From assembly GCF_009914755.1 (NCBI RefSeq), contig NC_060937.1: a stretch of DNA of 64,000 nt; one strand, written 5' to 3'. Of the stretch, positions 1-64,000 are shown piece after piece. The position numbers and the translations under genes are program-made. The notes under the pieces are model-generated. The model was given only the letters and a program-made list of their open reading frames with translations. It was not told the DNA's origin and searched no databases. Origin of the DNA: the human T2T-CHM13v2.0 reference genome, Homo sapiens. Position 1 is the first letter of the stretch; every line of letters starts with the position of its first letter.

Positions 1-130
1 GTCCTGATCTTCACAGTAGAGCTTAAAGAAAGTGTAGTATTGTAATGTAATTATTCTCATTATTAAAAATGATTTACTTTTAAAACCCAGCATGTTACAT
101 CATAAGTAATATTCATTTTTTCTTCCATAG

Positions 131-182
131 GTAAGAAGTTTGATAGCTGTAGGACTGGGTGTTGCAGCTCTTGCATTTGCAG
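131..182 (+). CDS. DNAJC15: DNAJC15 (MCJ) internal coding exon (exon 2), 52 nt, encodes the hydrophobic transmembrane segment VRSLIAVGLGVAALAFA(G)
   Basis: Acceptor ttttcttccatag ends at 130; donor CAG|gtaaga at 183. Translation matches the remembered DNAJC15 sequence; phase 0 to phase 1. Confidence 0.96.
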
Positions 183-713
183 GTAAGATAAAGAATACAT
201 ACCAATAAATTGCAGGAGAAATCTTTCCAAATAGCATCTACAGTGATTCATGAGTAGACCCTTAGTATTCTGAGGTTTTGGTTTTCAGACATAATACATT
301 CTCATTCTTTCCACCATTTGTAGTTACTGAACATTTGTCATTGTAGCAAAATCTAGATAAACTTTATAGGGAAGAAAATTAGTGATAAAAAGCCAGAAAA
401 ACTAGCTCCAATAATAGTTTATTCCTGGCATTTTTTTTCAGTTTGAAGTATAGTATACTATAAAAAGAAATTTTAATATTATGCAATGTAAGTGGCATGG
501 AGTGCCTTTATTCTCCCATATTTATTTTTTCTTGCAGACAGGTTTATACATTTTAAGCTGTCAGTTCTTTCTCATGAGCATAGTTGTTCCGTGTAGTTTA
601 TTGATTTGTCTCTAAACATATTGGTATAATTACCTTGATAAACCCTGGGGAATTTTTTTCACTGCTAAAATTACGTTTTTCGAAAGAATAGTTCTTTTTT
701 TTTTCTTTTTTTT

Positions 714-1363
<650 letters not shown>

Positions 1364-3069
1364 CATTCGAAAGAATAGTTCTGAAGATCTAAAGTAAATT
1401 TGCTGAGTCTGTCATTAACTTACAGCAGTTTTAAATTACATAGCTATATCCTAATTAAATGTTAATTTGAGAATATGTCCTTATTGATAAAGATTTACTT
1501 TTTTGTTCTAGCATTTGTGTTTGTAAGTTCTATCGGTTTGATCTTGTTAATTGGCTCTTTTAGGCAGAGCTGCATTCCATTTTGGCTATATAGAGTTTAG
1601 TAAGATCTGATAGAAAAATGAGAAATAAGAGGGTCTTGTTTTGTATGGTATTTATTTTCTCACAATTATCATTTAAAACACTATTTTAACCTTTTGTCTT
1701 GGAAATGATGAAACACTTCAACAATCAGAACTTTAAAATCTAGATCAGTGGTTCAGATTCTCTTGATGTTTTTGTCATCAAGGTCTTATGTCTCAGTTAT
1801 ATAACTTATACTTAATGAATTTCTGAGGTTTTATGAGAAGAATATCATGTCTCAAACAGAATTCTGACAAACTTGCCCCTAAACATAAAGGAATTTTAGT
1901 ATTAATTAGAGTAGGCATAGTTATGAATTCAAATGTAAGGTTTTGATTTGAAATTAGATAAAGATGTATTTTTTCCAGGGTCGTCTTTGTAAAATGACAA
2001 GAATTGGTGTGTGTATTCTTTATAGACCACACCATTCCCAAACTCGTATTACTGACTAGAATATTATATTAAATAACAACAAGATCTCTTCCAGAGCCAA
2101 ATACAACCAAATAATAGAATTTAGGAGAAAGTACACTTAGATGTGTTAGAACTAGGTCTTCTAGTTAGAGTAAACCTCCAGGTGTCACTTCTTGAAGCAT
2201 TTAACTGCTTTTTAACTGAGATTAGAAGTCAGTCACTGTGGTTTTGAAGAATTTTGAGGTAATATAAAAGCTACATTTCATACTATTATAAAATCAAATG
2301 GAAGATGACATCTATGTGATAAGAGATACAGGCAAGTTAGGGAATCAGCCTCATTTAATTTCACTTTATTTAATGTTCTCCTTTATCTCAAGACCTTTTT
2401 ATCTTCACATTTTCCCATTTCTGGCATCCTGTCTTTCACTGTAACATGTTTGCACAGAATAACAGTATACATAGGCAGGTAAATTTTTCTAAAACAGTAT
2501 ACATAGGTAGTTGAATTTTTGCAGTAGAACTCTTGATTTGCAAATAGGCTTATGGTTAGAAGTTGAATTAAAGCCTGTAGTGTCATATACTGGTTTTCTA
2601 GCAAGACTCTTGGAGAAAGAGATACTAGTAGAAGACACAATCTGATTGGGGTGCAAAAGATAAAGTAGCTAGATAATATTTTACTCTTATTTGATGCCCT
2701 CAAAATAATTTAGAACCTGTTTTACTATTGACTCTTAGTTGTTAAAACTCAGGGGAGTTTTGATTATTGGGATTCCCAACTAGGGAAAGAACTAAAAATA
2801 AGTTTTCAGAGAGAGTAGCCATCCTCAGTGAGAAAAATTGATAATTAACATCCTTGGTAAGTATTTCATATGTAATTGCTTTTTTACTTTAGAGATAATT
2901 GATTAAAACCATTTCTGTGTAGTATAGATCATAAATATAATTTGTTTTCTATATATTTCAAAGTGATTATCATAAAAAGCAATACAATTAACCATTTTAG
3001 TATTATAAGTATCTTTTATATGTAATAGGACTTTACAGTTTGTTGTATAAAGAATACTAGGATGTTATT

Positions 3070-4556
3070 TTTTTTGTGACCTATACCATAATATAAATGT
3101 AAGATATTACACATAAACATTGAAAATTTCTAGTTTTATGATCATAAACTAGAACTTGATAAATTTAATGGCTATGATAATGGTATTAACATGAAATTTT
3201 GCCCTCCAATAAATTAAAAATTTGAAAAAATTGACCATCTTTCTGGTAAGTTTTGAAATACTTATTGCAATAACATATATAAACTATCAATAAATACTGT
3301 TGCAAGCACTTTGAAGGTGTTGATTGATTTTGATTATAGAAAATACATTTGCTTTTATTCCCTTTACTATTTAGGTCGCTACGCATTTCGGATCTGGAAA
3401 CCTCTAGAACAAGTTATCACAGAAACTGCAAAGAAGATTTCAACTCCTGTAAGTTAAACGTGGCTTTAGTTAGAAGACTCATTTTGATTTTTGTTCATAT
3501 GACATATTTCAATTAACTTAGAAAATGTCTTGGATTTTCCAATGTTTGTAGAAGTTTGTTTCCTTCACTATATCATTGGTGAGTTTGTCTAATTTACTGG
3601 CTCAGTTTCTTTTAAGTTATTGGTCACATTATTTTTATATCTAACTTTATTCCTGGTTTTGACATCTAATTATTATAATCTGTTTAGTAGTATTACATCA
3701 AATTTGATGTAACTTACTTTACCCGTTTAGTTACTGTTCATTTATTCAATAAACATTTAGTGAGTCCCCCATCCCTGTGCCAGGAGCTTGGAATAGCTGA
3801 TGAACAAAGAAGACATGGTTCTTGTCCTGATGAAGCTTATCCAAGAGTTGATGCCATCTTGTAATTTGAAACTAGTCCCCTTATACCATCATGCCTGGCC
3901 ATCTCAAACATAAAATTATGAGATTTCAACCATGAAATCCTGTAGAACTTATTATACATTTTTGTACCAGCATTATAGCTACTCTGGGGAGCTGAATGTA
4001 AGTGAAAAAATGAATGAGAGTATGTATCCGTAAAAGCAACAGTATGGATTGTAGTTTGTAACCACTGAAGACAATATAAAGAAAAGTCAGTGAGGCCCTG
4101 CAGCGTAAACATTGGCTTCAGGGAAACAGAAGCAGATCTGGGATAGATCAACTTGGTTGAGACTTGAGATTGTCAAATTGCTGCAAACCAAGTTGATCAT
4201 CCGCTATTCTGCTATTCTGAGTTCCTGGCACAGGGATGGGGACTCACTAAATGTTTATTAAATAAATGAACAGTAATTAAACAGGGAAAGTAAGTTATGT
4301 CAAAGTTGATATAATACTACTAAATGTAAAACTACTAAACTACCTACTTTATATATGTTATTTCAATAAATATTTCAAAACTTACCAGAAAGACTGTCAT
4401 TTTTTCCAAATTTATAATTTATTGGAGGACAGAATGTCATGTTAATACCATTATCACAGCTATTAAATTTATCAAGTTCTAGTTCATGATCATAAAACCA
4501 GAAATTTTCAATGTTTATGTATAGTATCTTTATATTATGGTATAGGTCACAAAAAA
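3070..4556. repeat. Two-part inverted duplication: 3070-3283 vs 4348-4556, and 3683-3797 vs 4211-4324
   Basis: Manual reverse complement aligns both pairs at roughly 90% identity. Confidence 0.93.
3375..3448 (+). CDS. DNAJC15: DNAJC15 exon 3, 74 nt, (G)RYAFRIWKPLEQVITETAKKISTP
   Basis: Acceptor ccctttactatttag, donor gtaagt at 3449; continues the exon 2 frame (phase 1 to 0). Confidence 0.96.
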
Positions 4557-4774
4557 TGAATTGCTTCTTTTAGCAAAGACATTACAGGCTTGTGAGGCTT
4601 AGTTAGCCATGAATAATGACAGCACCAAAGGATGACATACTGACAAATAATTAAACTTAGATTCAAAAAAACAGCAAGTGATTTTACAGTCCTATAAATG
4701 CATGTCTGTGATTAGAGGGAACATAGGTGTATTTTCTGTTTTCCTATTTATATTTTATTTGGCTAAAATATTGG

Positions 4775-5410
4775 TAGGTATTCAGTAAATATTCTTTGAG
4801 CACCTACTACATACTACATTACCATAGACAGTGGGATATAGTTATGGACCAAAGACATTGCCGTCTAGGAGCTTACATGTTAGTGGAGAGACACAGTGTA
4901 AAAAAAAAAAAATGAAGTAAGATATATAATACCTAAAAGTGTCGAGTGCTTTTGAGAAAACCAAATCAGGGTAAGAGGTTAAAGAGTAACAGCAATGAGG
5001 AATCTTTACCTTAGATAGGCCAGGTAAGGTTTCTCCAAGAAGATAAGGGAGCAGGCCATACAAGCCTCTGGTGTAAGAGCTTCCTAGGTGGTGGGATCAC
5101 TGCAAAGGTCCTGAGGTGCAAATGAGTCTAGCAGCAAGAGTAACTCCAAAGGAGTATATGAAGGGAATAGTGGTAGCTTGGGCCCAGATCCCTTAGGGCC
5201 TAATAGACAATGAAAAAAAACTTCAAATTTTACCTTAAGCGTGAAAGAAAGCCCTTGGAAGGGTTTGAGCATGGAGGCAATGTGATTTGTATTTTAAGTT
5301 ATCACTCTGCTTGCTACCTTAGAGCCAGAGTAGAAGCTGTGAAACCAGTAAGCGGGTATTGAGATAGTCCGGGTGATAGATGATGGTGGCTTGAAATAGA
5401 GTAGTAGCAA
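4775..5410 (+). mobile_element. L2 LINE fragment (strand label tentative)
   Basis: attcagtaaatattctttgagcacctact...ggagcttacat...gatgatggtggcttg, typical of L2 3' regions. Confidence 0.6.
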
Positions 5411-7026
5411 TGGACACAGTAACATAGTTCTTTAAATGAATTCTATTTATATATTTCCATATGTTTATAAATAATAAATGGAAAGAATTTCAGAAATCGT
5501 TTCTTTTCTGTTACGGTGATCTTCAATATAGTGTAAATAGAAAATTACCAAGCTGTGCAAAACTACATTATTTAACATTGTAAAGGAAGAGAGAGCAAGA
5601 AAATGAGAAAATCTTCAGTAGTTGGTAGAGGCTTACAGATAAGGCCGGGTAATTCAAGAGATTATAAGGGATATACTCATGTAAACTCTTTATTCAGTGG
5701 CTCATATGACCTGCTCCCTCATCTCAGAGGAGCCTTACTTAAGAGTCTGAGCCTGGTACCTGCATTTCTTAAAGGGAAATGATGTGTGTACCCCCTTTTC
5801 CCTCTTTGTGGGGCTCAAGGTAAGAAACTTCGCCTTCAATAAATCTGGCTTCTTTTTCACAAAGTGCTACTCTTAAGAGTTTGCAGTAAAACATCTTAGA
5901 ATATCTTTATCATTGTCATAATCATAATTATATTTTTACCTCAGGAAAGATGCAAGTACTTTTAAACAATTTTAAAACTAGTAATCATTTCCAGGGAAAC
6001 TGAGAAATGAAATATGTGCATACTTTCTGTTGGTACTAATGAATCCCAGTGTCACACCTCATAAACACAGTATACACAGTGTTTTGATTTTGTAAATATT
6101 ATTAATTATTGAACCAAATAGGGTTACTAAAAAGACAGGAACTGTAATTGTGGGTCACTAAATCTCTGTCATTCAAAGAAGATTGTCCAAGGCTCAAGTT
6201 TCAACGGGGGGTCTCTTTTCCTTGTTTCTTTAAACTTTATTTGCTTTCTCTAAGCTTTAACATGTTGTTTTTCAATCTTATCTCTTTTTCATACTTTTTT
6301 TTCATCTTGCTGAAATAGTGCCTTGGATAAGTCTTTTATATGGAATGCATGGATGGTAAATGTATTTTCTGCTTTGTTAAACAGTTTGTTTCTTTTGTTC
6401 TCACTGTTAATTATCAGCTGCTAGCTCCTTGAAATCTGGTGAAGCCAACATTAGAGAAGTATAGAAATCTCTGCTGAGACTAAGCCTTAGTGCCTGAACT
6501 CCCGCATTCCTGCATACTCACAGCTAGATTTTTTGGTGGTCTTATTATTCTTATTCCATTGTAGACAACCTATTGTTTTGGTTTTCTTTTGTTGTTTGGG
6601 TTTTGGGGTTTTACATTTTGGTGGTGGTGGCTTTTATTTTTAGCTCTGAAAGTTTGTAGGATTTTCTCTTTCTTACTGATGTTCTGGAATTTCACAAGAA
6701 TTCTTAGTGAGCCCTAACTTATTTGAAAATGGTCTTTAGTTCTGTAAGATTTTCTTACAGTTTTTTCTTTTATTATTTCTTCCTTTCATTGTCTCTCTTT
6801 TCTGCTTCTGGAACTCTGAACAGAGAGATGAGAAAGATGTTGGACCTGATAAAAAGATGTCTGTCCTCTATGTCTCTTACCATTTTATCTCTTATTTTCC
6901 ATCTCCTTATCTTTCTTTGCTCTTCATTCTACAGTATTTTCACAGCTTATTTTCCAGATCACCAGGTTGGCCTTTAGCAATGTCTATTCTGTTTTTCATC
7001 TATCCACCGAATTCTTCACATCAGCA

Positions 7027-7308
7027 TTTTTTTTTTTTTTTTGGAGACAGAGCCTAGTAGTGCGGTTGCGCAATCTCGGCTCACTGCAACTTCTGCCTCC
7101 TGAGTTTAAGTGATTTTCCTACCTCAGCTTCCTAAGTAGTTGGGATTGCAGGCACTCGTCACTATTCCCAGCTAATTTTTGTATTTTTAGTGGAGATGGA
7201 GTTTCACCATGTTGGCCAGGCTGGTCTTGAGCTTCTGACCTCAAGTGATCCACCCACCTCAACCTCCCAAATTGCTGGGATTATAGGCGTGAGCCACTGC
7301 GCCCGGCC
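7027..7308 (-). mobile_element. Alu (AluS-like)
   Basis: Poly-T, ctcactgcaac...gtgagccactgcgcccggcc. Confidence 0.93.
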
Positions 7309-9248
7309 AACGTTAGTAATTTTCTAACTTCCAAGGATTCTTTCTTGTTTCTTTTTTCTGGCAACCCATTTTTTAATTAATGTGGTATCCTTTTGAATAT
7401 TTCTAAAGCCATTAATTAGCATTTGGCCAAATTCTCTTCTGCTTCCTAATTTATCTCCTTTTCCTAAAGTCAGTTGTTATGTGTTCATATTGGTTCTTTT
7501 TTTCCCCTCCATGATAATTGGGTTTGCTCAAATGTCCAGTGATCCTTGGTTGTTGATTCATATTTATGATGACTAAATTGACTAATAGAAGTAATGTTCT
7601 TGACTTTTCTTCAGCAGTTTGGTAGGGTTGCTTCAACAGCTTAATTGAATGACAGTGTTGACAGTGGGCTGTAAATAACATAGGTGGGTTTGTTAACAGG
7701 CATGTCTTTCAGAGCAAGGAGACTAGAAGGCAGCATTGGTACCTGGAGAGTCCAGGAGAGGTTGAGCACCGTGTATATTTTACTCCTTGGCATAGCTTCT
7801 CACCTCCCTAGGCTTCTGGGTTCTGAAATGGGATCTGCTGGTATGCCTCTTTGGTTCTCTTAGTACCTACCACCCAAAATAAGATGCGTATCAGAAAAAG
7901 AGGCATATGGTTCTCTTTCTCAGCCTGAGGGCATGACAGGTACCTGGCCTCTTATGCTCTATATGAGTAGAGTAGGAATGATCTGTTTATATTGTTCTGG
8001 TTTAATAAGTTTCGCTGATTTTTTTATTGTTGTTGACTCTGAATTTAGTGTTCTTGTTTTCCTGAAAAGGGTTTCTTTTTTTCTCTGATGTTTGAAGCTG
8101 CTGGGATTTTTCTGTACATGCAAATTTTACCTAGGATTTCTTTAAACTTTCTGGTTTGCTATTTATCCCATTTCTTGTTTTCTAGGCCTATTAAGGGTGT
8201 TTTAAAATTTACAGTGTCTTTACTCATTTCAAAGGCACTTCGGAAAGCAAAAGATCTTTATGATTCAGTCTGCTCTTTTGAACAAGTGCCCTTTTGCTTG
8301 TTTTTTTGTTTTTTTTTTAAATTAATGTATTAATGTATATTATTGACTCAGCCAATGTCTAATTACCCTTAAATTTTTTTCTGGGGGAGAAAACCCATCC
8401 TTCTTCTTTTTTTTTTGAGGCTTTGAATTTTCTATTTGTGAATCTGTCCTTTTATTTGAATATAATTTTTTAAATTGCATTTATTTTGTTTTATGATCAA
8501 GTGAAATTTATGGAAAAATATACTAATTAAATCATCCTTTGTTAGCTTTAAATCAAATAGATTATTGTACATAATAAAGTTTATAGTTTATGATAAATGT
8601 ATTCTTTTAAAACTATGGGATGATCCAGTTCTTCTCTAGTTGTCTGGAGGACTTTTGTGTTTCAGGCTATTGAGTGAATGAATTAGCTAATGAATACTTT
8701 GGTTTAACTTAGCAAAGGAGACACAAAATAATCTAACATGGCACTATAGCATTTATTGCTAATTTTAGAAGGAAAATGATTTTGATTTCTGTCATTTATA
8801 TATACAATATTTTATGAATGGGATAGTACAAAATAATCATTTGTAAGGTCCAGGATGTGTTTCTGTTTTCAGAAAAAAAGGACCATTTACTCCATCTATT
8901 TGATGGTATACTTGTTCCTTACAGTAATCTCATTTTTTGGATCTAAACATTTTCTTTGACCTACCACAGTGTTGTCAGAAAATGGTTCTGCAGTGGCTTA
9001 TACCTGTAAGTCCTAATATAATGCAATGTGGGTATATTATTTTCAAGCTTAAAAGGACCTTTCAGTTTTATTAGTGGGGAGGAGTACAGAGTTACAATTT
9101 TGTGCTTTCTCATGACATAGATATTAATTCAAACATAATAATGGATTAAAATACTGTGATAACAGTTTTGTTCTATTTAAAGTTATATAAGACCTAAATT
9201 TTCTAGAAGTTTAGGAAGCATGATTTTCTCTGAAGAAATGTGTAAATA

Positions 9249-9507
9249 CAGTTGACCCTTGAACAACCTGGGTTTGAACTGCACAGGTCCACTTAATCAT
9301 GATTTTAAAAAATAAACTCAATGAGCCCTCCATGTCTGCAATGAAATGTAGATCAAAAATGTAGTATTCATGGGATGCAAAACTCACCTATGCTGAGGCC
9401 AACTTTTTGTATCTGTGGTTTCTGTAGGGCTGACCGTGGTGCCTGAGTGCAGATTTTAGTATGAGTGGTCCTGGAACCAGTCACCCACAGATACTGAGGG
9501 TTGAATG
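9249..9507. mobile_element. Tigger-family MITE (MER8/Tigger2-like)
   Basis: Begins cagttgacccttgaacaac, ends gatactgagggttgaatg, flanked by TA on both sides. Confidence 0.8.
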
Positions 9508-10121
9508 TATTTTAGTAGTGTGTAACATAGCAATTTTTTGTTTTCTCTTTGTATACTTTTCTGCACCCAGCCCCACATGTTAAGTCTCTATTCTCAAAAT
9601 GGTCTAGATCTTTTTGGAAGGGTTGTGTTGATTATATGTATATACAGATTGACTTACTCGTAATAAAATCAGTGTTCATATGAACTTCTTCCCGACACTA
9701 GATTTTTGGCAGCCTTTTCTGAAACTCTATGTCTACCTGGGCAAAACTGAAAGTGAAAAAATTGCTCAGATACCAATACCTGCTTTTAAGATTAATGAGC
9801 TTGGTGACTATAGTGGGAATGACAGTTTATGAAACATGATAAATTTATCTTTTTTATTATGCTGGCTCCAAATTTTAGAGCTCCCTAAGGTAAATAAAGA
9901 CTCATTGAAATATTTTTTTCCTGAATAAAGAATTATTCTATGTAGTAGTTCAGGCATGATTTAAAAACAAAAGTAGGAGCAAATATTTGGTGATACTTCT
10001 GTTTTGTTATGACTAAATCAACTAATTACCTTTAATTTAGGGAGTAACGTATGCATCTAGTAAAAATTTTGGTTTCCTGAAAGAAACCTTAAAACCAGCC
10101 CCTATTCCTCTAAGTCCCTCG

Positions 10122-10405
<284 letters not shown>

Positions 10406-13056
10406 CCCTTACTTCTTTCCATTTGTATCTGTATCTGTATTTCTCTCTCTATCTCTCTTTATATATGTGCATACTCTCTATGTATGTTTAGAAAGATATA
10501 AAATTTGTTCAGGTTAGTATGTGTGCTTAACCCAATTTGATTATCCTTCCTCTCCTCAAAACTTGTGTCAGGGGTGGGGGACTATTTGTTTTTTTACTGG
10601 ATTATAAATTACTTGAAACTTGGAGAGTATATTATATTCTCACAGTATTGATTCATTGATAGATTAGCATCTGTGTGATGAAGGACAGTCCTTGATCTCT
10701 CATTTGAAAAGTGCCTGGTACACAGCAATTGCTGAAGTGTTTATTGAATGAATTAATTGCCAGGAATTATTTATTACCAAGTAGAAATTTATAATAAGCT
10801 GTTCAAAGAGTATAGCTTATATAAATGGCCAGATCTGACTCCCTAGAACCCATTTTTTAAGCTCTAGTCATTTCCTTAGTTTCTTTTAGTATTCTTCTTT
10901 CTTTAATTGTATAAATAGCCTGTGCTCATTGTTGAAAATTTAGAAGTTAAAAACAAAGAAAAAATTATAATCCCACCAGCTAAAAATAACTTTAAAGTTA
11001 TATGCTTTCAGATTTTATTTCATGTAAGCATACCTATTTTTCCCTACTTTTGTAAGGAAATGGTTTCATGCTTAGAAACGTTTAATGCCTGTAATCATAT
11101 ATGTGTATGTTTCCTCCTAAAAGCTAAGTTTATACATCCTGTTTCTCTGTTTAGAGCTACTGAAAATAGTGTCTTTACTTGCTGTCTCCATTCCTTTCTT
11201 TCCATTCTGTCTTAAATACACTCTAATCATACGCTCACCTCACTTTCTGCAGCTCTTCTCAGTTTTTGATGTCCTCTTTGCTAAATCCAGAGGTCAGTTT
11301 GTGGCTCTCATTTTACTTTACCTATTAGAAACTTTGAAACCATTTTTCATTTCCTCACTCTTGACTTGTAGTTACCATCCTCCTTTACTGCTAGGCCTTG
11401 TCAGCCTCCTTGACTGATTCCTCTCCATTTCTATACCACAAAGTGTTGCAGTCTTTAGGGAAGACTCCTTGGACTTCTAATTTTTAAACCATCTTACTTC
11501 AGTCTCATGGCTTTAAATGCTATCTGTACACTAATGACTCTCAAATGTAAAGTCTGATGTTAAGTCAGACATTCTCCACTTGGATATTTAAGACATTTTA
11601 AACTTAGTATATCCGAAATCATTCTCCTCATGTCTGTTATTCACAACAAATAAACAGCTGCTCCTTTCCTCAGTCATTAAATGGCAATTTGGCAGTTTAG
11701 GCCAGAAACCTTGAAGTCATTTGCACAGCTTGGGTTCTCTGGAAAGCAGAGTGAGATAAAGATTAGCAAGCTATACTTTTATTAAAGAGTGCTCTTAGCA
11801 TAAACAACTCCAGAAAGAAAGGGAAGGACAAGTTAGGCTTCAGTGCATTCCTACAAAAGCCTCAGCCAATCTCACAATAACCTCTAAGCAAGGATGGCTC
11901 ATTGTAGTTATCCCAAGTTGGGGCAAGGGGTCATAGGATTAAATGACATTACCCAGGAAGTGAGCATATATATAAGAAGTCCAAGGACTGAACCCTAGAG
12001 AAATACAATGTTTCTATCCCATGTCAACCAGTCAGTAGATACAGGCTGCCCTGCAAAGTGGGATAAGCTTGACTTCCTTTAGGCAAGGCAATTCCTAAAG
12101 TGTCTGACAGCTGGGAGCTATCAGCCAGCCACAGCCCCAGTGTCTGGGGAGTAAGTCCTTCACGCCTGATGGGGATCTGATGAGCACATAACAGTGTCCT
12201 CAACATCATTCTTAATTTTTCTTTTTCTCATATCCCAAATTCAATCCATCAAGGAAATGTTAGTTCTGTTTTAAATATACATCCAGAATCTAACCACTTT
12301 TATCACCTCCTCTGCTACCGCCTTAGTTCATACCATCATCATCTGTTGTCTGGATTATTGTTATGTTTTCTGAACTGGTCTGCTACTTCTACTCTTGCAC
12401 CTTTCTATTCTCTACATGGCAGTTAGATTAAATCGAAGTTAGATTGTTATTCCAGTGCTCTGGCTTCTCCTCCCACTTAAAATTCTAAATTCCTTCCATT
12501 GTTTACAAGGCCATCCACAGTCTGGTTCCCATTATATCTCGAGTCCTCCTTTTCTCCTTGTTCACGCCTCTCCAGCAGCATTGAAACCTTTTAATCCAGC
12601 TTCCCAGCCTCTCTTGGCTTGCCTGTCTGCTAGTGTGACATACTCCCCTCTTCATTAGTTCCTCCCCATTCTCTGTTGGCTAGTGTGGTAGGCTAAACGA
12701 TGTCTGCCATATCAACATTAAATGACTTCATCAAGGTTATCCAATGAGAAAAGTACTACAGAGCTTAGAAAAAGTTCAAGCATTTTGCTTCTACCAGTCT
12801 GTTTTGTTCTTTCTGTTGTATCTTGGTGTAGAAAAATTAATCTGTTTTAAAGTGAAAAAAAGTTAGTATTTTTTAAGACTTCATATTGGTCAAAATTTCT
12901 TGAAAAGTTTCATTGTTTGGTGCTTCCCCCCGCCCCATAATTTTGAGTTGACTTCTAGTAAAATGCATTACTCTCACTGCAGCTACATGATGAGATTGAG
13001 GTCATGCCACCTCATACGTGGAACTAATGATTTCTTGCTCTTTCTTTCCTATACAG

Positions 13057-13133
13057 AGCTTTTCATCCTACTATAAAGGAGGATTTGAACAGAAAATGAG
13101 TAGGCGAGAAGCTGGTCTTATTTTAGGTGTAAG
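13057..13133 (+). CDS. DNAJC15: DNAJC15 exon 4, 77 nt, SFSSYYKGGFEQKMSRREAGLILGV(S)
   Basis: Branch-like ACTAAT at 13023-13028, pyrimidine tract and acag acceptor, donor gtaggt at 13134. YYKGGFE..M.RREA.LILGV is the Pam18/Tim14 family signature. Confidence 0.97.
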
Positions 13134-13305
13134 GTAGGTGTGCAGCATAAGTATTGTTTTGTTGTGTGGCCAAGCTTGTCTTTAAAAAAGAGAAAACGTT
13201 ACAATAAGGTTATACTTAGACTTAAAATTATGAGTAGGTGGCAGAGGAGAAAATATCAAATTTTTATATTTTAAAGCCTCAAATCTAAAAGTATCCCACT
13301 CCCCT

Positions 13306-13336
<31 letters not shown>

Positions 13337-14499
13337 AGGCAAAGTTGTGAAGTACCTTTATTCTTTAACAAGGATCTATAATATTTGAATACTGATGTTT
13401 CAGTTAACCAAAATATCCTTTTTTGTGACATTCTCTCTAGACTCAGTTTTATAATTTGATATCATATTGTTAATTATAATCCAGGATATGTTTCATAGTT
13501 CTTTTCTGCTTCTGCAGTGTGACATCAAGCATATTTATTGTGCTTGTTTCACCTTAGTATCCTTTTATTGTCTAACTTTGGACAATATGAGAGAAAATTA
13601 ATGATATTATATAATTGCTGTGTGATATCATTTAACATTTAATGTTAAGAATATTTTCCCCTATGATAATCATTTGTTTACCATATGTTCCCTTAGAGCC
13701 TACTCTCAAGTTTTTGTGGGAATTGGTTACAGTATGTCATGTACAACAAATCTTCTGATGATATAATCAACACAATTAAGCAAATTAGATAATAAAGTCC
13801 TGTATTGACAAAAATGTTTTGATATCTTGTAAATTTTTTAAAATTTAAAGATTTTTTAAAAAGCCAAAACATTTTATTATTTCTTATGACCTAGCAGAAA
13901 AAACAAGAGTTGGGAGGAGGAGCCCAGTTTAGTTTGGTGCTTTATTTAAGAGATCTCATCTCTTCTTAGATGAGATCTCTCCTTACCAGACAATAGAAAA
14001 TAGGAAATGATTTTAAGCATGAGGGTCAGATTAGGAAGTTTGCTATACTGCCAACTATTTCTTGCTTAATATCATTCAGAATGGCATTGTTATTTTTCCT
14101 GAACTTTTATTGGCCTCCCAAAATACCCTGTTGATTATCTTGAAATCTGAGTATAAAACATTATAAAACCAAGTACAAAGGTTTTTGAGGATATCCTTTA
14201 ATATTATGCAGGGCACTTACGTTGTTAGGACAGACAGGAGTTGACTGTATTTTTACATTCTCTTAAGATATATATTTATAAAGTTTTATCCCATAGAACT
14301 GAAAGCTGTATAAAATTCACTTGGAAAATTCAGTGATTAAGAGCACAGACTCTGGTATCAAGTATATATGCGTACAAATACCAGTTTAACACCTATTAAA
14401 TGGGTGACCCCAGTTTAATCATCTGTAAAATAGAGATAATAGATTAGTTTTAACTGCATAAAGTTGCCGTGAAGATTAAATTATATAATATATGTGAAT

Positions 14500-14972
14500 T
14501 TCTTTTTTTGGAAGTTTTTTTCTTTTTTAAACTTTTAGGTTCAGGGTTACACGTGCAGGTTTATTATAAAGATAAACTTGTGTCACAGGGGTTTGTTGTA
14601 TAGATTATTTTGTCACCCAAGTACTAAGCCTAGTACCCAATAGTTATTTTTTCTGCTCCTCTCTTACCTCCTACCCTCCACCCTCAGGTAGGCCTCAGTG
14701 TCTGTTTTTCCCCTCTTACTATTTAGCTCCCACATGTAAGTGAGAACATGTGATATTTGGTTTTCTGTTTCTGCATTAGTTTGCTGAGGATAATGGCTTC
14801 CAGTTCATCCATGTTTCTGCAAAGCCCACGATCTCATTACTTTTTGTGGCTGCGTAGTATTCCATGGTGTTTATGTACCACATTTTCTTTATCCTGTCTA
14901 CCACTGATGGGCATTTAGGTTGATTCCATATGTTTGCTGTTGTAAATATTGCCACAGTGAACATATGTCTGC
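14500..14972 (-). mobile_element. L1 (L1PA-type) 3' end inserted in a MIR
   Basis: ttcaggg..cgtgcaggtt, gtagtattccatggtg, gatgggcatttaggttgattcc; MIR-like sequence on both sides. Confidence 0.85.
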
Positions 14973-15676
14973 AACACATGGTACTTACTAACTACTCAAT
15001 AAATAGCAGCCAAGCAAAGCAGATTATTGCCCTGAGTCTGTCGCTTAGGCGCTGCCCTGTATGATCTTGGTCAAGCTTTTTTGTTTTGTTTTGTTTTTAG
15101 CTTTTCTATACTTTGGCTTCTTCATTTTTGAATTGAGAGTAATAATATTCTGCCTTGTTGGAATAATATAAGAATGATATGATGATACCTTTTTACATAA
15201 TACCTACCAAATATCAGGTGCTGAAAAAAATTTGGCTCCTGTTTCTTTCCATGTCTGTCACGAACGCAGAAGCTAGATATTTGTCCTAACACATTAAGTG
15301 GAAAGGTAAATGAAACTTATCTGCTTTCCTCTAGCCCTTTCTTTTCAGTCAGGCAATGTTGATTATGACAAGATAATTTTAAGATGTGAGTATATTCATT
15401 GAATCTCAGCTGTGTAGACTATATAACAGGTAGGTGAAGGCAAAATGGAGCCGATCCTTTTGATAACCTATTTTAAAAATACTGTATGTGTTCTAGATGA
15501 TACTATACATTCTGACATATTGCATATGAGAATTGTTTATTGAAATGTGTATTTGAGTCTTTGCCTTATGTTTTTCCTTGCAAGAGAATAGTGTCCTGCA
15601 ATATGACTCATGTCTGTAACAAAAAGCCTGAATTATTTTACAAAGCTGCCCAGGAAAATTGTTTTTATACCTGGTA

Positions 15677-15860
15677 TAGTAAGTCCTCACTTAATATCAC
15701 CCATGGGTTCTTGTAAACTGTGACTTTAAACAAAATGACTATAATGAAACCAATTTTTTAAATCAATGAAAGGATGTTGAAGGAAATGACATTATTCAGG
15801 GACCTGCCATACATCATTTTGCTTAAAATCACAGTTTTTAAGAACCTATCAACAGTATTG
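15677..15860. mobile_element. Tigger-family (Tigger6-like) non-autonomous element
   Basis: agtaagtcctcacttaa...ggttcttg..actgtgactttaa, with a reverse-complementary right end (ttaaaatcacagtttttaagaacc). Confidence 0.6.
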
Positions 15861-15877
15861 TGTATTATATGAAATGA

Positions 15878-16180
<303 letters not shown>

Positions 16181-16234
16181 ACATTTATGATTTTTAAGCT
16201 TTCTAAAAACTTTTGTAGAATTCTGTTTATAAAC

Positions 16235-16599
16235 TATATTAGTCCATTCTCAAGCTGCTATGAAGAAATACCCAAGACTGGGTAATTTATAAGGAAAAAG
16301 AGGTTTAATGGACTCACAGTTCCACATAGCTGGGGAGGCCTCAATAATGGCAGAAGGCAAAGGAGGAGCAAAGGCACATCTTACATAGTGGCAGCAGGCA
16401 AGAGAGCATGTGTAGGGGAATTGCCCTTTATAAAACCATCAGATCTCATGAGACTTAGTCACTATCATGAGAACAGCACAGGAAAACCCGCCCCCATCAT
16501 TCAGTTACCTCCCACCGGTTCCCCTCCCATGACATGAGGGGATTATGGGAGCTATAATTCAAGATAAGATTTGGGTGGAGACAGAGCCAAACCATATCA
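16235..16599 (-). mobile_element. THE1 solo LTR (MaLR)
   Basis: tattagtccattctc..gctgctatgaagaaatacccaagactgggtaatttat...gatttgggtggagacagagccaaaccatatca. Confidence 0.9.
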
Positions 16600-17289
16600 C
16601 TATATGTTACTCAAAAGCTCAGTAGTAGAAAAAAAAAAAGATGAAACCAAAACTGCTCCATTTGCCAGAAGGTCCAAGAACACCACTCCACATACCCCCA
16701 CTGCCAGCCAGATGCATTCTAGGGAGGTGTTTGAAATCTCTGGTCTAGGTACCATCATATTTAAAGTTATACTGGAGGTATATCATCATAGCTACATTTA
16801 GTTTTTATACTAAGCTTAAAAACTAGGCTTCTCTCATGTTGTTTAATCTTTACAGCAACAAACATGTATTAATATTAAAATGTATTAAGGTCCAAGAGAC
16901 TTAATATAATAATAACTAAAAGGAAATAAACACTGCCAGCAAAGCAGAATAGGTCTCATTTCCAGAGCTCACCATTAGGAGTCTGATCATTATTATCTTA
17001 AAGGCAGAGTGTTTTGAATGCCATACTTGTGCATATGAACTTTCCTTCCTTGTGTTTACTTTAGTTCAGTGGTTGGTGGACCTCAGTATGCATAATGCGT
17101 TGTGGAGTTTTATGTACAAAACTATGTGGAACTGATTTTCAGAGCATTGTAATTAATTATCAAGGAAATTTTGACGGAGTAATTTTCAGATTTTGTATTA
17201 TGTGCTCAACTAAAACTTAATATCTAGAATAAAATGGACCTTGCCATATATCTTCTAAAAAAATACAATGGTTCAGCAGAACATTCACC

Positions 17290-17368
17290 TATATATATAT
17301 ATATACACACATATATGTGCGTATGCGTATATGTGTGTATATATATGTGTGTGTGTGTATATATATAT
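17290..17368. repeat. Compound (TA)n/(TG)n microsatellite
   Basis: Alternating purine-pyrimidine run. Confidence 0.9.
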
Positions 17369-17573
17369 GAAATTTGGATTTTACTGAACTTATCTCATTA
17401 TTTAGAGGGCCACATGGTGATGAAATTTATGAAATAGGTTTTTAAAGCTCCCCCTTTTTTACTTTAAAATTATTTGCATAGTAATCCTTTATAATATTAG
17501 TATTTACTAATATGGAGTATTTGTTATTTTAAGGAGTTTACCTTTTTACAGTCATTTTTGGAGGGTGATGTAA

Positions 17574-17911
<338 letters not shown>

Positions 17912-19527
17912 TACAATCCTAATTTCTATTTTAAGATACAAATCATAGTTTCAGCCCTAAAGTTATTTAGAATCTACCTAACACAACATGCCAAATACAT
18001 ACAGAACAGCTAGAAAACATAAGTAATAAAGGCAAGATGTGCCACAGAGCACCTGTGTAGCAAAAAAAGGAGTTGATAAATGTAGATTAGCCACAGAAAT
18101 CGAAATCATTGAGCTGTAATTTTTCAGTGTAATTTTTTTTGTTTCTTAATAGGCAGTTAAACAGTATAGTGTTCATACCTCTGGTATGATGTTTAACAGT
18201 TATTTTCTCAAAATTCAGTAGTCTTTTAACCAGACAATGTTTAATTGTTTATCTGGGAGGTACCTACAAGCCAAAAAGTAAGTTTAGAATGCTGCTTCAA
18301 AGACATAGGTAAACAGCCAAGAGGAATACTCTTAAGTCCTTATAGGAAAATATTTAATTCATTTTACTCATGGAAGACTATTTTATGTGCCTACTCAGCA
18401 ATTAATAGTGCATTTTAATGTGCTTGGTGATCTATCACTTACCCACAGATCAGAGGTAGCAAGTAACTAGCAAGGAACTGCCAAAGACTAGAACAATAGC
18501 AGAATCAAGGATTGACAGCTGATAGCATAGGGGAGGCACTGTTCAAAATAGAACTTAAATGAATAACATTCTAGGTCCATTTAGTAGGAGGACAAGCAAA
18601 CATCTGCAGACCTTGAGAGTTTAATTGGTAATAATGACAATGCTGTGAGCCATCCAAGAAATGTTAAGTTAGGTTATTTACACTTTATTTTCAAAATGCA
18701 GGAGATATCTAATACAGTCTCATAAGCATCCTTTACTTTCATGTGTGCTAGGTTATGTTAATCTTTTTACTTATATTATCTAATTTTTCTTTAAAATAAA
18801 CCTGGGGGTAGGTTTTATTACGTGTATGCTACGTATGAGAAAATTGCAACTGAGTTTAAGCAAGACATACTTTCACAGCTAATAAGTAGTGGAATCAAGA
18901 ATTTGAACCTGTTTCTGACTAACTGTAAAAGCACATGCTTTTAGCTATTATGTTGTGGTTCATCCATGCAAATTAAATTATTTTGAGCTTTACAATAATT
19001 ACACTGTGCTTTAAGTCAACTATTATTATCCCCATTTGAGACTCAGAAAAGTTAAGTAGCTTAAACAAGATAGTATAGCTATTAAGTAGCAGTAGTAGGA
19101 TTTTGTTGTTGTTAGTGTTAATTTTTTTCCCTTGCCTAGAAAATGTACTAATAAGCAACATTTCCAATACTGGATACATTGGGTTTTACCCAAATAATTT
19201 TAGGATTATTTAATTATCTACTTTAATTTTTGTTTACAGCATAGGCTTTAACAGCCAAGCTTTTCCCATGGGTTTTTTTCACAAAGCTAAATAACTATGA
19301 GACATAAAGAGTTTTGAGATCCTCTGTAAAGGTAAAAGATAACTATAATGAAGCACTTGCTACATTCCAGGTACTGTTCTAACATTTCGTAGGCATTAAC
19401 TCATTTAATCCTTACAGTTGCTCTAGCCCTGTTTTACAGTGAGGAAACTGAAGCACCAAGAGGATAAAAATTTGATCAAGCTTACACAATCTTAAGTGGC
19501 AATACTGGCATTAAAATCCAGCAGTGT

Positions 19528-19864
<337 letters not shown>

Positions 19865-20212
19865 CTACACCGTATATACCGCCTTCCCCCCAAATAACTT
19901 AGAAGCATAAGTTTTCAAACTTACAGTATTGTCTGCAGAAGCTGACTCCCCTAACCTATATGTTGTTTTGTTTTTTAAATTGATTGAGAATAAGGATTGG
20001 CATTACAAAGGACTGAAGAAAAACACATGTAACATTGAATCAATGATTTATTTTGATGGTTAGTGGAATTAAGTGGAAAGCTGTAGTTTCATATTTGTCC
20101 ACAAGATGGTGAAATTCTCATTAGGTATAATTTTTTGAAACCCATATAAACCCTTAATTTATAATCTGCATTTGATGCTATTTATTATAAGCACTGTAAT
20201 TTCTTTTTACAG

Positions 20213-20283
20213 CCCATCTGCTGGCAAGGCTAAGATTAGAACAGCTCATAGGAGAGTCATGATTTTGAATCACCCAGATAAAG
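20213..20283 (+). CDS. DNAJC15: DNAJC15 exon 5, 71 nt, PSAGKAKIRTAHRRVMILNHPDK(G), contains the J-domain HPD motif
   Basis: Acceptor ttctttttacag, donor gtaggt at 20284; phase 2 to 1; HPD in frame. Confidence 0.97.
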
Positions 20284-23200
20284 GTAGGTAGAATTCCTAT
20301 TTTTCATAATATGTATATCAAAATATGCTGTGAATTCCTTTCAGATTAAAGTCATATATGATATATAGTTGAGATGGAAGTTTGTGCGCCACATGTATTG
20401 TGATTTTTTTCTCATAAATGAGCATTTAGGTTGGAGTTCAGTGATTCACACAAGTAGTGGATTTATATTATCTGCTTTCAAGAACTTAGTTGCTGGTTTT
20501 TATATATGACTTCCTGAACCATCTGATGCGCCTACCATTTTTATCAAGAAAAATCGAAAACACGAGTTATGGACTCTTTGGTTGTATAAACTGATTTGGG
20601 CATCACGAATTGTATTTATGTAACCTTCAATGTAAAAGCACAAGAGTTAGAGGATTTCCTCCAAATCTGTGAATGTAATATGTCATAGATGATTCTGAAT
20701 TTCTGAATTTTATTCTGGAAGGCTCTGAGGCTGAGCCATTTGTTTTTAACTGGCCAGGTTTTTAATGTAAATTTATCTTACAGAAAGACAATTATTATAA
20801 CTTTAACTACACTACAGCTGCTTGAGAGGGAAAGCCCATATGTTCATTGCTGTTTCTGCTTTAAAATAACAGATGGTAGAAAGTTACACTGTATTTCAGA
20901 AGTCAAAGGGGGGTGGGGGAGGAAAGTGAAGGGTTTCTTGGATTCTTATTTACAGACTTTCAGTTTCCTAATTATTTCAAAAAAATTAAAAACAAATTTT
21001 GGATTCCTCTCCATCCTAACCAGTACCAAAATAAGGCATTCTTTTTCAGCTTTCTCACTTAATTACTTACTATAAAAGTTTTTTTCGCTAAGCATCATCT
21101 CTGTTGGTTTTTGCACTTATTATTCTTTAGTGTGAATAAACATGAGAATAAACTTTCAAAAGAGGTTTTGCTAAAGATTTCTAAACAGTTTCAACAGTTA
21201 CTGAAAGATTCACTCAGCTAATTTACTTTGCATTGTGGGCTATCTTATGAGCAAGTAGTGTTTAAAGAATTACGATTTATTTTGAGATGGTATATTTATT
21301 TGAGGTGGGATTGTTGACTATAGTGGGCTTACTAACATCCTTTAGTCTCACCCTGTGTGGGGTAGCTGGGTGTGAAAGAATGGACTTCGGAGCAAGGGAT
21401 CAGCATTTTTCTTTGGCTTCTACCTTCCAGTCAGCATTGTGGCCTTGAAAACTCCCTTAACTCCAAATATGAGTTTTATTATTTGCAAAATGACAGGATT
21501 TATTTCTAAAGTCCTTTTTGTTTGCATGATTTAATAACCTTTTATGCCTATTCAATTAATGTAGAGGCTGTACCCTATGTTTCTGTTCAGATCAGATTTT
21601 TAACTTAAGAAAGATGCTTTTAATGTTTTTGGATTATTGTTCCCTCTGAGAATATATTGACAACTGTGGACTTTTTTTCCATATAACTGCTCATTCACCC
21701 AAAATTTATAAACATTTGGAGTTTCAGAAAGTTCATGCACTTCCTAAAACCCATCCATATACTCACAGTTAAGAACTCCTGCTCTAGTAAAAGTGTAGTG
21801 ATAGGAATGTTGGAACTTCTCTCTTTGATGGAGTTGAGAGATGATAGCTCATAAATCTAAAGATTATCCTTTGAGAAGGAAGATTGTTTTGTTTTCAATG
21901 GGAAGCTAACAGATTTTAAACAAAAATGCCTCATTGCCTTTGGTAAGCGAAATCCAAGAGTATTTGGGGAAGTATGAGAATGGGCAGCTTTTAATTTTGT
22001 TTCTTCTTCTTGGAATCCTTCAACATATTTACTTTAGCCAGGTCACCACTGGGTATTATAGGTAGTTGGAAATACTTAAATCTCATTTCCAGTGCTTCCG
22101 AATTCATGAATATGTTTCCCCACCCACCCCCAAGGAACTTTTCTGTTGGTTTTGCTACCAGCTGATAGAACAAGTTTGGAATTTCAAATGTGTGACCAAC
22201 TATAATTTGTTACACATTTCATTATCAGCTGTGCAAAGAAAGTGACACCAGAAAATTAGGTGTGGGAAATGGCTGAAAATAAATTTTTGTAATTAGTTTT
22301 AAATAAGCATTCAGACGTATTTTGGTAAAAAGGAAATTTTTCTTTTTCAATGTAGTGAGATAAAAAAATAATGCAGTAAAAACATTTCGTGTCCTTGATC
22401 TAATGCTTTCAAGGCTAATATCTTTTAGATTACTGCTTTTCTTAAATTGATGAAGAAAGAGGTTGGTGGTTATGAAATGAGTAGTTTTACAGTAATGCAT
22501 AGTGAATATAGAAGGGGAGAGGACAGATTGCTTAGAGATGTCTTACAGGCTGTCTAATGCAGTCTTAATCAATGTGTATTTTGCCTATTCTTACCAGTCC
22601 AGTTTGTGCAAGTTAAAAACAGAAACCAAAAGTAAACATTTAGAAAGCTTATAATATCGCCACGATACCCAAATGTGTGATACTTTTGTGCTATGTAAAA
22701 GTATTGGTCCACTAAAGATTGGAAATGTTTAAAATATTTAAAAAGTACACCTTTGCCGTAGCTTGAGAGGCACTGATCTAATCAATGCTGCCTCCTAAAT
22801 CTGGGCTTTCTGCTCTGTCCCGGGGAAAATGTCCTATTAGCTCTCCTTCAAGACTTTTAGTGATTAAGAGCTTCCTGTTTCACAAGGCAGCTTGCTTTAC
22901 TGGTGGACAGCTCTAACTACTAGAAAGTTCTTTCTTGCATTTAGATGAAATCTGCCTGCCTGCAGTGGGGAGATTCTCAACCTTTTCCCACTTACACACC
23001 TTTCAGTAAACACGCAGTATTCTCACACTTCCTTATTAGAGTGTTTAAGTCAAAATTAAATATTGGGATCAAAAACAAGTCAAAGTAATTATACTGTTGA
23101 ATGGATTTTCTCTAATTATTCTCATTGTAAAGTAAGCTAATTTTTATCTGAAGTCCTGATAATAATATATTGTAATTTCTTACAGTATATTACATTTAAA

Positions 23201-24498
23201 AATGTGTTCTAAATATTTAGAAAGAGATAATCTCCAAGAGTCAGCATGGATTCACTAAGAAAAGGTGATGCCTAATTAACTTGGTTTTTTTTTTTTTTGA
23301 TAGATTTACTGGACTGTTTGTTTTGGAGGGTTCATCTTTCTTTTCCCTTCATTTCAGCATTTTAGATTTAAGGCTTTGTGTTAACTAATTTTTTTGGTAA
23401 AGAGAAAATTTTGTTTTATGCATTGATTTTCCTTGATAAATGCTGAGATCCTTAAAAGTGAAGAACGTGGCTTACTCTTCTTTATAACTTATATGGCTGA
23501 CACATCATAAACTCTAAATTCGTAAGTTTTTTTGGTGAGTAAATGAATAAACAAATGGATAAAAACAAGGCAAACACTTGGTAGGTAAAACAGAATTGGT
23601 AGTGATAACTAATACATTAAATAATTTCTTAGATTAGATTGATAGGAAACAACCTGACACTAATCTTCCATTTATTCAAAAATTATTTATTTAGCACCTA
23701 CTATGTGCCAGGCATTGTGCTAAATCTTAAGACAACTTCAACAAGACAATTAGATCTCTGTCCCCGTGGGATCATGCATTCTAATGGAGGAGCAGACAAA
23801 AAATAAGTAAACCTATTTCAAGTTGTAGCAAGGCGATAAAGGGTATAATGAGCCAAGATATAAAACACAGGAGAGAGGCAACTTTACATAGGATGACTGG
23901 GAAAACCTCTGTGAGGAGATGTACAGGATGAGAAGGAGCTAGCTGTGTGAAAAGTGGTAAACAAAGTAAAGGGGCTAATGTGCAAAGCCTCTGAGGGAGT
24001 GTGCTTAAGGACCTGAAGGAAAACTAGTGTGATAGGAATGTAATAGGCAAATGGAAAGATAGCATGAGATAAAGTGGTACCCAGATTTTTAAAACTAGGT
24101 ATGTATTATGATAATGAAATACTGTAGGTTCTATATAAGATTTTAACTTTGTTCCAAATGCAAAGGGAAGTTACTGTTAACTTTTAAACAGTAGAGTGAT
24201 ATAATTCAGTACACCTTTTAAGAAGTCATTTTTCTTTCATCGTCAATCTCTATTTTTGATTTTTAAGTATACTTTAATTGAAGTGTAATTTATGGGCAGA
24301 AAAGTGCACAAATCATAACTATATTCCTTTTTCACTTTGCCAGCCTTTGCACTGATGGTGTAAAAATATTGGTGGGTAAAACTGGTGGTGTCTTAACATT
24401 AGTCAAGGCAGTGACACCAGTCTATCCATATATATGCATATGGGAAAAATGAATCATGTGATGCCATATGCAAAATTAATTCTTAATGGATTATAACC

Positions 24499-24904
24499 TG
24501 TTAAAAGAAAAACTTCAGACAAATTTAGCAGAGTTTATTTGAGCAATGAATGATTCATGAATTGGGCAGCACTCAGAACCAGAAGAGGTTCAGAGGGCCC
24601 CCTTAACAGCATAAGCAGCAAGCTTTTATAGGCCAGATAAAGAAGCAAAGTAGATAAATTACCTGATTGGCTTCAGCTAGGCATCTGCCTTGTTTTGCAT
24701 GGGCATGGTATGATGAAACATTTACCTTGTTTGAGCATGGTGTGATGAGTTGGCTGCTTGTGATCAGCTGAAACTATCTGTTTGTTATACTTCTAAGTTG
24801 GGTTTCAGTTTGTGTAAGTACTAAGTTAGGTTGTAGTTCATTACGTAGGAACTAAGTACAGAGACAGCCCCAGGCTAATGGCATCCTGCTTATTTAATTT
24901 AACA
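24499..24904 (-). mobile_element. ERV1-class solo LTR (MER57-like)
   Basis: TGTTAAA...TTTAACA termini, 4-bp TSD AACC (24495-24498, 24905-24908); CCAAT, TATAAAA and AATAAA on the minus strand. Confidence 0.8.
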
Positions 24905-25144
24905 AACCTAAATATGAAAGGTAAAACTAACTTCCATATTAAAAAAAACATAGACTTAGGCAAAGATTTCCTATACATGGCATAAATTAAAGGGGAAAAT
25001 TTTGCCTCTATTCATGAAAAAAACTAACTGGTTATTTTGCCTTTTTTTGAAAGTTGACAGATATTGTTATCAAGGCGCTCTGGCCTCTTAAAAGAAATTG
25101 GGCAGCATTCTTTACTTTCTGAACGTTTGTGTAAGATTAGTCTT

Positions 25145-25411
25145 CTTTCTTTCTTTTTTTTTTTTTTTTGAGATAGAGTCTTGCTCCGTTGCCCAGGCTG
25201 GAGTGCAGTGTTGCGATCTTGGCTCACTGCAAACTGCGCCTCCTGGGTTCACACCATTCTCCTGCCTCAGCCTCCTGAGTAGCTGGAACTACAGGCGCCC
25301 ACCACCACACCTGGCTAATTTTTTTGTATTTTTAGTAGAGATGGGGTTTCACTGTGTTAGCCAGGATGGTCTCCTGACATCGTGATCCACCCACCTTGGC
25401 CTCCCAAAGTG
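25145..25411 (-). mobile_element. AluY-like element, 5' truncated by ~30 nt
   Basis: TSD agattagtctt(c/a)tttct at 25134-25150 and 25412-25428. Confidence 0.93.
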
Positions 25412-25454
25412 AGATTAGTCTTATTTCTAGGTATTTGTAAGAGTTCACAAATGA

Positions 25455-25844
<390 letters not shown>

Positions 25845-27110
25845 TAAAAGATACACATCTCTTTCACATTTTTCATTTCTCCTTAATATCATTTTTGGTT
25901 AGTTTTTTTCTTAGGAATTTGTTCATTTCACCTAAAATTTCAGGTCTATTGTTACAAATGGGTTCATAATATCTTCTTATTACCTTGGTAATGTTTGTAA
26001 TTGCATTGTTAAGCCACATTTTTATTCCCAATATTAGTACTTTATTTGTATCATCTCTTATTAATCTGTTTATAAAATAATTTTTTGCATCATTGTTATT
26101 TCATTCCTTCCACTATCTTTGAGTTTATTTGCTGTTCTTTTTCTAATTTTTTGAAATGAATAGTCAGATCACTGGTTTCAGCTGTCATTCAGTTCAAAAT
26201 ACTGTAATTTTCATTATGATTTTTTTTCTTTGACCTGTGTGTTATTTGACATGCATTCCCTCATTTTTTAACAATAGAGGGTTTTGTAGTTATCTCTATA
26301 GTATTGATTGCTAGCTTAATTCCATTTGGGAAGAGAACATACTCTGATTTCAATAATCTAGCATATGGTCAATTTTGGGAAAAATTTGTGATCACTTGAA
26401 CAGAATGTATATTCTGCAGTTACTCTATGCAATGTTCTAGATATGTGAGTAAAGTTTGTTGACTGTATTGTTCAGATCTTCTGCATTCTTACTATTTCTT
26501 GTCTGCCTACTCCATTATCTGTTAAGATAGGGGTAAAACCTCCTACAGTGATTGTGGATTTGTCTGTTTCTTCATTTAGATTTTTTTGCTTATGGTGAAA
26601 AGGATTTTGGGGACAAATGATTTAGGATTGTTAAATCTTACATATGGATTTCTCCCTTGTTTTAAATATCTCTCATGATTTATAGTACTGCTTTTTGCCA
26701 TAAAGCCTACCTTATCGAAAATATGTATAGCTGTACCACCTTTCCTTTGGTTAGTGTTTACATGGTATATCTTTTTTCCATCTTTTTATTTTCAGCCTTT
26801 TTGTATCTCTCTTGTTGGTTTGTCTCTTCCAAGCAGAATGCAGTCATTTTAAGTGTGACAATTTTAGACTTTTAATGTAACTATTCAGTCCTTTTACATT
26901 TAATGTAGTTTACTGGTATTTGAATATATACATATACACACACACATGTGTGTGTGTATATATATATATAAATGTTACTTTTTGTTTTCTATTTGACTCA
27001 CCTATATTCCTTTTTCTGACCCTTTACTTTTAGCTGGTTCTGTTTTTTAAAAATTTTATACTTTTTTCTTTAGTAACTTGATAGATACATTTTTTTAAAA
27101 GACCATTTAT

Positions 27111-27370
27111 TTTGGGAGGCCTGGGCAGGAGGATTGCTTGGGCTCAGGAATTCAAGACCAGCCTGGGCAACATAGCAAGACCCTTTCTCCAGTAAAAATT
27201 TAAAAAAATTAGCTGGACATGGTGGCACATGCCAGTTGTTCCAGCTACTTGTGAAGCTGAGGTGGGAGGATTGCTTAAGCCTGGGAGATGGAGGCTACGG
27301 TGAGCTATGATCATGCTACTGTACTCCAACATAGGTGACAGAGTGAGACCCTGTCTCAAAGAAAACAAAA
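27111..27370 (+). mobile_element. AluJ-like element, 5' truncated
   Basis: ggaggattgcttg, caacatagcaagaccc, gacagagtgagaccctgtctc. Confidence 0.9.
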
Positions 27371-27830
27371 CTGTTTCTTTAGTGACTGTCCAAAGAATAC
27401 AGAATACTTTCTTGACTTACTACAGTCTGAAATAAAATATTACTTTGGCCACTCCTAAAGTAATACTGGGACTATTAATTTTTTCCAGTTCATTGTTCTT
27501 TCTTCTACACTGTCTAATTTCCTCTTAAACTATCTATTAAGCTCTTAATGTCATTTCTAAAATTTCCAGTTGATTCTTTTTTATGAAATCCAATTCTCTG
27601 TAAAATTCTCTGTAATTTTACGTATCTTTTCCATCTTCCCTCTGTTTTCTTAAATATATTACTTATAGTTATTTGGTTTTCAGGCCTTCTGTTTGTATGC
27701 AAAGTAATTTTTTTGAATGCCATACATTTTGTATGAAAGCAACAGTTTTCAAACTTTTTTGTCTCAGACCGAAAAAGACTTTATATGGATTCTATCTGTG
27801 AGTATTTACAATAATAGAAATTAACACTGA

Positions 27831-28157
<327 letters not shown>

Positions 28158-28734
28158 TAAAACTGAGAAAGTTTAAATATATTTACCTATTAATTCATTT
28201 TAAAATATTAAACTTCTTATATATTAGTATAGATAACATAATCTTTATAAAAATATATCTTTTCCACAATAAAATTTTTGAAGACTAATGAGTAAAGTGA
28301 CATTGTTTTACATTTTTGCACATCTCTTTTAATGTCTGGCTTAACAGAAAATACCCTGATATAAATATCAACCTCTACATTCATTCTGTTGTGATATGTT
28401 GTTTTGTTTAAATGTATGAAGAAAATACGACTTCACACAAATAGGTAGTTGGGAAAGGAAAGAGTATTTTATTCATCTTTTCAAATAATTGCAGATATTC
28501 TTCCTTGCTATTAAACCAGAACTCAACAAGTGGTAGCTTCTTAAAGATTAGTTGCATTTTGGAACCTGAAACCATGCCAATGAACTTTCAAGGTCTATTA
28601 TATTAAAATCTATTGGTCTATCTTTTACTTTGAATTTTTTTTTCCCATCTGTGATTTTGTAACGTCATTCATTGGTCAAATACTGCTTCACTGAGAGTTA
28701 CAAATCATCCAAATGTTGATGTATTTCATTTTAT

Positions 28735-28922
28735 CAGTATTTCTAAAGATGTGGTCCCCACACTGTCAGCAGCTTCCCCTGGGCAATTGTTAGACATGCA
28801 GACTCTTAGGTTCCACCCTAGACCTACTTAATCAGAAAACCTGGGGTTGGGGCCCAGCATTTTGTGTGTTACGAAGCCCTCCAGTTGATTCTAATGTACA
28901 CTAATGTTTGAGAATCACCGCT
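28735..28922. mobile_element. MER5A (hAT-Charlie)
   Basis: gtggtcccc..agcagc..ttgttaga.atgcagact...gacctact.aatcagaa...tttgagaatcac. Confidence 0.85.
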
Positions 28923-31111
28923 CTAAGGGTTCCAGCTGGGTTTCTGGGGTGTTCAGTGGGGTCCCTATGCGTGGCAGGTTCTGATCTCTAATCGCAGTCT
29001 CCTTAGCATTTTGAAACTTCCAAAAACTTTACTATGCTTTTCAGAAGCTTCTTGCTTTTTTCAGAAACTTTCTACTTTGCTTCTACCCTGTACAAGTTCA
29101 GAATTTGGTATATACTTAGAGGGAAAAATCAGCTGTGTATCAGGCTCTATTTTCAAACTTGCCTTTTTCAGTTGAGTTCTAAATCTTTGAGTCTACAATT
29201 TTTGTCTTAGCAGCTTGTGAGACTGCAAGAAGCCTTGCCTGCCCCCAGCAGCAGCCTTCTTGTGTCCATTGCCCATACTTCTAATTTCTTGCGTTCCACC
29301 AAGAATCATCAAATAATCTAAGGGAAAAAGCAATTTCAGAATGTCATTTTACCTCTAAATTTCCTCCCCTTCCGGAATCTTTGGACCCTCAAGCCATAGT
29401 TTTCTTAGAAGTTTCCCTGTAACACTAATTCAACAGGTGGGGTTTTTTAGTGGTTGTTTCATTTTTGTAGTGAGTTTTGACTGGCTTTTTTTAGTTGCTT
29501 TTAGTGTGAGCATCTAACACACTACTCCATCATAACCAAAAGCAAAAGTACAGAAAGTTACTTTTGAGACAGTATGACAAATTAATTGGCTAGCCAGTCA
29601 TCCAGGAGGCTGGTACAGTAATATGAGTGAGAAATAATGATGACCTAGCTTAGGAGGGAGACAAGAAAGTGAATTTGAGATATGTTTTAGAAACAGAAGC
29701 AACAGTTACTGCTGCTTGATTTGATACAGGAAATTTAGTATTTCCCCTTGATTTCTGAGTCAAAAAATTAGGTAGATGGTGGAGCTATTTACTGAAATGG
29801 GGATGATCTAGAGTGGACAGGTGATTGTAAACAGGTTTAGGAGAAAAGAAATACTGTGTTGATGTTAAATGAATTAGTCAGTAGATTGTCCAAGTGGAAA
29901 TAGAGAATAGGAATTGAATAAATGACTCTAGAGTTCAGAGAAGCAGACTGGACTTAAGAATCATCAATATAAGATGGTGTTGAAACCAACCTTAAGAGGT
30001 CATGGAAAGTGAAAGTATGGATAAGAAATAGGAGGAAAAAACCCCGAGGATCCAGGTCTAAGGAACCAAACACTTATAGATCAAGTTAGAAAAGGGGAAA
30101 TCATCAAAGGAGACAGAAGGAAAAAAATGTAAGGAGAAAATGATACCATAGAAGCTAAGAAAGGAATATATTTAAGGGAACCAAGTGATCAACTGGGCTG
30201 AATGCTGCTATGAGAACCATTAAAATAAGGATAGAGAGGAGGGTCCAGAGTATTTTTTCCACACTGGAAGACTTTGATGACCTTAAAAAACAGTTTTAAT
30301 TGGTGCAGGGCTAAGGAATGAAAAGATGCGGAAGTTGAGTTAGCTTATATACACAACTATTTTGAGAAGTTTTGTGAGGAAGAGGAGGAGAGAAATGGAA
30401 TATTGTCTGCAACAGAGGGATGAGTCATTAAGGGAAAAATGCTGTTTTTTGTTTTATTTTGCTTTTTACTTTTTTTTTTAATTATAAAAGCTTGTTGAGT
30501 AATTTTTAGCAGGTTTGTTTGTCAGTGGAAATGATCGAGAGAAGGTGATTTAGAAGAGATTAAATTTTGGGGGAAATAAATGTAATGTTTTAAGTCTCAA
30601 AAGTCAATTGTATAACTGTGGGACAGAGATTTGGCAGTGTTTCACATGGAAAAGAGCCATGGGACATGTATTTGATCTCAAGGCCTGTAAGATTCAACAG
30701 CATAAAAGCTGCTAAAAATTTTATGCAGTCCTAAGCTGCATAAAGGACACATAGTATCTTTATTAAAGACCAAATATTACTGCAATCCTCTATTTATTTG
30801 TTATGCATTCATTCAATTAATATTTATCCAGCTGTACTGAGCTAGGCATTTAGATCTTATCTAGAATTTTGTGTCTGTTTCTGGATCCCAGATTTTTTAT
30901 GGATACTGACAAACCAAATAGTATTCAGAGGAAATTGAACAGGATCATGAGGTGTCTGGAAACAATGTCATATGAGCAATTATTCATTCAACAAAATTTA
31001 CTGAGTACTTAATGTAAGCCAGATAATGCACTAGATACTGAAGAAGATAACCAAAGACCTTGCTGTTAGGAATCTTATATTCCACTGTGAGAGACAATAG
31101 TAGATAGGTAA

Positions 31112-31528
31112 TTGGTAGTTTAAAAATGGCCACAGATTCTTCATAGCTCCTCCCATCAAGAGGTGGTCTGATTTTTCACCCTTTGTATTCAGGTTGGCCT
31201 TTGTCATTTGTTTTGACCAATAGAATATAGCAAAAAATGACATGTGATTTCTGAACCTAGGCCTCAAGAAGCATTGCAGCTTCAGCTCTTACCTTCTTAG
31301 ATCCTTGAGTCCACCAAGTGAAGAAGACTAAGCTCTCCTCCTGACGGAAGAAACACCAAGTAGAGAGAGGCCTAGCTATCCCAGCTTAGGCCCTAGTGAG
31401 GCCATCCTGGACTACCCAGCTCAGAATAACCACCCTACCAATCCACAGAAAAGTGAGAAATAAAAAGAACATTGTTGCTTTTCGCCACTAAGTTTTGGGG
31501 TGGTTTGTTATGCAGAAAAGGCTGATAT
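31112..31528 (+). mobile_element. MaLR LTR (MLT1G/H-like)
   Basis: aaaatggccacagattcttc..ctcctcccatcaagaggtgg...ccactaagttttggggtggtttgttatgcag. Confidence 0.75.
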
Positions 31529-32099
31529 AAAAAATGCCCATGATGTCATGGATCATAAGTGCTTTGAAGAAAAAGCAGAGCATGAGGTAGAGAATGGCAG
31601 CTGGAGGGGAGGCGGATGCTGATTTACTTATAGCCTTCTTAGAAATTCTCTCTAAGGAGATAATATTTGAGCAGAGACCTAAGGCAGTAAGTCATGCAAA
31701 ATGAAGAAAGAATATTTCAGGCTGAAGAAACACCAAGTGCATAGGTCCTGAAACGAGAACATATGGTTTGTTTCTGGAATTATAAGCAGATCAGCTGGAG
31801 CATAGGAAGCAAAAGGGAGAGTGGTAGGAAATACAATTGGAGAGGAAGCCCAAGGCTAAATGATAGAGTGGCTTGCAAGCCATACTACAAACTTCAGGTT
31901 TTACTGTTGGGCATTATGGGAATGCTATTACCTGTTATGCAGTATTAGGAAGACTATTTTGGCAGCTATGAAGCAAATAGGGAGTCAAGAGTGGAAGCAA
32001 GGCAGTCACTAGAGAAAACTGTAGTAATCCAAGAGAATGATACTGTTTTGGATGAGGGTTGTTGTAGTAGAGGAGGTAAAGGGGAAAAAAAAAGGTCTA

Positions 32100-32392
32100 G
32101 GCCCGGTACGGTGGCTCATTCCTGTAATCCCAGCACTTTGGGAGGCTGAGGCGGGGAGATCACCTGAGGTCGGGAGTTCGAGACCAGCCTGACCAACATG
32201 GAGAAACCCCATCTCTATTAAAAATACAAAATTAGCCGGGCGTGGTGGCACATGCCTGTAATCCCAGCTACTCAGGAGGCTGAGGCAGGAGAATCACTTG
32301 AACCCGGGAGGCAGAGGTTGCGGTGAGCCAAGATCTAGCCATTGCACTCTAGCCTGGGCAACAAGAGCAAAACTCCATCTCAAAAAAAGAAA
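32100..32392 (+). mobile_element. AluSp-like element inserted in an L2
   Basis: cctgaccaacatggagaaacccc and caacaagagc diagnostics; TSD-like aaaggtcta on both sides. Confidence 0.93.
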
Positions 32393-34649
32393 GGTCTAAT
32401 TCAAAATATATTTTGAAGGAACACCCAACAAAGCTTATGAATCAGGGGTAAGAAAAAATGAGGAAAGATCACTCCTGGGTTTTTGGCCAAAGCAGTGGTT
32501 AGAGAAAAAGAAAATTTGCTATACTGAGAAACTTAGAGGGGATCTATGCAATATCAAATACTTAAAATGTGGCATGTATATGTGAAGTCCCTCTTGTATG
32601 CCTCTATGAGGACAGAATTATGTTCACTGAGAAGAAACTCTAAGCAGTGAAAATTTGACCCCTATAAGGAAGACTTTTCTTCTAGCTGGAACGTAAGACA
32701 TCAGTCAGCTAGTAATTATTGAGGCTTTCTGGAAGTTGGTAGAACAGGGTACTTTCTAGGCACTGAAGCTACAGCAGTGGAAAAAGTGATGTGCAGATAG
32801 AGGCAGCAAAGGTAATTTGATTGAAAACTACTAGAGAGCAACTTATTAGGGATGTCATAGAAGGAATATATTTATTGGGTAAGAGGTAGAACCTCTTCAG
32901 ACCCTTCCAACTCTGGGTTTCTGTGATTCTCTAATGATCTGATAAACCGAATCAGACTCAAATATTTTTCTTCAGATCCCCTTGTCTCTACATTATTTAA
33001 TGCTATATTGAGATACCATACCATACAATTCAATTCATCCATTTAAGGTATACAGTTCAGTAGTTCTGGTATATTCTCAGACATGTGCAAACATCGCACT
33101 CAATTTTGGAACATTTTGATCACCTCAGGAAGAAACCCCTTTAGCTATTGTCCCCTCATCTTCCTGTTCTCAGTTCAGTTTCATTGATCAGTCTGTCTGT
33201 CCTTGTCCTAGTACCACACTGTCTTGATTACTGTTGCTTTGTAGTAAGTTTTAATATTGTGAAATGTGAGTCCTCCTACTTTATTCTTATTTTGTAGAAT
33301 TGTTTTGGCTATTATGGTCCTTCCATAATAATTCCATATGAATTTTAGAACCAGCTTGTCAATTTCTACAAGGAAATCAGCTGAGATTTTTGATAAGGAT
33401 TGCATTAAATCTGTAAATTAGAATGGGGAATTTTGCCATTTTAACAGTGTTAAGTCTTCTGATCCACAGAGACATGATGTTTTTCTATTTATTTAGATCT
33501 TCCTTAATTTCTTTCAACAGTGTTTTGTAGTTTACAAGTCTGAGTTTTGGACTTCTTTTGTTAAGTTTATTCCTATTTTATTCTTTTTAATGCTATTGTG
33601 AATGGAATTATTTTATAATTTTATTTTCAGGTTGTTTATTATAAATGTATAGAAATACAATTAAGTTGTATATTGATCTTTTATCCCACAACCTTGCTGA
33701 ACTTATTTATTAGGTCTAATAGTTATTGGTGGATTCTTTAGGATTTTCAGTATACAAGATCATGTCACCTATGAATAGTGATAGTCTTACTTCTTGCTTT
33801 CCAATCTGGATGTCTTTTTCTTTTTTAACCTCATTAGACTGGCTTGAACCTCCATTACAATGTTGACTAGGTTTATTAAGAACAGACATCCTTGTCTTGC
33901 TTCTGATCTTAGGGAAAAGCATCCAGTCTTCGCTCATTCAATCTGTGGGTTTTTTGTAGATGCTTTTTATCTACAAACATACTAACACTTAGAGAACGTC
34001 TGTCTATTCCTAGTTTGCTAGGTGCTTTTTTCCTGAAAGTGTGTTGAATCTTGTCAAATGCTTTTTCTCCATGTATTGAGATCATTATGTGAATTTTTTT
34101 TTCTTTTGATGAGACTCGATATATTTATTTTTTGGTGGTTAAACCAAACTTGCATCCCTGTGTTAAATCCCACAGGGATTTGCAAGGTTTATAATTCCTG
34201 CATCCCTTGGTTGGTTGTGGTTTATAATTCTTTTTATATGTTTATATATTCTTTTTATATGTTGCTGGGTTTGGTTTGCTAGTATTGTGTTTTAGTATCT
34301 TTGCATCCACACTTATAAGATATATTGATCAGTAGCTTTCTTATGATATCTTTGTCTGGTTTTGGTGTGAAGATAATATAATGTAGGCTTTATAAAATAA
34401 ATTAGGAAATGTTCTCTTTCTCTCTTCTATAAGCCATCAGGGGCTGGGCTTTTCTTTGTGGGTAGTTTTTTGTTTACTGATTCAGTCTCTTGTTGCAGGA
34501 ATATTCAAGTTGTCTCTTCTTGAGTCAGTATCAGTAGTTTGTATCTTTTAGGAGCTTGTCCATTTTCTCTAAATTATCTAATTTATTGACATACAGTTGT
34601 TTCTCTTCTTTTTCCATTGTCTTAGGTTGAAGGTTAAGTTATTGAAGTC

Positions 34650-34956
34650 TTTTTTTTTTTTTTTTTTTTGAAACAGGGTCTCACTCTGTCACCCAGACTG
34701 GAGTGCAGTGGCACAGTCATAGCTCACTGCAGCCTTGACCTCCTGGGCTTAAGTGATCCTTCCACCTTAGCCTCCTGAGTAGCTGGGACTATAGGCACAT
34801 GCCACCTTGCTCAGCTAATTTTTTTATTTTTTGTAGAGATAGGGTTTTGCCCTGTTTCTGAGGCTGGTGGTCTCAAATTCCTGAGATTAAGTGATCCGTG
34901 CCCCCCTCACCCTCCCAAAGTGCTGGGATTACAAGTGTGACCCACTGTGCCCAGCC
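34650..34956 (-). mobile_element. AluJ-like element
   Basis: Poly-T then gaaacagggtctcactctg...cactgtgcccagcc. Confidence 0.92.
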
Positions 34957-35644
34957 GTCTTCTTTTTTAACATAGACATTTATAGCAATAAATTTCTCTG
35001 CACTGCTATCGCTGTGTCCCATAAGCTGTGGGTGGTGTTATTCATGTTTAATACATTCTATTATTGTCGGAGAATACAGTGTATTATTTCTGTCCTTTTC
35101 AACTTATTAAGGTTTGTTTTGTGGCCTATTATATGCTCTGTCCTGGAGAATGTCCTCTGTGCATTTGAGAAAAATTGCGTATTCCATTATTGGGTAGTGT
35201 TCTGTAAATATGTGTTAGTTCTTGTTAGTTTATAGTATTAAGTCTTCTGTTTCCTTGTTGGTCTTTTGTGTGGTTGTTCTGTTATTGAAAGTGGGGTATT
35301 AGCTGGTATTTATTCTTCATTTCTTAGTTTCTGTTTTTGTTTTGGTTGGTTTTTGCTTCATATATTTTGGTGCTCTATTGTTAGGTGCACATATGTTTAC
35401 AGTTGTCCCATCTTCCAGGTTGATTGGCCCGTTTTTCATTATGGAATGCCCCTTTTTGTCTCTAATAACATTTTTGGTTTCAAAGTTTACTTTGTCTCAT
35501 TAGCCACTCTAGCTTTTCAGTGATTTGCTGCTGTCAGGATATGTCTTTTTCCATCCTTTTACTTTTCAGTATTTTTGTCTTCAAATCTAAAGTGTGTCTC
35601 CTGTAGAGAACATATAGTTGGCTCATGCTTGTTTGCTTTTCTTC

Positions 35645-35772
35645 AATTTTTAATAGAAACAGGGTCTTGCTATATTGCTCAGGCTAGCCTCAAACTCCTG
35701 GGCTCAAGTGATCCTCCTGCCCCAGCCTCCCAGAGTGCTGGGATTATAGGCATTGAGCCACTGCACCTGGCT
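35645..35772 (-). mobile_element. Alu left monomer (FLAM-like)
   Basis: Single arm: agggtcttgctatattgc...gagccactgcacctggc. Confidence 0.8.
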
Positions 35773-36937
35773 GGGTCATGTTGTAATTTAATCCGGTGCG
35801 ACAGCCTTTGCCTTTTGATTGGATTGTTTAATCCTTTCTCATTTAGTGTTATGATTTATTATTTACTTTTATTTCAGTAGTTTTGGGGGAACAAGTGGTG
35901 TTTGGTTGCATGGAAAAGCTTTTTTGTGGTGATTTCTGAGATTTTGGTGCACTCATCACCCAAGCAGTGTACACTGTACCTAATGTGTAGTCTTTCGTCC
36001 CTCATCTCCCTTTTCTTTCTTCCCCCTAAGTCTCCAAAGTCCATTATATCATTCTTATGCCCTTGTGTCCTCCAAAGTCCATTATATCATTCTTATGCCC
36101 TTTCACTTATAAGTGAGAATATACAATGATTGGTTTTCCATTCCGGAGTTACTTTGCATAGAATAATGGTCTCCAATTCCATCCAGATAGTTGCAAATGC
36201 CATTATTTTATTTCTTTTTATGGCTGAGTAGTATTCCATTATAGATATGTACCATGTTTTCTTTATCCTCATGTTGGTTGATGGGCATTTAAGCTGGTTC
36301 CATATTTTTACAATTGTGAATTGTGCTGCTATAAACATGTGTGCAAGTGTCTTTTTCACATAATGACTTCTTTTCCTGTGGAAAGATACCTAGTAGTGGG
36401 ATTGCTGAATCAAATGGCAGGTCTTTTAGTTCTTTAAGGAATCTACATACTATTTTCCGTAGTGGTTATACTAGTTATACTCACACCAGCAGTGTATCAG
36501 TGTTCCCTTTTCACCACATCCATGCCAACATTTATAATTTTTTTTGATTTTTTAATTATGGCCATTTTTGGAGGAGTAAGATGGTATGGCATTCTGGTTT
36601 TGATTTGCATTTCCCTGATAATTAGTGATATTGAGCATTTTTTTAATGTTTGTTGGCCATTTGTGTATCTTCTTTTGAGAATTGTCTTTTCATGTCCTTA
36701 GCCCACTTTTTGATGGGATTATTTATTTTTTTCTTGCTGATTGGTTTGAGTTTCTTGTAGATTCTGTATATTAGCCCTTTGTCAGATACACAGTTTGTGA
36801 GATTTTCTCCTACTCTGTGGGTTGTCTGTTTATTCTGCTGATTATTTCTTTTGCTATGCAGAAGCTTGACTGAAAGCTTTTATTATGAATGTGTGTTGAA
36901 TTTTCTGAACTTATTGACATGATTATGTATTTATTTT

Positions 36938-37071
36938 GGCTGGGCGTGGTGATTCACGCCTGTAATCCCAGCACTTTGGGGGGAGGAGGCTGCAGTGAGC
37001 CAAGATCTAGCCATTGCACTGCAGCCTGGGCAACAAGAGAGAAACTCCGTCTCAAAAAATAAATTAATAAA
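36938..37071 (+). mobile_element. Internally deleted Alu (AluSp-like 3' end)
   Basis: First ~45 nt of the left arm joined directly to the end of the right arm. Confidence 0.88.
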
Positions 37072-39103
37072 TATATATTTATTTTTTATTAATGTGGTAA
37101 ATTACATCGATTAATTTTTGAATGTGTAAGCCAGTCTTGCATTCCTGAGATAAACCTAACTTGGTCATCATATCTAGTCTGATTTGATAAGTGAGTATTT
37201 TGTTTGTTTTGCACCTGTGCTCATGAGAGATCTGGGTCTGTGGTTTCCTTGTGACATTTTCATTAGGGTTTGTTATCAAAGATATGCCAGCCTCATAAAA
37301 AGAGTTTAAAGTGTTTTCTTTCTCTTCTGTTTTTCGGAAAAATTCAACAAAATCATGGCCAGGATTTTTATTTATGGGAAGGTTTTTAATTACATATTTA
37401 GTTTCTTAAATATTCTTTTGATTTTCCATTTCTTCTTATATTAATTTTGAAATGTTTTCTTTTTCTTGGAATTTATCTTTTACATTTTTATGTGCTCTGA
37501 CATGAAGTTGATTAGTTTTTTAGAGAACTAATCTTTCCCTGTGTTGATTCTCTCTCGAATGCTAATTTCTATTGTGATATCTTCCTTGACGCATGAGTTA
37601 TTTAGGAGTATATTGATTAATATTCTAACATTGGGATCTTCTATATGTGTTTAATTCTACTATGGTCAGCTAACAGACTCCGTTTCAATGTTTCTGAAAC
37701 TCTGTGTTGGAGGACTTTGTTTTTTTCTCTCAATCTCTGGTGAACTGACAGCTTTTGTAAAATACAATGAAAATGAAATTATGAGAAAATTGAAGAAAAA
37801 AGTATGTATATAAGATCCAGGTTTTACAGGGGTACACTGTTATTTCAAACAGGTATATTTTCTAAACACTTAATCTCAATTTCCAAACCTATCTATGGTC
37901 TAATAGCAGTTGTAAGTCAACATTCATCCATGGAACACACTTTAAATAGCACCGTTTATTGTTATTTTAATCTTTGAAGTTTGTCGAGACTTGCTTTTAG
38001 CCTAGCACATGATCAGTTACAGTAAATGTTCCATGTGCAGTTTAAAAGAAGATATGTTCTGCACTTGCAGGGTGGAATCTTGTATGTGTGTCAGTTAAAT
38101 CAAGTTTGTTGATGTTATTTAACTTCAGTGTTCTTACTCTTTCATTTTGTCTACTTGTTTTATGCATTATTGAGAAGAGGCATCACTCACTAAAATTGTA
38201 GATTTGTGGGTTTTTCCTTTTGGTTCTCTCCTTTTTTCCTTTGTATATTTTGAGGCTATCTTATTAGGTATATTCAGATTTACAATTGCTTTCTCTTACC
38301 AGTAGACTGACCCTTGTAACACTGTGAAATTGGCTGTTTTATTTTTGCATTTTACCTTAAAATGTACTTTATCTAATAATTAGTATAACAATGTCAGCGT
38401 TATTTTTGATAGTGTATATTTTTTTCTATTTCTTAAAAGTATAGTCTCTTATAACAATATATAACCTGCTGGATTTTTATTAATCAACTTTATTGAGATA
38501 TAATTTATATAGAATAAAATGCACCCATTTAAACGCACAATTTGACAAGTTCTGGCAAATATATATGTGCATGTAATCACTAACAGTCAAGACATACACC
38601 ATTTCCATAAGCTCCAAAGGTTCCTTTTTGCCCCTTCCCATTGCCAATCCCTCCCCACAGCCTGGGCAATCACCATTCTTCTTTCTGCCACAGACTATAG
38701 ATTAAACATGTCTTTTCTAGAGTTTCATATATATCTGGAATAGTATTATATACTCTTCTGTGTCTGGCTTCTTTGAAGGAAAAAAGCAGTGCAGAATGTT
38801 GGGCTCATCATAGTGCATTTCCGTTATCTCCAGGATCTTGGCCCTCAAGACCTGACTGACTTGGTAGCCCTCCAGTGCTTTTATACTGATGTGTTTATAT
38901 TTTATTTAGCTCTTCTAGTTGGGTGTCAGTGGGAGAGTTGGCCTTAAACATGATGGTTCACAATAGCCAGAAGCAGAAGACTTCTGGCCATATTTAGTGG
39001 TAGAAGTACAAAGATACAGAAATACTAAGGGTGAAGGTGAGTGTTCTAATTAAATGGAACCCACTGAATTCCCCTAGAAAACTGAGAGGGGTTGAAGAGT
39101 GTT

Positions 39104-39451
<348 letters not shown>

Positions 39452-41621
39452 TAAATTTAGGGTATGCATCCTATCCTATGTTATCAGTCAGGATTCACTG
39501 CCAGCAACTAGATATTATAACCAGGAGAGCATTTAGTACAGGTTACATATTGTTGGAAGATCTGAAGGAGCAAGTTCTACACTTGGCCTACAAGAATCAT
39601 TCCTAAACAATTACAGAGCTACTCTGTCAGGGAAGCTGCTGCCTCACAGGCTGCCACTAGAACTGTGGGAGAAGCACAGTTGCTGCCACCACTATACCAC
39701 ACTCTTGCTTACTAGTAGTAATAATGATAAAGAGGTGCAGCAAGAAAGCCTTTCTCTCATTTCAGCCTTCCAAGTCCCACAAGAATGGCTCTAATTAATG
39801 GAACCTAATGTGAATCAAACACTACTTGAAGAGACTATAAGAATTGTAGTTTTGGACTGAGGAACTTTTCCAACTATTTAGAGGTAGAATGAGGGTCAAA
39901 AGAACCAGTCCAAAATGTCTACCATGTACATAAATTAAAAGCCCTCTAACTTAGAGTGAGTGGTAGAGAATTCAACGTTATTCTGAATAAATTGTCATGT
40001 CATTTTTTTCCTCTAACATTGCTATCAATAAGTATAATATTTAATAAGACTCTCTATCATCTGTGCCTTTGATTTTTTCCAACTGCTGAGTGAGCATAGT
40101 ATGGCCTATGATTTAAATATCCATAATGCATATCAATTAAAGGTTATGTTTAAGTTCAGTTAATATTTTAATATTTGCTGAGGATATCCAAGACATCGAG
40201 GACATCACCCTGATAACTCTAAGAATTTAAACAGCTTACCACATTGACATTACCTAATTCCTGATTGCTAGATTGTCTTCAAAGATAATCATGAAATCAA
40301 CATATTTCATAACCAAGTGCTTTAAACTTTTATCAGCTTTCTTTGTAACTCTTATAGCATATTCAGGGACATACTATGATATATTCCATAAGTGTTTATA
40401 GCAATTCAGATCTTGATATGAAAATGTCAGTTGTATCCTCAAGGGCAAAGAGGTAAATATAGCTTTCTCCAGCATTACCCCTTCTACCACAACACCATGT
40501 TTGTTGATCTATTTTCTTTGCTTTCTTTTCCCTTCATAAGCTGGGTGGTATGGTATCAATAAAAGGCCAGAAAAAAGTCAGAACAATTTACACCAATACT
40601 AGCTAGATGCTTTTTGGTTTGTTGTAAGCTACTGAGACCTTATGATATTTTCAGCAGCTATAGATGGTTTGCACTTAAGGGGAGAATACAAAATAAAAAA
40701 CACAAAGAGACTGGTGAGCTGTAATATGATTGTTAGTCTAAGCATTAAACAATGACAGTATTGAGGACTAGAAGTTAGAAGGTATATGATGTTTAGCTTT
40801 CATGTGACAGTTTGGTGCTAGTATTTTTGTATGTAGGTTCTGTTTGTGATTTACAATGATTCTGCATTTGAAATTCACCTCAATTTTCCTCTTGCTGTTT
40901 GCATTAGAAAGAATTCATTGCAAAGAACTCTAAAAAAGAACTGACTTAATTTTATTTTTTGCACTGTAAATCCAAAACTACACTCTGTAAATATTCGAAT
41001 AGAATCATTTCAGAGAACAAAAAAAATTTTTTGACATTATTTTTATCTCTCATTTATTAAGATTAGATCATTTATCTCTATTAAGTAAATAGGTTTTTGG
41101 CACTGGGTAGTATATAGTTGCCTTTTTAAACATACATTTTATTTTTGTGACATTATAAGACTTGATTAATACTTTAAAAGACCCCTTGGATTGATTTACC
41201 TTCTTCAAAAAGATACCCGTTTTCACAGATGAATGTGTCTTTAAAAAAAAAAAAACAGTCATGGAAAAGACTGTTATTTTACTTGCCTAACCATCCACTT
41301 AATTTTAGAAAATTCTCTGGTCAAATACTTGAAAGGTGAATGTCTGACCAGTGCAGTAGTTGAATGTTGTTCAAGTTATTCCTGATTATAACTTTCTTTC
41401 ATCATTTTTCTCAGAGGTTTTTTTTTATTGTTGGGTAGTTGTAGGACTTCACTAATCAAGTTTAATTTATACTGTTTTGATTTCTAGTTAGCTTATAAAA
41501 TAATTTGTCAGAGGATTAATGTGTGAGACAATATTCAAAAAAGAGTATTTTTATATTTTGGGGACTTTAAAGTATGTCAATGATGAAATGTATTTTAATT
41601 CATTTTTCTTTGTTCTCTCAG

Positions 41622-41692
41622 GTGGATCTCCTTACGTAGCAGCCAAAATAAATGAAGCAAAAGACTTGCTAGAAACAACCACCAAACATTGA
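41622..41692 (+). CDS. DNAJC15: DNAJC15 last coding exon (exon 6), (G)GSPYVAAKINEAKDLLETTTKH*
   Basis: Acceptor tttctttgttctctcag; TGA stop at 41690-41692. The C-terminus ETTTKH distinguishes DNAJC15 from paralog DNAJC19. Confidence 0.97.
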
Positions 41693-41834
41693 TGCTTAAG
41701 GACCACACTGAAGGAAAAAAAAAGAGGGGACTTCGAAAAAAAAAAAAGCCCTGCAAAATATTCTAAAACATGGTCTTCTTAATTTTCTATATGGATTGAC
41801 CACAGTCTTATCTTCCACCATTAAGCTGTATAAC

Positions 41835-41840
41835 AATAAA
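41835..41840 (+). terminator. Proximal polyadenylation signal AATAAA
   Basis: AATAAA ~140 nt after the stop, followed by T-rich sequence (tcttgctttttatt). Confidence 0.6.
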
Positions 41841-41968
41841 ATGTTAATAGTCTTGCTTTTTATTATCTTTTAAAGATCTCCTTAAATTCTATAACTGATC
41901 TTTTTTCTTATTTTGTTTGTGACATTCATACATTTTTAAGATTTTTGTTATGTTCTGAATTCCCCCCT

Positions 41969-41996
<28 letters not shown>
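41969..41996. repeat. (AC)14 microsatellite in the 3' UTR
   Basis: Read directly. Confidence 0.95.
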
Positions 41997-42000
<4 letters not shown>

Positions 42001-43026
42001 AAAAAATATGATCAAGAATGCAATTGGGATTTGTGAGCAATGAGTAGACCTCTTATTGTTTATATTTGTACCCTCATTGTCAATTTTTTTTTAGGGAATT
42101 TGGGACTCTGCCTATATAAGGTGTTTTAAATGTCTTGAGAACAAGCACTGGCTGATACCTCTTGGAGATATGATCTGAAATGTAATGGAATTTATTAAAT
42201 GGTGTTTAGTAAAGTAGGGGTTAAGGACTTGTTAAAGAACCCCACTATCTCTGAGACCCTATAGCCAAAGCATGAGGACTTGGAGAGCTACTAAAATGAT
42301 TCAGGTTTACAAAATGAGCCCTGTGAGGAAAGGTTGAGAGAAGTCTGAGGAGTTTGTATTTAATTATAGTCTTCCAGTACTGTATATTCATTCATTACTC
42401 ATTCTACAAATATTTATTGACCCCTTTTGATGTGCAAGGCACTATCGTGCGTCCCCTGAGAGTTGCAAGTATGAAGCAGTCATGGATCATGAACCAAAGG
42501 AACTTATATGTAGAGGAAGGATAAATCACAAATAGTGAATACTGTTAGATACAGATGATATATTTTAAAAGTTCAAAGGAAGAAAAGAATGTGTTAAACA
42601 CTGCATGAGAGGAGGAATAAGTGGCATAGAGCTAGGCTTTAGAAAAGAAAAATATTCCGATACCATATGATTGGTGAGGTAAGTGTTATTCTGAGATGAG
42701 AATTAGCAGAAATAGATATATCAATCGGAGTGATTAGAGTGCAGGGTTTCTGGAAAGCAAGGTTTGGACAGAGTGGTCATCAAAGGCCAGCCCTGTGACT
42801 TACACTGCATTAAATTAATTTCTTAGAACATAGTCCCTGATCATTATCACTTTACTATTCCAAAGGTGAGAGAACAGATTCAGATAGAGTGCCAGCATTG
42901 TTTCCCAGTATTCCTTTACAAATCTTGGGTTCATTCCAGGTAAACTGAACTACTGCATTGTTTCTATCTTAAAATACTTTTTAGATATCCTAGATGCATC
43001 TTTCAACTTCTAACATTCTGTAGTTT

Positions 43027-43237
43027 AGGAGTTCTCAACCTTGGCATTATTGACATGTTAGGCCAAATAATTTTTTTTGTGGGAGGTCTCTTGTGCGTTT
43101 TAGATGATTAGCAATAATCCCTGACCTGTTATCTACTAAAGACTAGTCGTTTCTCATCAGTTGTGACAACAAAAATGGTTCCAGATATTGCCAAATGCCC
43201 TTTAGAGGACAGTAATCGCCCCCAGTTGAGAACCATT
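43027..43237. mobile_element. MER20 (hAT-Charlie) in the 3' UTR
   Basis: gttctcaaccttggca...cagttgtgacaac..aaa..g.tccagatattgccaaatg...ccagttgagaacca. Confidence 0.88.
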
Positions 43238-43389
43238 TCAGTAAAACTTTAATTACTATTTTTTCTTTTGGTTTATAAAATAATGATCCTGAATTAAATT
43301 GATGGAACCTTGAAGTCGATAAAATATATTTCTTGCTTTAAAGTCCCCATACGTGTCCTACTAATTTTCTCATGCTTTAGTGTTTTCAC

Positions 43390-45199
43390 TTTTCTCCTGT
43401 TATCCTTGTACCTAAGAATGCCATCCCAATCCCCAGATGTCCACCTGCCCAAAGTCTAGGCATAGCTGAAGGCCAAGCTAAAATGTATCCCTCTTTTTCT
43501 GGTACATGCAGCAAAAGTAATATGAATTATCAGCTTTCTGAGAGCAGGCATTGTATCTGTCTTGTTTGGTGTTACATTGGCACCCAATAAATATTTGTTG
43601 AGTGAATGAATAAATTCCCATAGCACTTTATTCTTCACATGGTACATAACTATAGGGGCTATAGCTTGGTACCTTGTGAAGCAACTCTTGGTGTAACATA
43701 CCTTATTTCTCATACTAAAATGCAAGAACCTTTAGAGCAAGGATCTTGCCATTCATCTTTGTAACCTCTTTACTCTGGAGCACTTGCATTTAGCAGGCAT
43801 CATAAAGTTTTACGTACCAAGAAAATGTTGCTGTTTTCTGAATACTATGCATCAAAAAATGTTACCACTAATTTTTAAAGCTCTGCTAAGGAATATTGGG
43901 GCACCCTCAGATGCACCTTTTAATTGATGTCATATTTTCCTAATCCATACTTTATTCATGAGAATTTGAGTCACCCCAGCATTAGCTTGGAATTTCCTTA
44001 TTTCCCATTTGCTTTGCAGGTGCCTTGGAGTCAGATCTGGTTTTGAATACTATCTTCCTGTTATGTGATCTTGGGCAGTTACTTAATTTTCTAGTCAATA
44101 ACCCGTATCTATAAAATAGAGAAAATAATCCTACACACCGGGGCCTGTTGTGGGGCGGGGAGAGGGGGGAGGGATCGCATTTGGAGATATACTAATGTAA
44201 ATGACAAGTTAATTGGTGCAGCACACCAACATGGCTCATGTCTACATATGTAACAAACCTGCACGTTGTGCACATGTGCCCTAGAACTTAAAGTATAATA
44301 AAAAGAAATTTTAAAAAATCCTGTCAAATAAGGTTATAGTAGAGAATAAGGATGTGTAAAGCATTTAGTCACGTAAATGCTTAAAAAAATGTAATTTTTA
44401 CTTCTTTCACTGCCTCATTTAATTAGTTTTATCTTTAATAATACCTTGGATTCAGGGTAAAGTTTCAGTTATGTCCCAGTAATCATTTATTTTACCCTCG
44501 AATCTGCAATTTGGATAGAACATGGTGGGGACAGCTCGTCTCTATTCCTTGCAGCATTAACAGGCTGGAGGCACCACTTCTCTGGCCAGCAAGTTGGGCC
44601 TGGTTGTTGGCTGAGAGCCTCAGTTCCTTTCTGCACAGGTTCCTCTTTACATAGGCTTCTCAACAGGGCTACTAGAGCATCGTCACCATAGCAGCTGTCT
44701 TATAACAGAGAGTGGTCGGTCTGAGAGACAAAAAATGGAAGCTGCCAAATTGTTCTGGGTCTGGAAACTGTCAGGGCATCACTTGTGCCATATTCAGTTG
44801 GCCTAAGAATTACAGAGCCTGCCTCGATTCAAAGGGAGAGGATAGAGAGGACTGAAGGAATCAGTGCTCATCTTTAATATGCAGCAGGACAGGTTTGGGA
44901 TTTTTTTTCCCCCTTGAGTCTGTGAAGGCATTACTTAAGAACAAAGTCAGGCATGTATAATTGAACTACAGTTACTTGAAATATAAGCCCAGAAAGTTTC
45001 AGATAATAAATACAACTATTTTTCTGCTGTTACCCTTGTACCTAAAGATGCCATCCTAATCCCCAGATCTCCACAACTATACCTACATAGTAGAAGGTTA
45101 AAATGTATCCCTCTTTTTCTGGTGCATCCAGCAAAAGTAATATCATGAATTATGAGCTCTCTGAGAGCAAGGATCATATCAGTCTTGTTTATTGTTGCA
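43390..45199 (+). repeat. Diverged direct repeat pair, 43390-43576 and 45019-45199
   Basis: Shared blocks ccttgtaccta, atgccatcc.aatccccagat, taaaatgtatccctctttttctggt, cagcaaaagtaatat. Confidence 0.88.
44134..44312 (+). mobile_element. Short L1PA 3' end (sense) inserted in a MIR in the 3' UTR
   Basis: cacaccggggcctgttgtgggg...gtaacaaacctgcacgttgtgcacatgt.ccctagaacttaaagtataataaa; TSD-like aaaa(t)aatcct. Confidence 0.92.
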
Positions 45200-48100
45200 G
45201 TGAACAAGTACAGTTGCAGATATTCAGGAGTAATTATCTAAATGGCAGTAGGCTTATAAAACTGAATTTTCACCAGCCACACCCTCCCCCCAACTCCTTA
45301 TCTGTAAAAAGCTTATTTGAGTGGTTACCTGTCTTCAGTAAAGATTGCGCTTGCATATTTGCTGTCATTGCATATTCTGCTTAATTAAGCTCTGTTGATA
45401 TTGCAGTTTCTGTGCATACTTACATCTTAGATGCAATCTGAGGGCCTAGGAAGGCCTTTTAAAAATAAAACAATTCCGATTGCAGAGAAAGTGTAAGTCA
45501 AGGACAGTTAATTCAAGGGGAACATAGAAAGCTATTTAGATTTTAGTTGATGGTGCCAGTCTTCAGCGTAAAGTCAAAAGTGGAGGGAAGTTTAGTAAGG
45601 AAAAAATGTTGGGCTTGGAATACATTGTTTAGTCTTCAAAGCACTTTACTTTTTATGAAATATATTTTAGACATTCAGCAAATATTGAATACTTACTATA
45701 TCAGGCAGTAAAGATATAAATTCATTCTTAAAATGTGCAACATGTTCAAACTGAAAAAAATACATTCTTAAACAGGAAACTTTTTCCTTCATACTTTTTA
45801 ATTAACAAGACATATAAGAGTTGCATTAATGGGCGTGCTTATGATTGATCACCCAGCAGCATCATTAGAAATAATATATTTTATTCATGTGCAGAAATCT
45901 TTTGGTTGTCCTGGGGAACCTTGAACACAGAAAAGAGCTTTTATTGATAAGGTAATTGAACACACTTGACAATTAGCTTAATATGGTTTAATACCATTTG
46001 TGGGAGAAGATGAATCAGCCAGGCTCTTTACGTCAAGAATATGAAGTTTCTCTTGAGTCAACCAACTTAAGATGAGCTACGGAGACTGCAGTGAAAAGTT
46101 AAATATCCAAGTACACCAGCCAATTTCACACAGTGGAACCATGCTGTCCTCGGGCACCCTGCACCTCGCCCAACAGTCATCAACTAGATGGAGGCTCCTG
46201 GCTGCAAGGAGGATTTGATGGGAATGAGTAAATGTGTCAGCATAGTCCGTCCCTTCTAATGGAAAAGCAACCCAAAGAGCAAATCCTATTAATGGCTGGA
46301 TCAGTATCATCTACTTGTCAAAAACATTCCATGAATTATGAGTCAAAATTTTATTTATGGTGGCATTACACACATTAAGAGATGAGGACTTCTGTTAGCA
46401 TAATTTATTAGCTGGAAAAGTTGAGAAGGTTCTCTGGACTCATTTTTATAGGTGGAACCTAAGTGATCTGGATAATTGCCCACCAGCAAAATTGCTGGGC
46501 ATGGTGGACAAAGAAAATGTTCCTTCTAATGATTTTTTATGAGCTGAGTAGCTATTGTTCCCAGCTGAGTGCTCTTTTCCTCTTTTTATTGTTGCTGAGC
46601 AAAAGAATTTATAAAAAGCTCTTTCTTTTGTATTAAAAACCCTGCTCAATTGAAATGCAAGTTCATTAAGTAATCTTCATTTCTCTTCCTGCCATAATAA
46701 CCCTTTCCCTCTCTGTTCGATTCAACAGTATCTAGCAGCACTGCTCCAAATTTTAAGTCTGAACAGACTATATTACATAGATGTAGAGAAATACTCAATC
46801 TTCAGCATTAAGAGGGAGCTTAATTTCACACGGGTGGAATATGATCACTCAGGCTAGATGTTGGCCATAAATTTCAAATTAGTATCTCAACTTAGCAGGG
46901 GGGATCAACAGTGGCAAACTTCAATTATGACAGGATAAAAATCACATAGAGATATTGGTTCAATATGGACATCTAAACTATAATGCTAAAAGCCAATAAT
47001 TAGAATAAGTTCATTTTAAGAAAAGCATTAATAATATTAGCTAACGTTTAGTACCTGTGCCAAACATTCTACCTATGTTACCTTGATTTTCATAGCCAGC
47101 CTAAGAGGTACTATTATGTATCCCCATTTTACAGGTTAAGAAACAGGCTCAGAGGAGTTTAGGATCTTTTCCAAGATTACATAGCCAGTAAGTGGTGGCA
47201 CTAGGAACCAAATTCAGACTCTGAATCGCATGCTGTTTATATTATATTGCACTCATTCTAAATATGTGGGAATCAGAATGAAGGGGCTTGTATGACTTTT
47301 GGCTCATTTTTTGATGCATGTGACCTGGGATTATAAATGTGAAATTAGGTTTACGAAAGGATCCAGTGTCATTGTGCATCATGGGCAAGGAGTACCTAAT
47401 CTCTTTAATTCTTCCCTGGAAGCTTACGATGTCCATCCAAGTGCACATAGCAAAAGTTCTGTTGTAAAGTTTAGCAGAGTGACTTTCTTTGACTCAGAGT
47501 GATGACGGAGGAAGCTTTGATAAGATTTTATCTGAAATGTTCATGGACAAGAGCTTTCAAGGAGAACATCCAGAGCAAGGTTCTGAAGACAGCTCATGAA
47601 GGTGAAGCAGCAGACCTGGCACAAGAAATGAAGAGAGAGCTCAGTGTATTAAAGATGAAAACAAGAAAACCGAATATATTGAAAGGAGCAGAGAGGCAAT
47701 GAAAACAAGACAACTGAAATGAGGTAACTTGCAGCAATTGAAAGGGAATTTCAGTACTTTTATAGAATTCTTAAAAATTGTTTCCTGCTGTTTATTTTCA
47801 ATTTTGAACAGGGTTATTTGTCCATGCCATACTTTTTTTGCCAAATTCCAAAATTGTGTATAGTTCTATAGTTGTCTGGTGGAGTCAATGGAACTTTAGT
47901 TACCAGTCTAAGAATGTGTCTTTGAGATTGTCCAGTTAATTCTCTATTTCCAGTAGCTGTAATAAATGGTGAAAAGGTTTCTGACTCCTGGAGAAAGTTT
48001 CTAACTCCTTATGACTAATATTCATAACAGACTTGTGAGTTCCTTGAACATGGATACACCTATATGCAAGAGTGTATTCCAAAGCTAACTCAGTGATCTT

Positions 48101-48531
48101 TCCATTTATCTATTCTTGGATTAGTGGTGCCTTTGCTCTTTCCTTCTGTAAATGTGAATAGTTAAGAGTTGACTGCAGAAGTGTTTACACTTTGGCTTCC
48201 ATGCCTCTGGAATGTTTGTGCTTTGGTGGTGAGATGTGAGACTATATTTGTATAGTCTGCATCTCTCAGGCTGCCCCAGAATGTTGTACAGTGCAGTGCT
48301 GAAGAAAGCAGCAGGTACACACAGAAATGCAGCCTTTCCTGGTTAACCCTGCTTGGATCTGAGTTACACTTTGTTTCCTGACTTCTTGGGACTTAGGTAA
48401 TCAGTTTGCCTTCTACTCTATCTCATTTTGTACTCGCTTACATACTACATTCTTGTTTGGGCTTTCGTTTCTTCTTGTAAGCAGAGATTTTTTAAAATCC
48501 AATATGTGAAAATACGGATGCACTACAATTA

Positions 48532-48632
48532 AATAAATAAAATGCTGTTGTGTTTGTTTTGCTTTAAAATTGTAAAGGATAAACAATAAGATAGTTTTAT
48601 CTATGTGGTTTTCCCGATGCAGTTAAAATAAA
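48532..48632 (+). terminator. Distal polyadenylation signal cluster
   Basis: Overlapping AATAAATAAA at 48532-48541 followed by a GT-rich tract, and AATAAA at 48627-48632 followed by tttttctgttgt. Confidence 0.55.
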
Positions 48633-49920
48633 ACCTAATCTGCTAAAATTGAATTTACACTCAATTTTTCTGTTGTATAATTCTTGAAGAACACCTCATG
48701 TGTTGTACAACTTCATCTACATTGTGAACTCTTTTATTTATTGAAAGTCTATCTTAGTCTTTCACTTTTTCTACACTTCCCTTTACTTCCTCATGAGATG
48801 CTCAGCCCAGTTGTCCCTCAGGACACAGTATCGATTGGTTCACTTTTAAAAGCAACTGTTAGAAACCCAAATCATAGACATGTGAATTTTCTCAGAAGCC
48901 ATTATTGAAACTTGGATTTTTACCTCTCATACCAAAATAAAGAAGGGAAAAAATAGAAATCAGCCCAACAATACTTTTAAATTGATTTTTATATTTATGT
49001 TGTAATGCAAATACCAAAGAAAAGTGCCTAGTTCCTTGGTTTATTTACTTATATCTTGCCTCTGTTATCTTCATATCAATTTTTGGCCTTAGCACTTTTG
49101 ACTGCATAAAGAACTCTAAACATAGGCAATGGTAATAGAAATGCTGACACATCTGAACTGTCAGGCCCAGAATATATTATTGAATATGACTGCACAAATG
49201 CCTGGAACCTATACTTAGCGTAAAGAATAAGGCTGCTGTTTTCAACTTCCAACAGGAGGAGAGTACAGACATATGTGCCCTCTGTTTCCCCTCTCTGGCT
49301 CTTTCATTGTCTTTCCCCTATGTGTGCATGCAGGCAGGCACACATACAAACACATCCTGCCCCATGAAGTGGTCACATCTTAATATCTACTAAGGCCAGT
49401 TAGACATTCTGTGGGCCGAGTGTATGTTGCAGTTGCTTAACTGGCCTAAAGGTCTCATGATATCATGGGCACTATCGAGTGATGTTTCCAAATCTGTAGA
49501 AGGAGGAGGACTGGTAGTGTTGGGCTTGCATAACATAAAGGGCCTGTCTACCATAAAACAGGAGCTTGGATTTGTTTTTTTCAGGAGATGAATATGTTTT
49601 TCACAGCAGTCTAGTGAATTAAGAACAATACACAGAATCCCACAGCGAGCGTGTTCTATTTGAATCTGTTGATGGGATTTATGTATGGAACAACAATTTT
49701 CTGTATAGACATAATTGAATACATATTACCATGATCTGAAACCATGCAAGAATATGTATGGTGTGTGGGAAACCTGAAGACAGATACAACTGATGAAATT
49801 ATTAGTTTACATTTTTTATTCAAAATATTTGTGAAGCAGCTATTCCCTACATATGCTCTATGTAGAAATGCAGAGACAAGTAGATGATTATAATGTGTCA
49901 CCATCTCTTTTTTGGACTGA

Positions 49921-50058
49921 TTTTTTTTTTTTAAAGACGGAGTTTTGCTCTTGTTGACCAGGCTGGAGGGCAATGGCACAGTCTTGGCTCACCGCAACCA
50001 CCGCCTCCTGGGTTCAAGCGATTCTCCTGCCTCAGCCTCTCGAGTAGCTGGGATTACA
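49921..50058 (-). mobile_element. 5'-truncated Alu (right arm only)
   Basis: Flanked by tggactga(t/a)tttt on both sides. Confidence 0.88.
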
Positions 50059-53000
50059 TGGACTGAATTTTTAATAGAGCAGGAATGCCAAAAGGGAAGT
50101 CCCTCAGATCTGGTGTGTGGCTCAATAATGCGCTCAGTTCCATGCAGCTTCTTCCCTTAGGGCTCTGAGTAAAGTCTCTGGTGCCAGAAGGTATGAGGGT
50201 CTCTTGTATTTAATAATATCAAGGGAGTACAGTGTTTTCCCTCAAAGCCTGGCCAGCAGTTACTCCTGGAGAAAGAAGAACAATCTGGTTGACAAATGTG
50301 TCACCCATGTAAACTCACCAGAAATATCTAGAGCCATGAACACCTAGTGGGGTCAGCAATAGGTCAGGCAGTAATTGCTCAGTGCCTCGTTCGCTAGCAG
50401 CAGTGGGAACTGCTGTAGTGTAAATTGGTTTTAGGGGCCAAATTGATCAACCAAAAGAGGCTTAGAGATTTTTGGTGTTTGAGTTACTGACGAGGGTTCC
50501 AACTTTCTGGATCACGTGATGAAATGCATGGCAGTTGACTCTGCTATCCTCTAGGTTTTGTGTCTCCCTTCCAACCCCCATCAGCAACCGTTTCTTGTTC
50601 TTGAGGCTGCTTAGCCTAAGAACTTTTGGTCTTTGCTGTCTGGGAGTTACAAATCCACAATGGCAGTGAAAGCTTTTCTTTCTCCCTCATCCTTTGTCCT
50701 TTCCTACTTTTGGCCTTTTTTTGCTTTTGCACCAGTTACACTTGTGTCCATCTGCTAGACACCCACAGCATCAGGGTGCTTGGGCGTGGTTCCTGCTGGG
50801 CAGTTGAGGAGCTCTGGGTCCACGACCCAGCTCTCCAAGCCGCCTCACCTTGCTTTCCCCTTCTGAAATACCACTCACCTACCTGCCCACAGAGGGAGAC
50901 AGTGAGACTAACGAGAAGGGCATAGGGAGTAATGAGAAGAAATGCACAGCGTGTTCTGGACTCCTCGAAGAGAAGTGTTTGTTCAAGGCATTATTAATAT
51001 TTTTGCAAGGCACAGTAACATTGATTTTTTCATCCAAGAACCATTTCGCATTTGCACAGAGTAGTCACTAGAGTGTTGAACCATTTTCTTTTATACATGG
51101 AGGAAGTGGCTCATCCTCGGCCTAAGAGCACCAAATTTGAGTTGGCATTTTTTATTTCCAGTTCCAGGCATGAATCTTTGCTCCATTTTGCAGGTAGCTG
51201 GAAAATCTTCTGTTTGTTTAAATCCACGTTGGGTAATACTGCATCATTTTAAGTTTTCTATCTGGAGCCCGGTACAGGAATTCACCAATGCCAAGCACGG
51301 ACTCTGTGCATAGATGCCTTGTATAGGCTCCAAGCTGCAAGCCTCCCACACTGATGGATTTAAATTTTTATTTTACATCCCAGCCAATCAGGTGTCTGAC
51401 TATAACTTGAAGCCAATTAGTATTTTTCACAGAGCCAGGTGCAAAGCTGCCAGGTAACATCTGCAAGTGACTTGCATTGCTCTAATGGGATCTGCATATG
51501 TTCAGCTCTGTATGAAGATGTTTTTCACTTGACATGAAGTCATCTTTGGTCTTGTTCTCCCTCGACTCCATTAAGCAGACACACCTACGTGTGTGGCCAA
51601 TTTGATCCACTTTCAAAGGAGGATGGTGCCTAGTGTTTCTTTTCATGATCTATTATTTATGCTGATGCCTCTTGGAAAACTGTATCTACCCATCCAAAGT
51701 GCTTTGAGAGGGGAGGGGAAGGGGTGTGGCAACACATCTCTCAGTTACTATCAAGGCATTTTCTGATAATACGTGGCCCAACCTAAATTATCCAATAAAG
51801 ATTTACTTGAGGACTTTGTAAATTTCTTTTAAAAAATATATCTGATGGAGGCAATTTTTTTCTCAAAGAACATACCTGAGTTCCTTTAACTTTGAGGAAC
51901 AAAGACGTGGGTTCTAGTCTCCTAGTTTGCAGCTGATGAGCTATGTGGCTCTAGGCAGGACAGCCTTTGCTGAGCCACTTGCATAGGTGCTCACTGATGG
52001 CCATAGGACCTGTAGAAGGAGCACACCTTTCCGAGTCACACTGACCTCAGTTTGAATCCCTGACCCTCTCTGTTGGCACAGTCATCTTGTGGAAGTTTTG
52101 TGACCTCTCTTTTGGTTTCCTGACCCATGAAATGGGTATAATAATACATACCTCAGAGGGTTATTTGGAGAGTTTAATGCTTTCATATAGACATGCCTGC
52201 TTAGTGCCTGTACATGATAGCTTTTCAAAAACTGCTCATCTTCACAGCCTGTCTTTTTTACTCCACTGCTTTTATTTTATTTCAAGTACTATACAAATAT
52301 TCCAAGTGGATTTTTAAAAGAATGGATAACTACCAGTATTTCCAACATCCTAACCTCAACTATATTCTTTTTTTCTGGGGTCTCTTCTAGTACATATTCA
52401 CATAAAGCCTTAGGAATTGATCTTATAGGAAATGCCTGTAGGCAAATATGCTCATCTCTAGACTGGAAATTGAACCAAAGTATTTTACAACGACACTGTG
52501 GCTAAATAAGAAAACGTGTTTAACAGCTGAAAACGTCATCCAAGAGCATTTAGAGGAAAAAAGAAACAGTCCTTTGGCCAGGATTATGGCAAAGCAAGGT
52601 ATGATAATATTAACGGCTGTTAATTACTAAGTGCCTGATATTTGTGCCAAACATTCTTTATATTATTTCTTTCATCCTTATAGCACCCACTTAGCTATGC
52701 ATCTCTTTTCAAATAATGTTTTCAAATGCATAACAAAAAAAAATTTCACAGGAAACCAATTAGTTTAAAACAACATTTTTTATAAAATTGAAAAACATTT
52801 GTGATATAGTAACGTATGTGCCTCATTATTAATGCATTAAATTTCAAGATTTATTTCACAAAGAAGGGGTTCAAGAGCATAAGTACTTTTCATAGAACCA
52901 CATGGTCAGGAAGGCTTCTGCTCCCAGGTCTTCTACCTGCATAGTCTGTCCTCTTACCCCCTTATCCTGCTGCCTGAAGACACTTAGGGAGCTTAAGACT

Positions 53001-54254
53001 CTTAGCCTAAGTTCCTGAAAACTTCTCTCCTGGCTTAAAGTGAATGCTGGGTAATTTATTTAGTCTGCTCGGGGTAGTCATTCATTCCAACATGATTGTA
53101 GTCCAAGGACCTCCCTTCCTTTCAGAACATTTGTCACTTGTCATGTTGCATTTAGGACGCCAGAGGAGGCATCCAGTGAAATGAACAGGAGGCACTTTTG
53201 TGACAAATAGACTTCGGAAGCCAAAGCTGGAACTGGAAAAGACCTTGCAGATCTTCAATCCTCCTTAAGGTGCAGCCTGATGGATTTCCAGATCCGTGAC
53301 ATTTTTTAAACACTTGATCACAGCAAAAAGAATAAACACTGATTTAAAAGGAAGACGCCGGGCCTAGGTGTAAGAGAGAATGTTGCCATTTTTATGTCAT
53401 CTTCACAGGGAAATAGCAGATTTCATGAACTCAGACTTTGGAGAAAGGCTAATGTGGATTTAAATTCCAGGTCATATACTTACTTGTGTGGCTTTGGACA
53501 ATTTACTGTAAAATGGAGGTATATCACCTACTTCACAGGATTACTGTGAGAATGAAATAAAAGTGATGCGTGTAACACATTGACACTTGGCTGGCGCTCC
53601 GTAAATGTGTGCACAATACAATTCCTTTCACTAAACCAGTGATCCTCTGCTTTGCCTGTTTCTTAGAATCCCCTGTGTACCTTTTACAAGTTCTAATGCC
53701 CAGACAGCACCCCGGACCATCAGACTTTTTGGGGTGGGAGCCACGCAACAGTATTTCTCCATATCCAGCCAACGTTGAGCATCCCTGGACTAGATGCAGG
53801 CTGAGTGAGGCCCAGGCACAGAGGGCAGCCTGTCTGCAAGGGCTCTGCAGGAACACAGCTCAGGACGGCAGCAGGGGTCAGGGCCTGGGGCAGTGTGGAC
53901 CTCTCAGCTCACTCCAAGAGCTGCAGGCAGGACCATCCCCAGGGCGTAACTGAGGGCAAATCACTCTGAGGGCTTTTCTTCTGCCACAGCACTTTTATAC
54001 AAGCGAAACAGAAAAAAAGGGCAGCCTGGAGAAAGATTATGATCAAAGCAGGCAGCTTAAAGAGTGATGGTAAGGAAAGGGGAAAGGAGACAGCCAAACG
54101 GGGTGGTGAGAACCAGCCTGCACCCGCACATCTGACTGTGAAGGCTCTCTGACTTTCAGTGCAACTGTCCAAAGTGATCGTCTCTTTCACCCGCTCAGAA
54201 GTCAAGGACTGGGAGACTCATTATTTTGAATAGAGTTTCCCCGAATCATTATTG

Positions 54255-54426
54255 GGAAGTTCAAGTGTGGTCCCAGGATCAGCAGTGCAGCATCATCGGA
54301 GAGCTGGTCAGAAATGCAGAATCTCAGACCCTGCCACAGACCTGCTGAGTCAGAATCTCGAGTGGTGGAGCCTAGGAATACGCATTTTAACAAATTCACA
54401 AGTGAGCATGATTGAGAAGCACTGCT
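54255..54426. mobile_element. MER5A
   Basis: aagtgtggtccc..gatcagcag..gcatc...agaaatgcagaatctcag...gagaagcactg. Confidence 0.85.
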
Positions 54427-54619
54427 GTGTATAGTGAAAATAGAGCAAACTTTAGGGGCAAACAGCACTTTTGAGTTTGAGCCCTGGCTCTTTCACTTAC
54501 TGTGTGATCTTTGAAAGGTTGCTTAACTCCTCTGAACTCGTGTTTCCTCATTTGTAAATTGGGGATACAAAGATTTACCTTAATAATGGAGTCCAAGGAA
54601 ATTGTGAATGAAATAGAGG

Positions 54620-55325
<706 letters not shown>

Positions 55326-55999
55326 ACTTTCAAAAGCCCTCCCTGCCTGGAAAGTTGTTGTGATGATTTAGTGATGGAATCAAATGTGTCCAGCACTTTT
55401 TAGTGATTCAAATAACAGTGCCCTGATTGTCCTCCCCAACATTGTCACGTCTTGCTTTGTGCTAAGCCTGGGCCAAAGATTCTCTAGACTTTCCTGGGGG
55501 TGTGTGAGAATACACACTGTCTGGTCAACTTTCCCTGCAGGCATTTCTCTGGCTAATCCTGGTTTTATGGAATGAGAGCTGTTGTGTGTTGAGTGCCTGC
55601 TCTTTGCCAGATTGGTGAAGTATGCTGCCTTGAATCACATGGCCAGTTAAGTGGGAAAGCAGGTGGGTGGTCTCCATGCTGCCATGTATATTCCTGGGTG
55701 GAGCTAAGTCCAGATGTTGGCGGACAGACTAAGGACTCCTGCATCCTCCTAGTTCAAGAAGATGACAGAAGGGCTATCAGTGAAATCACTAAGCACCTAC
55801 AATCTCTTAGTTCTTGTACATTCAATAAGCATTAATTAAGCACTTACTATGTGCCTGGCCCTATGCTAGTCACTGGGATACGCAGCTGGATAGGCCGTGA
55901 GCCTTGGCTCTAAGAAGACTCTATGGGCCCTGGGAGCAGAGAAGGGTATCCCCTAAACCAGTGGGGCAGAGGTGGGGACTGAAACAAGGTTCCCCTGAG

Positions 56000-56408
56000 C
56001 AGGTGGTTAATTTGTCAAATTGGCTGGGCACTGTAATGCCCCGGTGTTTGGTCAAACATTATTCTGGATGTTTCTGTGGGGTGTTTTTGGATGAGATTAA
56101 CATTCTAATGGGAGGACTTTAAGTAAAGCAGATTGCCCGCCATAATGTGGGTGGGCCTTATCCAGTCAGTCAAAGACTTTCATAGGACAAATACTGACCT
56201 CCTCCAAGCAAGAAGGAATTCTGCCAGCAGACAGCCTTCCGACTTCAGCTGCAGCGTGACTTCTTCCCTGGGTCTCCAGCCTGGTGACCCACCTGGCAGA
56301 TTTTCAACTTTCCAGCCTCTATAACCTCCTGAGCAAATCTCTTAAAATGGATCTCCCCTTCTATCTGCACCTCCCATTGATTCTGTTTCTCTGGAGTGCC
56401 CTAATACA
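56000..56408 (+). mobile_element. ERVL LTR (MLT2-like)
   Basis: ggtcaaacattattctggatgtttctgtg...aagcagattgccc..cataatgtgggtgggc...ttctgtttctctggag..ctaataca. Confidence 0.85.
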
Positions 56409-59304
56409 AAGTCCAGCTGGCTATATTCATTTGTGATTATGCTCCTATGTGCTTTACTTTTTATTTGATTATGTCTCATTACACAGTTCCTGTCCTGGGG
56501 TTCTGGGCCCCTGAGGGATTTTCATTTTATTACATAGACCCCTTGTGACAATGGTGTATCTGGGCTAATGTAACCAGTGCTGTTTCATTGGGCACAAACT
56601 ATTTGGGGTGCACTGGGAAGCATACATGTAGGAGGGAAAAGGAAAGACATTTATTAGTGCCCACTGAGTGCCAGGCCCTGTGCATTTTACACTAATTTCA
56701 ACCTCTAATACTCGGTATACAACAAGGTACACAGAATTATTCCCATTGCACAGACAAAGAAACTGAGGTCTGGAAAGGGTAAGTGACTTGTCTGAGCACA
56801 CCCAGCTAATAAGAAGAATCAAAGATGGCACCCAAATCTCAGGATCTGCCTGACACCCAAGACACCCGAGGCCAGGCTCTTTAAAACATAAAATGCTGTT
56901 TCACACAAAAGGTGCCAGGCCAAGGGAAGAGGAGCCCCTTCTCAGGACAGTTGTGGTTCCATAGTCCATTAAACCTTCCCACCACCAAGGGGCCCTGCAG
57001 CCACCCCACCCCCTCCCATGAGAGATCCTCTGCACCTTGCTTGAAGCTCATCAGGAAGGTCACCAAATTGTAAAACAAAGGAATCCTTCAGTCTCAGGAG
57101 GATCTTTGAAACACCGCACTTCAATCCTTGGCCCCAGAGCCTAGGATCCACCCAGGGCTCCAGGGCCTCAGGCATTTGGCCCATCAAGTGCTGCTTGACT
57201 CCTCTGTATCTCACCCCATTGTGACCCTGGCATTTTGCTCAGCTGATGAGGATATCATGTCGGGCAGCATTGCAGCTCTTGTGCAGCCTGGGAGATTGCA
57301 TCTATTGTTGTTTCCTTATCTGTGTGCTCTTTCATTCTATCAGACAAGGAAATTAAATTGGTCTGGCACCATTTGCTCTCTAGAAAGCTACTTTGGCTGC
57401 TAAATCCACCAAAGGGGGTGGATTTATTTGGGTGTTTCTTTCCTAAGTGAGTGAACAGGCCTTTTCAGAGCCGCCCACAATTAACTGAAAGGCCCGAGCT
57501 GCTGTGCCAGGCCCACCTGTTGTGGGGATGGAAGCCAAATGGGGCAGATGGGATCGAAGCGGGGCCAGAAAAATAGCCTCTTAATTTAGCACCAGAGTCC
57601 TCTCCCACTCTGCTCCAGCCCCCCTACAACTGGAAAAATGTGGAAGGCACAAATATGAGTCAGAGAAAACCATCCAGGAACCTGGGTGTTAAAACCCCAC
57701 CTCCAGACTGCAGCAGGGAACGTTAGGAAAAAAGGGCTGAAAACCGAACATCAATATTGGTTTTGCTCCTGATGCCTGGAAGGGTCTCCCTTGCCTTGTC
57801 CTCTTCATGAATGAGCATTCACCTCTTCATCCTCCAAAGGGGGCCCTCGCAGTTTTCCGCAGCCTCCGCGTCCCCATGTCCCCAGGCAGAGAGCCCACTG
57901 GCCCTTTTGCATCTCCGGCATGTTGAAATGACCTGTTGGCATACTTACGGGCTGATATTATTATGGTTTTTTTTTTTTTTGATTTGCCCCAAAAAGGAGT
58001 TGAGGTGGATTACAAACTTATAACTGAACTTTAAAATAAATCACTCACTTGAAAGTTGGTGGCAACTTTCAAGATCAGGGCAAAAGGAAATAAGAAAAAT
58101 TTATGTAAAATATTTACTCTGGGGTCTTCTTGGTGGGCCATGGCTTTGGCCCTCAGCTTTCCAGCAGCCAACCCGAAGCTGGTGCGTATCAGTTCCTTGA
58201 TTCACGCTGTTCACAGCTGGTCAGGTAAGGCACGGCTTTTCCAGTTCTGAGGCCTAAGAGGAACTTTGCTCATAGTTTCTCATAAAAAGGACCCTGTGAG
58301 GGGTCATGAACAGTGTCCTCAACATGTCATGGACATTGTCCTTAGGTAGACATATGTTTCATGGGACTGTGTATCATATAACATCCTTTCTGTCCGCCTA
58401 TGGCACCACATCACCATGCCCTTCGGGGAAGGCAGTTCTACAGGGTGGCCAATACAATGGGACTTGGCTGTAGTTTCCTGTTAGCCTGCCTAGATTCACA
58501 ATAGGCTTTCCGGAATCTAGAGGATTCAGGATGTAGTTCTCGCTTGCCTCAATGGAGACTTGAATGAGTTTATGCAGTAGTCATGAATGAATATTCATTC
58601 TTACCATCGCTGCTGAGCATCTGAGCCCGCTCCTTGGCTTTGTGGAATTCCCTGAGCTAAGGCAGATCTTGCCTCCCATTTTAGAGACTGAAAGTGGCAG
58701 CTACTTGCTTTTCTAGCCTCCTTTGCAGCTAGCACGTGGCCAGATGGCCCAGTCACCACCAAACAGACACATCGCCCCAAGTTATAACCATGACAAGGGT
58801 GCTGGTAGTGGCTGCAGAAGGATAATCTTTTTAGGGCAGCACGTGCAGCACACTGAGTGGGGGCATCCAGTGACTGGAGCTAGCAGTATCAGCAATGGAG
58901 ACTGTGACCTCCTCACTTGACCCAAGCTACTGTCCAGGCCGTAGGAGCCTGAACTTATTTCTTCTGCCCTCCTGCTGAATGTGTGATCTTCTCGATGTCC
59001 TTGTAATGAGTGTATATTCTGCTTAAATCAGCCTGAGTTGGCTTGGTTGCAAGAAAAAACCTGCTTGATGCAAGCAGCTGTTCTTCTCCGCTCCCCGCCC
59101 ACCCACATGCAAGGCATAGGAAAGTCAAACTGCTGTGAAAGCCAAGGATGCGTACACGCATAAGGACACAAGCCAGGTCTGCTCGCAGAGTTCCTGTGAT
59201 AGATAGACGGACAGAAAACTTGAGGGCCCTGCCTGCAGCACAGGCCTGGGGGCAGAAAGACTGTCCCAGAGCTTGCTAGCCTGGAATCCACAGTCTAGAT
59301 TTAT

Positions 59305-60630
<1,326 letters not shown>

Positions 60631-60991
60631 AGAACCTTGACATTCCAGGCTGAGTGGCAGGATTTCTGCCTTTTTGAGTCACACCTATTGCTTCTGGTGG
60701 CTGACGAGGCTGGGAGTTCCCAAGCAATGAGGCAGCAGTTCCGCCCTCCTCCATCCTGGTGGTCTGAAATCCACACCAGCTACCAGGACCACAGAGCACT
60801 GGGCCAAGGCTCTGGGAACCCTCTTTTCCCTGCTGCATCTTCGTCTATGTCCCTTTTGCTACTTCTTGTTGGCTGCTTCAGGGGGAGACAAAAGTAAAGA
60901 CAACCTTGGGTCAAGTTCTCACCATCATTCTCATTATCCTGGAACCTGGACCAGGCTCTGCAGCCTGGGCTGGTGCAGAGGCCATCTCAGG

Positions 60992-61054
60992 TATGCAAAT
61001 GAGTGTGTTATGCAAATGAGTGCTTCCTACAAATAAATGCTTTATGCAAATGAG
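60992..61054 (+). promoter_or_regulatory. Cluster of three perfect octamer (ATGCAAAT) motifs
   Basis: TATGCAAATGAG occurs three times; octamer cores at 60993-61000, 61010-61017, 61044-61051. Function is not shown. Confidence 0.55.
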
Positions 61055-62039
61055 TTTTTGCATTCTCTATCTCTCACACTGGGCTGAGCAGGGACTTTGT
61101 ACTTACCCCAGGACCTGGCACAGGGCTTGACACATCAAAGTACTCAGGAAACATTCACTGGGTACACGTGGATGTAACACAGATCCCGAGGGACCTGACG
61201 CACGACAATAATTTCCACGCAGAGTGTCTTCCTTTCAGTCCAAGGCAAGGGGGGTGACACAGTAATAATGATGATAATGAGAGTGATGATATGTATATGA
61301 AAAAATGAAAGTATAGAGTATGAGTTTATTATAAAAATGTAAAGAAATTGGTTACATGTGTAAGGAAATGTGGAGTTATGGGCATATTTTTCTTTTCAAA
61401 TTCCTTCAACATTGTTATTACCCATATCAGAGTAGTTAAGAATATGCTCAGACAGACATGGTCCTCCTTTGTGAAATGGGAGCTGTTACCTCATTTGGCT
61501 ATGTAAGGACTAAATGAGATAATGCATGAAAAAATTCAGCACTGCCTTTGGCATATAATAAGTGCTAAGTACAAGGGAGCAATTATTGTTATTTTTGCCT
61601 AGAAATTCGTGTGATAACAATAGAGCGGAGCGGGACTCTTGGCGTCCCTGTCATTTTGTGGCTGTTGCTTCCCTCCCCACTGGAGTGGATGGAAAGCTCT
61701 GGGCCTGGGTGTGATTTCTGTCCTGACAGCCCAGCCCTCTGCCCACAGGGCAACTGGGCCAAGTCCCCACTGCGTGCTCCCAGCAAGAGGGCACTGCCAA
61801 ACTTCTCATACCTTTTTATGCTTCTCGGTCTAAGCCATGGGGGTTTGGAGGGATTTTTTTTTTTTTTTTTAATTTGAGATCTGTCATCCTTGCAAATGAG
61901 TTTGCCCTTTGCAGCAAATCCACACAAAACAGGGACAATCTCCAGTTTTCTTTCTGTTGCCTTTTCTCCTCCCTTCTGTTCGAGTCCTGCAGCTACTAAT
62001 GAGGGCCTCTGTCAGCTCCCTGGGAGGGCAGGAAGAGCT

Positions 62040-62500
62040 GCCTTCGCCCTCCTCCCTCTCCCTCTGTCTCTCTCTCTCGCAAACACACACACACAGACTC
62101 AGGAGAGCTGCCCTTCTCATCTGGTCCTCCTTTTCCTCCTTTCCCCCAGCTTCTGCCCTTTATCTTGCTGTTTTCACACTTCCTTCCTCCATCTCTCCTG
62201 TGACTCTTTTTCTCTGAATCTCATCTTCTCTTCTATTTCCTCTCGCATAATAAGTGTGATATAAGTATTTGCTATGATTATGATGTCTCCCCCATCTCTT
62301 TCTCTCTTTCCCTCTCTCTCTTCCTGTGTCTATCTTTGTAATCTTTCTGTCTCTCTTGGTAACTGGCTATTTCTGTCTCTCACTGGCTCTGTCTATCTCC
62401 CTCTCTGTATGTATTTCTCTGTCGTCATCTTTCTGTGTGCATCTATTTCTGTCCCTCTCCTCTGCCTCGTCTGTGGCTCTCTGGCTGGCTCTTCATGTCC
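62040..62500. repeat. CT-rich low-complexity tract
   Basis: ~460 nt of strong pyrimidine skew with degenerate (CT)n/(TCTG)n. Confidence 0.85.
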
Positions 62501-64000
62501 CTTAAATCTTCTAAGCCCCTCTGAGGGCTGTGGTCTGAGCACAGGAAGTAATAAGGAGGAGTATGCCCCACCCTGACCCCAGCCACCCCAAATCCTCACC
62601 ACAGTGCCTGAGAAGTGGATCCGCTCCCTCTTGGCCCAAGATAAAAATGCATCTCTCTTCTTACAGCCTCTTCCTACAGAGAAAATACTGTTCATGGGGT
62701 CCTGCCTGGAAAAACTTCTGGTTGAGGAAGTCATTTTGCGATGCTTGCAAAACAAACTTTCAGAAACCAAATTTCTTGAAACAAAATCTTTGTGGCTGTT
62801 TAACTGATTTAGTCTACTGGTAGGCACACAGAATAACTAAGACTAACACGTTTATAGTTAAAGCATTGCACTTTATCTTCACCCTTTCATAATCTACTTT
62901 TTGCTACTTCAGCCCACTCTTCTTGTTTCTCAGCATAACCTTTTTGTAGTAGGAGAGGTGCCATTATTATTATCTCCATTTTTAAAAGTGGGAACCGATA
63001 CTCATAAAGATGCGATGATTTGCTCCCTGTCACGGAGTTATTTTCAGTGCCGCAGGGCGCAGAACGCTTATTCCCTAGGGACCATGAGCCCCTCTCGCGC
63101 CCCTCCATGCCCCTGTCAGCTCTAGGGCTCTGTGATTTCCACCAGAAATCCCAAACATCTCCCACCAAACCTGCCCAAGGGAGACTCTTTGTGGCTTTTT
63201 CGCACATCGTGTCCTTTGTAAGTCATCGTTCCCGCTGCACACGCGCCCACCATCTCCAGGCTGAACGGCTCAGAGATTTAATCACGTTCTCGGACTCAGG
63301 CCATGGCAGTGAATCTTGGAGCCACGCGGCCGGAGCTGCAGCAGAAACCCTGGCAACGGAAGGAGCTCTCTGAGGGTTTGGTGGAATAAATTACTCAAAC
63401 ACTTGCATTTCTACAAAAGTAGTGACACTTAATTCCTGCTATGATATTAGGATAAACAAAATGTCATCTGCCGCATTGTCCTTGCCCATCCAAATCTTAT
63501 CTTCTTTTTCCGTGTAAGTAATTGGGGGAAAAAAATTACAGAAACCTTCTGGAGTATTATCGTATTAGGATCCGATTTTAACCAGAATGCTGAAAATTTC
63601 ATACTGAAGGCAAGTGCATAGTTGCCGTAAATGCAGGCGAACTTCAAGGTGAAGGAACTCCCCTGTACAATCGCGAATGCAAATGTTTAAAGCCACTCAA
63701 CAATTTTCCCCTTGCAGCTGCCCGTTTTATCTCTTGCAAAACTAGTAATGATACAAGCAGTTGATTATGGTTTACAATAGCAATAAACCTCTCAGAATTG
63801 GTTGTTTCCAAAATAAATAGCCATTCTGTTAAATGTTAAATAACAAGTCATAAACTGCTGAAAACAACCAATTTCTTGTGGATTATTGCCTGAATAAATT
63901 TCAGCAGGAACGGCAGATCATTAAGCTGTGAGCGTCACAGATCAAAACCGTTGGATTAAAAAAAAATCAATCAATTAACTTAAATCCATCCAAAGGAATT

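What the first reader, a model, noticed from the sequence alone, without database searches (positions are those of the whole stretch)
3070..4556. Inverted duplication predicted to fold the pre-mRNA with DNAJC15 exon 3 bulged out
Seen: 4348-4556 is the reverse complement of 3070-3283 (~210 bp, upstream of exon 3), and 4211-4324 is the reverse complement of 3683-3797 (~115 bp, downstream). So 4211-4556 is an inverted copy of 3070-3797 lacking the central ~400 bp that contains exon 3 (3375-3448) and its splice sites. The arms are mostly non-Alu AT-rich DNA, roughly 90% identical. Inference: two long, nearly stacked dsRNA stems could form with exon 3 in a side loop, favouring skipping, ADAR editing or back-splicing. 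Skipping exon 3 alone (74 nt) gives G|AG CTT TTC ATC CTA CTA TAA, a stop at 13074-13076 that should trigger NMD. This would be a structure-based way to tune MCJ levels.
Basis: partly seen in the sequence, partly recalled or inferred. Interest (0 to 1): 0.75.

Follow-up and report, generated by a model that had tools for sequence, protein, structure and literature searches.

The report
Inverted duplication around DNAJC15 exon 3
A stretch of DNA next to exon 3 of the human DNAJC15 gene was copied backwards into the following intron tens of millions of years ago, so the gene's RNA can fold into a long double strand around that exon, but nothing found here shows that this affects the gene.

Summary
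Arms A 3070-3286 / A' 4345-4556 and B 3683-3800 / B' 4208-4324 are reverse complements: 300 of 329 aligned bases, 91.2%. In the whole T2T genome each arm matches only itself and its partner. So this is a locus-specific inverted duplication, not a repeat family. The copy lacks about 395 nt that hold exon 3.

Junction details point to template switching with polymerase stuttering. Divergence (K2P 0.095) suggests an age of roughly 30-50 Myr, which is inferred.

Folded as RNA, both stems form: P(A:A') 0.89, P(B:B') 0.92, about -260 kcal/mol compared with a shuffled copy. Exon 3 lies in a 396-nt side loop. Skipping exon 3 does give a frameshift with TAA at 13074-13076.

The regulatory claim has no support. 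Wobble-preserving changes are not in excess, 9 G.U against 11 A.C. The sense strand has no stability advantage. A random deletion of this size would remove the exon in 75% of placements. The exon is 74 nt with consensus-like splice sites. No paper reports skipping, a circRNA or editing at this site.

Most likely this is a near-neutral rearrangement scar and a probable ADAR substrate. It is a new member of a known kind.

The parts
3070..3286 (+). Arm A, the original, in intron 2. It ends 88 nt upstream of exon 3.
   Evidence: 195 of 212 bases identical to the reverse complement of 4345-4556. Only 2 places in the genome match, both here. P(paired with A') is 0.89.
3287..3682 (+). Segment absent from the inverted copy. 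In the predicted fold it is a 396-nt lateral loop holding exon 3, its branch/polypyrimidine region and both splice sites.
   Evidence: No counterpart in 4186-4556. The only other genome match is the exon-3 part of a processed pseudogene on C9. None of its pairing goes outside the segment.
3375..3448 (+). DNAJC15 exon 3, 74 nt. It changes the frame if skipped.
   Evidence: Hub annotation. Translation of exons 2-6 is open in one frame. The acceptor has a pyrimidine-rich tract before AG and the donor starts GTAAGT.
3683..3800 (+). Arm B, the original, in intron 3. It starts 234 nt downstream of exon 3, and homology probably continues weakly to about 3822.
   Evidence: 105 of 117 bases identical to the reverse complement of 4208-4324. 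Only 2 places in the genome match. Extension to about 3822 comes from a gapped alignment. P(paired with B') is 0.92.
3801..4185 (+). Spacer between B and B', the hairpin loop of the inner stem. It includes 4127-4158, one arm of a secondary inverted repeat.
   Evidence: (pair I5).
4146..4198 (.). Secondary inverted repeat at the inner boundary of the copy. 4146-4158 and 4186-4198 are 13 nt of perfect complement, about 32 nt with gaps, with a 27-nt spacer.
   Evidence: I5: 4131-4158/4186-4213, 75%. alignment: the last 13 columns are perfect.
4186..4207 (.). Probable inner end of the inverted copy, corresponding to original ~3801-3822. It carries an 8-nt tandem duplication and a 6-nt deletion.
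   Evidence: Gapped alignments. Weaker than the main arms.
4208..4324 (+). Arm B', the inverted copy of B.
4325..4344 (.). 20-nt junction that replaces the missing 395 nt. It is 5 nt of filler plus a 15-nt tandem re-copy of the first 15 nt of B.
   Evidence: the reverse complement of 4318-4352 matches 3682-3698 at 16 of 17. Each of the two tandem units differs from the original at one private position (read).
4345..4556 (+). Arm A', the inverted copy of A, in intron 3.
4176..4182 (.). Left copy of a candidate 7-nt target-site duplication (AATTGCT). The right copy is at 4559-4565.
   Evidence: With windows chosen after seeing the match, P is about 0.03 against intron-3 window pairs. Suggestive only.
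4559..4565 (.). Right copy of the candidate 7-nt target-site duplication.
13074..13076 (+). Premature TAA reached if exon 2 is joined to exon 4.
   Evidence: the skip isoform reads ...AFAELFILL* in the frame of exon 2.

Best explanation
This is a locus-specific inverted duplication. About 750 bp around DNAJC15 exon 3 (3070 to ~3822) was copied in reverse orientation into intron 3 at ~4186-4556, and the copy lacks the central ~395 bp that hold the exon. The most likely origin is a single replication or repair accident with several template switches: copy B backwards, stutter 15 nt at its end, jump over 395 nt, copy A, then return. This probably happened in a primate ancestor roughly 30-50 Myr ago. 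As a result the pre-mRNA can fold into a two-part, AU-rich intronic double strand of about 212 + 117 bp, with exon 3 and its splice sites left single-stranded in a 396-nt side loop. I expect the main molecular outcome to be ordinary handling of intronic dsRNA, meaning ADAR editing and helicase unwinding, with at most a small effect on exon 3 inclusion. I read it as a tolerated, near-neutral scar rather than an evolved regulator of MCJ. Shown here: the repeat, its uniqueness in the genome, its junction anatomy, the thermodynamic fold and the frameshift. Inferred: the mechanism of origin, the age, editing and the lack of a splicing effect.
For: Repeat and coordinates: (300 of 329 identical). Not a repeat family: each arm has 2 of 2 genome matches at this locus and none elsewhere. 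The missing middle has no other local copy. Template switching: the 20-nt junction is a 15-nt re-copy of the start of B plus 5 nt. There is also an 8-nt tandem duplication and a 13-nt perfect secondary inverted repeat at the inner boundary. This has the geometry of the published '3-2-1-4' inverted-repeat-creating switch, though much longer (passages of PMC5453318). Age: K2P 0.095, 20 transitions and 9 transversions. Fold: MFE -576.9 kcal/mol against a mean of -316.5 for 5 folds with the copy shuffled; P(A:A') 0.89 and P(B:B') 0.92; branch/polypyrimidine region 0.28 paired. Signs of neutrality: among 20 transition differences, 9 keep a G.U wobble in the sense RNA and 11 give A.C (binomial p = 0.82). 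Summed duplex energy is not better on the sense strand (-413.3 against -426.5 kcal/mol). A 395-nt deletion placed at random in the copy removes exon 3 and its signals in 271 of 359 placements, so loss of the exon needs no selection. Small expected splicing effect: the donor starts GTAAGT and the acceptor has a long pyrimidine tract. RefSeq lists one transcript (hub table). In the one minigene study of intronic inverted Alus, the effect on the exon vanished once the repeat was about 92 nt or more from the exon (24 nt native plus an insert of 68 nt or more; PMC2533698 section 11). Arm A ends 88 nt upstream.
Against: No outgroup sequence was available, so the ancestral empty site, the age and the single-event model are all inferred. 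Gene conversion between the arms would make the repeat look younger than it is. A:A' is the only inverted pair of 60 nt or more that flanks exon 3 within introns 2 and 3. It is also the longest and best-matched inverted pair within 3 kb in the whole 64-kb window, out of 8 pairs. It therefore has no local competitor and could matter more than a typical Alu pair. The 88-nt distance is right at the borderline of the RABL5 ruler, which comes from a single gene. The G.U/A.C test has only 20 sites and little power. NMD-sensitive isoforms are usually missing from RefSeq, so one annotated transcript is weak evidence. The published junction table I saw lists only the four annotated junctions of exons 2 to 6 and probably never tested an exon 2-exon 4 junction. 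A candidate 7-nt target-site duplication (P about 0.03) fits some other insertion mechanisms as well as, or better than, simple template switching.
Confidence: 0.62

Rival explanations
1. The A:A' and B:B' stems loop out exon 3 and promote its skipping. The frameshifted mRNA is then removed by NMD, so the structure, modulated by ADAR or helicases, tunes MCJ/DNAJC15 levels in primates.
For: Both stems are predicted with high probability and exon 3 lies in the loop. Skipping gives a premature TAA in exon 4 of 6. A:A' is the only sizeable complementary pair across exon 3 in its flanking introns. A' lies only about 1.1 kb past the exon while exon 4 is 9.6 kb away, so the fold could form before intron 3 can be removed (inference). 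Inverted intronic repeats can turn a constitutive exon into an alternative one (PMC2533698, abstract and section 11).
Against: No skipped isoform is annotated (hub). None was found in 6 DNAJC15 literature searches. The only DNAJC15 'exon skipping' report is a 129-bp exon in hamster cells, which is not this 74-nt exon. The splice sites are consensus-like and stay unpaired. Arm A is 88 nt from the exon, at the edge of the distance where the RABL5 effect was lost. The stem shortens the 12.9-kb path from exon 2 to exon 4 by only about 1.5 kb. There is no wobble bias and no sense-strand energy advantage. DNAJC15 expression is known to be controlled mainly by promoter methylation (recalled, not checked here).
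Confidence: 0.12
2. The flanking pair A:A' drives back-splicing of exon 3 into a circular RNA, as inverted Alu pairs and the mouse Sry repeats do.
For: A and A' lie in the two introns that flank exon 3 and pair strongly. Inverted repeats of 30-40 nt can be enough for circularization (PMC4201285, passages).
Against: Exon 3 is 74 nt. [quoted passage not shown] None of the 14 papers with both 'DNAJC15' and 'circRNA' was seen to describe a DNAJC15 circle. I read passages of 2 and the listing of the other 12. circRNA databases could not be queried.
Confidence: 0.04
3. A rival for the origin. The copy is an RNA-templated or L1-assisted insertion of an antisense transcript of this region, rather than a DNA template switch.
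For: There is a candidate 7-nt target-site duplication right at both boundaries (4176-4182 and 4559-4565; P about 0.03). Read on the + strand the insert ends in a run of six A.
Against: The A run is templated by the T run at the start of arm A, so it is not a separate tail. The missing 395 nt are not bounded by GT..AG on either strand (read). The stuttered 15-nt re-copy and the secondary inverted repeat are typical of polymerase switching. No antisense transcript is annotated here (hub).
Confidence: 0.12
4. The arms are copies of an interspersed repeat family that happen to lie in opposite orientation, like an Alu pair.
For: Part of B and its continuation (3775-3839) has one 80% match on another chromosome. 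It resembles an old SINE by recall only.
Against: A and B each have no genomic match other than their partner (the tool's counts are lower bounds). A' and B' keep the order and spacing of A and B apart from one clean deletion. Independent repeat insertions would not do that.
Confidence: 0.03

Closest known systems
Inverted Alu pairs in introns that flank an exon (complementary-sequence-mediated back-splicing; Liang and Wilusz 2014, PMC4201285)
   Same: Complementary sequences in the upstream and downstream introns are predicted to pair and bring the exon's two splice sites together. Arm length (212 bp) and match (92%) are in the Alu-pair range or better.
   Different: The arms are single-copy DNA made by a local duplication, not retrotransposons. 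A second stem (B:B') lies wholly in the downstream intron. The enclosed exon is only 74 nt, far below the sizes that circularized in that study. No circle is known.
Mouse Sry locus: an exon flanked by >15-kb inverted repeats that drive circularization (Capel 1993 and Dubin 1995, seen only as cited in PMC4201285)
   Same: It is a non-Alu, locus-specific inverted duplication that flanks an exon.
   Different: The Sry repeats are about 50 times longer and circularization was shown by deletion experiments. Here nothing has been shown experimentally.
RABL5 exon 3: two inverted intronic Alus pair, are edited, and make a constitutive exon alternative (Lev-Maor 2008, PMC2533698)
   Same: Intronic dsRNA lies close to a 3' splice site, and exon skipping is the proposed outcome.
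   Different: In RABL5 both Alus lie in the upstream intron, 24 nt from the exon, and the effect disappeared at about 92 nt or more. Here the pair straddles the exon and the nearest arm is 88 nt away.
Template-switch mutations that create inverted repeats and hairpins (four-point model, Loytynoja and Goldman 2017, PMC5453318; also PMC8794818, search listing only)
   Same: A nearby segment is re-copied in reverse complement. The switch-point order 3-2-1-4 creates an inverted repeat, and there are indels and filler at the switch points.
   Different: The published events are tens of bp long. This one is about 370 bp and has an internal 395-nt jump, closer in scale to the FoSTeS/MMBIR events described for larger rearrangements (recalled).
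Non-repetitive predicted dsRNAs of the human genome (dsRNAscan, Andrews and Bass preprint, PMC11838218)
   Same: It is an intronic dsRNA formed by arms that are not annotated repeats. The preprint reports such structures as sparse, with 4,597 of them edited (sections 6, 9, 10).
   Different: I could not query that resource, so I do not know whether this structure is listed or edited. At 91% pairing it falls below the preprint's 'long and highly paired' class (>300 bp and >96% paired).

Membership tests
Local inverted duplication of single-copy DNA | Two segments are reverse-complementary well beyond chance. | tested here: met
   300 of 329 identical. Genome-wide E = 4e-77 and 1e-34 for the partner arms.
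Local inverted duplication of single-copy DNA | The order of sub-segments is mirrored: A..B, then B'..A'. | tested here: met
   A pairs with the distal block and B with the proximal block.
Local inverted duplication of single-copy DNA | The arms are not members of a dispersed repeat family. | tested here: met
   Each arm gave 2 of 2 matches at this locus and none elsewhere in 3.1 Gb. Caveat: the tool skips very common words and its counts are lower bounds. 3775-3839 has one 80% match on C16.
Exon-flanking complementary introns that cause back-splicing or skipping | The complementary arms lie in the introns on both sides of the exon. | tested here: met
   A lies in intron 2 (183-3374) and A' in intron 3 (3449-13056). 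Hub annotation.
Exon-flanking complementary introns that cause back-splicing or skipping | The arms pair in the transcript. | tested here: inconclusive
   Thermodynamic prediction only: P(A:A') 0.89. No editing, PARIS or RIC-seq data could be reached.
Exon-flanking complementary introns that cause back-splicing or skipping | A circular or exon-skipped product is observed. | not testable with these tools
   None is annotated (hub). None was found in the literature searches. No read data or circRNA database was available.
Exon-flanking complementary introns that cause back-splicing or skipping | The enclosed exon is long enough to circularize. | tested here: not met
   The exon is 74 nt. [quoted passage not shown] That rule comes from one system.
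Template-switch (four-point model) mutation | The inserted fragment is a reverse-complement copy of nearby sequence. | tested here: met
Template-switch (four-point model) mutation | The ancestral or sister sequence lacks the fragment. | not testable with these tools
   No other primate or mammalian genome is held.
L1-mediated or RNA-templated insertion | Target-site duplication, an untemplated poly(A) tail and an endonuclease-type target. | tested here: inconclusive
   There is a 7-nt candidate duplication, P about 0.03. The A run is templated by arm A. The target motif was not evaluated.
Known structured RNA family (Rfam) | A match to a curated covariance model. | tested here: not met
   0 matches at E <= 1 in 2500-5200 on both strands.

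The most novel reading that the evidence does not exclude
A primate-specific, non-transposon inverted duplication acts as an RNA switch for DNAJC15. When the A:A'/B:B' duplex persists, exon 3 is skipped and the mRNA is lost to NMD. When ADAR editing or DHX9-type helicases open the duplex, exon 3 is included. MCJ, a brake on mitochondrial respiration, would then be coupled to the cell's dsRNA and interferon state in primates only. The absence of any competing inverted repeat in introns 2 and 3 would make this single structure decisive.
Probability: 0.08. Interest if true: 0.65.

Novelty: new member of a known kind. Interest (0 to 1): 0.3.

Why it matters
If it is only a scar, it is still a clean, datable example of a complex template-switch insertion that created a long intronic dsRNA from single-copy DNA. 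That class is reported to be sparse next to repeat-derived dsRNA (PMC11838218). It would also be a convenient natural substrate for studying non-Alu ADAR editing. If it does affect exon 3, it would be a lineage-specific, structure-based control of a mitochondrial respiration regulator. It would also show that small inverted duplications, and not only Alu insertions, can turn constitutive exons into NMD switches. The test is cheap: public junction and editing tables at the coordinates given below.

Tried and rejected
1. Repeat-family origin: rejected, because each arm has no genomic match other than its partner.

2. Splicing of a sense or antisense RNA as the cause of the missing 395 nt: rejected, because the boundaries carry no GT..AG on either strand and the junction holds a stuttered re-copy.

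3. Selection as the reason why the exon is missing from the copy: not needed, because 271 of 359 random placements of such a deletion remove it.

4. Selection on sense-strand pairing: no signal. G.U 9 against A.C 11, p = 0.82, and duplex energies are no better on the sense strand. The test has low power.

5. Known RNA family or miRNA-type hairpin: 0 Rfam matches.

6. Literature, 10 searches in all. 'DNAJC15' with circRNA gave 14 papers, with exon skipping 3, with ADAR 11, with nonsense-mediated 10 (9 listed), with RNA editing 6, and with alternative splicing 43 (25 listed). I read passages in 8 of them. None concerns exon 3, this repeat, a DNAJC15 circle or editing in this intron. The rest I judged from the listing only. 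The hamster Dnajc15 skipped exon is 129 bp. The MARVEL DNAJC15 events are retained introns upstream of this window.

8. Cross-species dating: not possible, because no eukaryotic genome other than this one is held.
Full report
**1.

A repeat scan of 2500-5200 found no direct repeats. It found four inverted blocks that make up two arm pairs:
- 3070-3106/4520-4556 and 3088-3286/4345-4543 (pair A:A')
- 3683-3769/4238-4324 and 3767-3800/4208-4241 (pair B:B')

Gapped alignment gives these figures:

| Pair | Coordinates | Identical | Gaps |
|---|---|---|---|
| A:A' | 3070-3286 vs reverse complement of 4345-4556 | 195 of 212 | one 5-nt gap |
| B:B' | 3683-3800 vs reverse complement of 4208-4324 | 105 of 117 | one 1-nt gap |
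| Both | | 300 of 329 (91.2%) | |

The differences are 20 transitions and 9 transversions.

The copy lacks about 3287-3681, which holds exon 3 (3375-3448), its branch/polypyrimidine region and both splice sites. The hg38 junction coordinates printed in a published supplementary table give the same lengths for intron 2 (3192 nt) and intron 3 (9608 nt) as this T2T window. An assembly artefact is therefore unlikely.

**2. What it is at the DNA level**

A search of the whole 3.1-Gb assembly with arm A and with arm B returned only the query and its inverted partner (2 of 2 matches each). The arms are therefore not a dispersed repeat family, with the caveat that the tool's counts are lower bounds. 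Only 3775-3839, at the edge of B, has one further 80% match on another chromosome. I take that to be an old interspersed repeat. It looks like an ancient SINE by recall, which I did not test.

The missing middle has no second local copy. Its only other match is the exon-3 part of a DNAJC15 processed pseudogene on contig C9.

The mirrored order (A..B, then B'..A') with one clean internal deletion shows that 4186/4208-4556 is an inverted copy of 3070-3800/3822. Exon 3 belongs to the coding frame of the gene, so A-exon 3-B must be the original.

**3. Junction anatomy and likely origin**

Five features stand out:
- The 20 nt that replace the missing 395 nt (4325-4344) are 5 nt of filler plus a 15-nt tandem re-copy of the first 15 nt of B (16 of 17 match).
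- The two tandem units each differ from the original at one private position. That suggests the re-copy is as old as the duplication.
- At the inner end the copy probably continues to original ~3822 (about 4186), with an 8-nt tandem duplication and a 6-nt deletion.
- Right there lies a secondary inverted repeat, 4146-4158/4186-4198, 13 nt perfect and about 32 nt with gaps.
- At the outer end, homology stops inside a T run.

These stutters and nested inversions are what serial template switching of a polymerase leaves behind. In the published four-point model this is the '3-2-1-4' order that creates an inverted repeat (passages of PMC5453318). The events described there are tens of bp long, and this one is about 370 bp.

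A 7-nt direct match (AATTGCT) sits at both boundaries, 4176-4182 and 4559-4565. Its chance probability is about 0.03, with windows chosen after seeing it. It leaves room for a staggered-break or RNA-templated insertion. However, the terminal A run is templated by arm A, and the deletion has no GT..AG boundaries on either strand. I therefore rank that origin lower.

**4. Age**

K2P distance between the arms is 0.095. With neutral rates of 1-1.5e-9 per site per year (textbook range, recalled) this gives about 32-47 Myr. The wider range of 0.5-2.2e-9 gives 21-95 Myr. Gene conversion between the arms would bias the estimate towards younger ages. No other mammalian genome is held, so this could not be checked by presence or absence in other species.

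**5. The predicted RNA**

Folding 3065-4560 as RNA gives an MFE of -576.9 kcal/mol. The structure has an outer stem A:A', an inner stem B:B' closed by a 407-nt loop, and exon 3 inside a 396-nt lateral loop opposite the 20-nt junction.

In the ensemble:
- A pairs with A' with mean probability 0.89, and B with B' with 0.92.
- The branch/polypyrimidine region is 0.28 paired.
- The exon with its splice sites pairs only within its own loop, with 0.00 pairing to the outside.

Shuffling the copy raises the MFE to a mean of -316.5 kcal/mol over 5 shuffles. The repeat therefore contributes about -260 kcal/mol.

The stems are not truly stacked; the junction between them is a 396/20-nt asymmetric loop. 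All of this is equilibrium thermodynamics. It ignores proteins, helicases and co-transcriptional folding.

Within introns 2 and 3, A:A' is the only inverted pair of 60 nt or more that straddles exon 3. The Alu-sized repeats at 1068-1369, 7059-7307 and 10118-10400 all share one orientation, and the only opposite one is at 19537-19826 in intron 4. In the whole 64-kb window, A:A' is the longest of 8 inverted pairs of 80 nt or more within 3 kb. Together with B:B' it is also the best matched, 88-91% against 72-84% for the others.

**6. The frameshift claim**

Exons 2-6 translate in one open frame. The stop lies in exon 4 of 6, so by the established 50-55-nt rule the transcript should be an NMD target. 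That last step is inference.

**7. Does it regulate anything?**

I found nothing that says so, and several weak signs that it does not.
- **No wobble bias.** Of 20 transition differences, 9 keep a G.U wobble in the sense RNA and 11 give A.C (p = 0.82). The summed duplex energies are -413.3 kcal/mol for the sense strand and -426.5 for the antisense strand. There is no bias towards keeping the sense RNA paired, though the power of this test is low.
- **The missing exon needs no selection.** A 395-nt deletion placed at random in the copy removes the exon and its signals in 271 of 359 placements.
- **Consensus-like splice sites.** The exon has a GTAAGT donor and a long pyrimidine tract.
- **One transcript.** RefSeq lists a single transcript (hub table).
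- **Distance from the exon.** In the RABL5 minigene, inverted intronic Alus stopped affecting the exon once they were about 92 nt or more away (PMC2533698 section 11). Arm A is 88 nt away, which is borderline, and the ruler comes from one gene.
- **Exon too short for a circle.** For back-splicing, the 74-nt exon is far below the sizes that circularized in the ZKSCAN1 system, where exons of 400 nt or less did so poorly or not at all (PMC4201285).
- **No published report.** Six literature searches pairing DNAJC15 with circRNA, exon skipping, ADAR, nonsense-mediated, RNA editing and alternative splicing turned up nothing on this exon, this repeat or editing here. I read passages in 8 of the papers. 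A single-cell splicing table lists only the four annotated junctions of exons 2 to 6 plus two retained-intron events upstream of the window. It probably never tested an exon 2-exon 4 junction.

On the other side, the pair has no competitor, and it can form long before exon 4 is transcribed. A small effect on inclusion cannot be excluded.

ADAR editing of a 212-bp plus 117-bp AU-rich intronic duplex is what general knowledge predicts. A genome-wide preprint reports that non-repetitive dsRNAs are sparse and that 4,597 of them are edited (PMC11838218 sections 6, 9 and 10). I could not query that resource or REDIportal.

**8. Verdict**

The repeat is real, locus-specific and structurally striking. 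Its most likely nature is a near-neutral template-switch scar of primate age that creates an intronic dsRNA. It is a new member of a known kind, namely exon-flanking inverted repeats and template-switch hairpins.

Interest is 0.3. The case is worth a look-up in public editing and junction tables, which would settle it quickly, but on present evidence it is not surprising.

Noticed in passing
L005:1016-1348 (G000:C9:137571515-137571847, minus strand): A processed pseudogene of DNAJC15. Coding positions 3-336 of exons 2-6 align without introns at 85% identity, with an in-frame stop. Exon 3 is present between exons 2 and 4, so the source mRNA included it.
   Followed up: partly
window 3243-3251: A strong 5'-splice-site-like motif (CTG|GTAAGT) lies inside arm A in intron 2, 124 nt upstream of exon 3. 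It is identical in both arms. The A:A' stem would bury it, and no role was tested.
   Followed up: no
window 4146-4158 and 4186-4198: A 13-nt perfect inverted repeat (about 32 nt with gaps) with a 27-nt spacer lies exactly at the inner boundary of the inverted copy. Its two arms share differences from the original 3790-3822, which suggests a nested second template switch.
   Followed up: partly
window 3130-3152: A near-perfect 23-nt palindrome lies inside arm A (part of pair I7, 3112-3136/3146-3170). Its origin is unknown.
   Followed up: no
window 1068-1369, 7059-7307, 10118-10400, 15879-16198, 17601-17906 versus 19537-19826: Five Alu-sized repeats in introns 2-4 share one orientation and only the one at 19537-19826 is inverted. 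No Alu pair can therefore form a duplex within introns 2-3. The first possible Alu duplexes span exons 3-4 or lie within intron 4.
   Followed up: partly
window 3775-3839: One 80% match on G000:C16:25436307-25436370. This is probably an ancient interspersed repeat that overlaps the end of arm B and continues past it. The family was not determined.
   Followed up: no
outside the window, about -10164 to -3260 (hg38 chr13:43055391-43062295): A published single-cell study lists two DNAJC15 retained-intron events here, in intron 1, among its top differences between iPSC and endoderm cells (PMC10018366 supplementary tables). They are unrelated to exon 3.
   Followed up: no
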